Positions 1 to 32,000 of a stretch of 32,000 nt of DNA are shown piece by piece. How positions within the stretch are numbered: position 1 is the first letter of the stretch; each line of letters begins with the position of its first letter. Below the pieces are notes generated by a model. The model was not told the origin of the DNA. It worked only from the letters and a program-made list of their open reading frames with translations, and searched no databases. This DNA is from Candidatus Methylomirabilis oxygeniifera (GTDB lineage Bacteria > Methylomirabilota > Methylomirabilia > Methylomirabilales > Methylomirabilaceae): contig FP565575.1 of the NCBI GenBank assembly GCA_000091165.1, forward strand, positions 1,050,001-1,082,000. The letters are read 5' to 3'. Made by a program: the position numbers and the translations under genes.

Positions 1-207
1 GGCACGGATTGCATTGACCCGAATGTCCGCCTCCTTTTTCGCGAAGCGGAATGTCTCTCGCAGAACGCGGTCGAGCTCGGACAGGATGAAAGGGGAGATG
101 AACAGCTCGATTTCTCCTCTGCGGATGCGATACAGGATTTGATCCGGCTTGCTCCCCGGGAAAGCCAGGGCGGAGATCAAGACATTGGTGTCAAGGACAA
201 TCCGCAT
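1..207 (-). CDS. vapC: PIN-domain ribonuclease toxin (VapC-like), C-terminus cut by window edge
   Basis: Reverse-strand ATG at 205-207. Translation MRIVLDTNVLISALAFPGSKPDQILYRIRRGEIELFISPFILSELDRVLRETF... has the N-terminal (V/L)DTN acidic motif of PIN domains. It lies 12 nt downstream of an RHH antitoxin gene. Confidence 0.8.
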   Translation of the reverse strand, partial: MRIVLDTNVLISALAFPGSKPDQILYRIRRGEIELFISPFILSELDRVLRETFRFAKKEADIRVNAIRA

Positions 208-219
208 GGTGTGGTGGGC

Positions 220-456
220 TTATTTGCGGACCGCGTGCACGATTCGATCCACATCCTCCTCCGTTCTGATTCCGAGCGCCTGGGCGTGGAGGGCGGTCTT
301 GCGCTGAAGTTTCCGCCAGCGTTGGTCCTCAAGGTACAGGCGCAAGGCTTCCCGGAGGAGTTCGCTCTTCGTTCGATTTTCCTCCTTGGCTGTTCGTTCG
401 GCCTCTCTGCTGAGCTTAGGCGGAAGCGAAATAGTCCATGTCTTGGTGGTGCGCAT
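220..456 (-). CDS. vapB: Ribbon-helix-helix (CopG-type) antitoxin
   Basis: 78-aa ORF with AGGAGG about 7 nt upstream of the ATG. TISLPPKLSREAERTAKEENRTKSELLREALRLYL is a typical RHH DNA-binding segment. It sits directly upstream of the PIN toxin gene. Confidence 0.8.
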   Translation of the reverse strand: MRTTKTWTISLPPKLSREAERTAKEENRTKSELLREALRLYLEDQRWRKLQRKTALHAQALGIRTEEDVDRIVHAVRK

Positions 457-479
457 CGTGTCACCTCCTGTTCGGTTGA

Positions 480-496
480 ATCTTACTTAGTAAGAT
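480..496. promoter_or_regulatory. Perfect palindrome ATCTTAC-TTA-GTAAGAT upstream of the RHH antitoxin; candidate autoregulatory operator
   Basis: A 7-bp inverted repeat with a 3-nt spacer, read directly from the sequence. It lies 24-40 nt upstream of the antitoxin start in an AT-rich promoter-like stretch. RHH antitoxins commonly bind palindromes in their own promoters. Confidence 0.35.
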
Positions 497-621
497 ATGA
501 TGTTATTACAGAGATGTCAAGGGGGTCAGTATAGTCTGATGCTCCATTCGAGAGTCTGAGTATGGCACGAGGGCTAGGGAGCGGTCGGATGGCTGGGGGG
601 CGCGGAGCCGAAGGCGATGGG

Positions 622-2079
622 CTACGCGGGACGGACGTGGCGGCGCAGGGCGAGGAGGCCGCCGCCGACCAGGAGCGCGACCATGGCAAGCTGCGCCCAC
701 TCCGACAGGGTGGGAATCGCCTGAGTCCCGACGGCAGTCAGCGTGACATCGTTGCTGCCCACGTACGAAATGTGGAATTGCGTGCTGCCGACCGTGAACG
801 TCGCGCCCTCGGGCAATCCGGCGAACGTTCCCGTCACGGCGTCGGTACTGTCATTGTTGATGATCGTGAACACTTGCCCTGCTGTCGGCGTGAAGCCGAG
901 GACCACGTTCAGCGTGGCGCCACCGAGGGTCACCGTCCCCGTCACGTTGACCTGGTCGTACTGCGTCCCGACCGTGGGGCCGTTGATCTCGATGGTCAGC
1001 GTGCTGCCGGAAGTCAGCGTCAGGTTGCCGGTGTTCATGATCCCGGTCGAAAGCCCGGGGCCCAGTGTGCCGCCGTTGTTCACGGTCACGGCATTGAACG
1101 TGCCCGTGCCGCCGAGCGTGCCGCCCGAGTTCACCGTCACCGGCGAGGCGATCGACCCGTTGACCGCGAGCGTCCCCGCGTTCACGGTCGTGGCGCCGGT
1201 GTAGGTGTTCGCGCCCGAGAGCGTCAGCGTGCCGGTGCCGGCCTTGGTCAGCGCCGCCGCGCCGCCGCTGTTCTGATACACGCCGGAGAAGGTGGTGCTG
1301 GTGTTGTCGCCGCCGACGGTCAGCGCGTTGCTGCCGTTCATAAATACGTTGCCGCCCCCGGCCAGCGAGCCGATGGTGCTGGCGGCCTGGAAGAGCGCGC
1401 TGCCGTTGACGGTGAGCGCGCTGCTGGTCGGGACGGCACCATTGACATCAAATCGGACGCGTGCGGTGCCACTAACGGTGGTCGCGCCGGTGTACGAGTT
1501 GACGGTGAGGAGCTGGAGGCCGTCGGTTGGCCCCGTGCTCGATAGCGTAAGAGGACCCGTTCCAGTGATGGCGCCTGTGAAATGCAAAGCGTCGGCATTG
1601 CCGCCTGAGGTAGCCAGCGAGAAGGTGGTCGAGCCGTTAAGTGTCACCCCAGGAACACTGTCAGCCGGGCTGGTGTTGGCGTTATTGAAGGTATCGGTGA
1701 TGGTGCCGCCGCTTTGGAGCACGATCGGGCCGCCGGCAATTGCCAGGATGCCGCCACCGCCGTTGCAGGAATTCATCGTGAGGGAATGCAGTTGAACTGT
1801 GGACGGCAGATCGTAATTCGTGGGACACGCGGCCCCGCCCGCCCCTTGGCTCATATCGATGACGACATCGTCGCCTGTCCCCGGCGCGCCCGCCGGAGTC
1901 CAGCAGGCGCTGGTTGACCAGTTCGAGCCCAAAGGACAGCCACCGACACTGCCATTCAGGTTTTTGGTGGCGGCGAAGGCTGGCGTGGGAGGCAGCAATA
2001 GCAGGATGAAAAGCGCCGGAAAAGCTGCAACGGGCCGGGCGAACGCAATGATTGCGAGAAACGCGTGACGACACATCAT
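622..2079 (-). CDS. Secreted repeat protein with autotransporter-associated beta-strand repeats and an IPTL-CTERM sorting signal
   Basis: GGAGAGGAGAA lies before ATGATG. N-terminal signal peptide ends ...PPTPAFA/ATK. Repeated G-x-G-T-L-T-L-S-G-A-N-T-Y-T-G-A-T-T-V-N-A-G-T-L type units are present. C-terminus is AIPTLSEWAQLAMVALLVGGGLLALRRHVRPA, i.e. an IPTL motif, a TM helix and a basic tail. Confidence 0.85.
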   Translation of the reverse strand: MMCRHAFLAIIAFARPVAAFPALFILLLLPPTPAFAATKNLNGSVGGCPLGSNWSTSACWTPAGAPGTGDDVVIDMSQGAGGAACPTNYDLPSTVQLHSLTMNSCNGGGGILAIAGGPIVLQSGGTITDTFNNANTSPADSVPGVTLNGSTTFSLATSGGNADALHFTGAITGTGPLTLSSTGPTDGLQLLTVNSYTGATTVSGTARVRFDVNGAVPTSSALTVNGSALFQAASTIGSLAGGGNVFMNGSNALTVGGDNTSTTFSGVYQNSGGAAALTKAGTGTLTLSGANTYTGATTVNAGTLAVNGSIASPVTVNSGGTLGGTGTFNAVTVNNGGTLGPGLSTGIMNTGNLTLTSGSTLTIEINGPTVGTQYDQVNVTGTVTLGGATLNVVLGFTPTAGQVFTIINNDSTDAVTGTFAGLPEGATFTVGSTQFHISYVGSNDVTLTAVGTQAIPTLSEWAQLAMVALLVGGGLLALRRHVRPA

Positions 2080-2147
2080 TTCTCCTCTCCCACCATAGCA
2101 AACTTCAGCGCAGCCGAGGGGTCACCACGATTCGGCCGCTTGATCGT

Positions 2148-3215
2148 TCAGGTCGCAGAGCCTATTAGAATATCTGGCTCAATCAGAACAAGCGCCTCTT
2201 CTGGCGCGTGCCCATGAAATCGCCCAAAATCAGCTGGACCAAGTATGTTGGCGACTTGTCTTACTATCAGCCCAGCATAAAAGTTAAAAGCGTAAGCGAC
2301 GCATCTTGCCTCAGATTCGCTCATTGATTTGGCAGGCAGCGATGCCGGGGTGAATTTCGCCCCTTTCCCGAGGAGCCTGTCCAAGGTCGCGCGAGCCGGG
2401 GCATGCACCTTCGTCCAAAATGCGATCAACTCTCTGAGTTTTGCCGAATCGATGCCTCGGCCATAATATTGAACTGACAGTTCTATCTCTTGGATGGTCC
2501 TCTTATGCATCACTTGCTGAATCTCGAAGATGTCGTCGGCAGTCCATTCCTCTCGTGCCCTGGAGTCGACCGGCTTGGCGTGGAGTTCTGCCAATGCTTG
2601 CAGATATTCGCGTGTTTCGGGATCCACCTCCGAAGACATGGCCATGCCAGCATTGCAGCTGGATCTTATGACGCTCCAGTCGATAACATCCCACACCTGC
2701 ACAGCGAGTCCTGCAAGGTACAGAGGGAGCCCAAACAGAGCAAGAATCCCTACTGGCACTAGTTCTCCATAAACTCCAAAGAGGAGGGTCATCGCCACGG
2801 CGCCTTTAGCATCCTTCGTTGTGAGTCCAGTCCCGTAAAGAATGCGGTTTGCCAGTTGATGACAGACGCCATTGATCGCATAGACGATTCCAGCCTGTGC
2901 TGGGATCCCCATAAACTTACCTACCTCCCTGCCGCCAATACAGCTCGCCTTGCCTGTGTCGCCCTGTACTTTGCCCAGCTCCCGGGCATTGCTTGGAGGA
3001 GTGTATACTCCATTTTTCCACCGGGCATGGTCACAGTAGTACGAGTCCGGTGGGGTGTCGGCACTTGTAAGGGAGGCCGTCCCAAATCGGCATCCATCAC
3101 AATAGCCTTCTGCTCCTGATTTTCCGTCTCCAGTGACCCAAGTGTGCTCGCCAATGGCCCGGTCGTATATGACATCACCGAGTGGAATAGCCCAAGCATG
3201 CATAGTATCTCCCAT
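2148..3215 (-). CDS. Orphan membrane protein: Cys/His-rich N-terminal domain, central hydrophobic hairpin, helical C-terminal domain
   Basis: The long ORF is trimmed to the internal ATG at 3213-3215, which is preceded by AAGGAGG plus a 6-nt spacer (MGDTMHAWAIPLG...). The region is visibly lower in GC than its flanks. Central segment is AVAMTLLFGVYGELVPVGILALFGLPLYLAGLAVQVW. I recognise no family. Confidence 0.6.
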   Translation of the reverse strand: MGDTMHAWAIPLGDVIYDRAIGEHTWVTGDGKSGAEGYCDGCRFGTASLTSADTPPDSYYCDHARWKNGVYTPPSNARELGKVQGDTGKASCIGGREVGKFMGIPAQAGIVYAINGVCHQLANRILYGTGLTTKDAKGAVAMTLLFGVYGELVPVGILALFGLPLYLAGLAVQVWDVIDWSVIRSSCNAGMAMSSEVDPETREYLQALAELHAKPVDSRAREEWTADDIFEIQQVMHKRTIQEIELSVQYYGRGIDSAKLRELIAFWTKVHAPARATLDRLLGKGAKFTPASLPAKSMSESEARCVAYAFNFYAGLIVRQVANILGPADFGRFHGHAPEEALVLIEPDILIGSAT

Positions 3216-3344
3216 ATCGTGCCTCCTTTTGTGTTTTGTGAGACTCCTCTCCTCTACAAAGTTTAGCCTTCTGACTCCACAGGTAGACCTGGCCACGCTG
3301 CGTAAGATCACCCCAGGAGGGATAGGCATTTTAAATCATCGGGG

Positions 3345-3677
3345 TCAGGTCTTGAATCTTGAATCATGCGATACCTTCTGCTTGATCACTTTGCTCACCG
3401 ACGAGTGATGAAGCCCCAGATGCGTCGCGATCGCCGCCTGCGAGTAGCCGTGCCGCAGCGCTGCCTTCACGATCGCCCGGTTCCGCTCGCCTCGATTGAA
3501 CGACCCTTTAGCTCTCAGGTTAATCGGGTCGCGACAATAGAAGAAGAACGTAATGCTGGGATCGCGCATGGCGATGCGCTGCGCACCGGCCGGGGTACAG
3601 TTCGGGACCCGCTTCTTGAGGTTGGACCAGTTGGCACCCTGATACTGGGCGACGTTGGGGGCTTTTGTGAAGGCCAT
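3345..3677 (-). pseudogene. Chimeric ORF: unknown 60-aa N-terminus fused to the C-terminal DnaA-like HTH typical of IS200/RAYT-type Y1 transposases (relic)
   Basis: GGAGG lies before ATG (MAFTKAPNV...). The C-terminal ERNRAIVKAALRHGYSQAAIATHLGLHHSSVSKVIKQ matches the HTH tail I remember from REP-associated/IS200-like transposase proteins. No Y1 catalytic domain is present. Confidence 0.45.
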
Positions 3678-3710
3678 CGAATCCTCCTTCAAACACCGCT
3701 GATCGTCGTA

Positions 3711-3830
3711 CTATCGCGTCGCCCGTGACGTGAGCCACGCCGCATTGAAGCCATTGGTGTCGACGGTGCCGCCGCCCGCGTTGAGCGTCACGCCGGCCGG
3801 CCTCGCCAACGCGCCGGCAATTCGTCGCGG
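3711..3830 (-). pseudogene. Short relic of an autotransporter-type beta-strand repeat gene
   Basis: The reverse frame ending at TAG (3711-3713) reads ...IAGALARPAGVTLNAGGGTVDTNGFNAAWLTSRATR*. LNAGGGT-x-DTNGFN is characteristic of passenger-domain repeats. There is no start codon or signal peptide. Confidence 0.3.
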
Positions 3831-3954
3831 CTGCGCCCCTTGGGCACGAGACAGTCGTCCGCACCCTATGCGGTGGGGGGGGGCGTGTCAAGGCAAAAGT
3901 GAGCAGCGCCAATGCGGCCTGCCTGACAGCGGCCGGTCACGCGCATCAGCACGG

Positions 3955-4005
3955 CATCTGAGCCGAACGATCACTGCATAGCGAGTGCTGCGAACGGCTC
4001 AGATG
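3955..4005. repeat. 11-bp perfect inverted repeat (CATCTGAGCCG ... CGGCTCAGATG) enclosing 29 nt
   Basis: Read directly: arms at 3955-3965 and 3995-4005. It is non-coding and lies between the transposase-HTH relic and the TA cassettes. It could be a REP/MITE-like hairpin. Confidence 0.6.
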
Positions 4006-4025
4006 GTATCAGACTGGGGGCGGGG

Positions 4026-4062
4026 TTACTGGCCGGCGCGGGCACGATGCCTCAGCGATGTT
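4026..4062 (-). pseudogene. Degenerate third copy of the UPF0182 gene 3' end
   Basis: TTACTGGCCGGCGCGGGCACG compares with CTACTTGCCGGCGCGGGCGCG at 4974 and 5992. The reverse frame reads ...ETSLRHRARAGQ*, against ...ESALKELR(A/T)RAGK* in the other copies. Confidence 0.4.
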
Positions 4063-4274
4063 TCACTACGGGAGGCGCCGGGAGAGGCCATGCGACGGGG
4101 TGCGACATGGCCTGACCGGATCAGGGGACCCAGCGTGAGGCAGGATCAGACGCGACCCCCTTTCATCCCGCTTTTTCCTTGACATCCTCGCGGGGAAGAC
4201 CACAATAACCTTCAACGTTGCCACGTTATAGATGTTGCTTCTGCGGGCGTTCATCTCATGGTGGCCAAAGAACT

Positions 4275-4589
4275 GTGACCATTCAGGACCTCATCGAAGC
4301 GATTCGCCGGCATCGCATACGTATCACAGACCACGCTGATGAGGAGGCGCAGGCCGACCGCTTGTCTTTTGAAGAGACGTTCTACAGCGTATTCCAAGGC
4401 GAGATCATTGAAGAGTATCCTGAAGACAAGCCATACCCGAGCTGTCTGGTCCATGGCGAAAGTTTCAAGGGCGAACCGATTCACAGCGTTTGGGCGTATA
4501 ATAGCACCAACGGGTAGGCGGTCTTGATTACGGTATATCGACCTGCCCCGGAACGATGGATCAACTGGCGTGTCAGGAGAAAGACATGA
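4275..4589 (+). pseudogene. DUF4258-family toxin interrupted by an in-frame TAG (4515-4517)
   Basis: From GTG 4275: MTIQDLIEAIRRHRIRITDHADEEAQ...EYPEDKPYPSCLVHGESFKGEPIHSVWAYNSTNG, then TAG. The same frame continues AVLITVYRPAPERWINWRVRRKT and ends in a TGA that overlaps the downstream ATG (ATGA at 4586-4589). That tail is the conserved DUF4258 C-terminus. The start codon is uncertain (TTG 4218 is also possible). Confidence 0.65.
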
Positions 4590-4828
4590 TGCCGTTCAAC
4601 AAATGCCCGATCTGCGGTGGCGAATTAGTGGAAAAAGACGTGGAAAAGCTGCTCAAAGGTGGCGTACATACTGCGGTATTGCAGGTACGCGCCGAGGTGT
4701 GTTTACGGTGTGGCGAGCGACTGTACTCCGAGGAAACGGTCAGGCGCTTTGAGCAGGTGCGGCGCAAACTCGAGCGACACGACGTCGAAGGGTTTCAACC
4801 ATTGGGTCGATCGTTCCATGTTGCGTAG
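4586..4828 (+). CDS. YgiT-type zinc-finger protein (MqsA-family antitoxin partner of DUF4258)
   Basis: AGGAGA lies before ATGATG. MMPFNKCPICGGELVEKDVEKLLKGGVHTAVLQVRAEVCLRCGERLYSEETV contains two CxxC pairs in the YgiT finger arrangement. Its start overlaps the ancestral toxin stop. Confidence 0.8.
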   Translation: MMPFNKCPICGGELVEKDVEKLLKGGVHTAVLQVRAEVCLRCGERLYSEETVRRFEQVRRKLERHDVEGFQPLGRSFHVA

Positions 4829-4973
4829 GCCGGAGCGAAGTTGTCGAAGCGGTCTGGTCATCGTCATGGCTCTCCGTCCGTCTCACACGCTCTGTTAGCG
4901 CCGTCCTGGCGCCTTCCCCCGCGAAAGCTTGTTCCGCGCGACGAGGTATCCCGTGGCCGGCCGGTCTGCGTGG

Positions 4974-5090
4974 CTACTTGCCGGCGCGGGCGCGCAACTC
5001 CTTCAGCGCCGACTCCAGCCGTTTGACCTCTTCGCTGTAGCCGGCGAAATTGCCCTGTCGAAGCAGCTCCTGCGCCTGCGTGCGGAACAT
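4974..5090 (-). pseudogene. Displaced second copy of the UPF0182 3' end (38 codons plus stop, still an open frame)
   Basis: By eye about 85 percent identical over about 105 nt to 5992-6100, with an identical first 17 nt including the stop. It encodes MFRTQAQELLRQGNFAGYSEEVKRLESALKELRARAGK*. No Shine-Dalgarno sequence is present. Confidence 0.75.
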
Positions 5091-5246
5091 TCACTTGCAA
5101 ACTGAGGGTGGGCACGTGTAGGAGGATCGCGTGCTGCTCCGTACTCCTGGTAGGGCAGTTGGGCGGGCAAAGCGACGCATAAATCCGCTTCGCTGTGACT
5201 TCGCTGCAGTATGCAAGGCAGTACCGCCGCTGAGTGAACTTCGAGA

Positions 5247-5275
5247 TTGCCAACCCTGGTACGGTGTGGTATTCA
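5247..5275 (+). promoter_or_regulatory. Candidate sigma70 promoter of the antitoxin/PIN operon
   Basis: TTGCCA, a 17-nt spacer, then TATTCA, located about 27 nt upstream of the ATG at 5302. Confidence 0.35.
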
Positions 5276-5301
5276 CAGTAGAGAAAAAAGGGAGGTGAGC
5301 G

Positions 5302-5526
5302 ATGCCGAGGCCAAGCCCGCTTGGGAAAATTGAAAAAGAGATCGAAAGGCTTTCTCCGAAGGATCAGCTCAAGCTGGTGGAGAAGCTCGCTCATCAGTTG
5401 ACAAAGACCGGAATTGCGGCGAGGAAAGAGCTGGACTGGAAGCGTCTGTACGGTCTTGGCAAAGGACTCTGGAAAGGTGAGGACGCTCAGGCCTACGTGA
5501 ATCGCCTGAGAGAGGATCGGATGTGA
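5302..5526 (+). CDS. Type II antitoxin (small helical protein upstream of PIN toxin)
   Basis: GGGAGGTGAGCG lies before the ATG. The 74-aa product is MPRPSPLGKIEKEIERLSPKDQLKLVEKLAHQL...LYGLGKGLWKGEDAQAYVNRLREDRM. Its stop overlaps the GTG start of the PIN gene (ATGTGA). Confidence 0.7.
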   Translation: MPRPSPLGKIEKEIERLSPKDQLKLVEKLAHQLTKTGIAARKELDWKRLYGLGKGLWKGEDAQAYVNRLREDRM

Positions 5527-5927
5527 CGCTTTCGGACGAGCTTACCGGGATCGACAGCATCTTCATTGACACAGCCCCGATCATCTACTACATAGAAGCC
5601 CACCCGGAATTTGGCCACCTGGCTAAAGAGGTCGTCACCGCTTTTCAATCCGGACATCTCACCGCCTACTCCTCAGTCATGACCCTCGCTGAGGTCCTAC
5701 CTCGACCGATCGAGCGCGGAGACGAGAAGCTTGCCAGGACATTCGCCGACTTCCTCAAGCATGGGAAGCGGCTGACCATGGTCGAGATCTCCGAAGAAAT
5801 AGCTGAGTCTGCCGGCAAGTTGAGAGGCCGTTACCCTGCCCTCAGGACTGTTGATGCCGTGCAGATTGCGGCCGCTCTGGAAACCGGTTCTCACGCCTTC
5901 CTGGCAAATGATATGCGATTGAAATAG
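5523..5927 (+). CDS. vapC: PIN-domain toxin (VapC-like)
   Basis: 134 aa. Acidic PIN residues appear in FIDTAP, TLAEV, VDAVQIAAA and LANDMRL. It is translationally coupled to the upstream antitoxin. Confidence 0.85.
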   Translation: MTLSDELTGIDSIFIDTAPIIYYIEAHPEFGHLAKEVVTAFQSGHLTAYSSVMTLAEVLPRPIERGDEKLARTFADFLKHGKRLTMVEISEEIAESAGKLRGRYPALRTVDAVQIAAALETGSHAFLANDMRLK

Positions 5928-5991
5928 ATCACCGATATAAAGGTTCTCGTCCTGAAAGATTATCTCTGAACTCCTCTGTCTCGCTGTGCCC

Positions 5992-8709
5992 CTACTTGCC
6001 GGCGCGGGTGCGAAGCTCCTTCAGCGCAGACTCCAGGCGTTTGACTTCATCGCCGTAGCCGGCGAAGTTGCCCTGCCGAAGTAGGTCCTGTGCCCGCGTA
6101 TAATGGTCGTAGGCGCGAGCGGCCAGCGCCTTGAGTGAACTGTCAACCTCTGCGGGTGCCCCCACGGGGGCCCCCGGAATCATGGCCGTGACAGGGCCCC
6201 TCGCCGCGCCGCCAAAGACTCTGGCCAGAGCGCCGTCGAGTGTTTCTTCCATGGCGATCGAGTTCCCATGCGCGACGATGATCCGCTTCAACTCCGGCAG
6301 CGACCCCTTCTCGGCCGCCAGGTAGAGTGGCTGGACATAGAGCAGTGACCGCTCGATCGGGATGGCCAGCATGCTGCCTCGGATCACGGTAGAGCCGCGT
6401 TGGCTCCAGAGCGAGAGCTGCTGCGAGATAAAGGAGTCCTGGTCGATACGGGCGTTGATCTGCCGCGGACCGTAGACCATCTTCGCCTTGGGGAAGTTGA
6501 AGGCGGTCAGCTTCCCGTAGTTCGGCGGGTCGCTGCGGGCTGCGAGCCAGGCGATCATATTGTCTTTCTTGTTCGGTGTGAACGGTAAGAGGAGGATAAA
6601 CTCTTCCTTCGTCTCGTCCGGAAGCCGCATGATGGTATGGTACGGCTCCATCTCGGCAGGAATGCTCCAGAGATCTTCTTTGTTGTAAAACACCTGGGGG
6701 TCCTGCATATGGTAGGTGCTGTAGAGTCTGGCCTGGATGTTGAACATCCCTTGAGGATAGCGAAGATGGCTCTTCAGGTCGTCCGGCATCGCCTCGAGCG
6801 GTTGAAACAGTCCAGGGAATGCCCGGTCGTAGGCCTTGATCACGGGATCTGTCTGATCGGCGATGTAGAAGCTGAGGCTCCCGTTGTAGGCGTCTACCAC
6901 CACCTTGACCGAGTTGCGAATATAGTTGCCCACGCCGCGGATCGGTTCGGAATACGGGTACATATCCGAGATGGTGTAGGCGTCGATGATCCAAAACAGA
7001 CGGCCGTCCTTGGCGATAACCATATACGCGTCCCGATCGAAGCTTAAAAAGGGCGCCGCCTTCTGGACTCGCTCGGAGATCTGTCGGTGATACATGATCC
7101 TGCTGTCCAACGTCAGGTCTTGTGAGAGGAGGATCTTGAGCGTCCCGAAGCGGGTGGCGAACAGGAGTTTTCGTCCGAGGGTCGTGAGCGGCACACCCCC
7201 GTCGCCGGTATACGTGCTGTAGACGTTTTTATCGCCTGAGGGGTAATCCAACTCCTGGGCTTGCGTCTTGACGATGACGTAGTCGTTAGCGACCTCGCTG
7301 TAGTAGATCTCCGGACGCGTGACCTTGATCGGCGTGGTGGAGACCGGCGGGATGTCCTTGATCAGGAACTCCGGTAGCCCCTCCGGAGTAACCCGGTTGA
7401 CGGGTCCGAGGACGACCCCGTAGCCGTGGGTAAAGATCAGGTGTTCATTGATCCAACTTCGACCCGGCAGATGTTGCTGCGACATCTCTCTGGCCGAGAT
7501 CATGACCTGCCGGTACTCGCCGTCGATCTGGTACCGGTCGTTGTCCACGTCCATAAACTTATAGTAGGTCCGGATCTCCTGGAGCTGGCCGTACGTCGTG
7601 AGCAACGGACGATGATCCCAGAGACGGATATTTTTGATCGTCAGATCGTTGCGTCGCAGGTCTTCGCGGGTCAGGGTTTCCTCGGCCGGAAACTCTCGCT
7701 CATCGATCCGGTCGAGTCCATAGGCCTGCCGGGTGAAATGAATGTTGTGGGTGATGTAGGGACTTTCGGCCACGATCTCATTCGGAACGACGCGGAAGCG
7801 CTGGATAAAACTCGGATAGAGACCCAGACCGATGAGGCTGGCAAGAACCAACATGCCGATGCCGACCAGGACCAATCGCCAGCCGCGCTGGAAGATTTGG
7901 GCCAGGCAGAGGAGGGCGACAAAAATGGCCAGGATCGTCAGAAAATTGAGGGCCGGGAGGCTGGCGTTGATGTCGCTATAGCTGGCGCCGAAGACCATTC
8001 CGCTGGGGGAGTAGAGGAGCTGGTAGGTGTCGAGTCGGTAGCCAACGGCCTTAATCACGAACAGCAATGCGCCGAGCACAAGCAGGTGTGTCCTCGCCAG
8101 GCGCGCAATAATCGGCCCGCGGTTCGTGATCTGTATGCCCCTGAAGAGAACGTAGGTCATAGCGGTCACGAAGAGGATCAGGATGACTGAGCTGATCAGC
8201 CAACCATACAGGAAGTTGAGGAAGGGCAGCTTGAAGACATAGAACCCGACATCCTGCCGAAAGATCGGGTCCTCAATATCAAAAGGTAATGCGTTGGCAA
8301 AGCGGATGTAACGTTCCCATGCGGCGGCCGCCCGGAATGCCGAGAAGACCCCGAGTCCGAGAACGCCGGGGATCAAGAGGCGGCGGAAGTACGGTTCGAT
8401 GATAAAACGGCTGGGAAGTCCGAACCTGTCCTCGACCTCGAGGAGGACATCGGTGGCGGTCAATCGACTGGCCATGTACAGGTTCACGTACAGCAGGACC
8501 GCGAAGGTCAGGCCGAACGCGACAGCCAGCGTCAGTTGCGTCCTGAGCATCGTGACGAAGACGTTGGTCAGTCTCACCTCCTGAAACCAAAGCCAGTCTG
8601 AGTAGAGGGGGACCGTCTGGCTTCCAAGCACAAGGACGACCAGCAGGATCAGGACGTAGGCGATCTGCCTGCCCTTCAGTTCACCAGCGCTTCCATTGTA
8701 TTGCGCCAT
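5992..8709 (-). CDS. UPF0182 family membrane protein (COG1615)
   Basis: 905 aa. It has about 7 N-terminal TM helices and a large extracytoplasmic domain with ...MYHRQISERVQKAAPFLSFDRDAYMVIAKDGRLFWIIDAYTISDMYPYSEP..., which I recognise as UPF0182. GGGAG lies before the ATG. Confidence 0.9.
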   Translation of the reverse strand: MAQYNGSAGELKGRQIAYVLILLVVLVLGSQTVPLYSDWLWFQEVRLTNVFVTMLRTQLTLAVAFGLTFAVLLYVNLYMASRLTATDVLLEVEDRFGLPSRFIIEPYFRRLLIPGVLGLGVFSAFRAAAAWERYIRFANALPFDIEDPIFRQDVGFYVFKLPFLNFLYGWLISSVILILFVTAMTYVLFRGIQITNRGPIIARLARTHLLVLGALLFVIKAVGYRLDTYQLLYSPSGMVFGASYSDINASLPALNFLTILAIFVALLCLAQIFQRGWRLVLVGIGMLVLASLIGLGLYPSFIQRFRVVPNEIVAESPYITHNIHFTRQAYGLDRIDEREFPAEETLTREDLRRNDLTIKNIRLWDHRPLLTTYGQLQEIRTYYKFMDVDNDRYQIDGEYRQVMISAREMSQQHLPGRSWINEHLIFTHGYGVVLGPVNRVTPEGLPEFLIKDIPPVSTTPIKVTRPEIYYSEVANDYVIVKTQAQELDYPSGDKNVYSTYTGDGGVPLTTLGRKLLFATRFGTLKILLSQDLTLDSRIMYHRQISERVQKAAPFLSFDRDAYMVIAKDGRLFWIIDAYTISDMYPYSEPIRGVGNYIRNSVKVVVDAYNGSLSFYIADQTDPVIKAYDRAFPGLFQPLEAMPDDLKSHLRYPQGMFNIQARLYSTYHMQDPQVFYNKEDLWSIPAEMEPYHTIMRLPDETKEEFILLLPFTPNKKDNMIAWLAARSDPPNYGKLTAFNFPKAKMVYGPRQINARIDQDSFISQQLSLWSQRGSTVIRGSMLAIPIERSLLYVQPLYLAAEKGSLPELKRIIVAHGNSIAMEETLDGALARVFGGAARGPVTAMIPGAPVGAPAEVDSSLKALAARAYDHYTRAQDLLRQGNFAGYGDEVKRLESALKELRTRAGK

Positions 8710-8740
8710 CGTTGCTCCCGTATTGCGCTCGGAAAGACAT

Positions 8741-9973
8741 CTAGATGAGTTGGAGTGCCTGTCCCGTCTCGGCCAGAGCTGTCAGTGCGGCATCAAGATC
8801 TGCCGTGTCGTGCGAGGCTGTCACAGTGAGACGGATCCGTTCAGTCCCGCGCGGAACGGCAGGGTAGCGGATCCCCTGAGCAAAGACGCCGCGGTTCAGG
8901 AGTTCCTGACAGAAGCGCATCGTGCGTTCGGGCTCACCCAGGATCAGAGGGATGATCTGAGTTCCGTTCTCGTTCACCTCAAATCCGATCTCCTGCAGTC
9001 CCGCCCTTATATACCGGGTGTTGTCCCACAGCCGTTGTCGCCGCTCAGGCTCTTGCTCTACGATGGTCAGCGCATCGAGTAGGGTTGCCGGCACTGCAGG
9101 CGGCAACGCGCAGGTAAAGATAAAGGGCCTTGCCCGATTGATGAGGTGCTCGATGACGGTGCGGCTTCCGACGACGTAGCCGCCGAAGGCGCCCAGCGCT
9201 TTGGCGAGGCTTCCGGTTTCGATGTCGATTCGGCCCAGCACGCCCGTTGCCTCGACGGTTCCGCGCCCGGTCTCACCCAGTACGCCGGTGCCGTGGGAGT
9301 CGTCCACCATCGTCAGGCAGCCGTAGCGTTCCGCCAGTTCGACGATCTCCCTCAAGGGCGCCACGTCTCCATCCATGCTGTAGAGGCCATCGACCACGAT
9401 AAGCCGTCGCCCGGTGGAAGTCTCTTTTCTCAAGAGATCCTCCAGAACGGCGACGTCGTTGTGCGGAAAGACCCTGACCTGGGCGCGTGACAGCCGACAG
9501 CCGTCGACGATGCTGGCATGGTTCAGCGCATCGCTGAACACCGCATCCTGTGAGTCCATCAGGGCGGAGATCACGCCCAGGTTGGCCTGATACCCGGTGC
9601 TGAACAGAAGGGCAGCCTCGACCTGTTTGAAGCGGGCGAGTCGCTCCTCTAATTGAGGATAGAGATCGTAGTTACCCGAGATCAGACGGGCCGAGGCGGC
9701 GGCGCAGCCGTACCGCATGGTGGCCTGACAGGCGGCCTCTTTCAGTTGTGGGTGGCAGGCTAGGCCGAGGTAGTCGCTTCCGGCGAGGTGGATCACCTCT
9801 CTGCCGTCTACATAAATTCGTGGGCCTTGTGGACCGTCGACCTGTCTGAGCCAGCGGTACTGGCCCTCGATCTTCAGACCGTCCAACTCGCGCTGAAGCG
9901 ACTGAGCCATATCTTGGCGCAGACGTGGATCATCACAGGTTGGCAGTACCTTTGTGTTCTCGGCGGAGAGCAT
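8741..9973 (-). CDS. bioF: 8-amino-7-oxononanoate synthase-like PLP-dependent acyltransferase
   Basis: The ORF is trimmed to MLSAENTKV. Motifs include ASARLISGNYDLYPQLEERLARFK, STGYQANLGVISAL, NHASIVDGCRLS, DDSHGTGVLG and the PLP lysine in TGSLAKALGAFGGYV. It ends 32 nt upstream of the UPF0182 start. BioF versus Kbl or another family member is not fully resolved. Confidence 0.75.
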   Translation of the reverse strand: MLSAENTKVLPTCDDPRLRQDMAQSLQRELDGLKIEGQYRWLRQVDGPQGPRIYVDGREVIHLAGSDYLGLACHPQLKEAACQATMRYGCAAASARLISGNYDLYPQLEERLARFKQVEAALLFSTGYQANLGVISALMDSQDAVFSDALNHASIVDGCRLSRAQVRVFPHNDVAVLEDLLRKETSTGRRLIVVDGLYSMDGDVAPLREIVELAERYGCLTMVDDSHGTGVLGETGRGTVEATGVLGRIDIETGSLAKALGAFGGYVVGSRTVIEHLINRARPFIFTCALPPAVPATLLDALTIVEQEPERRQRLWDNTRYIRAGLQEIGFEVNENGTQIIPLILGEPERTMRFCQELLNRGVFAQGIRYPAVPRGTERIRLTVTASHDTADLDAALTALAETGQALQLI

Positions 9974-10267
9974 TGTGTGGGCATTATAGAGGAAGTCATG
10001 ACTGGTGGGCAACCGGAATCGGACGTCGCCCGATCTCTTCGTGAGGCGCGCGACCGCTGGCCCTCGGACCCATACTCTGCACACAACCAGGAAAGGGGCC
10101 CGCGTAGACCAGCGTCATCGCCCGCAGGCTCAGCCGTTGGGAAGTCGCAGCCGAGGTTAACAAGCTGAACGGTCCTGGCGCGCCAAATTGACACACCGTT
10201 CGGGTTCGAAGTAGATCAGCTTGGTAGCTAGCCCCAGGAATGCTGGTAACTGAAATCAGCGGCGCGA

Positions 10268-11971
10268 TCATGATGTCGAGTTGTCTGGCTTGAATGCAGC
10301 TCGTCGAATCTGGATCAATGCCTCGGCTTTCGCAGCCGAGAGCCCAAAATGTTCCAGTGACCAGCGGAGAAATTCCATGCCAGCTTCGAACTCTGGCATT
10401 ACGACCTCGGACGCGCCGGCCTTCCGCAGGCGCTCAAGCTCGATGGGGTTGTGCCCCCTTGCGATAATCTCGAGGGAAGGACGAATCTGAAGGGCCTCCC
10501 TGATCGTCTGCTCTGCAGCCGCGACATCATAATGGGTGACGACCAGCAACTTCGCTCGCTCCACGCCGGCTGCCTTGAGGATATGGCGATTACTGGCGTC
10601 TCCGAAGAGACACGGCTCGCGCTGGCGCCGAAGCTCTTCGACACGAATCGGGTTCAGTTCAATCGCGACATACGGGATTCCGCAAGCGCGGAGTTGTGTT
10701 ACGATCTCACCTCCAACTCGACCGCAGCCGCAAACTACGAGGTGATTGGCATGCCGCGCGGCCTCCACCTGTGGGCCCTCAGACAGGGCCGGTTCCTCGA
10801 CGGCACGGCCCATGCGCCGAAGCAACAGGGGGGCGCTATGGCGAAGGAGGGGTGGGTTCATGACGATGGAAATTAGCGCGGCGCCAAGCACTACTCCGTA
10901 TAGGTCTTCGCTGATGAAACTTCGATCTACTCCAAGCTTGGCCAATACGAATGAGAGTTCGCCTACCTGGGCGAGGAATAAGCCTGTCATAATGGCTGTG
11001 GACCATGTGTAGCCGAAGGCACGGGTGATCATTGCGGTAAGCGCGGGCTTGAGGAGCATGATCATGAGGACGACGGCCAGGAGAGTCCAGGGGTACTGCC
11101 AGAGGATGGCTGGGTTGGTAAGCATTCCAATCGAGACGAAGAAGAGGCTGGCAAAGAGGTCTCGGCTTGGCACCAGTTCAGCCAGTACCTGGTGGCTATA
11201 GTGCGAACGGCTCACGACGAGGCCGGCCAAGTAGGCTCCAAGCGCGGGTGACAGCCCAAGGGCAGCCAAGCCAACGGTGGTGCCGATAACCACGAGAACA
11301 ACCGTCAGTAAGAAGAGTTCCCTTGAGCGAAGGCGCGCGACGGAGGTGAACAGAGCGGGCAGGAAGAGGCTCGAGACGAGGTATGCGCCGATCAACAGCA
11401 ACAGTGCGTTGCCGAGCGCGAGCAACAGCGGGCGCACGACGTCATCTCCGGGAGCGGCCCAAGCAGGGAGTAGGACTATCATGGCGACCAGGCTCATGTC
11501 CTGGAGGAGGGCAATCCCTATCGTGATCTCTCCGTGAGGCGCATCCATCTCGGCGCGGTCTAAGAGAAGTTTGAGGATGACCATCGTGCTGGAAAGGGAC
11601 ACAATCCCGCCGAAAAACAGCTGCTGGAGCAGTGGGAAACCCATGAGTTTGCCGACTGCCATTCCCGTTGCTGCAGTGAGGACCACTTGGAGCAGCCCAC
11701 CTCCGATGGCGATCCCGCGGACGCGGCGCAGCCGGGAGACCGGGAACTCCACGCCGAGTTCAAACATCAGGAGGATGAGCCCGATCTCCGCCAAGGTCGA
11801 AATGTTGTGGATATCGCTGACGGGTCCTGGCGTATACGGGCCGATGAGGATTCCGCCAAGCAGATAGCCGACGAGGGGAGGTTGGCCGAGTCGCTGTGCC
11901 GCTACCCCTCCAATAAACGCGGCACCGATCGCCAGGACGAGATCGCCGAAGAAGGGCAAGTCGGGCATCAT
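10268..11971 (-). CDS. Kef-type (CPA2) monovalent cation:proton antiporter with C-terminal RCK/TrkA-N domain
   Basis: 567 aa. It has about 12 TM helices followed by HLVVCGCGRVGGEIVTQL, a Rossmann GxGxxG motif. Confidence 0.9.
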   Translation of the reverse strand: MMPDLPFFGDLVLAIGAAFIGGVAAQRLGQPPLVGYLLGGILIGPYTPGPVSDIHNISTLAEIGLILLMFELGVEFPVSRLRRVRGIAIGGGLLQVVLTAATGMAVGKLMGFPLLQQLFFGGIVSLSSTMVILKLLLDRAEMDAPHGEITIGIALLQDMSLVAMIVLLPAWAAPGDDVVRPLLLALGNALLLLIGAYLVSSLFLPALFTSVARLRSRELFLLTVVLVVIGTTVGLAALGLSPALGAYLAGLVVSRSHYSHQVLAELVPSRDLFASLFFVSIGMLTNPAILWQYPWTLLAVVLMIMLLKPALTAMITRAFGYTWSTAIMTGLFLAQVGELSFVLAKLGVDRSFISEDLYGVVLGAALISIVMNPPLLRHSAPLLLRRMGRAVEEPALSEGPQVEAARHANHLVVCGCGRVGGEIVTQLRACGIPYVAIELNPIRVEELRRQREPCLFGDASNRHILKAAGVERAKLLVVTHYDVAAAEQTIREALQIRPSLEIIARGHNPIELERLRKAGASEVVMPEFEAGMEFLRWSLEHFGLSAAKAEALIQIRRAAFKPDNSTS

Positions 11972-12003
11972 GTGTTCACCCCGAACCCACTGAGTGCAGC
12001 GGA

Positions 12004-12093
12004 ACGTAAGTACGGTGACGCTCGCTTCTGCTCCCTCTCCAGCAGCGGGGGAGAGGGGATTGAAAAGTTACGTCGAGACAATACGTCACCGTA
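12004..12093 (-). promoter_or_regulatory. Structured 5' leader of the kef gene (nested and alternative stems)
   Basis: The 10-bp inverted repeat TACGGTGACG (12011-12020) / CGTCACCGTA (12084-12093) encloses an 8-bp hairpin CCCTCTCC (12033-12040) / GGAGAGGG (12050-12057). A competing pair is ACGTAA (12004-12009) / TTACGT (12068-12073). The whole structure ends about 35 nt upstream of the start codon. Confidence 0.3.
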
Positions 12094-12416
12094 ATTCTGG
12101 CCAGAAGGAAAAAGTGCGCAGCCGCATCCGGTGATCACGTTGTTGCGCTCGCTCTCTCGGGAGGCTGAATGCGTCCCGAGAAAGTGGGTCAGACCTTTCC
12201 GAAAGTTCTTTAACGTACTGCGCGACATCTGGTCAACCTAAATCCGGCGCCTAAAGGCGTTAGCCGCTGGCTCTCAGGCGTATAGCATGACCCTAAAATA
12301 GAGACATTGCCCCCTCACAAATATGCAAACCCGTCAATGGTGGCGGGTTGCGGTGAGGGATCACTCCTCACCAATCAGGTGAAACCACACTACCAACAGA
12401 GGGGCTAGGTGCGGTG

Positions 12417-12842
12417 AAGGGTCTGGCTCGGTTGATCAGGTATTCGATGACGGTGCGGTTTCCGACGACATAGGCCCCAAAGCCGGCAGGTGACTTGGCG
12501 AGACTTCCGGTCTCGATGTCGATCCGACCCAGCACGCCCGTCGCTCTGGTGGTCCCGCGCCCGGTCTCGCCCAGCAGGCCAGGCCAAGATAGTCGCTTCC
12601 GGCGAGGTGGATCACCTCCCTGCCGTCTACAGAAATCCGTGAGCCTTGTGGACCATCGACCTGTCTGAGCCATCGGTGCAGGCCTTCGGCCTTCAGGCTG
12701 TCCAGTTCCCGCTGAAGCGACTGAACCATGCCATCGCGTACGTGTAGAACGTCACGGGTGTCCGGCACCTGCATGTTCTCAGCAGAGATCATTATCCGGT
12801 ATTATAAAGGAAGTGCGACAGGTGAGCAACCGGAACCGGCGG
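12417..12842 (-). pseudogene. Internally deleted, 3'-truncated second copy of the bioF-like gene, including its upstream region
   Basis: About 12579-12842 aligns with about 9760-10025 (N-terminus MISAENMQV...RWLRQVDGPQGSRISVDGREVIHLAGSDYLGLA plus about 50 nt upstream). About 12417-12580 aligns with about 9122-9286 (...GETGRGTTRATGVLGRIDIETGSLAK...INRARPF). About 475 nt are missing between the two blocks, and the reading frame is broken. Confidence 0.8.
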
Positions 12843-12857
12843 CAGGCACCCTACTGC

Positions 12858-14561
12858 CTATCGGTCTCGGTAGGCGTGCGTGACGTACTCGTGGATCATC
12901 CTATCCGTATTGAAGAAAGAGGCGTTCAGCGCAATCGTAAATCGCATCAACTCCGCCCATCGGAACGGCTCACCGTAGTAAAGCGGCAGGATTTGTTCCT
13001 CCAGTTTGCAGTAGAGTTCCTCTGCGTCCTTGTCATCCCGCCTCTCGAATACCGTCCTGTTGTCTCTGGAGCCGATAGCCCAGCCCGTCACCCCCTCCAC
13101 AAGCACTTCCAGCCACCAGCCGTCGAGAACGCTGAGGCTCGGCACGCCGTTGTGGGCCGCCTTCATCCCGCTGGTACCGGATGCTTCATATGGCGGCTGC
13201 GGTGTATTGAGCCAGAGGTCCGTGCCCGAGGTGAGCAACAAACCCAGATCCATATCGTAGTTGGGCAGGTAAGCGATCCTGACCTCAGGCGCGAGCTCCC
13301 TCGCCCAGTAGAATATTTTTTGAATGAGCGCCTTTCCCTCTTCATCCTTTGGATGTGCTTTGCCGGAAAAGATTACCTGCACCGGGCCGTGCTGGAACGA
13401 AATGCGCCTGAGCCGCTCCGGATCGAAAAATAGGAGATCCGGGCGCTTGTAGGACGTCGCCCTCCGTGCAAAGCCTATGGTGAAGGCGTGCTCATTCAAC
13501 TCTGCGTGCGCCAACCTGTTGACCTCTTTGATCAGCAACCGCTTGGTCTCGTCATGGGCCTGACGAATGGCGTCAAGGGGAATACCAAGGGCGTATCGCA
13601 GGAGGAAGCTGTCCTCTCGCCAATTCGGAGTGTATCGATCATACAGGGTGCGAAATGCCGGGGCGGTCCAAGTGGCGGAATGCACGCCGTTGGTGATGGA
13701 GCCGATGGCGCGATCTGAAAATAAGGTGCGTGACACCTCACTGTGCCGTTTAGTCACCCCGTTCACGTAATCGCTCAAATGGAGTGCGACGGATGTCATG
13801 TTGAGCGAGCCGTCGCAACAGCCGAGCGCTTGCACCGCATCCCACTGGTCCGGATTCAGGACGCGTTGGGCCAGATCGAGCGGAAACTGGTCGTGACCGG
13901 CGGGGAGCGGTGTGTGAGTGGTGAAGACGCAGAGGCGCTTTACCAGATCGATGGCGTCCTCCCGCCGCTGCGGCATCTGTTTGAACTCCTCGGCAAACAA
14001 CTCCAGCGCAAGTAAAGCGGCATGACCTTCGTTCATGTGAAACCGGGAGACTCGGGTGTAACCCAGCACGCGCAGCATGCGCACGCCGCCTACCCCGAGA
14101 ATGACCTCCTGGCACAGGCGGTACCGCTGATCGCCGCCATACAGGTAGTCGGTCAGGGTGCGGTCATAGGGATCGTTGCAGGGCAGATCGGTATCCAACA
14201 GCAATACGGGAACGACGGCGCCCGACGCCCCGGTAATCAGGTACTGCCATGCGCGTACGGTGACCTGCCGCCCCTCGATCTCTACACTGATGGTGCTATC
14301 CGTCAGGTGGAGGAATTCGTCTACGGGCCAGGCAGCCGGCTCTTCATATTGACGGCCCTCTTCATCGAGTCGCTGTGAAAAGTAGCCCTTTCGGTGCAGC
14401 AACGTGACACCGACCATAGACAGCCCCAGGTCGGCAGCGCTGCGCAGCATGTCACCGGCTAATACGCCAAGCCCTCCGCTGTATGTGGGCAGAGGGCTTT
14501 CGAGTGCGACCTCCATAGAGAAGTAAGCAATGGTTCGCGGCGCGGGCCTCTCAACCTTCAT
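12858..14561 (-). CDS. glgP: Alpha-glucan (glycogen/maltodextrin) phosphorylase, GT35
   Basis: SGGLGVLAGDMLRSAADLG near the N-terminus, and EASGTSGMKAAHNG (PLP-lysine motif). The start is set at the ATG (MKVERPAPR); the TTG at 14591 is also possible. Confidence 0.9.
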   Translation of the reverse strand: MKVERPAPRTIAYFSMEVALESPLPTYSGGLGVLAGDMLRSAADLGLSMVGVTLLHRKGYFSQRLDEEGRQYEEPAAWPVDEFLHLTDSTISVEIEGRQVTVRAWQYLITGASGAVVPVLLLDTDLPCNDPYDRTLTDYLYGGDQRYRLCQEVILGVGGVRMLRVLGYTRVSRFHMNEGHAALLALELFAEEFKQMPQRREDAIDLVKRLCVFTTHTPLPAGHDQFPLDLAQRVLNPDQWDAVQALGCCDGSLNMTSVALHLSDYVNGVTKRHSEVSRTLFSDRAIGSITNGVHSATWTAPAFRTLYDRYTPNWREDSFLLRYALGIPLDAIRQAHDETKRLLIKEVNRLAHAELNEHAFTIGFARRATSYKRPDLLFFDPERLRRISFQHGPVQVIFSGKAHPKDEEGKALIQKIFYWARELAPEVRIAYLPNYDMDLGLLLTSGTDLWLNTPQPPYEASGTSGMKAAHNGVPSLSVLDGWWLEVLVEGVTGWAIGSRDNRTVFERRDDKDAEELYCKLEEQILPLYYGEPFRWAELMRFTIALNASFFNTDRMIHEYVTHAYRDR

Positions 14562-14742
14562 AGATCTGTCGTTTCCCTCCTTACAGTCCAAAAGGACAGT
14601 ACGCCATATCCGTTGTCCCTGAACGCTATTCGCTCAATGTTGCCTCCTTATAGATAGCACAACCGGGAGGATTTTGCACCTCTTATATATATTGTCGTGA
14701 GTCGCAACCATATACGTCATTGCCTCGAAAGTCCCCCTGCGG

Positions 14743-14851
14743 GTCATTGCGAGGGAGCGAAGTAACCGAAGCAATCTCACAGTCGTTGGGGTGGGTGGTT
14801 GCCGGAAAGAACAGTGAGATTGCCACGCTCCAGTTGGTCGCTTGCAATGAC
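14743..14851. repeat. Pair of inverted 38-nt GC-rich repeat units
   Basis: Unit 1 is GTCATTGCGAGGGAGCGAAGTAACCGAAGCAATCTCAC (14743-14780). Unit 2 is GTGAGATTGCCACGCTCCAGTTGGTCGCTTGCAATGAC (14814-14851). The termini GTCATTGC and GCAATCTCAC are shared in inverted orientation, and the centres differ. A partial GTCATTGCC lies at 14716-14724. Confidence 0.5.
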
Positions 14852-14898
14852 CATGCAGCGGGTGGTGAACGAAATGAGCACAGTACCCTTGTGGCCGT

Positions 14899-14927
14899 TT
14901 GACTCCGTTTCTGCGTCGCGATATGAT
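14899..14927 (+). promoter_or_regulatory. Candidate sigma70 promoter for the EF-like small gene
   Basis: TTGACT, a 17-nt spacer, then TATGAT (5/6 and 5/6 matches to consensus), about 100 nt upstream of the ATG at 15031. Confidence 0.45.
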
Positions 14928-15030
14928 CAAATACAAGGTGATGCTTTGAGGGGCTGTTGTAATGGATCTAACGGGGAAGGGAAGGCGGGAAGGGGCGTGA
15001 AGAAGCCGTTGAAGGGCAAGGAGGAATGCC

Positions 15031-15288
15031 ATGCCGGAGATGAAGGTCGGTTATGTCAAAGAGTATTTCGCCAAGGTAGGGGTGGCTGCAATTGAGATGA
15101 CCGAGGGCCATCTGTTGGTAGGTGACACCATCCACATCAAGGGCCATACGACCGAATTCACACAGCGAGTAGATTCGATCCAACTCGAACATCTGGCGCT
15201 CCAACAAGCGGAGCCTGGCCAGTTGATCGGAGTCAAAGTCCGCGAGCGTGTTCGCTCGCACGATCAAGTCTTCAAGGTTACAGAGTAG
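15031..15288 (+). CDS. Small translation-elongation-factor-like protein (EF-Tu domain 2-like beta barrel)
   Basis: AAGGAGGAATGCC lies before the ATG. The 85-aa product is MPEMKVGYVKEYFAKVGVAAIEMTEGHLLVGDTIHIKGHTTEFTQRVDSIQLEH..., which matches the family as I remember it. Confidence 0.75.
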   Translation: MPEMKVGYVKEYFAKVGVAAIEMTEGHLLVGDTIHIKGHTTEFTQRVDSIQLEHLALQQAEPGQLIGVKVRERVRSHDQVFKVTE

Positions 15289-15534
15289 GAAGCAGCCGCC
15301 GGTCTGAAGCGGGTACCCGCCCTCACTGTCGTTACTGACCGTACGCGCGATGATAGATCTGCGTTCTATCGCGCTTCCGCGTTGACGCCCACGTAAAGAG
15401 TTTGACTTTTGTTTGCAGATCACGTAAGTATGTAAGTGCTTACTTAATGTACTACCTTGCGGCAAGCCGCGAGGAATGAACTCCTAGTGGACTCTAACTT
15501 ATCGGTTGCCATATCGCGTCATAGAGGAGCCAAG

Positions 15535-16137
15535 ATGAAAGAACGCCTGAGCGCCGAAGAGCGGCGGCGGCAGATTGTCGAGGCGGCGGTGGGGCTGTTC
15601 TCGCGGAAGGGATTCAGGGGGACCAGGACGCGCGAGATCGCTGAGGCTGCCGGCATCAGCGAGGCGATGATCTACAGGCATTTCGCGACGAAGCGTGAAC
15701 TGTACTTCGCGATTATCGAGACGAAATCCGCAACGGAGGAGCTGCTGGCGAGCGCAGCGACAGCCGCGAAAGGGAAAGATGATGCGGGCGTCCTTCGGGC
15801 GGTAGGCCTGAAGATGATCGAGCAGACGGAAGCTGACCCGAGCCTCATGCGGCTCCTGCTGTTCAGCGCCCTTGAAGGACATGAACTGTCCCAGATCTTC
15901 TTCGACTCGCGAGTCAAAAGACTGCATCAGTTTCTCAGCCGGTACATTCGTGGCCGGATCAAGGAAGGGCGATTCCGGTCGATGGATGCGCTGGTCGCGG
16001 CCCGCGGGTTCATCGGGATGATTGTCCATTATTTATTGATCCACGAGCTGTTCGGGATAAAACGCCCTCTCCGGTCCTCGCCGGAACAGGTCGTAGAGCT
16101 TTTCGTATCCGTCTTTCTGAAAGGGATCGAGCGATGA
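15535..16137 (+). CDS. TetR/AcrR family transcriptional regulator
   Basis: AGAGGAG lies before the ATG. The N-terminal HTH is RRRQIVEAAVGLFSRKGFRGTRTREIAEAAGISEAMIYRHFATKRELY. Its stop overlaps the next gene's start (ATGA). A small palindrome GTAAG-TG-CTTAC at 15432-15443 upstream is a possible operator. Confidence 0.9.
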   Translation: MKERLSAEERRRQIVEAAVGLFSRKGFRGTRTREIAEAAGISEAMIYRHFATKRELYFAIIETKSATEELLASAATAAKGKDDAGVLRAVGLKMIEQTEADPSLMRLLLFSALEGHELSQIFFDSRVKRLHQFLSRYIRGRIKEGRFRSMDALVAARGFIGMIVHYLLIHELFGIKRPLRSSPEQVVELFVSVFLKGIER

Positions 16138-17357
16138 GATGCCGGTTCGTGGCTCGAAGTTGTGGGCTCCTACTGCTTCTACTGCCGCCCCTCTTGGGCT
16201 GTTCCCGGGAGCAGGCTGCCAACGGCGCCCCGGCCGTGGCGAAGGAGCAGAGCCTCGCGATTACCGTGACCCCCGTCGAGGCGAGGACTGTGATACGACG
16301 CGTAGAGGTCGTCGGCACCCTCGAAGCGGACGAGGAGGTGATGGTCTACGGCCAGGTATCAGGGTCTGTGGAGAGAATCCTGGTTGACCTGGGGGACCGG
16401 GTAAGGGCAGGGCAGCCGCTGCTTCAACTCGACCAGGCGGACTTGCAGTTGCAGGTCGGAAAGGCCGAGGCGATTCTCCGTCAAACGCGAACGAGGCTCG
16501 GCGCGATGAATGGTGGAGATATGCTACCTGACGATCAGCAGCCGGTGGTTCGTCAGGCCAAGGCCAACTCTGATGACGCTGCCCTGTGGTATGAGCGGAT
16601 GCGGAGCCTGTATAAGGAAGGTGCTGTCTCCCGGAACGATCTGGATACCGCCCTGGCGAAGTCTCAAGCCTTGCAGGCGGCGCTTGATAGCGCCATGAGT
16701 CAGGTCAGGGCGCTTGCCGATCAACTCAGGGAGCAGCAGGCCGCGTTGGACCTCGCTCGTCGGAACCTCCAGTATACGGTAATCCGGGCTCCTATCGATG
16801 GCTCGATCAAAGAACGAAACGTTTCCGCGGGTCAGTACATTGCCGGCGGCAGCATGCAGAATACTAAGCTGTTGACCCTCGTCCGTGACGATCCTTTGAA
16901 GCTGAAAGCGTCGGTGCCGGAGCGGTTCCAGGGACAGATCCGGCCGGGCCAGGAGGTAAAGGTCCAGGTCGAGGCCTATCCGGGCCGCGAATTCAGCGGG
17001 ACAGCGAAGCGAGTTGGCCCGGCTGTTTTTACCGACACTCGGACGTTTCCGATTGAGGCACGAGTGCCTAACCGTGAGGGGTTGTTGAAGCCGGGCTCCT
17101 TCGCCAAGGTGCGGATCCAGATCCGGGTTGACCGCGCCATTCCCTTTGTTCCGGAGGATGCCGTCTATTATTTTGTGGGAATCACCAAGGCGTTCGTGGT
17201 TACGGACGGTGTCGCCCAAGAGCGACAGATCACGGTCGGCGAGCGCCAGGATGGGCTGGTTGAGATCGTTGAGGGACTTCAACCGGGGGAGCAGGTAGCC
17301 ACCTCGCGCTTGAGTCAACTGTTCGGCGGCGCCACAGTTCAGGTGATGGCGAAATAA
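16134..17357 (+). CDS. RND efflux periplasmic adaptor (membrane fusion protein), lipoprotein
   Basis: Lipobox LLGC after a hydrophobic signal. It has coiled-coil, lipoyl and beta-barrel architecture (RAPIDGSIKERNVSAGQYI) and sits in an operon with an RND pump. Confidence 0.9.
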   Translation: MRCRFVARSCGLLLLLLPPLLGCSREQAANGAPAVAKEQSLAITVTPVEARTVIRRVEVVGTLEADEEVMVYGQVSGSVERILVDLGDRVRAGQPLLQLDQADLQLQVGKAEAILRQTRTRLGAMNGGDMLPDDQQPVVRQAKANSDDAALWYERMRSLYKEGAVSRNDLDTALAKSQALQAALDSAMSQVRALADQLREQQAALDLARRNLQYTVIRAPIDGSIKERNVSAGQYIAGGSMQNTKLLTLVRDDPLKLKASVPERFQGQIRPGQEVKVQVEAYPGREFSGTAKRVGPAVFTDTRTFPIEARVPNREGLLKPGSFAKVRIQIRVDRAIPFVPEDAVYYFVGITKAFVVTDGVAQERQITVGERQDGLVEIVEGLQPGEQVATSRLSQLFGGATVQVMAK

Positions 17358-17359
17358 CC

Positions 17360-20300
17360 ATGTCCCTGATTGATATCTGCGTCAAACGGCCGGTCTTTGC
17401 CACGATGCTGATCGTCTCCCTTGTTGTCATGGGGCTGGTGTCATTCAGGGAGTTGGGACTCGATGTCTTCCCCAAGGTAGATATGCCCACCGTGACTATC
17501 ACGACGAGGCTCCCAGGGGCCAGTCCGGAGGAGATCGAGAGCAATATCACGAAGCGGATTGAGGAAGCCGTGAACACGATCAACGGGATCGATGAACTCC
17601 GGTCCACCACTCTCGAAGGGCAGTCGCAGGTCTTCGTGACGTTTGTCCTGGAGCGTAAGATCGACGAGGCGGCCAACGATGTCCGGGAAAAGGTGGCGAC
17701 GGTTGTCTCGGAGTTCCCGCAGGGCACCGAGGCCCCGGCTATCGAGAAGTTCGACCCCGACTCGGCTCCGATTCTGGCGATTGTTGTCTCCGGCAAGCGC
17801 TCGGCCCGCGAGATTACGGAGCTTGCCGACAAGAAGATCAAGCGGCAACTCGAAACCGTCAAGGATATCGGAGCGGTCACGCTTGTCGGCGACCGGAAGC
17901 GAGAGATCCAGCTTGTCGTGGATCCCCATCGCCTCGAGGCCTATAACCTCTCGATCCAACAGATCAAGACGGCTGTCCAGCGTCAGAACGTTGAGGTCCC
18001 CGGAGGCAACATCACCTGGCAGGCGCGGGAGCAGGGGCTCCGAACGCTGGGCCGAATCGAGCGGGCTGCCGACTTCAGCGATCTCATCGTTGCCGATTAC
18101 AAGGGCGCCCCCGTCCGGATTCGAGACATCGGCTCCGCGCTGGACGGCGAAGAGGAACCTCGAACTCTCTCCCGTCTTGACGGCAAGAGCGCTGTTTCCC
18201 TCCTGGTCCAGAAGCAGTCCGGGACCAATACCGTAGCTGTGGTCGATCTGGTCAAGGCGAAGCTGCAAGAGATTCAAGCGACCCTGCCGCCTGATGTGGA
18301 GTTCCAGGTGGTGCGCGACGTGTCGCGGTTCATCAAGCGCTCGATTGCGGAAGTGGAAGAGCACCTGATGCTGGGCGGGCTGCTGGCCAGCCTGATCGTA
18401 GCCTTCTTCATCGGACGCCTCGTGCGGCGAGAGCAGATCGTCATGGGGATATTGCTTGGAGGCCTTACTCTGGCGTTCTTCTATGGCGATCCGGAGCTAT
18501 TGCGCGTCGTCGTGGTCGGGTCGATTGCTGTGACCCTGGTCCTCTTCCTCTTCATCCCGCGCCTTCGGCCCGCCTTCATCGCCGCGATCTCGATCCCCGT
18601 CTCGATCATTGCCACGTTTACCATCATGCGGGTGGCGGGCTTTACTCTGAACAATCTTACGATGCTGGGCCTTTCGCTTTCTACCGGGATCGTCATCGAC
18701 GATGCCATCATTGTGTTGGAAAATATCTTCCGCCACATCGAGGAGGAAGGGCGCCCTCCGATGGAGGCGGCGGTGACCGGTGCGAAGGAGATTGTCCTGG
18801 CTGTTATGGCTACCACTATCTCGCTGGTAGTCATCTTTCTTCCTGTCGCCTTCATGGGGGGGCTCGTGGGACGGTTCTGGAACAGCTTTGGTCTGACGGC
18901 CACCTTCGCTATCCTCGTTTCGCTGCTGGTGGCGTTCACCCTGACCCCGATGCTCTCCGCCCGGATGCTGAAGCGTGTGGTGAACTCGGTCGAACCATCG
19001 AAGGAACTCGGCGAAGGCCATGGCGGACATCGACAGCACGATCAGGGATCTAAGGCGGCGCGCGTCTATGCCTTTCTGGAGCGCAACTACGACCGGCTCC
19101 TTGTCTGGTGTCTGAACCACCGGGCGGCCGTCCTGCTGTTGGCTGTCTTACTGATGTGTTCTACTGTGCTGATCGGTAGGCAGATGAAACCGGATTTTGT
19201 TGTTGATGACGACATGAGCGAATTCGAGGTGATCGTCGAGACCCCGTCCGGCTCCTCACTCGACCGCAGCGACGGGATCCTGCGACGGCTGGAGGCCGAT
19301 CTGAAGAGCATCCCTGAGGTGCAACACTTGTTTACCACCATCGGGGTTCGAGGCAAGGACCGGGCCAATATCACCGACGCCTCGATTTATGTCGGGCTTG
19401 CGCACTTGCGCGAACGAAGACGGTCGCAGGAGGCGATCATGCAAGAGGTCCGACAGATGTTCAGGGCCTATCCGGACCTAAGAATCAGTGCGCAACAGAT
19501 CGGGCTGATCTCAGGCGGCGGCTTCAAGCAGACCCCATTCAACCTCGTACTTCGCGGCCCGGACCTGCAGCAGCTCGACGGCTACGCCCAGGCTCTCATT
19601 AAGCGCCTGACCGCAGTCCCTGGATTCGTAGACGTAGACACCAGCCAGGCCCAGCGGCGGCCTGAGGTGCAGGTCTGGATCGATCGGCAGAAGGCGTCGG
19701 ACCTGGAGATCAGGGCGGAGGATGTTGCGCTTGCGCTCCGGACGATGGTGGGTGGAGAGAAGGTCGGTTTCTACCGGGAGGCAGGTGAGCAGTACGACGT
19801 CCGCCTGCGGCTCGAGGACGACTACCGGAAAGATGCATCCGTCATCTCGGCTTTGACGGTGCCGACCGCTGCCAACCGGCTGGTGAAGCTGAACAATGTC
19901 GTACATCTGAATCAAGGACGGGCGCCGGCGCAGATCGATCGCTATGCCCAGGAGCGACAGATCACGGTTCAAGCGAATCTCTACCAGATACCGCTGGGAG
20001 AGGCGACCGCCCAGGCCGATGAGGCCATCAAAGCGGTCGGGATGCCTTCCGGCTATTCGACCGCGTACCTTGGGCGGGGTAAGTTGATGGCGGAGGCATT
20101 TTACAACTTTGCCATTGCCTTTGTCCTCTCCATCGCGTTCATCTACATCGTCCTCGCAGCCCAGTTTGAGAGTTTCGTTCACCCGATCACCATCATGGTC
20201 TCGATGTTCCTGTCGATTCCCTTCGGGCTGGTGAGCCTCCTGATCGCGGGCCAGACGCTGAATATTTATAGCGTCATGGGCCTCTTTCTCCTGATGGGGG

Positions 20301-20662
20301 TAGTGAAGAAAAACGCTATCCTCCAGGTAGATTACACCAATGTATTGCGCGCGCGCGGCAAGGCGCGCGACGAGGCGCAACTGGAGGCTGACCGTGCGCG
20401 ACTACGGCCGATCCTCATGACGACGCTCGCGATTATTGCCGGGATGCTGCCGGTTGCGTTAGGGAAGGGGGATGGCGCCGCCTCCAGGGCTTCCCTTGCA
20501 ACGGCCGTCGTCGGCGGGCAGACCCTCTGCCTCCTGATCACGCTGCTGGTGACCCCGGTCATCTACTCGTACTTCGACGATCTCCGCGGACTCCGGGTCG
20601 TCTCGCGGCTGTATGAGTGTCGCGTGTGGGCGCGGCTGCGGGGAGTTGAAGACAGGGTCTAG
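17360..20662 (+). CDS. RND family efflux permease (AcrB/HAE-type)
   Basis: 1100 aa, 12-TM and two-large-loop architecture. The N-terminus is MSLIDICVKRPVFATMLIVSLVVMGLVSF, followed by DDAIIVLENIFRH. No outer-membrane factor gene follows. Confidence 0.95.
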   Translation: MSLIDICVKRPVFATMLIVSLVVMGLVSFRELGLDVFPKVDMPTVTITTRLPGASPEEIESNITKRIEEAVNTINGIDELRSTTLEGQSQVFVTFVLERKIDEAANDVREKVATVVSEFPQGTEAPAIEKFDPDSAPILAIVVSGKRSAREITELADKKIKRQLETVKDIGAVTLVGDRKREIQLVVDPHRLEAYNLSIQQIKTAVQRQNVEVPGGNITWQAREQGLRTLGRIERAADFSDLIVADYKGAPVRIRDIGSALDGEEEPRTLSRLDGKSAVSLLVQKQSGTNTVAVVDLVKAKLQEIQATLPPDVEFQVVRDVSRFIKRSIAEVEEHLMLGGLLASLIVAFFIGRLVRREQIVMGILLGGLTLAFFYGDPELLRVVVVGSIAVTLVLFLFIPRLRPAFIAAISIPVSIIATFTIMRVAGFTLNNLTMLGLSLSTGIVIDDAIIVLENIFRHIEEEGRPPMEAAVTGAKEIVLAVMATTISLVVIFLPVAFMGGLVGRFWNSFGLTATFAILVSLLVAFTLTPMLSARMLKRVVNSVEPSKELGEGHGGHRQHDQGSKAARVYAFLERNYDRLLVWCLNHRAAVLLLAVLLMCSTVLIGRQMKPDFVVDDDMSEFEVIVETPSGSSLDRSDGILRRLEADLKSIPEVQHLFTTIGVRGKDRANITDASIYVGLAHLRERRRSQEAIMQEVRQMFRAYPDLRISAQQIGLISGGGFKQTPFNLVLRGPDLQQLDGYAQALIKRLTAVPGFVDVDTSQAQRRPEVQVWIDRQKASDLEIRAEDVALALRTMVGGEKVGFYREAGEQYDVRLRLEDDYRKDASVISALTVPTAANRLVKLNNVVHLNQGRAPAQIDRYAQERQITVQANLYQIPLGEATAQADEAIKAVGMPSGYSTAYLGRGKLMAEAFYNFAIAFVLSIAFIYIVLAAQFESFVHPITIMVSMFLSIPFGLVSLLIAGQTLNIYSVMGLFLLMGVVKKNAILQVDYTNVLRARGKARDEAQLEADRARLRPILMTTLAIIAGMLPVALGKGDGAASRASLATAVVGGQTLCLLITLLVTPVIYSYFDDLRGLRVVSRLYECRVWARLRGVEDRV

Positions 20663-20669
20663 CAGATTC

Positions 20670-20714
20670 TGTTGGGCCTGTTGGGTTTGTTGGGCCTATT
20701 GGGTTTGTTGGGTT
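20670..20714. repeat. Five tandem 9-bp units TGTTGGGYY
   Basis: TGTTGGGCC TGTTGGGTT TGTTGGGCC TATTGGGTT TGTTGGGTT, read directly. It starts 8 nt after the RND stop and ends 25 nt before the next gene's start. Confidence 0.85.
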
Positions 20715-20739
20715 TGATCGACCCTAGTTGGAGGCAAAG

Positions 20740-21021
20740 ATGGAACTAACGCGGCGGCAGGAGATCATGGCGATGCTTCGCGACGGCGAGTGGACGCTGG
20801 ATGAGCTGGCCAGGAACTTCGTGGTGCCCAAAAAGGTGATCATCGATGACCTCCAACATATCGCTCGCACTGTAACCCGTCCATTCCGCCTGCTTATTCA
20901 TCCGCCGACCTGTGATGATTGCGGTTATCGCTTCAAAGACAGAGCCAGGTTCAGCGATCCGTCCCGCTGTCCAATGTGCAAGAACGAACACCTCGCCCCA
21001 CAACGATTCCGGATCGCCTGA
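20740..21021 (+). CDS. Small regulator: winged-HTH fused to a C-terminal zinc ribbon (COG3357-like)
   Basis: GGAGGCAAAG lies before the ATG. The product is MELTRRQEIMAMLRDGEWTLDELARNF...IIDDLQHIARTV...PPTCDDCGYRFKDRARFSDPSRCPMCKNEHLAPQRFRI (CxxC...CxxC). Confidence 0.65.
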   Translation: MELTRRQEIMAMLRDGEWTLDELARNFVVPKKVIIDDLQHIARTVTRPFRLLIHPPTCDDCGYRFKDRARFSDPSRCPMCKNEHLAPQRFRIA

Positions 21022-21109
21022 TACGCTGCACGCCGCTATCCGCTCCAGGGCCTATCTCTTGCCCTACACCCTACACCCTGTCGTGAGATGCGAGGCGCCG
21101 AAGAAAGGC

Positions 21110-21138
21110 TTGGCGACGGCGCAGGAACTGTCTATAAT
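21110..21138 (+). promoter_or_regulatory. Candidate sigma70 promoter for queF
   Basis: TTGGCG, a 17-nt spacer, then TATAAT. The -10 element ends only 14 nt before the queF ATG. Confidence 0.45.
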
Positions 21139-21152
21139 GGCGGACAACAGCC

Positions 21153-21518
21153 ATGCCCACCCAACCATCAAAAGCGCTTGACACATTTGCCAATCCGGAA
21201 CCGGGGCGCGATTATGAGATTCGGATGATCTGCCCCGAGTTTACCTGCCTCTGCCCGAAGACCGGCCAACCGGATTTCGCGACCCTCACGCTGACCTATG
21301 TCCCGGACCGGTTGTGTATCGAGTTGAAGTCGCTCAAGCTCTATCTCTGGTCCTTCCGGAACGAGGGCCACTTCCATGAGGCCGTAACCAACCGGATCCT
21401 GGACGACCTCGTGAAGGCATGCCGGCCGCGCTCCATGAAGTTGATCGCCGACTTCTATATTCGAGGCGGCATCCATACGATCATTACCGTGACGCATCAG
21501 ACTGACGACCGAAGGTGA
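21153..21518 (+). CDS. queF: NADPH-dependent 7-cyano-7-deazaguanine (preQ0) reductase, type I
   Basis: 121 aa. It has the catalytic Cys context [16 protein letters not shown] and the QueF motif [20 protein letters not shown]. Confidence 0.9.
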
Positions 21519-21720
21519 TCTTTGGTGCCGGTCGTCGATGATGGGGCTATACCGCTTGAGCTTCTAACCCGACGGTAGCCAGACGGCCCGGTGTCAAGCT
21601 ATCCGGACTACCTCTCTCTGAGACTCCGCGACATTTCGGCCATCGCAACACTTCCTATCCTGAAGGCAACATCTAATCTAACGTCAGTATTCTCAATCGC
21701 ATAAGAGCGTTAGAAACCAT

Positions 21721-21750
21721 TTGACATCGTATGCTTGAATACCCTATTGT
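21721..21750 (+). promoter_or_regulatory. Candidate sigma70 promoter upstream of the TonB-dependent receptor (long leader)
   Basis: TTGACA, an 18-nt spacer, then TATTGT in an AT-rich intergenic region. It would give a 5' UTR of about 155 nt. Confidence 0.3.
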
Positions 21751-21914
21751 TTTCTTTCTCCAGATAAGTGTAACGACGCGTCGAAAATAATATCGGCCCT
21801 TCTGCGATCCGTCTGAGGCAGAGCGCCTGTTGATTCGGGATATGGAGGGACAAGGGTCTCTCAAGGGATGACCGGGCTCAGCATTGTGCGCCGGCGCGGC
21901 TAAAGGGGGTGAAC

Positions 21915-23996
21915 ATGACCGAGTGTAAGCGACTGTCCCGGAAGCGAGCCGGACGTCGGACGATCCTCGTGAGTCGGCCGATAGCCTGGGCGGCATGGAC
22001 GTTCGTGCTGACGTGGATTCTTATTGTCGGATCGGCTCACACCGCTTCCGCGGCTGTGAACCACCCAGGGGATCTGACGGAGCTCACGCTCGAACAGTTG
22101 ATGAACGTCGAGATCACGTCGGTCTCCAAGAAAGAAGAGCGGTTGTGGGAGAGCGCCGCGGCCGTGTTTGTCATCACCGGAGAGGATATCCGCCGCGCAG
22201 GGGTCAAGAGCATCCCGGAGGCGTTGCGCCTGGCGCCCGGCCTTCAGGTGGCCCAGTTCGGTTCAAACCGATGGGCCATCTCCGCTCGCGGCTTCAATGC
22301 GACCTTTTCGAATAAACTCCTGGTTCTGATAGATGGACGGAGCGTCTATACACCGCTGTTCGCCGGGGTCTTCTGGGATGTGCAGGATACCCTCCTGGAG
22401 GATATCGACCGGATCGAGGTCATCCGCGGACCTGGCGGGACACTCTGGGGCGCCAATGCGGTCAACGGTGTCATCAACGTCATCACGAAACGGGCGAAGG
22501 CCACACAGGGAGGCTACGTCGAGATCGGCGGGGGAAGCGAGGAACGCGGGTTCGTGGGAACGCGCTACGGCGGACAGGTGGGGGAAGATCTCTTCTATCG
22601 GGGCTACTTTAAGTACGCGAATCACGACAACCTGGTGACCGCCACCGGCCACGAGGGTAACGACGACTGGAGAACATACCGGGGCGGCTTCCGACTCGAC
22701 TGGGAGCCTTCCACTCGCGATACGCTGACGGTTCAGGGCGATCTGTATAAGGGCGATTTCGGTCAGACGCTTCCGGTTTCCTCCCTCTCTCCTCCTTTTA
22801 CGGTCAGCTCGGACAGTCGGGACGACTTTGCGGGAGGCAATGTCCTGACTCGCTGGAAACATAAGATGGCGGATCGTCGGGAGACAACCCTCCAGTTTTA
22901 TTACGACCGGACCCATCGTGACGAACTGCTGTTCCACGAGATACGGGATACCGTCGATCTCGAGTTTCAGTACCGCTTCCCCATCGGGACACGCCACGAC
23001 CTGATCTGGGGTATAGACACGCGCGTGACGATCGATGACATGAACAATAGTTCCTCGCTGGTCTTCACGCCGACCCACAGAACCGATCACCTGGTGAGCG
23101 GATTTATCCAGGACCAGATCGCGCTGATTCCGGATCGGCTGACACTGACCCTCGGGTCGAAGTTTGAGCATAACCCGTACTCCGGTTTCGAAGCCCAGCC
23201 GAACGCGCGGCTGCTGTACTCCCCCAACGAGTGGAATCGGGTCTGGGCTGCAATCTCGCGGGCAGTCCGGACACCCGCCCGATTCGAGCGAGATGTCCGG
23301 GTCAATGCGGCCGCCTTTCCTGGCCCTGGTGGGCTTCCTGTACTCGTCCAAACGATGGGCAACTCCGACTTTACCTCTGAGGAACTGCTGGCCTTCGAGT
23401 TGGGCTACCGGGTGCAGCCGAGCGAGTGGCTGTCAGTCGATTTGACCGGCTTCTACACGATCTACGATAAACTGAGGACGGCCGAACCCGGCGCCCCTAT
23501 CCCCGCGATGGACGCCACTCCCCCTCACGTCATCCAGCCCTTCCTATTCGACAACCGGATGTCCGGGAATACCTATGGTGTCGAGATCACCAGTGCCTGG
23601 CACCCTGTGAGCTTCTGGCGCCTGCATCTCAACTACTCCTACCTGAAGATCGATCTCCACCCCGATGCGACCAGTGTCGAGGGGACACAAGACCAGAGAC
23701 GTTCGCCGCGCCATCAGGTACAGGTGCGCTCTCTGCTCGACCTGCCCTGGCATCTTCAGTTTGATGCGTCGGCATTCTTTGTCGATCGCTTGCCTAAGTT
23801 GGAGCCGACTGTTCCGGCCTACCTGCGACTCGATCTCCGTCTGGGGTGGCGGCCGACGAACGCGTTCGAGCTGAGCCTGGTCGGCCAGAACCTCCTGGAT
23901 AACCGACACCCGGAGTGGGGGAGCATCTTCGGTGTTCCTGTGAGGCCGCTGGAGGTCCAGCGCAGCGTCTATGTGCAGGCGTCCTGGCGGTTCTGA
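21915..23996 (+). CDS. TonB-dependent outer-membrane receptor
   Basis: Signal peptide ending ...SAHTASA. Plug domain is EITSVSKKEERLWESAAAVFVITGEDIRRAGVKSIPEALRLAPGLQV...ISARGFN. A long beta-barrel ends ...YVQASWRF with a terminal aromatic residue. The ATG at 21915 follows AAAGGGGG. Confidence 0.9.
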   Translation: MTECKRLSRKRAGRRTILVSRPIAWAAWTFVLTWILIVGSAHTASAAVNHPGDLTELTLEQLMNVEITSVSKKEERLWESAAAVFVITGEDIRRAGVKSIPEALRLAPGLQVAQFGSNRWAISARGFNATFSNKLLVLIDGRSVYTPLFAGVFWDVQDTLLEDIDRIEVIRGPGGTLWGANAVNGVINVITKRAKATQGGYVEIGGGSEERGFVGTRYGGQVGEDLFYRGYFKYANHDNLVTATGHEGNDDWRTYRGGFRLDWEPSTRDTLTVQGDLYKGDFGQTLPVSSLSPPFTVSSDSRDDFAGGNVLTRWKHKMADRRETTLQFYYDRTHRDELLFHEIRDTVDLEFQYRFPIGTRHDLIWGIDTRVTIDDMNNSSSLVFTPTHRTDHLVSGFIQDQIALIPDRLTLTLGSKFEHNPYSGFEAQPNARLLYSPNEWNRVWAAISRAVRTPARFERDVRVNAAAFPGPGGLPVLVQTMGNSDFTSEELLAFELGYRVQPSEWLSVDLTGFYTIYDKLRTAEPGAPIPAMDATPPHVIQPFLFDNRMSGNTYGVEITSAWHPVSFWRLHLNYSYLKIDLHPDATSVEGTQDQRRSPRHQVQVRSLLDLPWHLQFDASAFFVDRLPKLEPTVPAYLRLDLRLGWRPTNAFELSLVGQNLLDNRHPEWGSIFGVPVRPLEVQRSVYVQASWRF

Positions 23997-23999
23997 TCT

Positions 24000-24572
24000 G
24001 TGATCAGGCGGCCTGTCTTTACCCGTATTCTACTGCTCTGCCTGTTCGTTGCGGCAAGCGGCGTGGACGCGTTCGGTCCCATAAGGAGCGCTTTTGCGCA
24101 GTCGTCCCCTCTCGAATACCAGGTCAAGGCGGCCTTTCTGTATCAGTTCTCTAAATTCGTCGAGTGGCCTCCGCAGGCCTTCGGTGTCTCGCAATACACC
24201 ATCTGCATTGGCGTGGTTAACGGCGGTTCGATGGCGAGCGCGCTTCAATCGATTGAGGGCAAGGAAACGAAGGGTCGTCGGGTCGTTGTGAAACAGTTCA
24301 AGACGCCGGACGAACTGGAGTTCTGCCATATCTTGTACATCAGCCCCGCAATGGCAGGTCGATTGGCGGAGATTCTGGAGCGACTCAAAGGGACCAGCAC
24401 ATTGACGGTCAGCGACATCGACGGATTTGCCAGACGAGGCGGAATGATCAACTTTATCATGGTCGAGAACCAGATCCAGTTCGAGATCAATGTTGAGACC
24501 GCTGAGAAGGCGAATTTGCAAATCAGTTCGCATCTGCTCCGGCTGGCGCGAATCGTGCCGAGGGGACGGTAA
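24000..24572 (+). CDS. YfiR-like periplasmic protein (DUF4154)
   Basis: GTG start 4 nt after the receptor stop. It has a signal peptide and the YQVKAAFLYQFSKFVEWP motif typical of DUF4154/YfiR. Confidence 0.8.
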   Translation: MIRRPVFTRILLLCLFVAASGVDAFGPIRSAFAQSSPLEYQVKAAFLYQFSKFVEWPPQAFGVSQYTICIGVVNGGSMASALQSIEGKETKGRRVVVKQFKTPDELEFCHILYISPAMAGRLAEILERLKGTSTLTVSDIDGFARRGGMINFIMVENQIQFEINVETAEKANLQISSHLLRLARIVPRGR

Positions 24573-24573
24573 T

Positions 24574-26160
24574 ATGCCCCTGTTTCGAGATGTCCCGATC
24601 CAGAAAAAGCTGAGGCGCATTACGATACTGACCACCAGCGTCGCACTCTTGCTGACCGGCGCGGCGCTCATCGTCTACGAATTCGTGGCATACCGCTCCG
24701 TCATGACGCGTGAGTTGATGAGTATAGCCGACATCATCGGGGCGAACAGCGTAGCCGCTCTCACATTCAACGATCCGATGGCCGCCGAAGGGACGTTGTC
24801 CGCATTACGGAAGGACTCTCGGATCGCGGTGGCGGCCCTCTACACGAAGGAGGGGAGAACCTTCGCCCTCTACCGACGCCAGGTTTCGGATGGGGAGGTG
24901 ATTCCGGCCGCACCCCGCGCAGATGGAAGTGCATTCGAGGGAGGGCGCCTGATCCTCTTTCATCCGATCATCCTCGACTACGAGAAGATCGGAACATTGT
25001 ACATTCAGGCGGACACGCAAGAGGCGTACGCTCGCCTGCAAGTCAGCGTCGTGATCGTATTTGGTGTACTGCTGGCCTCCTCACTGGTCGCGCTGTATCT
25101 CGCTTCAACACTCGAGGGTGTGATCTCCAAACCGATTGTGAACCTGGCGGAGACGGCAGCCATCGTGTCGGAGAAGCAAGACTATTCGGTCCGGGTCGCC
25201 GGATCCGGTCGGGATGAGCTGGGCCGACTGATCGCCGGGTTTAATGAGATGCTGGCGCAGATCCAGCGGCGAGATGTGGCCATTCAGGAAGCGCGTGATC
25301 GACTCGAGGGCGCGGTCGAAGAGCGTACACGACAACTGCTGGAGGCGAAACAGCAGGCCGAGGAGGCGTCCCGCCACAAGTCGTTATTCCTGTCCAACAT
25401 GTCCCACGAACTCCGAACGCCGTTGAACTCGATTATCGGCTTTGCCTCGCTGCTGCAGGACCCCATCGTCAGTTCCTTACCCGAGAAGGAACTGCAGCTC
25501 ATGAGGCACATCAGTACAAGTGGGGAGCACCTTCTAGCCCTGATTAATGATCTCCTCGACATCTCCAAGGTCGAGGCGGGTAAGCTGATCCTTCAACCCC
25601 AGGCGTTTCCGCTTGGAGAGGCCATCGAGGCGGCTGTCTACACGTTCCGTCCACAAGCTGCGCAGAAGCAGCAGGATCTCGGACTGTCGATGGATCACGA
25701 CATGCCGATCATCAAGGCTGATCCTATTCGTTTCAAGCAGATCCTCTACAACCTGCTCTCCAATGCCGTCAAGTTCACACCGGTGGGCGGGAGAATCAAG
25801 GTAGCTGCGCGGATTGCTCCAGGCGTCGGGCACCAGAAGGCAGGAAGCAACGACGTGGACCCTTTACACCCGATACCCTGCACCCAATACCCTGGCGAAT
25901 GCGTCGAGATTGCCGTATCCGATACCGGGATCGGGATCAGGTGCGAGGACCTCTCCAAACTCTTTCAACTTTTCACTCAGCTTGAGCCTACACTCACTAA
26001 GCAGTTCCAGGGCACGGGTCTGGGTCTCGCCCTCACAAAGCAGCTCGTCGAGTTGCATGGGGGAACGATCGGAGCCGCATCGGAAGGCCCGGGCCGAGGC
26101 AGCACCTTTACCGTTCGGCTTCCGCTGCCCTCACCGGAGCGTCCGAAGACAGGAGGGTAA
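24574..26160 (+). CDS. Sensor histidine kinase: CHASE8-like periplasmic domain, HAMP, HisKA, HATPase
   Basis: The ATG lies 1 nt after the yfiR-like stop. N-terminus is LRRITILTTSVALLLTGAALIVYEFVAYRSVMTRELMSIADIIGANSVAALTFNDPMAAEGTLSALR (CHASE8-type as I recall it). H-box is SHELRTPLNSI, N-box is NLLSNAVKFT, and the G-boxes are DTGIGI and GTGLGLAL. Confidence 0.9.
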   Translation: MPLFRDVPIQKKLRRITILTTSVALLLTGAALIVYEFVAYRSVMTRELMSIADIIGANSVAALTFNDPMAAEGTLSALRKDSRIAVAALYTKEGRTFALYRRQVSDGEVIPAAPRADGSAFEGGRLILFHPIILDYEKIGTLYIQADTQEAYARLQVSVVIVFGVLLASSLVALYLASTLEGVISKPIVNLAETAAIVSEKQDYSVRVAGSGRDELGRLIAGFNEMLAQIQRRDVAIQEARDRLEGAVEERTRQLLEAKQQAEEASRHKSLFLSNMSHELRTPLNSIIGFASLLQDPIVSSLPEKELQLMRHISTSGEHLLALINDLLDISKVEAGKLILQPQAFPLGEAIEAAVYTFRPQAAQKQQDLGLSMDHDMPIIKADPIRFKQILYNLLSNAVKFTPVGGRIKVAARIAPGVGHQKAGSNDVDPLHPIPCTQYPGECVEIAVSDTGIGIRCEDLSKLFQLFTQLEPTLTKQFQGTGLGLALTKQLVELHGGTIGAASEGPGRGSTFTVRLPLPSPERPKTGG

Positions 26161-26161
26161 T

Positions 26162-26542
26162 ATGGCACAAGGCAAGATTCTCGTCGTGGAGGATAATCCA
26201 CTCAATCGGGAGATGATCATCACGGTTCTGGAAGCGTACGGTTACACCGTCCTCGAGGCGGAGGACGGCCTTGGGCTCATGGAGCGGGTGAAGGCCGAGC
26301 GGCCGGGTCTGATCATCATGGACTTGCAACTTCCCAAAATCGACGGCTTTGCCCTTACCAGGAATCTGAAGGCCGATGCCTCGACGCGGGATATCCCCGT
26401 CGTCGCCGCCAGCGCCTTTGCCAAGAGTGAAGATCAAGCGCTGGCGCTGGATGCCGGCTGCGCCTTCTTCCTGACCAAGCCCCTCGATTTGACGGTCCTG
26501 CTTCAGACCGTCGCGAGATTTTTACCACAAGGCGCGACGTAA
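26162..26542 (+). CDS. Single-domain response regulator (CheY-like receiver)
   Basis: The ATG lies 1 nt after the kinase stop. The product is MAQGKILVVEDNPLNREMI...LIIMDLQLPKIDG...LTKPLDL, with no output domain. Confidence 0.9.
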   Translation: MAQGKILVVEDNPLNREMIITVLEAYGYTVLEAEDGLGLMERVKAERPGLIIMDLQLPKIDGFALTRNLKADASTRDIPVVAASAFAKSEDQALALDAGCAFFLTKPLDLTVLLQTVARFLPQGAT

Positions 26543-26559
26543 CCAGTCTAACGCCTCAC

Positions 26560-26646
26560 AAGTTCGGTTCCGAATGTGACGCCTGCTTCAGTAAACCCAT
26601 CAACCCCTCGATGTTGATTGACGTCGTCGTCCGCTTGATTTCTTGA
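26560..26646 (+). pseudogene. Relic of a receiver-domain C-terminus
   Basis: A frame ending in TGA (26644-26646) reads KFGSECDACFSKPINPSMLIDVVVRLIS*, the alpha4-beta5-alpha5 end of a receiver (xDxxxxKPI). It has no start codon and no preceding receiver sequence. Confidence 0.4.
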
Positions 26647-26664
26647 CGCTACCTACCTTATAAT
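26635..26664 (+). promoter_or_regulatory. Candidate sigma70 promoter for the zinc-ribbon/thioredoxin/cytochrome gene string
   Basis: TTGATT, an 18-nt spacer, then TATAAT, about 88 nt upstream of the ATG at 26752. Confidence 0.3.
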
Positions 26665-26751
26665 CAATCGCTTTTTTCGTTTAAGCCCATTGTGCAGTTC
26701 TGATCGCCGACACGTTCTTTCTGGCGATAATTATGCGAAGGGGGAAGACTG

Positions 26752-26916
26752 ATGCCCAGCTATGATTTGAAGTGTGTAAACTGCGGCAAGAAATTTTCAC
26801 TGACCATGACTATTAAGGAGCGGGGGACCAAGCGGCTGAAATGCCCGAAATGCGGAGCCGGCAAACCGGAGCCCATCTTCTCGACCTTTTTCGCCAAAAC
26901 CTCGCGTAAGAGCTGA
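26752..26916 (+). CDS. FmdB-family CxxC...CxxC zinc-ribbon protein (54 aa, below the ORF-track cutoff)
   Basis: GAAGGGGGAAG lies before the ATG. The product is MPSYDLKCVNCGKKFSLTMTIKERGTKRLKCPKCGAGKPEPIFSTFFAKTSRKS*. Confidence 0.75.
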   Translation: MPSYDLKCVNCGKKFSLTMTIKERGTKRLKCPKCGAGKPEPIFSTFFAKTSRKS

Positions 26917-26965
26917 GGTGACGCATGATCCTGGTGACGGGCGCCGGCGGGTGAGGAGTGGAGGA

Positions 26966-27571
26966 GTGACGAGCAACCGACAGAATCTGAAGCAATGCGC
27001 CAGGGGATTGACCGCACTGGCGCTCGGATGTATCCTGCTCGCCTCCCCGACGAGCGTCCTCAGCGCAGGCCGAGAAACCCTCCACCTGGATAGTGAGTTG
27101 GAGTCTCTTGGATTTATCAAGCTCCAGAACGATCCCAAGGCGCCCGACTTTACGCTCCAGGACGTGTCGGGAAAGTCGGTTCGGCTGGCTGACCATCGCG
27201 GTAAAATTGTCTTCCTGACCTTCTGGACAACCTGGTGAGGCTACTGCCTGAGGGAGTTTCCCTCAATCGAGCGTCTCTATCAACAGTTTAAGAAGAAAGA
27301 TTTCATCGTGCTGGCGGTCAATATCGGCGAGTCGGCCGATCGGATCCAACAATATATGCTGAAGCATAAGCTCACCTTTCCCTCGCTGGTGGACCCCTCG
27401 TCAAGCGTCGCCAACCTGTACGGGGTTCGCGCGACGCCTACCCGGTATCTGATTAATCGCGACGGGACGGCTATGGCAGGGAGCATCGGGCCAAGGGACT
27501 GGGCGGGTGAAGATGCGCAGAGGCTGATCGAAATTCTTTTGGAGACCGGCAAAGCGCTCCGTAAGGGATAA
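26966..27571 (+). CDS. TlpA/ResA/CcmG-like thiol:disulfide oxidoreductase with in-frame TGA (27236-27238) at the first redox Cys position; candidate selenoprotein (UxxC)
   Basis: ORFs 26918-27238 and 27308-27571 are in the same frame. Readthrough gives ...APDFTLQDVSGKSVRLADHRGKIVFLTFWTTW-U-GYCLREFPSIERLYQQFKKKDFIVLAVNIGE...YGVRATPTRYLINRDG. A signal peptide is present (LTALALGCILLASPTSVLSA). The start is uncertain: GTG at 26966 follows GAGGAG, and 26918 or 26951 are also possible. Confidence 0.7.
27249..27265 (+). promoter_or_regulatory. SECIS-like hairpin downstream of the in-frame TGA
   Basis: TGAGGGA-GTT-TCCCTCA is a 7-bp perfect stem starting 10 nt after the TGA, with G-U in the apical loop. 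This is the position and shape expected of a bacterial SECIS. Confidence 0.5.
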
Positions 27572-27653
27572 GCACCGGAAGTGACGGCTGCCGGCCATAC
27601 CCTGGAAGGCACGGATTATCGTTCATCTACATAAGAACCTGAAGCGACTGAAT

Positions 27654-28979
27654 ATGAAGCGGCTGTTCCTGTGTGTCGCTATAATAAGCGTATGTTTTGG
27701 GCTTTCCGCCGGCGTATCGGCGATGGGCGACCAACCGCCGGTTGCCGATGACCGCATCCAACGCGAGTTTCTCACGAACCATTGGCAGACGCCTATCCCG
27801 CCTCAAGGGAAGCCTCCGGCACATTTTTCGTCGATCGAGGGATCGCTTGACCCGGAAAGTTGCGGCGTCTGTCATCGGGCTCCGTATGAGGACTGGGGCA
27901 ACAGCCTTCATAGTAAGAGCATGGGACCGGGCGTTGTGGGCCAGACGATGGAGCTGATCCACGACAATCCCAAGATGGCGCTCCTGTGCTACAGTTGTCA
28001 TGCGCCTCTTACCGAGCAGCAGGAGAAGGTCGTGAAACAAAAAGGCGGCACCCCCTCTCGAGTGAAGAAGCGGCACCGCCCGTCGGCCTTGCCGTTGAAC
28101 GCTTCAGAAGATGGGGAGAGTGATGAGTTGACATTCAAAACCAATCACGCCTTTTCCGCCTCGCTGCAACAAAAGGGCTTGAGTTGCACCGGATGCCACG
28201 TGCGGAGGCACCAGCGTTTCGGGCCGCCAAAGCGGGACGGCTCGATCGAGAATTCCGCTTCCGCAGCGCAGGTCCCGCACGGCGACGCCATCAGAACGAC
28301 GGCCTTTGAACGAGCCGAATTCTGTAAAGGCTGCCACCAGTTCGAGCCGAACGGGTATGCCTTGAACGGCAAGCTGCTCGAAAATACCTATAACGAATGG
28401 AGAGAGGGGCCGTATGCGCGGGAAGGGAAAAGCTGCCAGAGCTGCCATATGCCGGAGCGTCGGCACCTGTGGCGAGGGATCCATGATCCAGAGATGGTGA
28501 AGCAAGGCGTATCCGTGCGCCTTGCACTGGACAAGGAGCGCTATCAGGTCGGCGAGCAACTTCGCGCTGGGATCACGCTGGTCAATACCGGGGTTGGTCA
28601 TGATTTCCCGACCTACGTGACGCCGAAGATCATCGTCCGATTTGAGTTGACAGACGCGGACGGCAAGCAGATAGGTAAGAGTGCGCAAGAGGAACGGATC
28701 GGACGGGAGGTTACACTTGATCTGACGCAAGAGATCTTTGACACCAGGATTGCGCCGGGTAAAAGCCGTACTGTCCGCTATGTCAGAGCGATCGATCGAA
28801 CAGGACTCACGTTGCGCGCGTCCGTTATCGTTGTACCTGATGATTTCTACATCCAGTTTTTCGAAGCGACCGCGCCGAAGGCTAAAGGGAAGGAGGCCCG
28901 GGCGCTGCTTGAGCAGGCTGCCCGTGAGGGACGGGCGCGATCCTTTCTACTGTTTACGGAGAACGTGGTAGTGTCGTAA
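27654..28979 (+). CDS. Secreted pentaheme c-type cytochrome (cytochrome c554-like multiheme family) with a non-heme C-terminal domain
   Basis: It has a signal peptide and five CxxCH motifs: CGVCH, CYSCH, CTGCH, CKGCH, CQSCH. The contexts CGVCHRAPYEDWGNSLHS and NTYNEW...CQSCHMP are typical of multiheme families. Confidence 0.85.
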   Translation: MKRLFLCVAIISVCFGLSAGVSAMGDQPPVADDRIQREFLTNHWQTPIPPQGKPPAHFSSIEGSLDPESCGVCHRAPYEDWGNSLHSKSMGPGVVGQTMELIHDNPKMALLCYSCHAPLTEQQEKVVKQKGGTPSRVKKRHRPSALPLNASEDGESDELTFKTNHAFSASLQQKGLSCTGCHVRRHQRFGPPKRDGSIENSASAAQVPHGDAIRTTAFERAEFCKGCHQFEPNGYALNGKLLENTYNEWREGPYAREGKSCQSCHMPERRHLWRGIHDPEMVKQGVSVRLALDKERYQVGEQLRAGITLVNTGVGHDFPTYVTPKIIVRFELTDADGKQIGKSAQEERIGREVTLDLTQEIFDTRIAPGKSRTVRYVRAIDRTGLTLRASVIVVPDDFYIQFFEATAPKAKGKEARALLEQAAREGRARSFLLFTENVVVS

Positions 28980-29029
28980 AGCAGCGGATAGCTCATAGCT
29001 AAGCGCTGATAGCTGATTAGTGGAGGAGC

Positions 29030-30544
29030 GTGGTGAAAGTTCTGTTGGTGCACCCAAGTTCCTTGATGTACGCTGAGATCTTCCTTCGGCTGGAGCCGCT
29101 GGGATTGGAGCGGGTGGCTCAGGCCGCCAGAATGGCCGGCCACGAGGTCAGGCTCTTCGACCTGCAGGTCTTTCGCCGTGAAGACTACCTGCAGGAACTC
29201 CAAGATTTCCGCCCTCAGACCGTCGGGTTGTCCCTGAATTTTTTAGCCAATCTTCCGGAGGTAGTAGAACTCGCCAAGGAGACCAAGCGCCTCCTGCCCG
29301 CGTGCTTTGTGTTCGTTGGGGGCCATAGCGCCTCCTTTATCCCGCAGGAGTTGCTCGATCATGCCGAAGGTGCGATCGACTGCATCGTCCGTGGGGAAGG
29401 AGAGCCGATTACGCCGCCGTTGCTCGAAGCCATCCAGGATGGAGGGCTCGAAACGCTCCCAGGGGTCGTAACCGCTCGCGGTGTCGGGCCTCCGCCGCTG
29501 ATGCTCCACGACCTGGATCGCACACTGCCGGCCAGGGACCTTGCCCGCCGCCGACATAAATACTTCATTGGTGTCCTGGATCCCTGCGCGTCGATTGAGT
29601 TTACGCGCGGCTGCCCTTGGGACTGTTCGTTTTGCAGCGCATGGACCTTCTACGGTCGAAGCTACCGCAAGGTCTCTCCCGAGGTCGTGGGGGAGGACCT
29701 GGCCAGGATTCAAGAACCTAACGCCTTCATCGTGGACGATGTAGCCTTCATCCATCCGGAGGACGGGATGGCGATCGGCCGGGAGATCGAGCGTCGAGGG
29801 ATTCGCAAGCAGTACTACCTGGAGACCCGATGTGATGTGTTGCTCCGCAATCAAGAGGTCTTCGCCTACTGGAAACGACTCGGGCTTCGGTATATGTTTC
29901 TCGGCCTGGAGGCCCTCGACGCGGAAGGCCTGAAGGCGATTCGGAAGCGGGCCACGCCCAGCGAGAATTTTCAGGCCCTGGAGGTGGCGCGGAAGCTGGG
30001 ATTCACGGTGGCCCTCAACATCATCGCCGATTCCGGCTGGGACGAGGAGCGGTTCCGGGTCATTCGCGAGTGGGCCGCCGGTGTCCCCGAGATCGTCCAC
30101 GTGACCGTAAACACCCCGTACCCCGGGACGGAGACCTGGTACACGGAGTCGAGGAAGCTGACCTCGCTCGACTACCGATTGTTCGACGTCCAGCATGCCG
30201 TCCTGCCGACGACGCTGCCGTTGAAGCGGTTTTATGAAGAGCTGGTTAAGACCCAGGCGGTGTTGAATCGAAAGCACCTGGGCTGGGCCGCGGTCAGAGG
30301 GACCTTCTCCACCGCGTCCAGGTTACTCATGCAGGGTCAGACGAACTTCGTTCGGATGCTCTGGAAGTTCTCGCAGGTGTACAATCCGGACCGGCAGTAC
30401 GGCGATCACTTGAAAGAGGTGAAATATGTCTTGACGCCGCCGCCGGACAAACAGCCGATCAAGCCGACGCCGGCCAAGCTGTTCGTTCATGCGCAAGCGT
30501 CGGTTGGACCGCGAGCGGCGCACGCCGAGGGGTCTGCCGGGTGA
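29030..30544 (+). CDS. B12-binding-domain radical SAM enzyme (class B); resembles hopanoid C-3 methylase HpnR
   Basis: GGAGGAGCG lies before GTGGTG. The N-terminal cobalamin-binding domain is VLLVHPSSLMYAEIFLRLEPLGLERVAQAARMAGHEVRLFDLQ. The radical SAM motif is FTRGCPWDCSFCSAW (CxxxCxxC). The HpnR assignment rests on my memory of the N-terminal signature only. Confidence 0.8.
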   Translation: MVKVLLVHPSSLMYAEIFLRLEPLGLERVAQAARMAGHEVRLFDLQVFRREDYLQELQDFRPQTVGLSLNFLANLPEVVELAKETKRLLPACFVFVGGHSASFIPQELLDHAEGAIDCIVRGEGEPITPPLLEAIQDGGLETLPGVVTARGVGPPPLMLHDLDRTLPARDLARRRHKYFIGVLDPCASIEFTRGCPWDCSFCSAWTFYGRSYRKVSPEVVGEDLARIQEPNAFIVDDVAFIHPEDGMAIGREIERRGIRKQYYLETRCDVLLRNQEVFAYWKRLGLRYMFLGLEALDAEGLKAIRKRATPSENFQALEVARKLGFTVALNIIADSGWDEERFRVIREWAAGVPEIVHVTVNTPYPGTETWYTESRKLTSLDYRLFDVQHAVLPTTLPLKRFYEELVKTQAVLNRKHLGWAAVRGTFSTASRLLMQGQTNFVRMLWKFSQVYNPDRQYGDHLKEVKYVLTPPPDKQPIKPTPAKLFVHAQASVGPRAAHAEGSAG

Positions 30545-30592
30545 TAAGGCCTTGTCGCGTGAAGAGGCGACACTGATAAGGAGGAACGGTAC

Positions 30593-31804
30593 GTGAAAAG
30601 GCAATTCATCGCGTTTGCGGTCGTGACGCTGCTGGCCGCAGGGCTGGCGTTGGCTTCCGAATGGTACATGAGCCACGATCACTGGTACGCCAAGGAACCG
30701 GAAAAGGACTTCGCCCTGGCGAGGCTCATCGCCGACATTCGGGCGGCCACATCGCGGTACCAGGATCTGGAGCAGGCCAAGGCGGATGGGTATACGCAGA
30801 TATCGGGGAATGTGCCGTTAGAGGGCTACCATTTTCGCAAGGCGGCTATCACGCAATTTGACTATTTTCATCCTTCCACGCTCCTCTATACCGAAAGGGA
30901 GGGGCGCTGGCAACTGGTTGCGCTGAAATATACAGCCCCAGGTGCCCGTCCCGCCGAGAGCCCGTTTCAGGGAATCGAGTGGGAACGGAGTCTGGCGATC
31001 TGCCGCTATGCGGACGGGCAGGAGTCTCGATCGCCCTCCGCTGAAAGCTGCCCTCAGGTTCATCCTGACAGTAAAAGCGCATTTACTGCCTGGTATCCGG
31101 ATACGTGGGTGATCCGTCTCTGGATCTGGTATCCGAATCCGTACGGATTATTCGCAAGCATGAACCCTCTTCTGGCGCCGTTCGATGATCACACCATCCC
31201 GCCGGACGAAGCCGGAAGCTGGGAGACATGGCAAGCGCATACGGAGTTCTCGAACTTTAACCATCACTTCTCAGGATGGCTGGTACTCGTCATGGGGATG
31301 GCGATGACAGGCTCGGCCCTGTGGGGAGGTCAGAAGTCCAAGTATGCGCATCTCTGGCCGCTGATGACGCTGGGCGTCGCGTTATTCATCCTGTATCGGA
31401 GCGATCCGGAGTATTGGCCGTTTGGCCCGCGGACGCTGACCGAACTCCTGGGTGACCGGGAGGCTATCGAGCATAAGCTGTCGGGTGTCATCGTCCTTGC
31501 TATGGGATCCGTAGAATGGCTGCGGGCGCGCGGAATATTCAGCCATTGGCTGTGGGGCATGATCTTTCCATGGCTGGCCATCATGGGGGGAGTGACCCTG
31601 TTGTTCCATCTCCATCCCATCAGTAACTTCAACTACGTCGGGCGAGCCAATTCGCCCCACACAACCGAGGGGATCACCGCGATCCTGGCCGGCATGACGT
31701 ACCTCCTCGGATCGTTGGGGATCATGAAACAACGTTGGTGGGGGTTGGTTCCGGCGCTCTTTGTCATCCTGATGGGCGTGCAGCTTATCGTCTACGTCGA
31801 GTAG
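30593..31804 (+). CDS. Membrane protein: secreted N-terminal domain plus six-helix C-terminal domain with a threefold H-x3-G-x6-G repeat
   Basis: AGGAGG plus 8 nt lies before the GTG. It has a signal peptide (VVTLLAAGLALASE). The C-terminal TM helices start with NHHFSGWLVLVMG, EHKLSGVIVLAMG and PHTTEGITAILAG. I recognise no family. Confidence 0.7.
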   Translation: MKRQFIAFAVVTLLAAGLALASEWYMSHDHWYAKEPEKDFALARLIADIRAATSRYQDLEQAKADGYTQISGNVPLEGYHFRKAAITQFDYFHPSTLLYTEREGRWQLVALKYTAPGARPAESPFQGIEWERSLAICRYADGQESRSPSAESCPQVHPDSKSAFTAWYPDTWVIRLWIWYPNPYGLFASMNPLLAPFDDHTIPPDEAGSWETWQAHTEFSNFNHHFSGWLVLVMGMAMTGSALWGGQKSKYAHLWPLMTLGVALFILYRSDPEYWPFGPRTLTELLGDREAIEHKLSGVIVLAMGSVEWLRARGIFSHWLWGMIFPWLAIMGGVTLLFHLHPISNFNYVGRANSPHTTEGITAILAGMTYLLGSLGIMKQRWWGLVPALFVILMGVQLIVYVE

Positions 31805-31820
31805 AAGCGAGACGTGGGTT

Positions 31821-32000
31821 CTATTTCTTCTTCCACGTTCCGTTGGATTCGGTGCGTCGCTTCAGGCTTAATAGCGCGTCGGACAAATCCTGCTTGATCA
31901 GCGCATCTTCCAGAAATCTAGGAAGAAACATGCCGCTGTCCACGGTAGTGCTGTAGCGAAGCATGGTCCTGCCCTGACTGTACGGGAGGAACTCCCAGGT
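31821..32000 (-). CDS. SRPBCC (polyketide cyclase/dehydrase-like) protein, C-terminal 59 codons only
   Basis: The reverse frame is open to the window edge and ends at TAG (31821-31823). It reads TWEFLPYSQGRTMLRYSTTVDSGMFLPRFLEDALIKQDLSDALLSLKRRTESNGTWKKK*, which resembles the C-terminal strands and helix of SRPBCC proteins. Confidence 0.5.
   Translation of the reverse strand, partial: TWEFLPYSQGRTMLRYSTTVDSGMFLPRFLEDALIKQDLSDALLSLKRRTESNGTWKKK

Follow-up and report, generated by a model that had tools for sequence, protein, structure and literature searches.

Integron cassette arrays, including integrase-less attC clusters, are built of small one-operon cassettes, often toxin-antitoxin (TA) modules, each followed by a repeat of ~100 nt, with the newest cassette at the proximal site. 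The tycheposons of Prochlorococcus leave copies of a gene's 3' end between successive insertions at a hotspot, using dedicated recombinases and RNA gene targets. The locus described here, an array of TA cassettes beside a UPF0182 gene in a 32-kb window (the whole stretch of DNA that was analyzed) of a Methylomirabilis genome, resembles integrons in its small TA cassettes with ~100-nt repeats and in the proximal position of the newest one. However, no IntI is encoded nearby, and the repeats, which have neither attC core sites nor a significant hairpin, are homologous to the coding end of the adjacent gene; the cargo has its own promoter region and occurs in mixed orientation.

In the ssrA tandem islands of Dehalococcoides, copies of a gene's 3' end also part successive insertions at one hotspot; unlike at the present locus, dedicated recombinases are carried or clearly needed and RNA genes are targeted (PMC3146451). 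Where integrative elements and CIMEs accrete in tandem at the 3' end of a gene, direct repeats of the target gene end bound integrase-less elements, and the att site through which new elements come in includes the gene end (PMC5704250). CIMEs, however, are decayed ICEs or IMEs that rely on a fixed att core and on the integrase of a related element, whereas the present units of ~1 kb retain no trace of decayed mobility genes, exchange at differing points, and involve several unrelated gene ends.

Rhs C-terminal displacement arrays likewise consist of a conserved gene body followed by displaced 3' ends with homology stubs; new ends are gained laterally, and homologous recombination of a circular intermediate has been proposed (Jackson et al. 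2009, PMC2935791). What is displaced there are variable toxin tips and their immunity genes, diversification being the point, whereas the end repeated here belongs to a housekeeping-type membrane protein and is conserved, coding and non-toxic; the cargo consists of free-standing TA operons in either orientation. In type VI effector-immunity arrays, stepwise insertion by a conserved gene shifts older modules downstream, an integrase is not involved, and one-sided homology has been proposed as the insertion anchor (2017, PMC5361080); the authors of that study likewise compared these arrays with integrons. The old effector is lost from them and orphan immunity genes stay, whereas at the present locus whole two-gene TA operons stay, with a copy of the flanking gene's end at each boundary.

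Copies of the UPF0182 gene end

The features of the array are collected in Table 1. The UPF0182 protein is 95% identical to that of L001, and its DNA ~96% identical to that of the sister genome L176. The tail copies are serial direct repeats on the same strand, with start-to-start distances of 948 and 1018 nt, rather than nested as the earlier note had described them. Copy A, which that note had judged by eye to be about 85% identical to the gene end, aligns with it at 87% identity over 108 nt without gaps (5992-6099 against 4974-5081; blastn E 1e-24). It is also matched by the tail peptide (tblastn E 4e-15) and by a DNA profile made only from the gene ends of 11 relatives (E 1.7e-33), and it is ~91% identical to L002 and L003. 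The similarity extends from CACGC (window 5082) to 3-6 nt past the stop codon; the 17-mer CTACTTGCCGGCGCGGG is common to the working tail and copy A.

Copy C, previously placed at 4026-4062, is probably a remnant of the UPF0182 end, but only ~31 nt can be aligned and the match is marginal when taken alone. It is the best non-trivial match to the profile in the window when both strands are searched, aligns by blastn at 16/17 nt (E 0.77), and is 85% identical over 34 nt to the gene end and post-stop flank of L001. It shares the strand of the other copies, and an orthologous remnant is present in L176.

Table 1. Features of the UPF0182 array and the adjoining gap, in window coordinates.
Feature	Position	Strand	Remarks
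UPF0182 gene, 905 aa	5992..8709	-	Pfam PF03699, E 6e-304; target, own 3' end repeated
Working tail, last ~111 nt of UPF0182 including stop codon	5992..6102	-	Block that recurs
Exchange interval for gain or loss of the L176 extra cassette	5992..6011	-	...CGCACC / CCGCGCCGG / CAAGTAG
Cassette 1 PIN (VapC-like) toxin gene	5523..5927	+	PF01850, 2.9e-12
Cassette 1 antitoxin candidate, 74 aa	5302..5526	+	Overlaps PIN start by 4 nt
Cassette 1 linker and presumed promoter region, copy A to antitoxin start	5083..5301	.	
Copy A, displaced UPF0182 tail, 38-codon frame still open	4974..5082	-	87% to working tail
Cassette 2 MqsA/YgiT-type zinc-ribbon antitoxin	4556..4828 (80 aa from 4586)	+	PF15731
Cassette 2 DUF4258 toxin gene	4275..4517	+	PF14076, 1.7e-17, profile positions 1-62 of 71 only
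Copy C, probable 31-nt UPF0182 end remnant: last codons, TAA stop, CC flank	4024..4054	-	nhmmer E 0.037
Sequence distal to copy C, common to window and L176	3851..4023	.	Genomes differ beyond 3851
Window-specific segment	718..3850	-	HTH_38 110-aa ORF, 355-393-aa unknown protein, PATR/IPTL-CTERM protein
Third TA operon in gap	1..456	-	RHH antitoxin (220-456) and start of PIN_3 toxin gene

Neither chance similarity in GC-rich DNA nor an artefact of assembly has more than a negligible likelihood as an explanation. The scores of copy C alone (E 0.037 and 0.77) would be compatible with chance, but those of copy A (E 1e-24 to 1e-33) stand above a GC-rich background. The array is identical across independent NCBI, ENA and Logan assemblies and is, therefore, not an assembly artefact, and orthologous copies are found in L176 and L188. 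For copy A, and likewise for the whole array, both readings are refuted.

Window-specific substitutions are more frequent over the last ~300 nt of UPF0182, with 18 and 8 per 151-nt bin compared to ~3.5 elsewhere. The stretch from -270 to -130 of the gene is hypervariable in all lineages.

Cassettes and the rest of the variable gap

Each interval between tails holds one TA operon, and domain matches (PF01850, PF14076, PF15731) bear out the TA assignments made earlier at 5302-5927 and 4275-4828. Both toxin genes carry nonsense codons. The PIN gene is shortened at 5925-5927 (CAG to TAG in the window, 14 aa lost), while its homologues have 148 aa and L176 has a full-length copy. The DUF4258 gene is shortened at 4515-4517 (TAG in the window, TGG in L176, where 24 further codons follow). 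These nonsense codons weaken the idea that the modules persist because they are addictive. No Pfam match was found for the 74-aa antitoxin candidate. The cassette 1 gene pair also occurs in unrelated contexts in L180 and L181, at 81-84% nucleotide identity; homology of L180 with the TA module starts at 5218, and the preceding region (5083-5217) has no match among the fetched loci except the same-genome and L176 copies. Homologues of the cassette 2 zinc-ribbon gene, at 90-96% identity, lie at other loci of other Methylomirabilis contigs.

The shared sequence distal to copy C contains a promoter-like TTGACA-N17-TAGGGT pointing away from UPF0182. The window-specific segment is part of the same variable gap, but without bounding UPF0182 tails, and L176 has 1.4 kb of different genes in its place. 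The native EpsH-like gene lies just past window position 1. The earlier note had reported no integrase or transposase in the window; integrase, resolvase and transposase domains were not found among its larger ORFs, nor in the ~10 kb beyond position 1 (~42 kb together). Also in the window, a Na+/H+ exchanger insertion is flanked by a 266-nt repeat (79.5% identity), with divergent and native copies of a gene's 5' end.

Variation among relatives and exchange points

Repeated addition of cassettes at the UPF0182 3' end, which the earlier note had proposed, is borne out by the locus in relatives, where empty sites, different cargo and different cassette numbers are found. The sister genome L176 contains the window's array plus a third cassette and a further tail copy beside the gene. 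It is collinear with window 3851-6093 and 5993-9000, with an extra unit of 995 nt between them that carries a 59-aa gene and a DUF6036/AbiEii-like nucleotidyltransferase gene and is bounded by the further tail copy. In L188 (87.6% identical to L176), this cassette also follows the gene end, and it meets a displaced tail at the same junction. No second tail was detected in the loci of ~160 other relatives, whose sites are empty or hold unrelated cargo. Only three lineages carry the UPF0182 array, and the number of independent events is therefore small. Their units are compact (~0.95-1.02 kb), and the full-length cargo gene in one unit ends at the tail junction, which makes decayed tandem islands, an origin considered earlier, unlikely. 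The cargo orientation is mixed.

The gain or loss of the L176 extra cassette can be mapped to the very end of the gene. The window tail agrees with the L176 working tail up to CGCACCCGCGCCGG, and from there with T2, the L176 displaced tail, and its flank (GGCAAGTAG GGGCACAG). Conversely, the L176 working tail resembles the window as far as CCCGCGCCGG, after which come the ending GGTAAGTAA and CCCCGCC, whereas T2 is divergent up to the CCCGCGCCGG point and then has the window-like end GGCAAGTAG plus GGGCACAG. Such reciprocal hybrid tails would be the predicted outcome of a single crossover. The event kept the resident-type working end to the last ~20 nt, and the divergent tail is the displaced one; the incoming unit thus does not simply supply a new working end, contrary to the earlier suggestion that it brings a replacement. 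This first boundary of exchange or conversion falls in the last 20 nt (window compared to L176). A second lies near -55 in L188, where two tails agree at 47/49 positions before diverging. In L176, T3 has a 3' end that seems to have been converted to the working type of that genome.

On its left side, the displaced block has almost one and the same boundary in two units whose cargo is unrelated, at CACGC in copy A and 0-7 nt from it in T2. In the consensus, this boundary and the 3' exchange core form a 9-nt inverted repeat (CGCGGGCGC/GCGCCCGCG), a length reached by 9/2000 shuffles.

Similar arrangements at other genes

The same signature is found beyond UPF0182, at two other genes of related contigs. 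At L185, ~100-nt repeats of another gene's end surround a cassette of the DUF4258/MqsA family seen in the window. At L107, three copies of the end of a SEC-C-motif gene separate ParE/Phd and DUF5615/DUF433 cassettes, one of which is flanked by a 108-nt repeat with 100% identity. At L009, a Gp49/HTH cassette lies between repeats of 50-70 nt (82-84%) that correspond to the intergenic stretch directly following UPF0182. The displaced pieces measure 31, 109, 46 and ~175 nt. The occurrences at the L107 SEC-C gene and the L185 gene end speak against an att site specific to UPF0182.

These data bear on an unlikely alternative, site-specific recombination for which another part of the genome would encode the tyrosine or serine recombinase. 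The cassettes would be integrase-less elements, like cis-mobilizable elements or integron cassettes; the UPF0182 tail would be their att site, and strands would be exchanged in the CCCGCGCCGG core immediately ahead of the stop codon. Direct repeats of the target gene's 3' end, with integration restoring the gene, would be as in gene-end islands (PMC5704250). The sole mapped gain or loss event exchanges within a core of 10-20 nt, the block boundaries are nearly identical for two units of differing cargo, the consensus has the terminal inverted repeat, and the newest cassette adjoins the gene, as at an integron attI. However, no recombinase was found in the ~42 kb, unrelated repeat sequences of ~46 to 175 nt show the signature at other genes, and there is a second boundary near -55. 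The inverted repeat shrinks to 5-6 nt in the actual copies, a length matched by 10-45% of shuffles; single-strand folding of the tails is no better than that of shuffled sequence (z -1.8 to +0.7), integron attC core motifs are absent from the tail repeats, and the mixed cargo orientation also counts against this reading.

Origin and drift of the displaced tails

Differences of the displaced tails were scored against a consensus of the working tails of 37 relatives. Most are synonymous states present in working tails of other lineages: 6/7 in copy A and 11/13 in T2, while in T3 10/13 are states found in other working tails (8 synonymous). Novel changes number 1-3 per displaced copy and are mostly non-synonymous. 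The displaced tails, therefore, derive from former working ends of diverged lineages, in agreement with the earlier suggestion that copy A diverged as a working gene end, and the site patterns indicate that they are not in-situ duplications of the target. T1 and T2 of L176 differ at 17/102 sites, compared to only 9.7% at four-fold sites between the window and L176. Copy A differs from its L176 orthologue at 12/102 sites, compared to 9.7% at the four-fold sites of the gene, and is therefore drifting; these comparisons indicate neutral drift of the tails after displacement.

A transposition-like insertion in which ~100 nt of target are duplicated, as a very long target-site duplication with copies identical at first, is accordingly very improbable. 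It would account for one cassette family occurring at different genes, each time between repeats of local sequence, and for the L107 cassette with its perfectly identical repeat. A neutral copy would, however, need fewer changes than the constrained copy, given that the UPF0182 tail differences are mostly synonymous states common to other lineages; in addition, no transposase is present and repeat lengths vary widely. For the UPF0182 array, the consensus comparison of tail states comes close to refuting this reading.

The foreign origin of the tails would also fit homology-facilitated illegitimate recombination with linear DNA that came from related lineages. This route, proposed for the effector-immunity arrays of type VI secretion (PMC5361080), we regard as quite unlikely here. 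UPF0182 would be the homologous anchor, and the far end of the fragment, a tail with its TA cassette, would undergo illegitimate joining within the resident tail and displace it. Besides this precedent, the raised substitutions over the last ~300 nt resemble an imported tract extending upstream of the repeat, the displaced pieces are unequal in length, and the Na+/H+ exchanger insertion has both a divergent and a native 5' end copy. However, the hypervariability of -270 to -130 in all lineages makes the raised divergence there weak evidence, and the near-identical left boundary of two units is unaccounted for. Moreover, the newest working tail should be imported and the displaced one ex-resident; the L176 extra cassette shows the opposite, unless the window lost the cassette later.

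A model for the array

With somewhat better than even confidence, we favor serial gene-end displacement, in which recombination through UPF0182's own tail builds up the array. A unit of ~1 kb would comprise one TA operon and one copy, ~105-111 nt long, of the UPF0182 3' end; it would enter through recombination of this copy with the resident tail, most likely as a circle and by a single crossover. The circle could arise by recombination between two tail copies flanking a cassette in a donor genome. The crossover would leave the UPF0182 frame intact, with the cassette directly after the gene and the second tail copy on its far side; repeated entry would stack cassettes and shift older, decaying tails downstream, and cassette deletion would be the reverse reaction between neighboring tails. 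An enzyme dedicated to the array would be unnecessary, general homologous recombination between diverged (homeologous) tails being enough. Homologous recombination is favored by the variation among lineages, the hybrid tails, the foreign origin of tails, the shifting boundaries, the empty sites, the lack of a nearby recombinase, and the occurrence at other genes. We infer the circular intermediate, RecA dependence, the route of DNA between cells, and the origin of the first tail-cassette-tail unit. Homologous recombination with circular intermediates, displacing 3' ends into arrays, was proposed earlier for Rhs loci (PMC2935791).

Several points count against this preferred model. The near-identical left boundary in two units with unrelated cargo is not obviously expected from random events and hints at a defined site, and the 9-nt inverted repeat in the consensus (9/2000 shuffles) is a further counterpoint. 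RecA-type recombination is also inefficient between segments of ~105 nt that are only 83-87% identical. The array provides a testable picture of how TA cassettes may move when none of the genes close to them is a recombinase gene of their own.

Gene-end repeats and TA operons in the window

Sequence comparison shows that the array beside the UPF0182 gene is real and more general than the earlier note could see. The last 108 nt of the gene are repeated without gaps in copy A (4974-5081) with 87% identity (blastn E 1e-24; tblastn with the tail peptide, E 4e-15), and a DNA profile made solely from the gene ends of 11 relatives matches copy A at E 1.7e-33. The match runs from CACGC (5082) to a few bases past the stop codon, near which lies the tail core CCCGCGCCGG. 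The proposed repeat of the UPF0182 3' end is thus well founded. The third, more degraded copy of the earlier note (copy C) stands less firmly: it is a probable remnant, the top remaining profile match within the window, and it also resembles the gene end and post-stop flank of a relative (L001) and is kept at the same place in the sister genome L176, but it is short, with a weak E-value (Table). An 11-nt exact copy of the tail core (CGCGCCGGCAA), inverted, lies at 3800-3829, ~30 nt into a window-specific segment and close to where the window and L176 sequences part; on its own it is at chance level.

Features of the UPF0182 array and other insertions
Feature	Locus	Position	Strand	Remarks
UPF0182 gene	window	5992-8709	minus	full-length PF03699 member
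Cassette 1	window	5302-5927		74-aa partner gene and PIN toxin gene
Copy A	window	4974-5082		displaced UPF0182 tail; open 38-codon frame (ORF 4974-5090)
Cassette 2	window	4275-4828		DUF4258 gene and MqsA/YgiT-type zinc-ribbon gene
Copy C	window	4024-4054		probable remnant of UPF0182 end, ~31 nt, E 0.037
Exchanger insertion	window	10023-12573		2.5 kb; Na+/H+ exchanger gene at 10268-11971
Gap cargo	L002			MazF/RHH pair and restriction-enzyme fragment, identified by eye
Gap cargo	L004			TIR-like gene and ParE-type pair, identified by eye
Gap cargo	L032			GIY-YIG gene, identified by eye
Gap cargo	L112	1037-10191		9 kb; two RND-type efflux pump genes; no tail repeat

Each interval between tails holds one toxin-antitoxin (TA) operon, as had been proposed. 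The pairs have the features of type II TA systems, namely small adjacent or overlapping genes that join a known toxin family to a known or candidate antitoxin family (PIN with the 74-aa partner; DUF4258 with the MqsA/YgiT zinc ribbon; and, in L176, a DUF6036/AbiEii-like protein with a 59-aa partner). As in islands and CIMEs, each element is bounded by target-gene 3' ends as direct repeats and UPF0182 itself is intact; as in Rhs/CDI-type arrays, a conserved gene is followed by laterally acquired, displaced 3' ends that carry a homology stub. The window proteins and DNA are matched exactly by contig WBTX01000002.1 of GCA_009026205.1, and also by independent ENA and Logan assemblies. Rfam and consensus promoter and terminator scans of 3300-6500 gave one promoter-like site (4179-4206) and otherwise nothing relevant, and a scan of the whole window detected no tRNA gene.

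Gene order and cassette number in relatives

The ancestral order, represented by 160 related loci, is UPF0182, 11-90 nt of intergenic sequence, an EpsH-like exosortase gene, a SEC-C-motif gene, and a fatty-acid oxidation operon; in some relatives the EpsH-like and SEC-C genes have been lost and the oxidation operon directly follows UPF0182. The gap after UPF0182 is 130 nt in L001 (95% protein identity) and ~55 nt in L022, and the distance from UPF0182 to the EpsH-like gene is 6.4 kb in the window genome (locus L092, which reaches 10 kb past window position 1). Other relatives carry varied cargo in the gap (Table), with neither a second tail copy nor the window cassettes at that site in L002, L004, L032 or L112. 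No second tail copy was found with the tail peptide and DNA profile in 80 species-representative genomes and 80 metagenome contigs, and among the loci searched the UPF0182 array is restricted to the window lineage, L176, and a third lineage, L188. Taken together, the varied cargo and the lack of second tails and window cassettes show that the gap is a general insertion hotspot, and that repeated tails are peculiar to a single clade. Querying 1.84 billion protein representatives with the peptide of copy A, for displaced-tail ORFs, yielded six matches: four are C-terminal fragments of full genes, one is a weak match in an 832-aa protein, and the last, a 30-aa ORF at a contig edge, is uninformative. 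Two degenerate tail patterns had no match in viral contigs, and there is thus no sign of a phage-borne attP.

Several smaller features were observed in this gap. In several empty-site relatives (L001, 12725-12830; L003, L005, and L007), the UPF0182 stop is closely followed by a palindromic repeat element (GTCATTGCGAGG ... GAAGCAATCTC), of which the window genome retains the right half alone, at the distal edge of the gap (L092, 12487-12525). A gene resembling REP-associated tyrosine transposases was noted by eye in the same gap of one relative (L099, 11704-12240). The exosortase substrates of the window and L176 differ, being a PATR protein and a glycine-rich protein, respectively; their common part is the coding end of the IPTL-CTERM sorting signal (window 560-720; L176 4848-4926), which is the point where the two genomes regain collinearity. 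A candidate remnant of this end after an RHH-PIN_3 operon (L092, 10682-10704; 23 nt, 83%) was rejected as indistinguishable from chance.

The nearest homologue of the PIN protein (96% identity) is found in L176 (GCA_040960765.1), whose genome shares ~96% identity with the window in this region. Its array contains the copy C remnant, the DUF4258/MqsA operon, an orthologue of copy A (T3), and the PIN operon, as in the window, plus one extra 995-nt unit adjoining UPF0182. This unit contains two genes, one of 59 aa and the other for a DUF6036/AbiEii-like nucleotidyltransferase of 163 aa, and is bounded by an extra full tail (T2). L188, which is 87.6% identical to L176, has the gene end followed by this extra cassette, and its displaced tail joins the cassette at the same junction. 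Cassette number therefore varies between close relatives, which had been set beforehand as a test of the array.

Origin of the tail copies

Each tail was scored against a consensus of the working tails (the gene ends in place) of 37 relatives. Copy A has seven differences from the consensus; six occur in other working tails, all of them synonymous, and one is novel. T2 has 13, 11 of which are seen in other working tails (all synonymous) and two are novel, and T3 also has 13, with 10 seen elsewhere (eight synonymous) and three novel. The novel changes are mostly non-synonymous. The presence of synonymous states of other lineages indicates that the copies once were working ends, in lineages as distant as different species, and agrees with the suggestion that copy A diverged while it was a working gene end. 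Between the L176 working tail (T1) and T2 there are 17 differences in 102 sites, although the UPF0182 genes of the window and L176 differ at only 9.7% of four-fold degenerate sites. These foreign-lineage states also argue that the tails were not made at insertion by duplicating the resident target. The flanking repeats of a transposon start as identical target copies, whereas here the differences are mainly synonymous states common to other lineages, and a transposon-like long target-site duplication was rejected on this basis. Once displaced, the copies drift: 12 of 102 sites distinguish copy A from its orthologue in L176, which is close to neutral divergence. Gene ends left behind in this way, like the 38-codon frame still open in copy A, are scars and not genes, though they are called genes in some assemblies.

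Exchange points and mechanism

The working tail of the window is the same as that of L176 up to ...CGCACCCGCGCCGG and then continues as in T2, with CAAGTAG followed by GGGCACAG...; the L176 working tail terminates in GGTAAGTAA, followed by CCCCGCC.... Such a reciprocal pattern would be expected if the resident tail and the tail of a circular unit had crossed over once, within ~20 nt of the gene's end, and would be expected equally from the reverse reaction, deletion of a unit. In either direction, the working end stayed resident for ~90 nt and the divergent tail is the displaced one, which for this event does not support the idea of the earlier note that an incoming unit brings a replacement 3' end. 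The same event bears on a rival model, one-sided, homology-facilitated illegitimate recombination, which was proposed for the immunity arrays of type VI secretion (PMC5361080): this process fits the foreign alleles in the tails, but predicts the reverse placement of resident and imported tails in L176.

The position of exchange seems to vary. The working and displaced tails of L188 match at 47 of 49 sites in their 5' part and then diverge, which places a second boundary near -55, besides the event within the last 20 nt; this second boundary could reflect gene conversion. The 3' end of T3 also looks as if it had been converted to the local working type. UPF0182 divergence climbs in the last ~300 nt, and placing a breakpoint from divergence along the gene was not decisive, since these ~300 nt are hypervariable between all pairs compared.

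Arrays of displaced 3' ends at Rhs loci have been proposed to arise by homologous recombination through circular intermediates (PMC2935791). Construction of the UPF0182 array by homologous recombination of this type is the best-supported reading in our analysis. A unit between two tail copies would loop out through recombination of those copies, forming a circle that carries a single tail and a single cassette; one crossover with the UPF0182 tail in another cell would then restore the tail-cassette-tail order. This model would explain why tails are reciprocal hybrids and contain foreign alleles, why exchange points seem to vary, why single units are lost or gained, and why no recombinase was found. 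Its scope is the movement of already formed units. The comparison with Rhs/CDI has limits as well: there, the displaced ends encode variable toxin domains with an immunity gene, whereas the UPF0182 tails encode the same conserved 35 residues and the toxins are encoded apart from them, by PIN, DUF4258, and DUF6036 genes that have their own partners.

Movement of the units by a recombinase acting in trans is still a live rival. Two units whose cargo is unrelated have almost the same left boundary of the repeated block, which is outside the account of the circle model, as is the origin of the first unit, and the consensus contains a 9-nt inverted repeat between this boundary and the exchange core that was reached in 9 of 2000 shuffles. 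However, the inverted repeat is degraded in the actual tail copies, and neither attC motifs nor significant single-strand folding were found. Integrons have intI and attI beside the array; here, no integrase or recombinase domain was detected among the larger ORFs of the window or over the 10 kb past position 1, some 42 kb in all, a result that extends the earlier report of a window free of integrase and transposase. The attC core sites R'' (RYYYAAC) and R' (GTTRRRY) are absent from both strands of four tail copies with 15-nt flanks, the folding z-scores of the eight strands (-1.8 to +0.7 against shuffles) give no attC-like stable hairpin, and the tails form just a short terminal stem, lacking in some copies. 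An identity of the tails as integron attC sites was therefore rejected.

The same signature at other genes

A direct-repeat scan over 1.9 Mb of the loci compared shows that the tail-repeat signature is not specific to UPF0182. At L185, a gene end of ~100 nt including its TGA stop (77-177) is repeated at 817-916, and the insert between the copies belongs to the DUF4258/MqsA cassette family, with homology to the window cassette from the first base after the stop. The host gene of this element (77-916, also in L186) encodes a membrane protein, and the cassette's toxin gene has an internal deletion. At L107 (3530-7012), three 3' ends of a SEC-C-motif gene separate ParE/Phd and DUF5615/DUF433 operons, and two of the copies, flank included, show no difference in the 108 nt that reach to the contig end (100% identity). 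A Gp49/HTH (HTH_37) operon lies just after UPF0182 in L009 (12656-13902), between intergenic repeats of 50-70 nt that are 82-84% identical, and is missing from the closest relatives, L131 and L132. A PIN_3/Phd operon likewise lies right after UPF0182 in L133 (10185-12631). L009 and L133 are more distant NC10 genomes, and their flanking direct repeats (48-70 nt, 82-85%) are intergenic sequence rather than gene end.

Within the window, the exchanger insertion lies between direct repeats of the 5' end of an aminotransferase gene (compared with 9123-10022), 266 nt long with 79.5% identity. The copy at 12574-12839 is native-like, and it is the 5' end of the working gene that is divergent. L176, L001, L002, L003, and L008 lack the insertion. 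It also contains a 164-nt mid-gene fragment (12417-12580). The involvement of several unrelated sequences, with repeats of ~46 to 266 nt, is explained better by homology than by one sequence-specific recombinase. We consider it rather improbable that NC10 bacteria have a dedicated trans recombination system that puts ~1-kb TA cassettes into gene 3' ends and duplicates ~50-175 nt; if true, it would be a functional counterpart of integrons without IntI/attC, docking at coding gene ends.

State and distribution of the cargo

The PIN toxin gene has a CAG to TAG change at 5925-5927, with loss of 14 of 148 residues, and the DUF4258 toxin gene a TGG to TAG change at 4515-4517, with loss of 24 codons. 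Both nonsense codons are missing from L176 and from the respective toxin families, and both antitoxin genes of the window are intact. The TA modules are thus decaying in the window lineage, and present-day addiction, to which their persistence had been attributed, does not explain their retention there.

TA operons of these types are widespread. The PIN pair is found in unrelated contexts without tails (81-84% nucleotide identity), and the DUF4258/MqsA pair (89%) in further Methylomirabilis contigs (L183, L184, and L187), where it immediately follows an amidohydrolase gene and no gene-end repeat was found. The linkers of the three units do not resemble each other, and hence no shared cassette backbone was found. 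Their sole outside match is a 43-nt palindromic, repeat-like segment (window 4071-4112 and L180 924-966, 88%), which may represent another small repeat family; it lies between copy C and the DUF4258 operon in the window, and upstream of a PIN operon in L180, an unrelated contig.

Implications

The locus is a new form of the known gene-end displacement arrays, with TA operons as cargo and the end of a conserved, housekeeping-type gene as docking sequence. To our knowledge, chromosomal TA operons usually lack any hallmark of mobile elements, and for this reason their movement is a long-standing puzzle. This locus keeps the footprints of successive insertions, in the form of boundary marker repeats, donor-lineage alleles, reciprocal hybrid tails, and sister genomes one unit apart, and so opens the mechanism to direct tests. 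Should ordinary recombination be what moves tail-repeat units, every gene end would be a potential docking site after a first unit has formed. The displacement model of Rhs loci would then reach from polymorphic toxins to housekeeping genes with defence or addiction cargo, and would explain small TA and defence islets beside core genes.

Follow-up and report, generated by a model that had tools for sequence, protein, structure and literature searches.

The in-frame TGA that splits a thioredoxin-like gene of Ca. Methylomirabilis oxyfera in two almost certainly encodes selenocysteine (Sec), as judged from comparison with related loci, and the split gene is almost certainly a genuine selenoprotein gene. 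The best explanation of the locus as a whole, in which we have high confidence, is that a Sec-decoded, exported oxidoreductase of the ResA/TlpA type works as a unit with a pentaheme cytochrome encoded beside it. The gene was found in a stretch of 32,000 nucleotides, referred to below as the 32-kb window. An initial annotation had proposed that the calling of open reading frames (ORFs) had divided a TlpA/ResA-type selenoprotein with U-x-x-C, and that a SECIS element follows the TGA closely; this proposal was supported by all of the tests that we ran. In public calls, this gene of a model nitrite-dependent methane oxidiser now stands as two meaningless ORFs.

A frame check identified a single frame on the plus strand (Table 1) with one internal stop only, a TGA in the context ...KIVFLTFWTTW-stop-GYCLREFPS.... 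This layout matched exactly the earlier description of two same-frame ORFs parted only by this codon. The start position of the orthologues is the same as that of the GTG of the selenoprotein gene. When the two parts were joined, the product matched the Pfam families AhpC-TSA (1.5e-29, the best match), Redoxin (2.3e-23) and Thioredoxin_8, in each case above the Pfam cut-off, and it matched ResA structures with E = 2e-27, which bore out the TlpA/ResA-type thioredoxin fold that had been assigned to it. In the alignment with ResA, the TGA falls opposite the first Cys of the active-site motif, which is the position in W-C-x-x-C where the initial annotation had placed it. The N-terminus, as read by eye, keeps its character across the orthologues while its sequence changes, and the selenoprotein is putatively exported. 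Its C-terminal extension bears a conserved GPRDW motif.

Table 1. Features of the selenoprotein locus, with positions numbered from the first nucleotide of the 32-kb window.
Feature	Position	Strand	Basis or description
Promoter-like site ahead of the zinc-ribbon gene	26635..26664	+	TTGATT-18-TATAAT; weak, a consensus match only
FmdB-family zinc-ribbon gene, upstream, 54 aa	26752..26916	+	CxxC...CxxC; Pfam Zn_ribbon_8, TIGR02605
ResA/TlpA-like thioredoxin-fold selenoprotein gene, complete, 201 residues	26966..27571	+	GTG start after GAGGAG/GGAGGA; TAA at 27569-27571
Putative signal peptide or membrane anchor at the N-terminus (residues 1-34)	26966..27067	+	Basic n-region, hydrophobic LTALALGCILLA, ...VLSA/G; by eye
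UGA codon, predicted Sec residue 91, first (attacking) position of W-U-G-Y-C	27236..27238	+	TGA conservation and ResA alignment
TGC codon, predicted resolving Cys94 of U-x-x-C	27245..27247	+	Cys invariant across all Sec and Cys homologues
Predicted bacterial SECIS core, 17 nt	27249..27265	+	7-bp stem, 27249-27255 (TGAGGGA) with 27259-27265 (TCCCTCA); GTT (GUU) loop, 27256-27258
Periplasmic pentaheme c-type cytochrome gene, 441 aa, 82 nt downstream	27654..28979	+	Distant MccSep/ExtKL homologue

Conservation of the TGA and of the frame that follows it bears on one alternative, namely that the TGA is a true stop, whether through a sequencing or assembly error, in a decaying pseudogene or between two small proteins. 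Such a reading agrees with the public gene calls, which cut the gene into ORFs of 90-95 and 87-107 aa, and with an unremarkable fold z-score for the single sequence. It also agrees with an insertion of approximately 150 nt that breaks the N-terminal part of the gene at two loci (L090/L092), which indicates that the gene might be lost in some strains. However, an identical 606-nt gene, including the TGA, was present in four independent Ca. Methylomirabilis oxyfera assemblies, and the TGA was kept at the same codon at 36 loci from genomes and metagenomes (27 distinct local sequences, down to approximately 38% identity), although synonymous sites around it do vary. A sequencing error, one of the objections anticipated in the initial annotation, is contradicted by both of these observations. 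The other objection raised there, a decaying pseudogene, fared no better: there were no further lesions, and the frame after the TGA remained open for 103-110 codons, to the same end point, in 33 of the 33 loci with enough sequence. In addition, the median dN/dS was 0.21 upstream of the TGA and, at an equivalent level, 0.24 downstream of it, indicating purifying selection on both sides and translation of the downstream half. Neither half constitutes a thioredoxin fold by itself, and the N-terminal piece stops right before the active site. The comparative data already contradict the true-stop reading, and we consider it extremely unlikely.

Alignment with Cys-containing homologues had been proposed as a check on the U/C column, and 93 Cys-type sequences indeed carried TGC or TGT in the TGA column. 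Two Cys-type loci, L083 and L101, were nested within the Sec clade. They are recent revertants to Cys, which fits the usual pattern of exchange between Sec and Cys.

A perfect 7-bp hairpin with a G-U loop had been noted 10 nt past the TGA, and it was found exactly as described. The distance from the UGA is 17 nt to the start of the loop, and the fold energy is -10.2 kcal/mol. Published criteria for bacterial SECIS elements call for a loop of 3-9 nt with G in its first two positions, an upper stem of 4-16 bp, a UGA-to-loop distance of 16-37 nt and a minimum free energy (MFE) of -7.5 kcal/mol or lower (PMC13188914). With its GUU loop of 3 nt and leading G, 7 bp, 17 nt and -10.2 kcal/mol, the hairpin lies within all four of these criteria. 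Folding and scoring of the region had been suggested previously; beyond the published criteria, the 65-nt fold gave a z-score of -0.6 relative to shuffled sequences, which is uninformative, since it represents no significant extra stability for the single sequence and a hairpin that is only weakly unusual. As to the level expected by chance, such hairpins are few: the plus strand of the 32-kb window has only 11 perfect 7-bp hairpins with a G among the first two nucleotides of the loop, and only 8 of 578 TGA triplets are followed by one at SECIS spacing.

The decisive support comes from comparative data, on the TGA and its frame as described above and on the hairpin. Over the 27 distinct sequences, pairing of the stem was retained in 94.7% of cells and the G-U-U loop was invariant. 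Compensatory changes were observed at two stem pairs (UA to GC and GC to AU), confined to few lineages and probably representing three events. The mean hairpin energy was -9.8 kcal/mol in Sec genes versus -3.5 kcal/mol in Cys homologues (p = 2e-14), and the hairpin is specific to genes with the TGA, being missing from Cys-type homologues except for the two recent revertants. Conservation of the peptide L-R-E-F-P-S is a confounder for part of the conservation seen in the hairpin. An outer stem in the MFE fold (GAGGC/GUCUC) was rejected, since orthologues with U-S-Y-C and U-P-x-C do not preserve its pairing. A search of the whole window with Rfam at gathering thresholds gave no match, and we gave this result no weight because we identified no Rfam family for bacterial SECIS elements in coding regions. 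Among 53 in-frame TGAs in the window at which ORFs could be joined, this TGA alone lies within a redox motif; the scan found neither a redox motif nor domain support for the other TGA-joined ORFs.

It is also conceivable that the UGA is read through without Sec, for instance through another recoding signal or a near-cognate tRNA for Trp or Cys, and that the hairpin only stimulates read-through. This reading gains some room from the fact that selenium in the protein is our inference and that the Sec machinery is taken here from a published table (PMC5029168). In that table (Table S2, 'all Sec-utilizing organisms'), Ca. M. oxyfera is entered with 6 selenoproteins, the Sec-utilizing trait being defined by SelD/SelA/SelB. 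This listing speaks against a lack of Sec machinery in the genome, which the initial annotation had named as a possible refutation. Read-through without Sec is difficult to reconcile with this entry for SelA, SelB and SelD, with the position of the codon exactly at the redox-active Cys column, and with a hairpin that conforms, its G-U loop included, to the SelB-type bSECIS consensus. The revertants within the Sec clade, which follow the usual Sec/Cys exchange, also argue against it, and we judge it to be very unlikely. A global reassignment of TGA was rejected, since TGA is the ordinary stop of 5 of the 16 genes in the window.

Within the 32-kb window, no tRNA was detected by ARAGORN and no sel gene was detected by Pfam searches of the other large ORFs. 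A tRNA-Sec was seen at one locus only, L006, which belongs to an unrelated metagenome-assembled genome and has a Cys-type homologue next to the tRNA; the neighbors of this tRNA are not sel genes. A literature search on Methylomirabilis and selenocysteine or selenoprotein returned no description at the level of this gene, and no FWTTWU, TWUGYC, TWUPHC or similar peptide was present in the deep-Sep supplementary sequence sets.

The selenoprotein gene lies between a zinc-ribbon gene and a gene for a periplasmic pentaheme cytochrome. The zinc-ribbon gene was also found upstream at a number of other loci (L001-L005, L085-L091, L101, L103, L104 and L108). On the plus strand, no terminator-like site was found ahead of the point where the cytochrome gene ends, consistent with a single transcription unit. 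The cytochrome gene is immediately downstream at 28 of the 36 Sec loci, as well as beside the Cys-type gene of L101, and at five of the eight remaining Sec loci the contig stops within approximately 720 nt of the TGA and so cannot reveal the cytochrome gene. In one lineage only, two proteins (P0127 and P0144) represent natural fusions, which consist of a signal peptide, a TlpA-like domain, a linker and the cytochrome. All ten Cys residues of the mature cytochrome are in its five CXXCH motifs; it contains no other Cys, and its gene has no in-frame TGA. The cytochrome is 100% identical to a Ca. M. oxygeniifera protein (P0026) and has 2,390 homologues. In some contexts, members of the cytochrome family adjoin selD and other genes for UxxC selenoproteins, which raises the speculative possibility of a link to the acquisition of selenium.

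The closest known relative of the cytochrome is MccSep/ExtKL (GSU2937-2936; PDB 9wt8; PMC13510729), its best match in the PDB (E = 1e-4); the cytochrome also matched NF040886 with 7e-18, but its score of 64 is below the cut-off of 250. MccSep is a pentaheme cytochrome c selenoprotein with polysulfide and selenite reductase activity, in which a Sec beside a heme reduces S-S and Se-O bonds (PMC13510729). Both proteins have approximately 440-450 residues, are periplasmic, and consist of an N-terminal heme domain with five CXXCH motifs and a C-terminal non-heme region, described as Ig-like in MccSep (PMC13510729). In contrast to MccSep, the cytochrome lacks counterparts of the heme-ligating C239 and of U325, and the only Sec would be found on a separate or, in relatives, a fused thioredoxin-like protein.

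During translation, the UGA would be read as Sec, following established bacterial Sec biology, with SelB and Sec-tRNA(Sec) bound to the 17-nt hairpin while the ribosome stays on the UGA. In the periplasm, by analogy with ResA and TlpA, the target of the selenolate would be a disulfide or some other electrophilic sulfur, selenium or metal(loid) center, and Cys94 would resolve the adduct to form a selenenylsulfide, which would then be re-reduced. In our reading, the protein and the pentaheme cytochrome function together, and we tentatively suggest an exchange of electrons between the cytochrome and the U-x-x-C center, a proposal that is plausible but well short of secure.

How the two proteins might cooperate can be approached from two directions. 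The initial annotation viewed the cytochrome as a substrate whose cysteines are kept reduced for heme attachment. The selenoprotein would then be a dedicated ResA-like maturation factor, which reduces the CXXCH cysteines of the apocytochrome before heme is attached and has no later role. This proposal is consistent with the strict synteny, with the function of the closest characterized relative, ResA, an apocytochrome c disulfide reductase, and with the cysteine content of the cytochrome, which offers thiols only in its apo-form. On the other hand, the fusions tether the thioredoxin domain to the cytochrome permanently, and since every heme motif is a canonical CXXCH, no special need in maturation is visible. 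Furthermore, homologous cytochromes occur in other genomes without an adjacent TlpA-like gene, and a benefit of Sec in such a role is not evident. The link to the cytochrome that had been proposed is real, as seen in synteny and fusion, but its interpretation as maturation is supported only in part, and we find a role confined to maturation somewhat doubtful.

Fusion, together with the kinship of the cytochrome to the Sec-dependent MccSep, indicates that a standing redox partnership fits at least as well as maturation. In its most specific form, which we offer as speculation and consider unlikely as it stands, the selenoprotein and the cytochrome would be a two-component counterpart of MccSep, fused in some relatives, in which respiratory-chain electrons reach the U-x-x-C center by way of the cytochrome and the catalytic selenol is supplied in trans. 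The cytochrome may in that case have lost, or never had, the Sec and heme-ligating Cys of MccSep itself. Such a system would amount to a seleno-thiol reductase of the periplasm that is driven by heme rather than fed by CcdA/DsbD, and its possible targets include polysulfide, selenite, peroxide or a metal(loid). More generally, the synteny, the natural fusion and the kinship to MccSep in a protein without its catalytic residues point to a thioredoxin-fold protein with a multiheme cytochrome as its redox partner. If this lead is correct, it would represent a new way to power periplasmic thiol or selenol chemistry.

Among characterized proteins, the closest relative of the selenoprotein is ResA of B. 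subtilis (PDB 1st9, 3c71 and others), an extracytoplasmic thiol-disulfide oxidoreductase that serves in the maturation of cytochrome c. The two are 40% identical over 112 residues without a gap (E = 6e-34), and they share the stretch F-W-x-T-W-[C/U]-x-x-C-x-x-E-F-P, with W-U-G-Y-C-L-R-E-F-P and ...T-P-T-R-Y-L-I of the selenoprotein aligning ungapped. The T-P-T lies opposite L-P-T of ResA, before the last strand, and we take the shared P-T to be the cis-Pro site; Glu80 of ResA presumably corresponds to the acidic residue, likewise conserved, that follows the active site by three positions. Both proteins are exported, putatively so in the case of the selenoprotein, and both are tied to a c-type cytochrome. 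They differ in the predicted Sec in place of the attacking Cys, in the C-terminal extension with GPRDW, and in gene context, the selenoprotein gene adjoining one particular pentaheme cytochrome gene and not resBC/ccdA. The scores against NCBIfam models were below the cut-offs for ResA (NF002854, 116.8 versus 170), TlpA (NF047696, 81.6 versus 230) and DsbE (TIGR00385, 37.8 versus 123), and because the ResA and TlpA scores are below these cut-offs, equivalog rules do not permit a transfer of function. TlpA of Bradyrhizobium (PDB 1jfu, 4txo) has the same family and fold, a membrane-anchored or periplasmic location and a W-C-x-x-C motif (E = 1e-18). It is more distant than ResA, contains no Sec, and targets the copper proteins ScoI and CoxB.

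The selenoproteins known as 'Prx-like thiol:disulfide oxidoreductase' (WP_010940744.1, Geobacter sulfurreducens) also belong to PF00578 and carry U-x-x-C at the same structural position. However, their identity to the selenoprotein described here is 25-26% (E = 9e-9 to 2e-14), as compared to 40% for the Cys-type ResA, and against one of the two members compared, the alignment is interrupted by a 29-residue insertion. The representatives have approximately 50-60 N-terminal residues that cannot be aligned to the selenoprotein, a motif of F-Y-R-G-x-W-U-P-Y-C and, by reading, no apparent signal peptide. Membership in this Geobacter family was rejected on the basis of identity and architecture, which place the selenoprotein in a different subfamily.

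Folds of the TlpA/ResA type with Sec in the active site are also represented by NF041054 (WAxxUGC, ResA-like), by NF053656 (TUGYCR, redoxin) and by the 'UGC-containing TlpA family' of a 2026 review. NF053656 has the U-G-Y-C tetrapeptide in common with the selenoprotein, whereas WAxxUGC has U-G-C spacing as opposed to U-x-x-C. The scores of the selenoprotein are far under the cut-offs of both models (61.9 versus 300 for NF041054; 21.8 versus 100 for NF053656). The selenoprotein is under the cut-off of every curated selenoprotein family, so that no curated model now captures it, and it is nevertheless a known kind of protein, with which the catalogue of bacterial selenoproteins would gain a U-x-x-C member of the ResA/TlpA type.

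The candidate selenocysteine (Sec) gene forms a single frame in which a TGA is the sole internal stop, preceded by GKIVFLTFWTTW and followed by GYCLREFPSIER. With Cys substituted for the stop, the joined product matched the Pfam families AhpC-TSA (1.5e-29), Redoxin (2.3e-23), Thioredoxin_8 and Thioredoxin. Our re-examination of the frame, the TGA, the hairpin behind it and the Pfam matches showed that the coordinates and the descriptive statements of the initial annotation on TGA and hairpin were all right. The 32-kb window holds 53 TGA-joined pairs of ORFs, both of at least 45 codons, and only the TGA of the Sec gene falls within a redox motif. Reassignment of TGA in the genetic code was ruled out, since TGA is the ordinary stop of 5 of the 16 window genes, among them the gene immediately upstream.

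The identical 606-nt gene, including its TGA, was found in four independent assemblies (GCA_009026205.1; an ENA assembly, contig Methylomirabilis_oxyfera_contig_34; Logan SRR023516; Logan ERR13927253), and gene calls on their contigs broke it into two ORFs. Two truncated proteins retrieved by a protein search end exactly in ...FWTTW and ...FWATW; on their contigs, the codon taken by TGA and the hairpin are those of the window. The gene is mis-annotated in public gene calls. When species-representative genomes and metagenomes were scanned, TGA occupied this codon in 36 loci (27 distinct 42-nt segments), with identities to the window from 90% down to approximately 38%. All 33 loci with enough sequence have 103-110 open codons past the TGA and the same end position, and median pairwise dN/dS was 0.21 for the 55 codons 5' of the TGA vs 0.24 for the codons 3' of it. 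The open frame and the low dN/dS indicate that the downstream half is translated and selected as protein. Thus, the TGA is neither a sequencing error nor the mark of a pseudogene, two of the outcomes that would have undone the initial reading.

The hairpin begins 10 nt 3' of the TGA and folds by itself at -10.2 kcal/mol. Single-sequence statistics for it were modest: the 65-nt fold was not more stable than shuffled sequences (z = -0.6). Perfect 7-bp hairpins with a G among the first two loop bases are rare (11 on the + strand of the window), and a hairpin of this kind at SECIS spacing accompanies only 8 of 578 TGA triplets. Not being conserved, the outer stem in the minimum free energy (MFE) fold of the single sequence was dropped. 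Across the 27 distinct Sec sequences, 94.7% of the stem cells are paired, vs 47-72% when the 3' partner is shifted by 1-3 columns, a conservation to be read with the peptide encoded by the hairpin, which is itself conserved. RNAalifold found the same 6-7-bp helix, and the G-U-U loop bases are invariant. At the outermost pair, 18 sequences have U-A, 4 have G-C, 2 have G-U and 3 do not pair; at the fourth, 24 have G-C and 3 have A-U, so that both pairs show compensatory changes, in few lineages (locus L112 and the L119/121/125 group). Third positions are frozen in the L-R-E-F-P-S codons, while adjoining codons vary synonymously (TGC/TGT, CGT/CGC/CGG, TAT/TAC, CAA/CAG). The mean folding energy of the +10 to +36 segment was -9.8 kcal/mol for the 27 Sec genes vs -3.5 for 93 Cys-type homologues (Mann-Whitney p = 2e-14). 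The bacterial SECIS (bSECIS) model allows a loop of 3-9 nt, a stem of 4-16 bp, a G among the first two loop bases, a UGA-to-loop distance of 16-37 nt and an MFE of at most -7.5 kcal/mol (quoted in PMC13188914); the Sec gene, with a GUU loop of 3 nt that opens with G, a 7-bp stem, a distance of 17 nt and -10.2 kcal/mol, lies within all limits. Together with the compensatory changes and the weak folding of the Cys-type genes, this bears out the proposal that a SECIS occupies this position, and we regard the hairpin as a predicted SECIS.

The closest Cys-type genes, L083 (protein P0001) and L101, both encode W-C-P-Y-C and nest within the Sec clade next to L004 and L005, which encode W-U-P-Y-C, in a neighbour-joining tree without support values. 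Both keep a 6-bp hairpin remnant, CAGAGGGAGTTTCCCTCA, a pattern that looks typical of recent Sec-to-Cys replacement. On two independent contigs, L090 and L092, an insertion of ~150 nt interrupts the N-terminal part of the Sec gene; it has a stop inside, its ends are palindromic and rich in GC (…CCCCGCGGCTTGCCGCGGGG…), the coding stretch ...LEALGFI... is duplicated at its flanks, and it resembles a miniature mobile element.

No tRNA or sel gene lies within the 32-kb window. Table S2 of Peng et al. (PMC5029168), where the Sec trait is defined via SelD, SelA and SelB, lists Ca. M. oxyfera as Sec-utilising with 6 selenoproteins, of which we found no gene-level list in the literature; a 2026 review describes one Methylomirabilota MAG with 63 predicted selenoprotein genes. 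In L006, from an unclassified MAG, a tRNA-Sec gene follows a Cys-type homologue whose tetrapeptide (W-C-G-Y-C) corresponds to the window's. The neighbours of this tRNA gene include no sel gene; they encode a pyridine-nucleotide-disulfide oxidoreductase and a heavy-metal-resistance (LTXXQ) protein.

Coordinates of the features (L, loci or contigs of relatives; P, proteins of relatives; positions without a handle are in the window)
Feature	Position	Strand	Remark
Sec gene	26966-27571	+	GTG at 26966, TAA at 27569-27571
In-frame TGA	27236-27238	+	
Hairpin arms TGAGGGA, TCCCTCA	27249-27255, 27259-27265	+	Perfect pairing, GTT loop
FmdB-type zinc-ribbon gene	26752-26916		54 aa (CxxC...CxxC); upstream of Sec gene, likewise in many Sec loci
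Pentaheme cytochrome gene	27654-28979	+	441 aa
Hopanoid C-3 methylase HpnR	29030-30544		TIGR04367, 890 bits; between cytochrome and membrane protein genes
Conserved membrane protein	30593-31804		403 aa, family unassigned; directly after cytochrome, without hpnR, in L088-L092
Membrane-fusion protein (CusB/HlyD-type barrel-sandwich domain) and AcrB-family RND pump	16134-20662		Upstream
Cys-type genes with hairpin remnant	L083: 2039; L101: 6271		
Insertion in Sec gene	L090: ~6200-6360		Also in L092
tRNA-Sec gene	L006:6990-7088		~550 nt 3' of Cys-type homologue
Fusion P0127	L169:8001-9737		GCA_040961615.1, 578 aa
PrdB/GrdB-like ORFs	L173:3131-3964; L176:3247-4041		TGA at 3656; TGA at 3733
selD	L172:894-1886		TIGR00476, 316 bits
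SO_0444/SaoE-like permease	L172:2025-3092		TGA at 2406
Cytochrome homologue	L172:4001-5233		53% identical to window's

The cytochrome gene stands immediately 3' of the Sec gene in 28 of the 36 Sec loci (82 nt away in the window) and also adjoins Cys-type L101. Among the 8 loci where it was not seen, the contig stops at most ~720 nt past the TGA in 5; L001, L119 and L125 have room for it and lack it. On weak evidence, a promoter-like site lies 5' of the zinc-ribbon gene, and no terminator-like site was found on the + strand up to the cytochrome gene end. The FmdB family (TIGR02605) is listed in the 2026 review among those with UxxU selenoprotein forms; the window's zinc ribbon is a Cys form. 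The genes of the membrane-fusion protein and the RND pump precede those of a TonB-dependent receptor, a YfiR-like protein and a histidine kinase/response regulator pair, which in L090 and L091 keep synteny with the selenoprotein locus.

Two natural fusions of a TlpA-like domain with the cytochrome, P0127 and P0144 (partial, annotated Rokubacteria), were found among 2,390 cytochrome homologues. P0127 comprises a signal peptide, a TlpA-like domain (W-C-P-A-C; 42% identical to the window Sec protein), an Ala/Pro linker and a cytochrome part 54% identical to the window's. Genes near the fusions encode an HMA P-type ATPase, ArsP_1 permease, MerR, CDF transporter, NicO, TauE and rhodanese.

Other homologues, 50-55% identical to the window cytochrome, occur in selenium or metal contexts. 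In L173 and L176, homologues of 50-51% identity follow a PrdB/GrdB-like ORF (sub-threshold TIGR04483 match, 179 bits) that contains an in-frame TGA (...LLAPA-U-PVC...), with a stable hairpin downstream and no obvious signal peptide; the ORF stops 37 nt before the homologue in L173 and overlaps its called start in L176. In L170-172, the homologue lies ~2 kb from selD and beside an SO_0444/SaoE-like permease with an in-frame TGA; in L172 both genes are just 5' of it, the permease TGA lies in ...SMM-U-TCC... with a -19 kcal/mol hairpin after it, and the MAG's cytochrome cluster (P0145) is annotated Rokubacteria. In L179 and L180, MerR, MerT-HMA and MerA-like pyridine-nucleotide-disulfide oxidoreductase genes adjoin the homologue; CusF, CopZ-like, CMD/AhpD-like, cytochrome P460 and redoxin genes are also in the vicinity.

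The best PDB match of the window cytochrome was MccSep (9wt8/9wt9; E = 1e-4) and its best NCBIfam match the ExtKL (seleno)protein model (7e-18, 64 bits vs a cut-off of 250). MccSep, a periplasmic pentaheme selenoenzyme, reduces polysulfide and selenite through its U325, which adjoins a His/Cys-ligated heme (PMC13510729). The window cytochrome has five CXXCH motifs and no other cysteine, and therefore lacks both catalytic residues of MccSep.

Because of the synteny and the natural fusions, the Sec protein probably functions together with the cytochrome, a link worth pursuing. The initial annotation had seen in the cytochrome a substrate to be kept reduced for heme attachment; the coupling stands, and the maturation role is doubtful. 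That the Sec protein is a dedicated ResA-like reductase of the apocytochrome's CXXCH motifs would agree with ResA as its closest relative and with a cytochrome that has no other thiols to offer, yet we consider it rather unlikely. We give slightly higher weight to a lasting redox partnership, with electrons exchanged between the hemes and the U-x-x-C centre; this is a tentative reading, favoured by the permanence of the fusion, by heme motifs that are canonical and call for no special maturation, by kinship with MccSep together with loss of its Sec and Cys, and by the recurrence of the cytochrome family in selenium and metal contexts.

SelB and a SECIS constitute the standard bacterial route of Sec decoding. 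Given the anatomy of the gene, SelB with Sec-tRNA(Sec) would be recruited by the 17-nt hairpin with the UGA in the A site, and the product would be exported; its N-terminus, read by eye, has basic residues, LTALALGCILLA and VLSA followed by G, which looks like an export signal or anchor. By analogy with ResA/TlpA chemistry, the selenolate at residue 91 would attack an oxidised or electrophilic substrate, and Cys94 would resolve the adduct, giving a selenenylsulfide.

Among solved structures, B. subtilis ResA is the closest relative, with 40% identity over 112 ungapped residues (BLASTP 6e-34; phmmer 2e-27). In the alignment, the stop falls on the first Cys of ResA's active-site motif, the attacking residue in this family. 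Both share E-F-P after the active site, and T-P-T of the Sec protein aligns with L-P-T of ResA; the conserved E and T-P-T presumably correspond to Glu80 and the cis-Pro. With the conserved TGA, the selected downstream half, the bSECIS and this Cys column, the reading as a UxxC TlpA-like selenoprotein split by ORF calling is very probably correct. The nearest NCBIfam models scored below cut-off (ResA, 116.8 bits vs 170; TlpA, 81.6 vs 230), and curated Sec-containing relatives were far off (NF041054 WAxxUGC, 61.9 vs 300; NF053656 TUGYCR, 21.8 vs 100). The 'Prx-like thiol:disulfide oxidoreductase' selenoproteins (PF00578, UxxC; representatives from deep-Sep Table S1) are just 25-26% identical to the Sec protein; the alignment with one of the two compared has a 29-residue insertion, and they have an unaligned N-terminal stretch, in which no signal peptide was seen by reading. 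The ResA likeness, the scores below cut-off and this distance suggest that the Sec protein is a thioredoxin-fold UxxC selenoprotein of a well-known kind, whose ResA/TlpA-like lineage appears to lie outside the curated catalogues compared.
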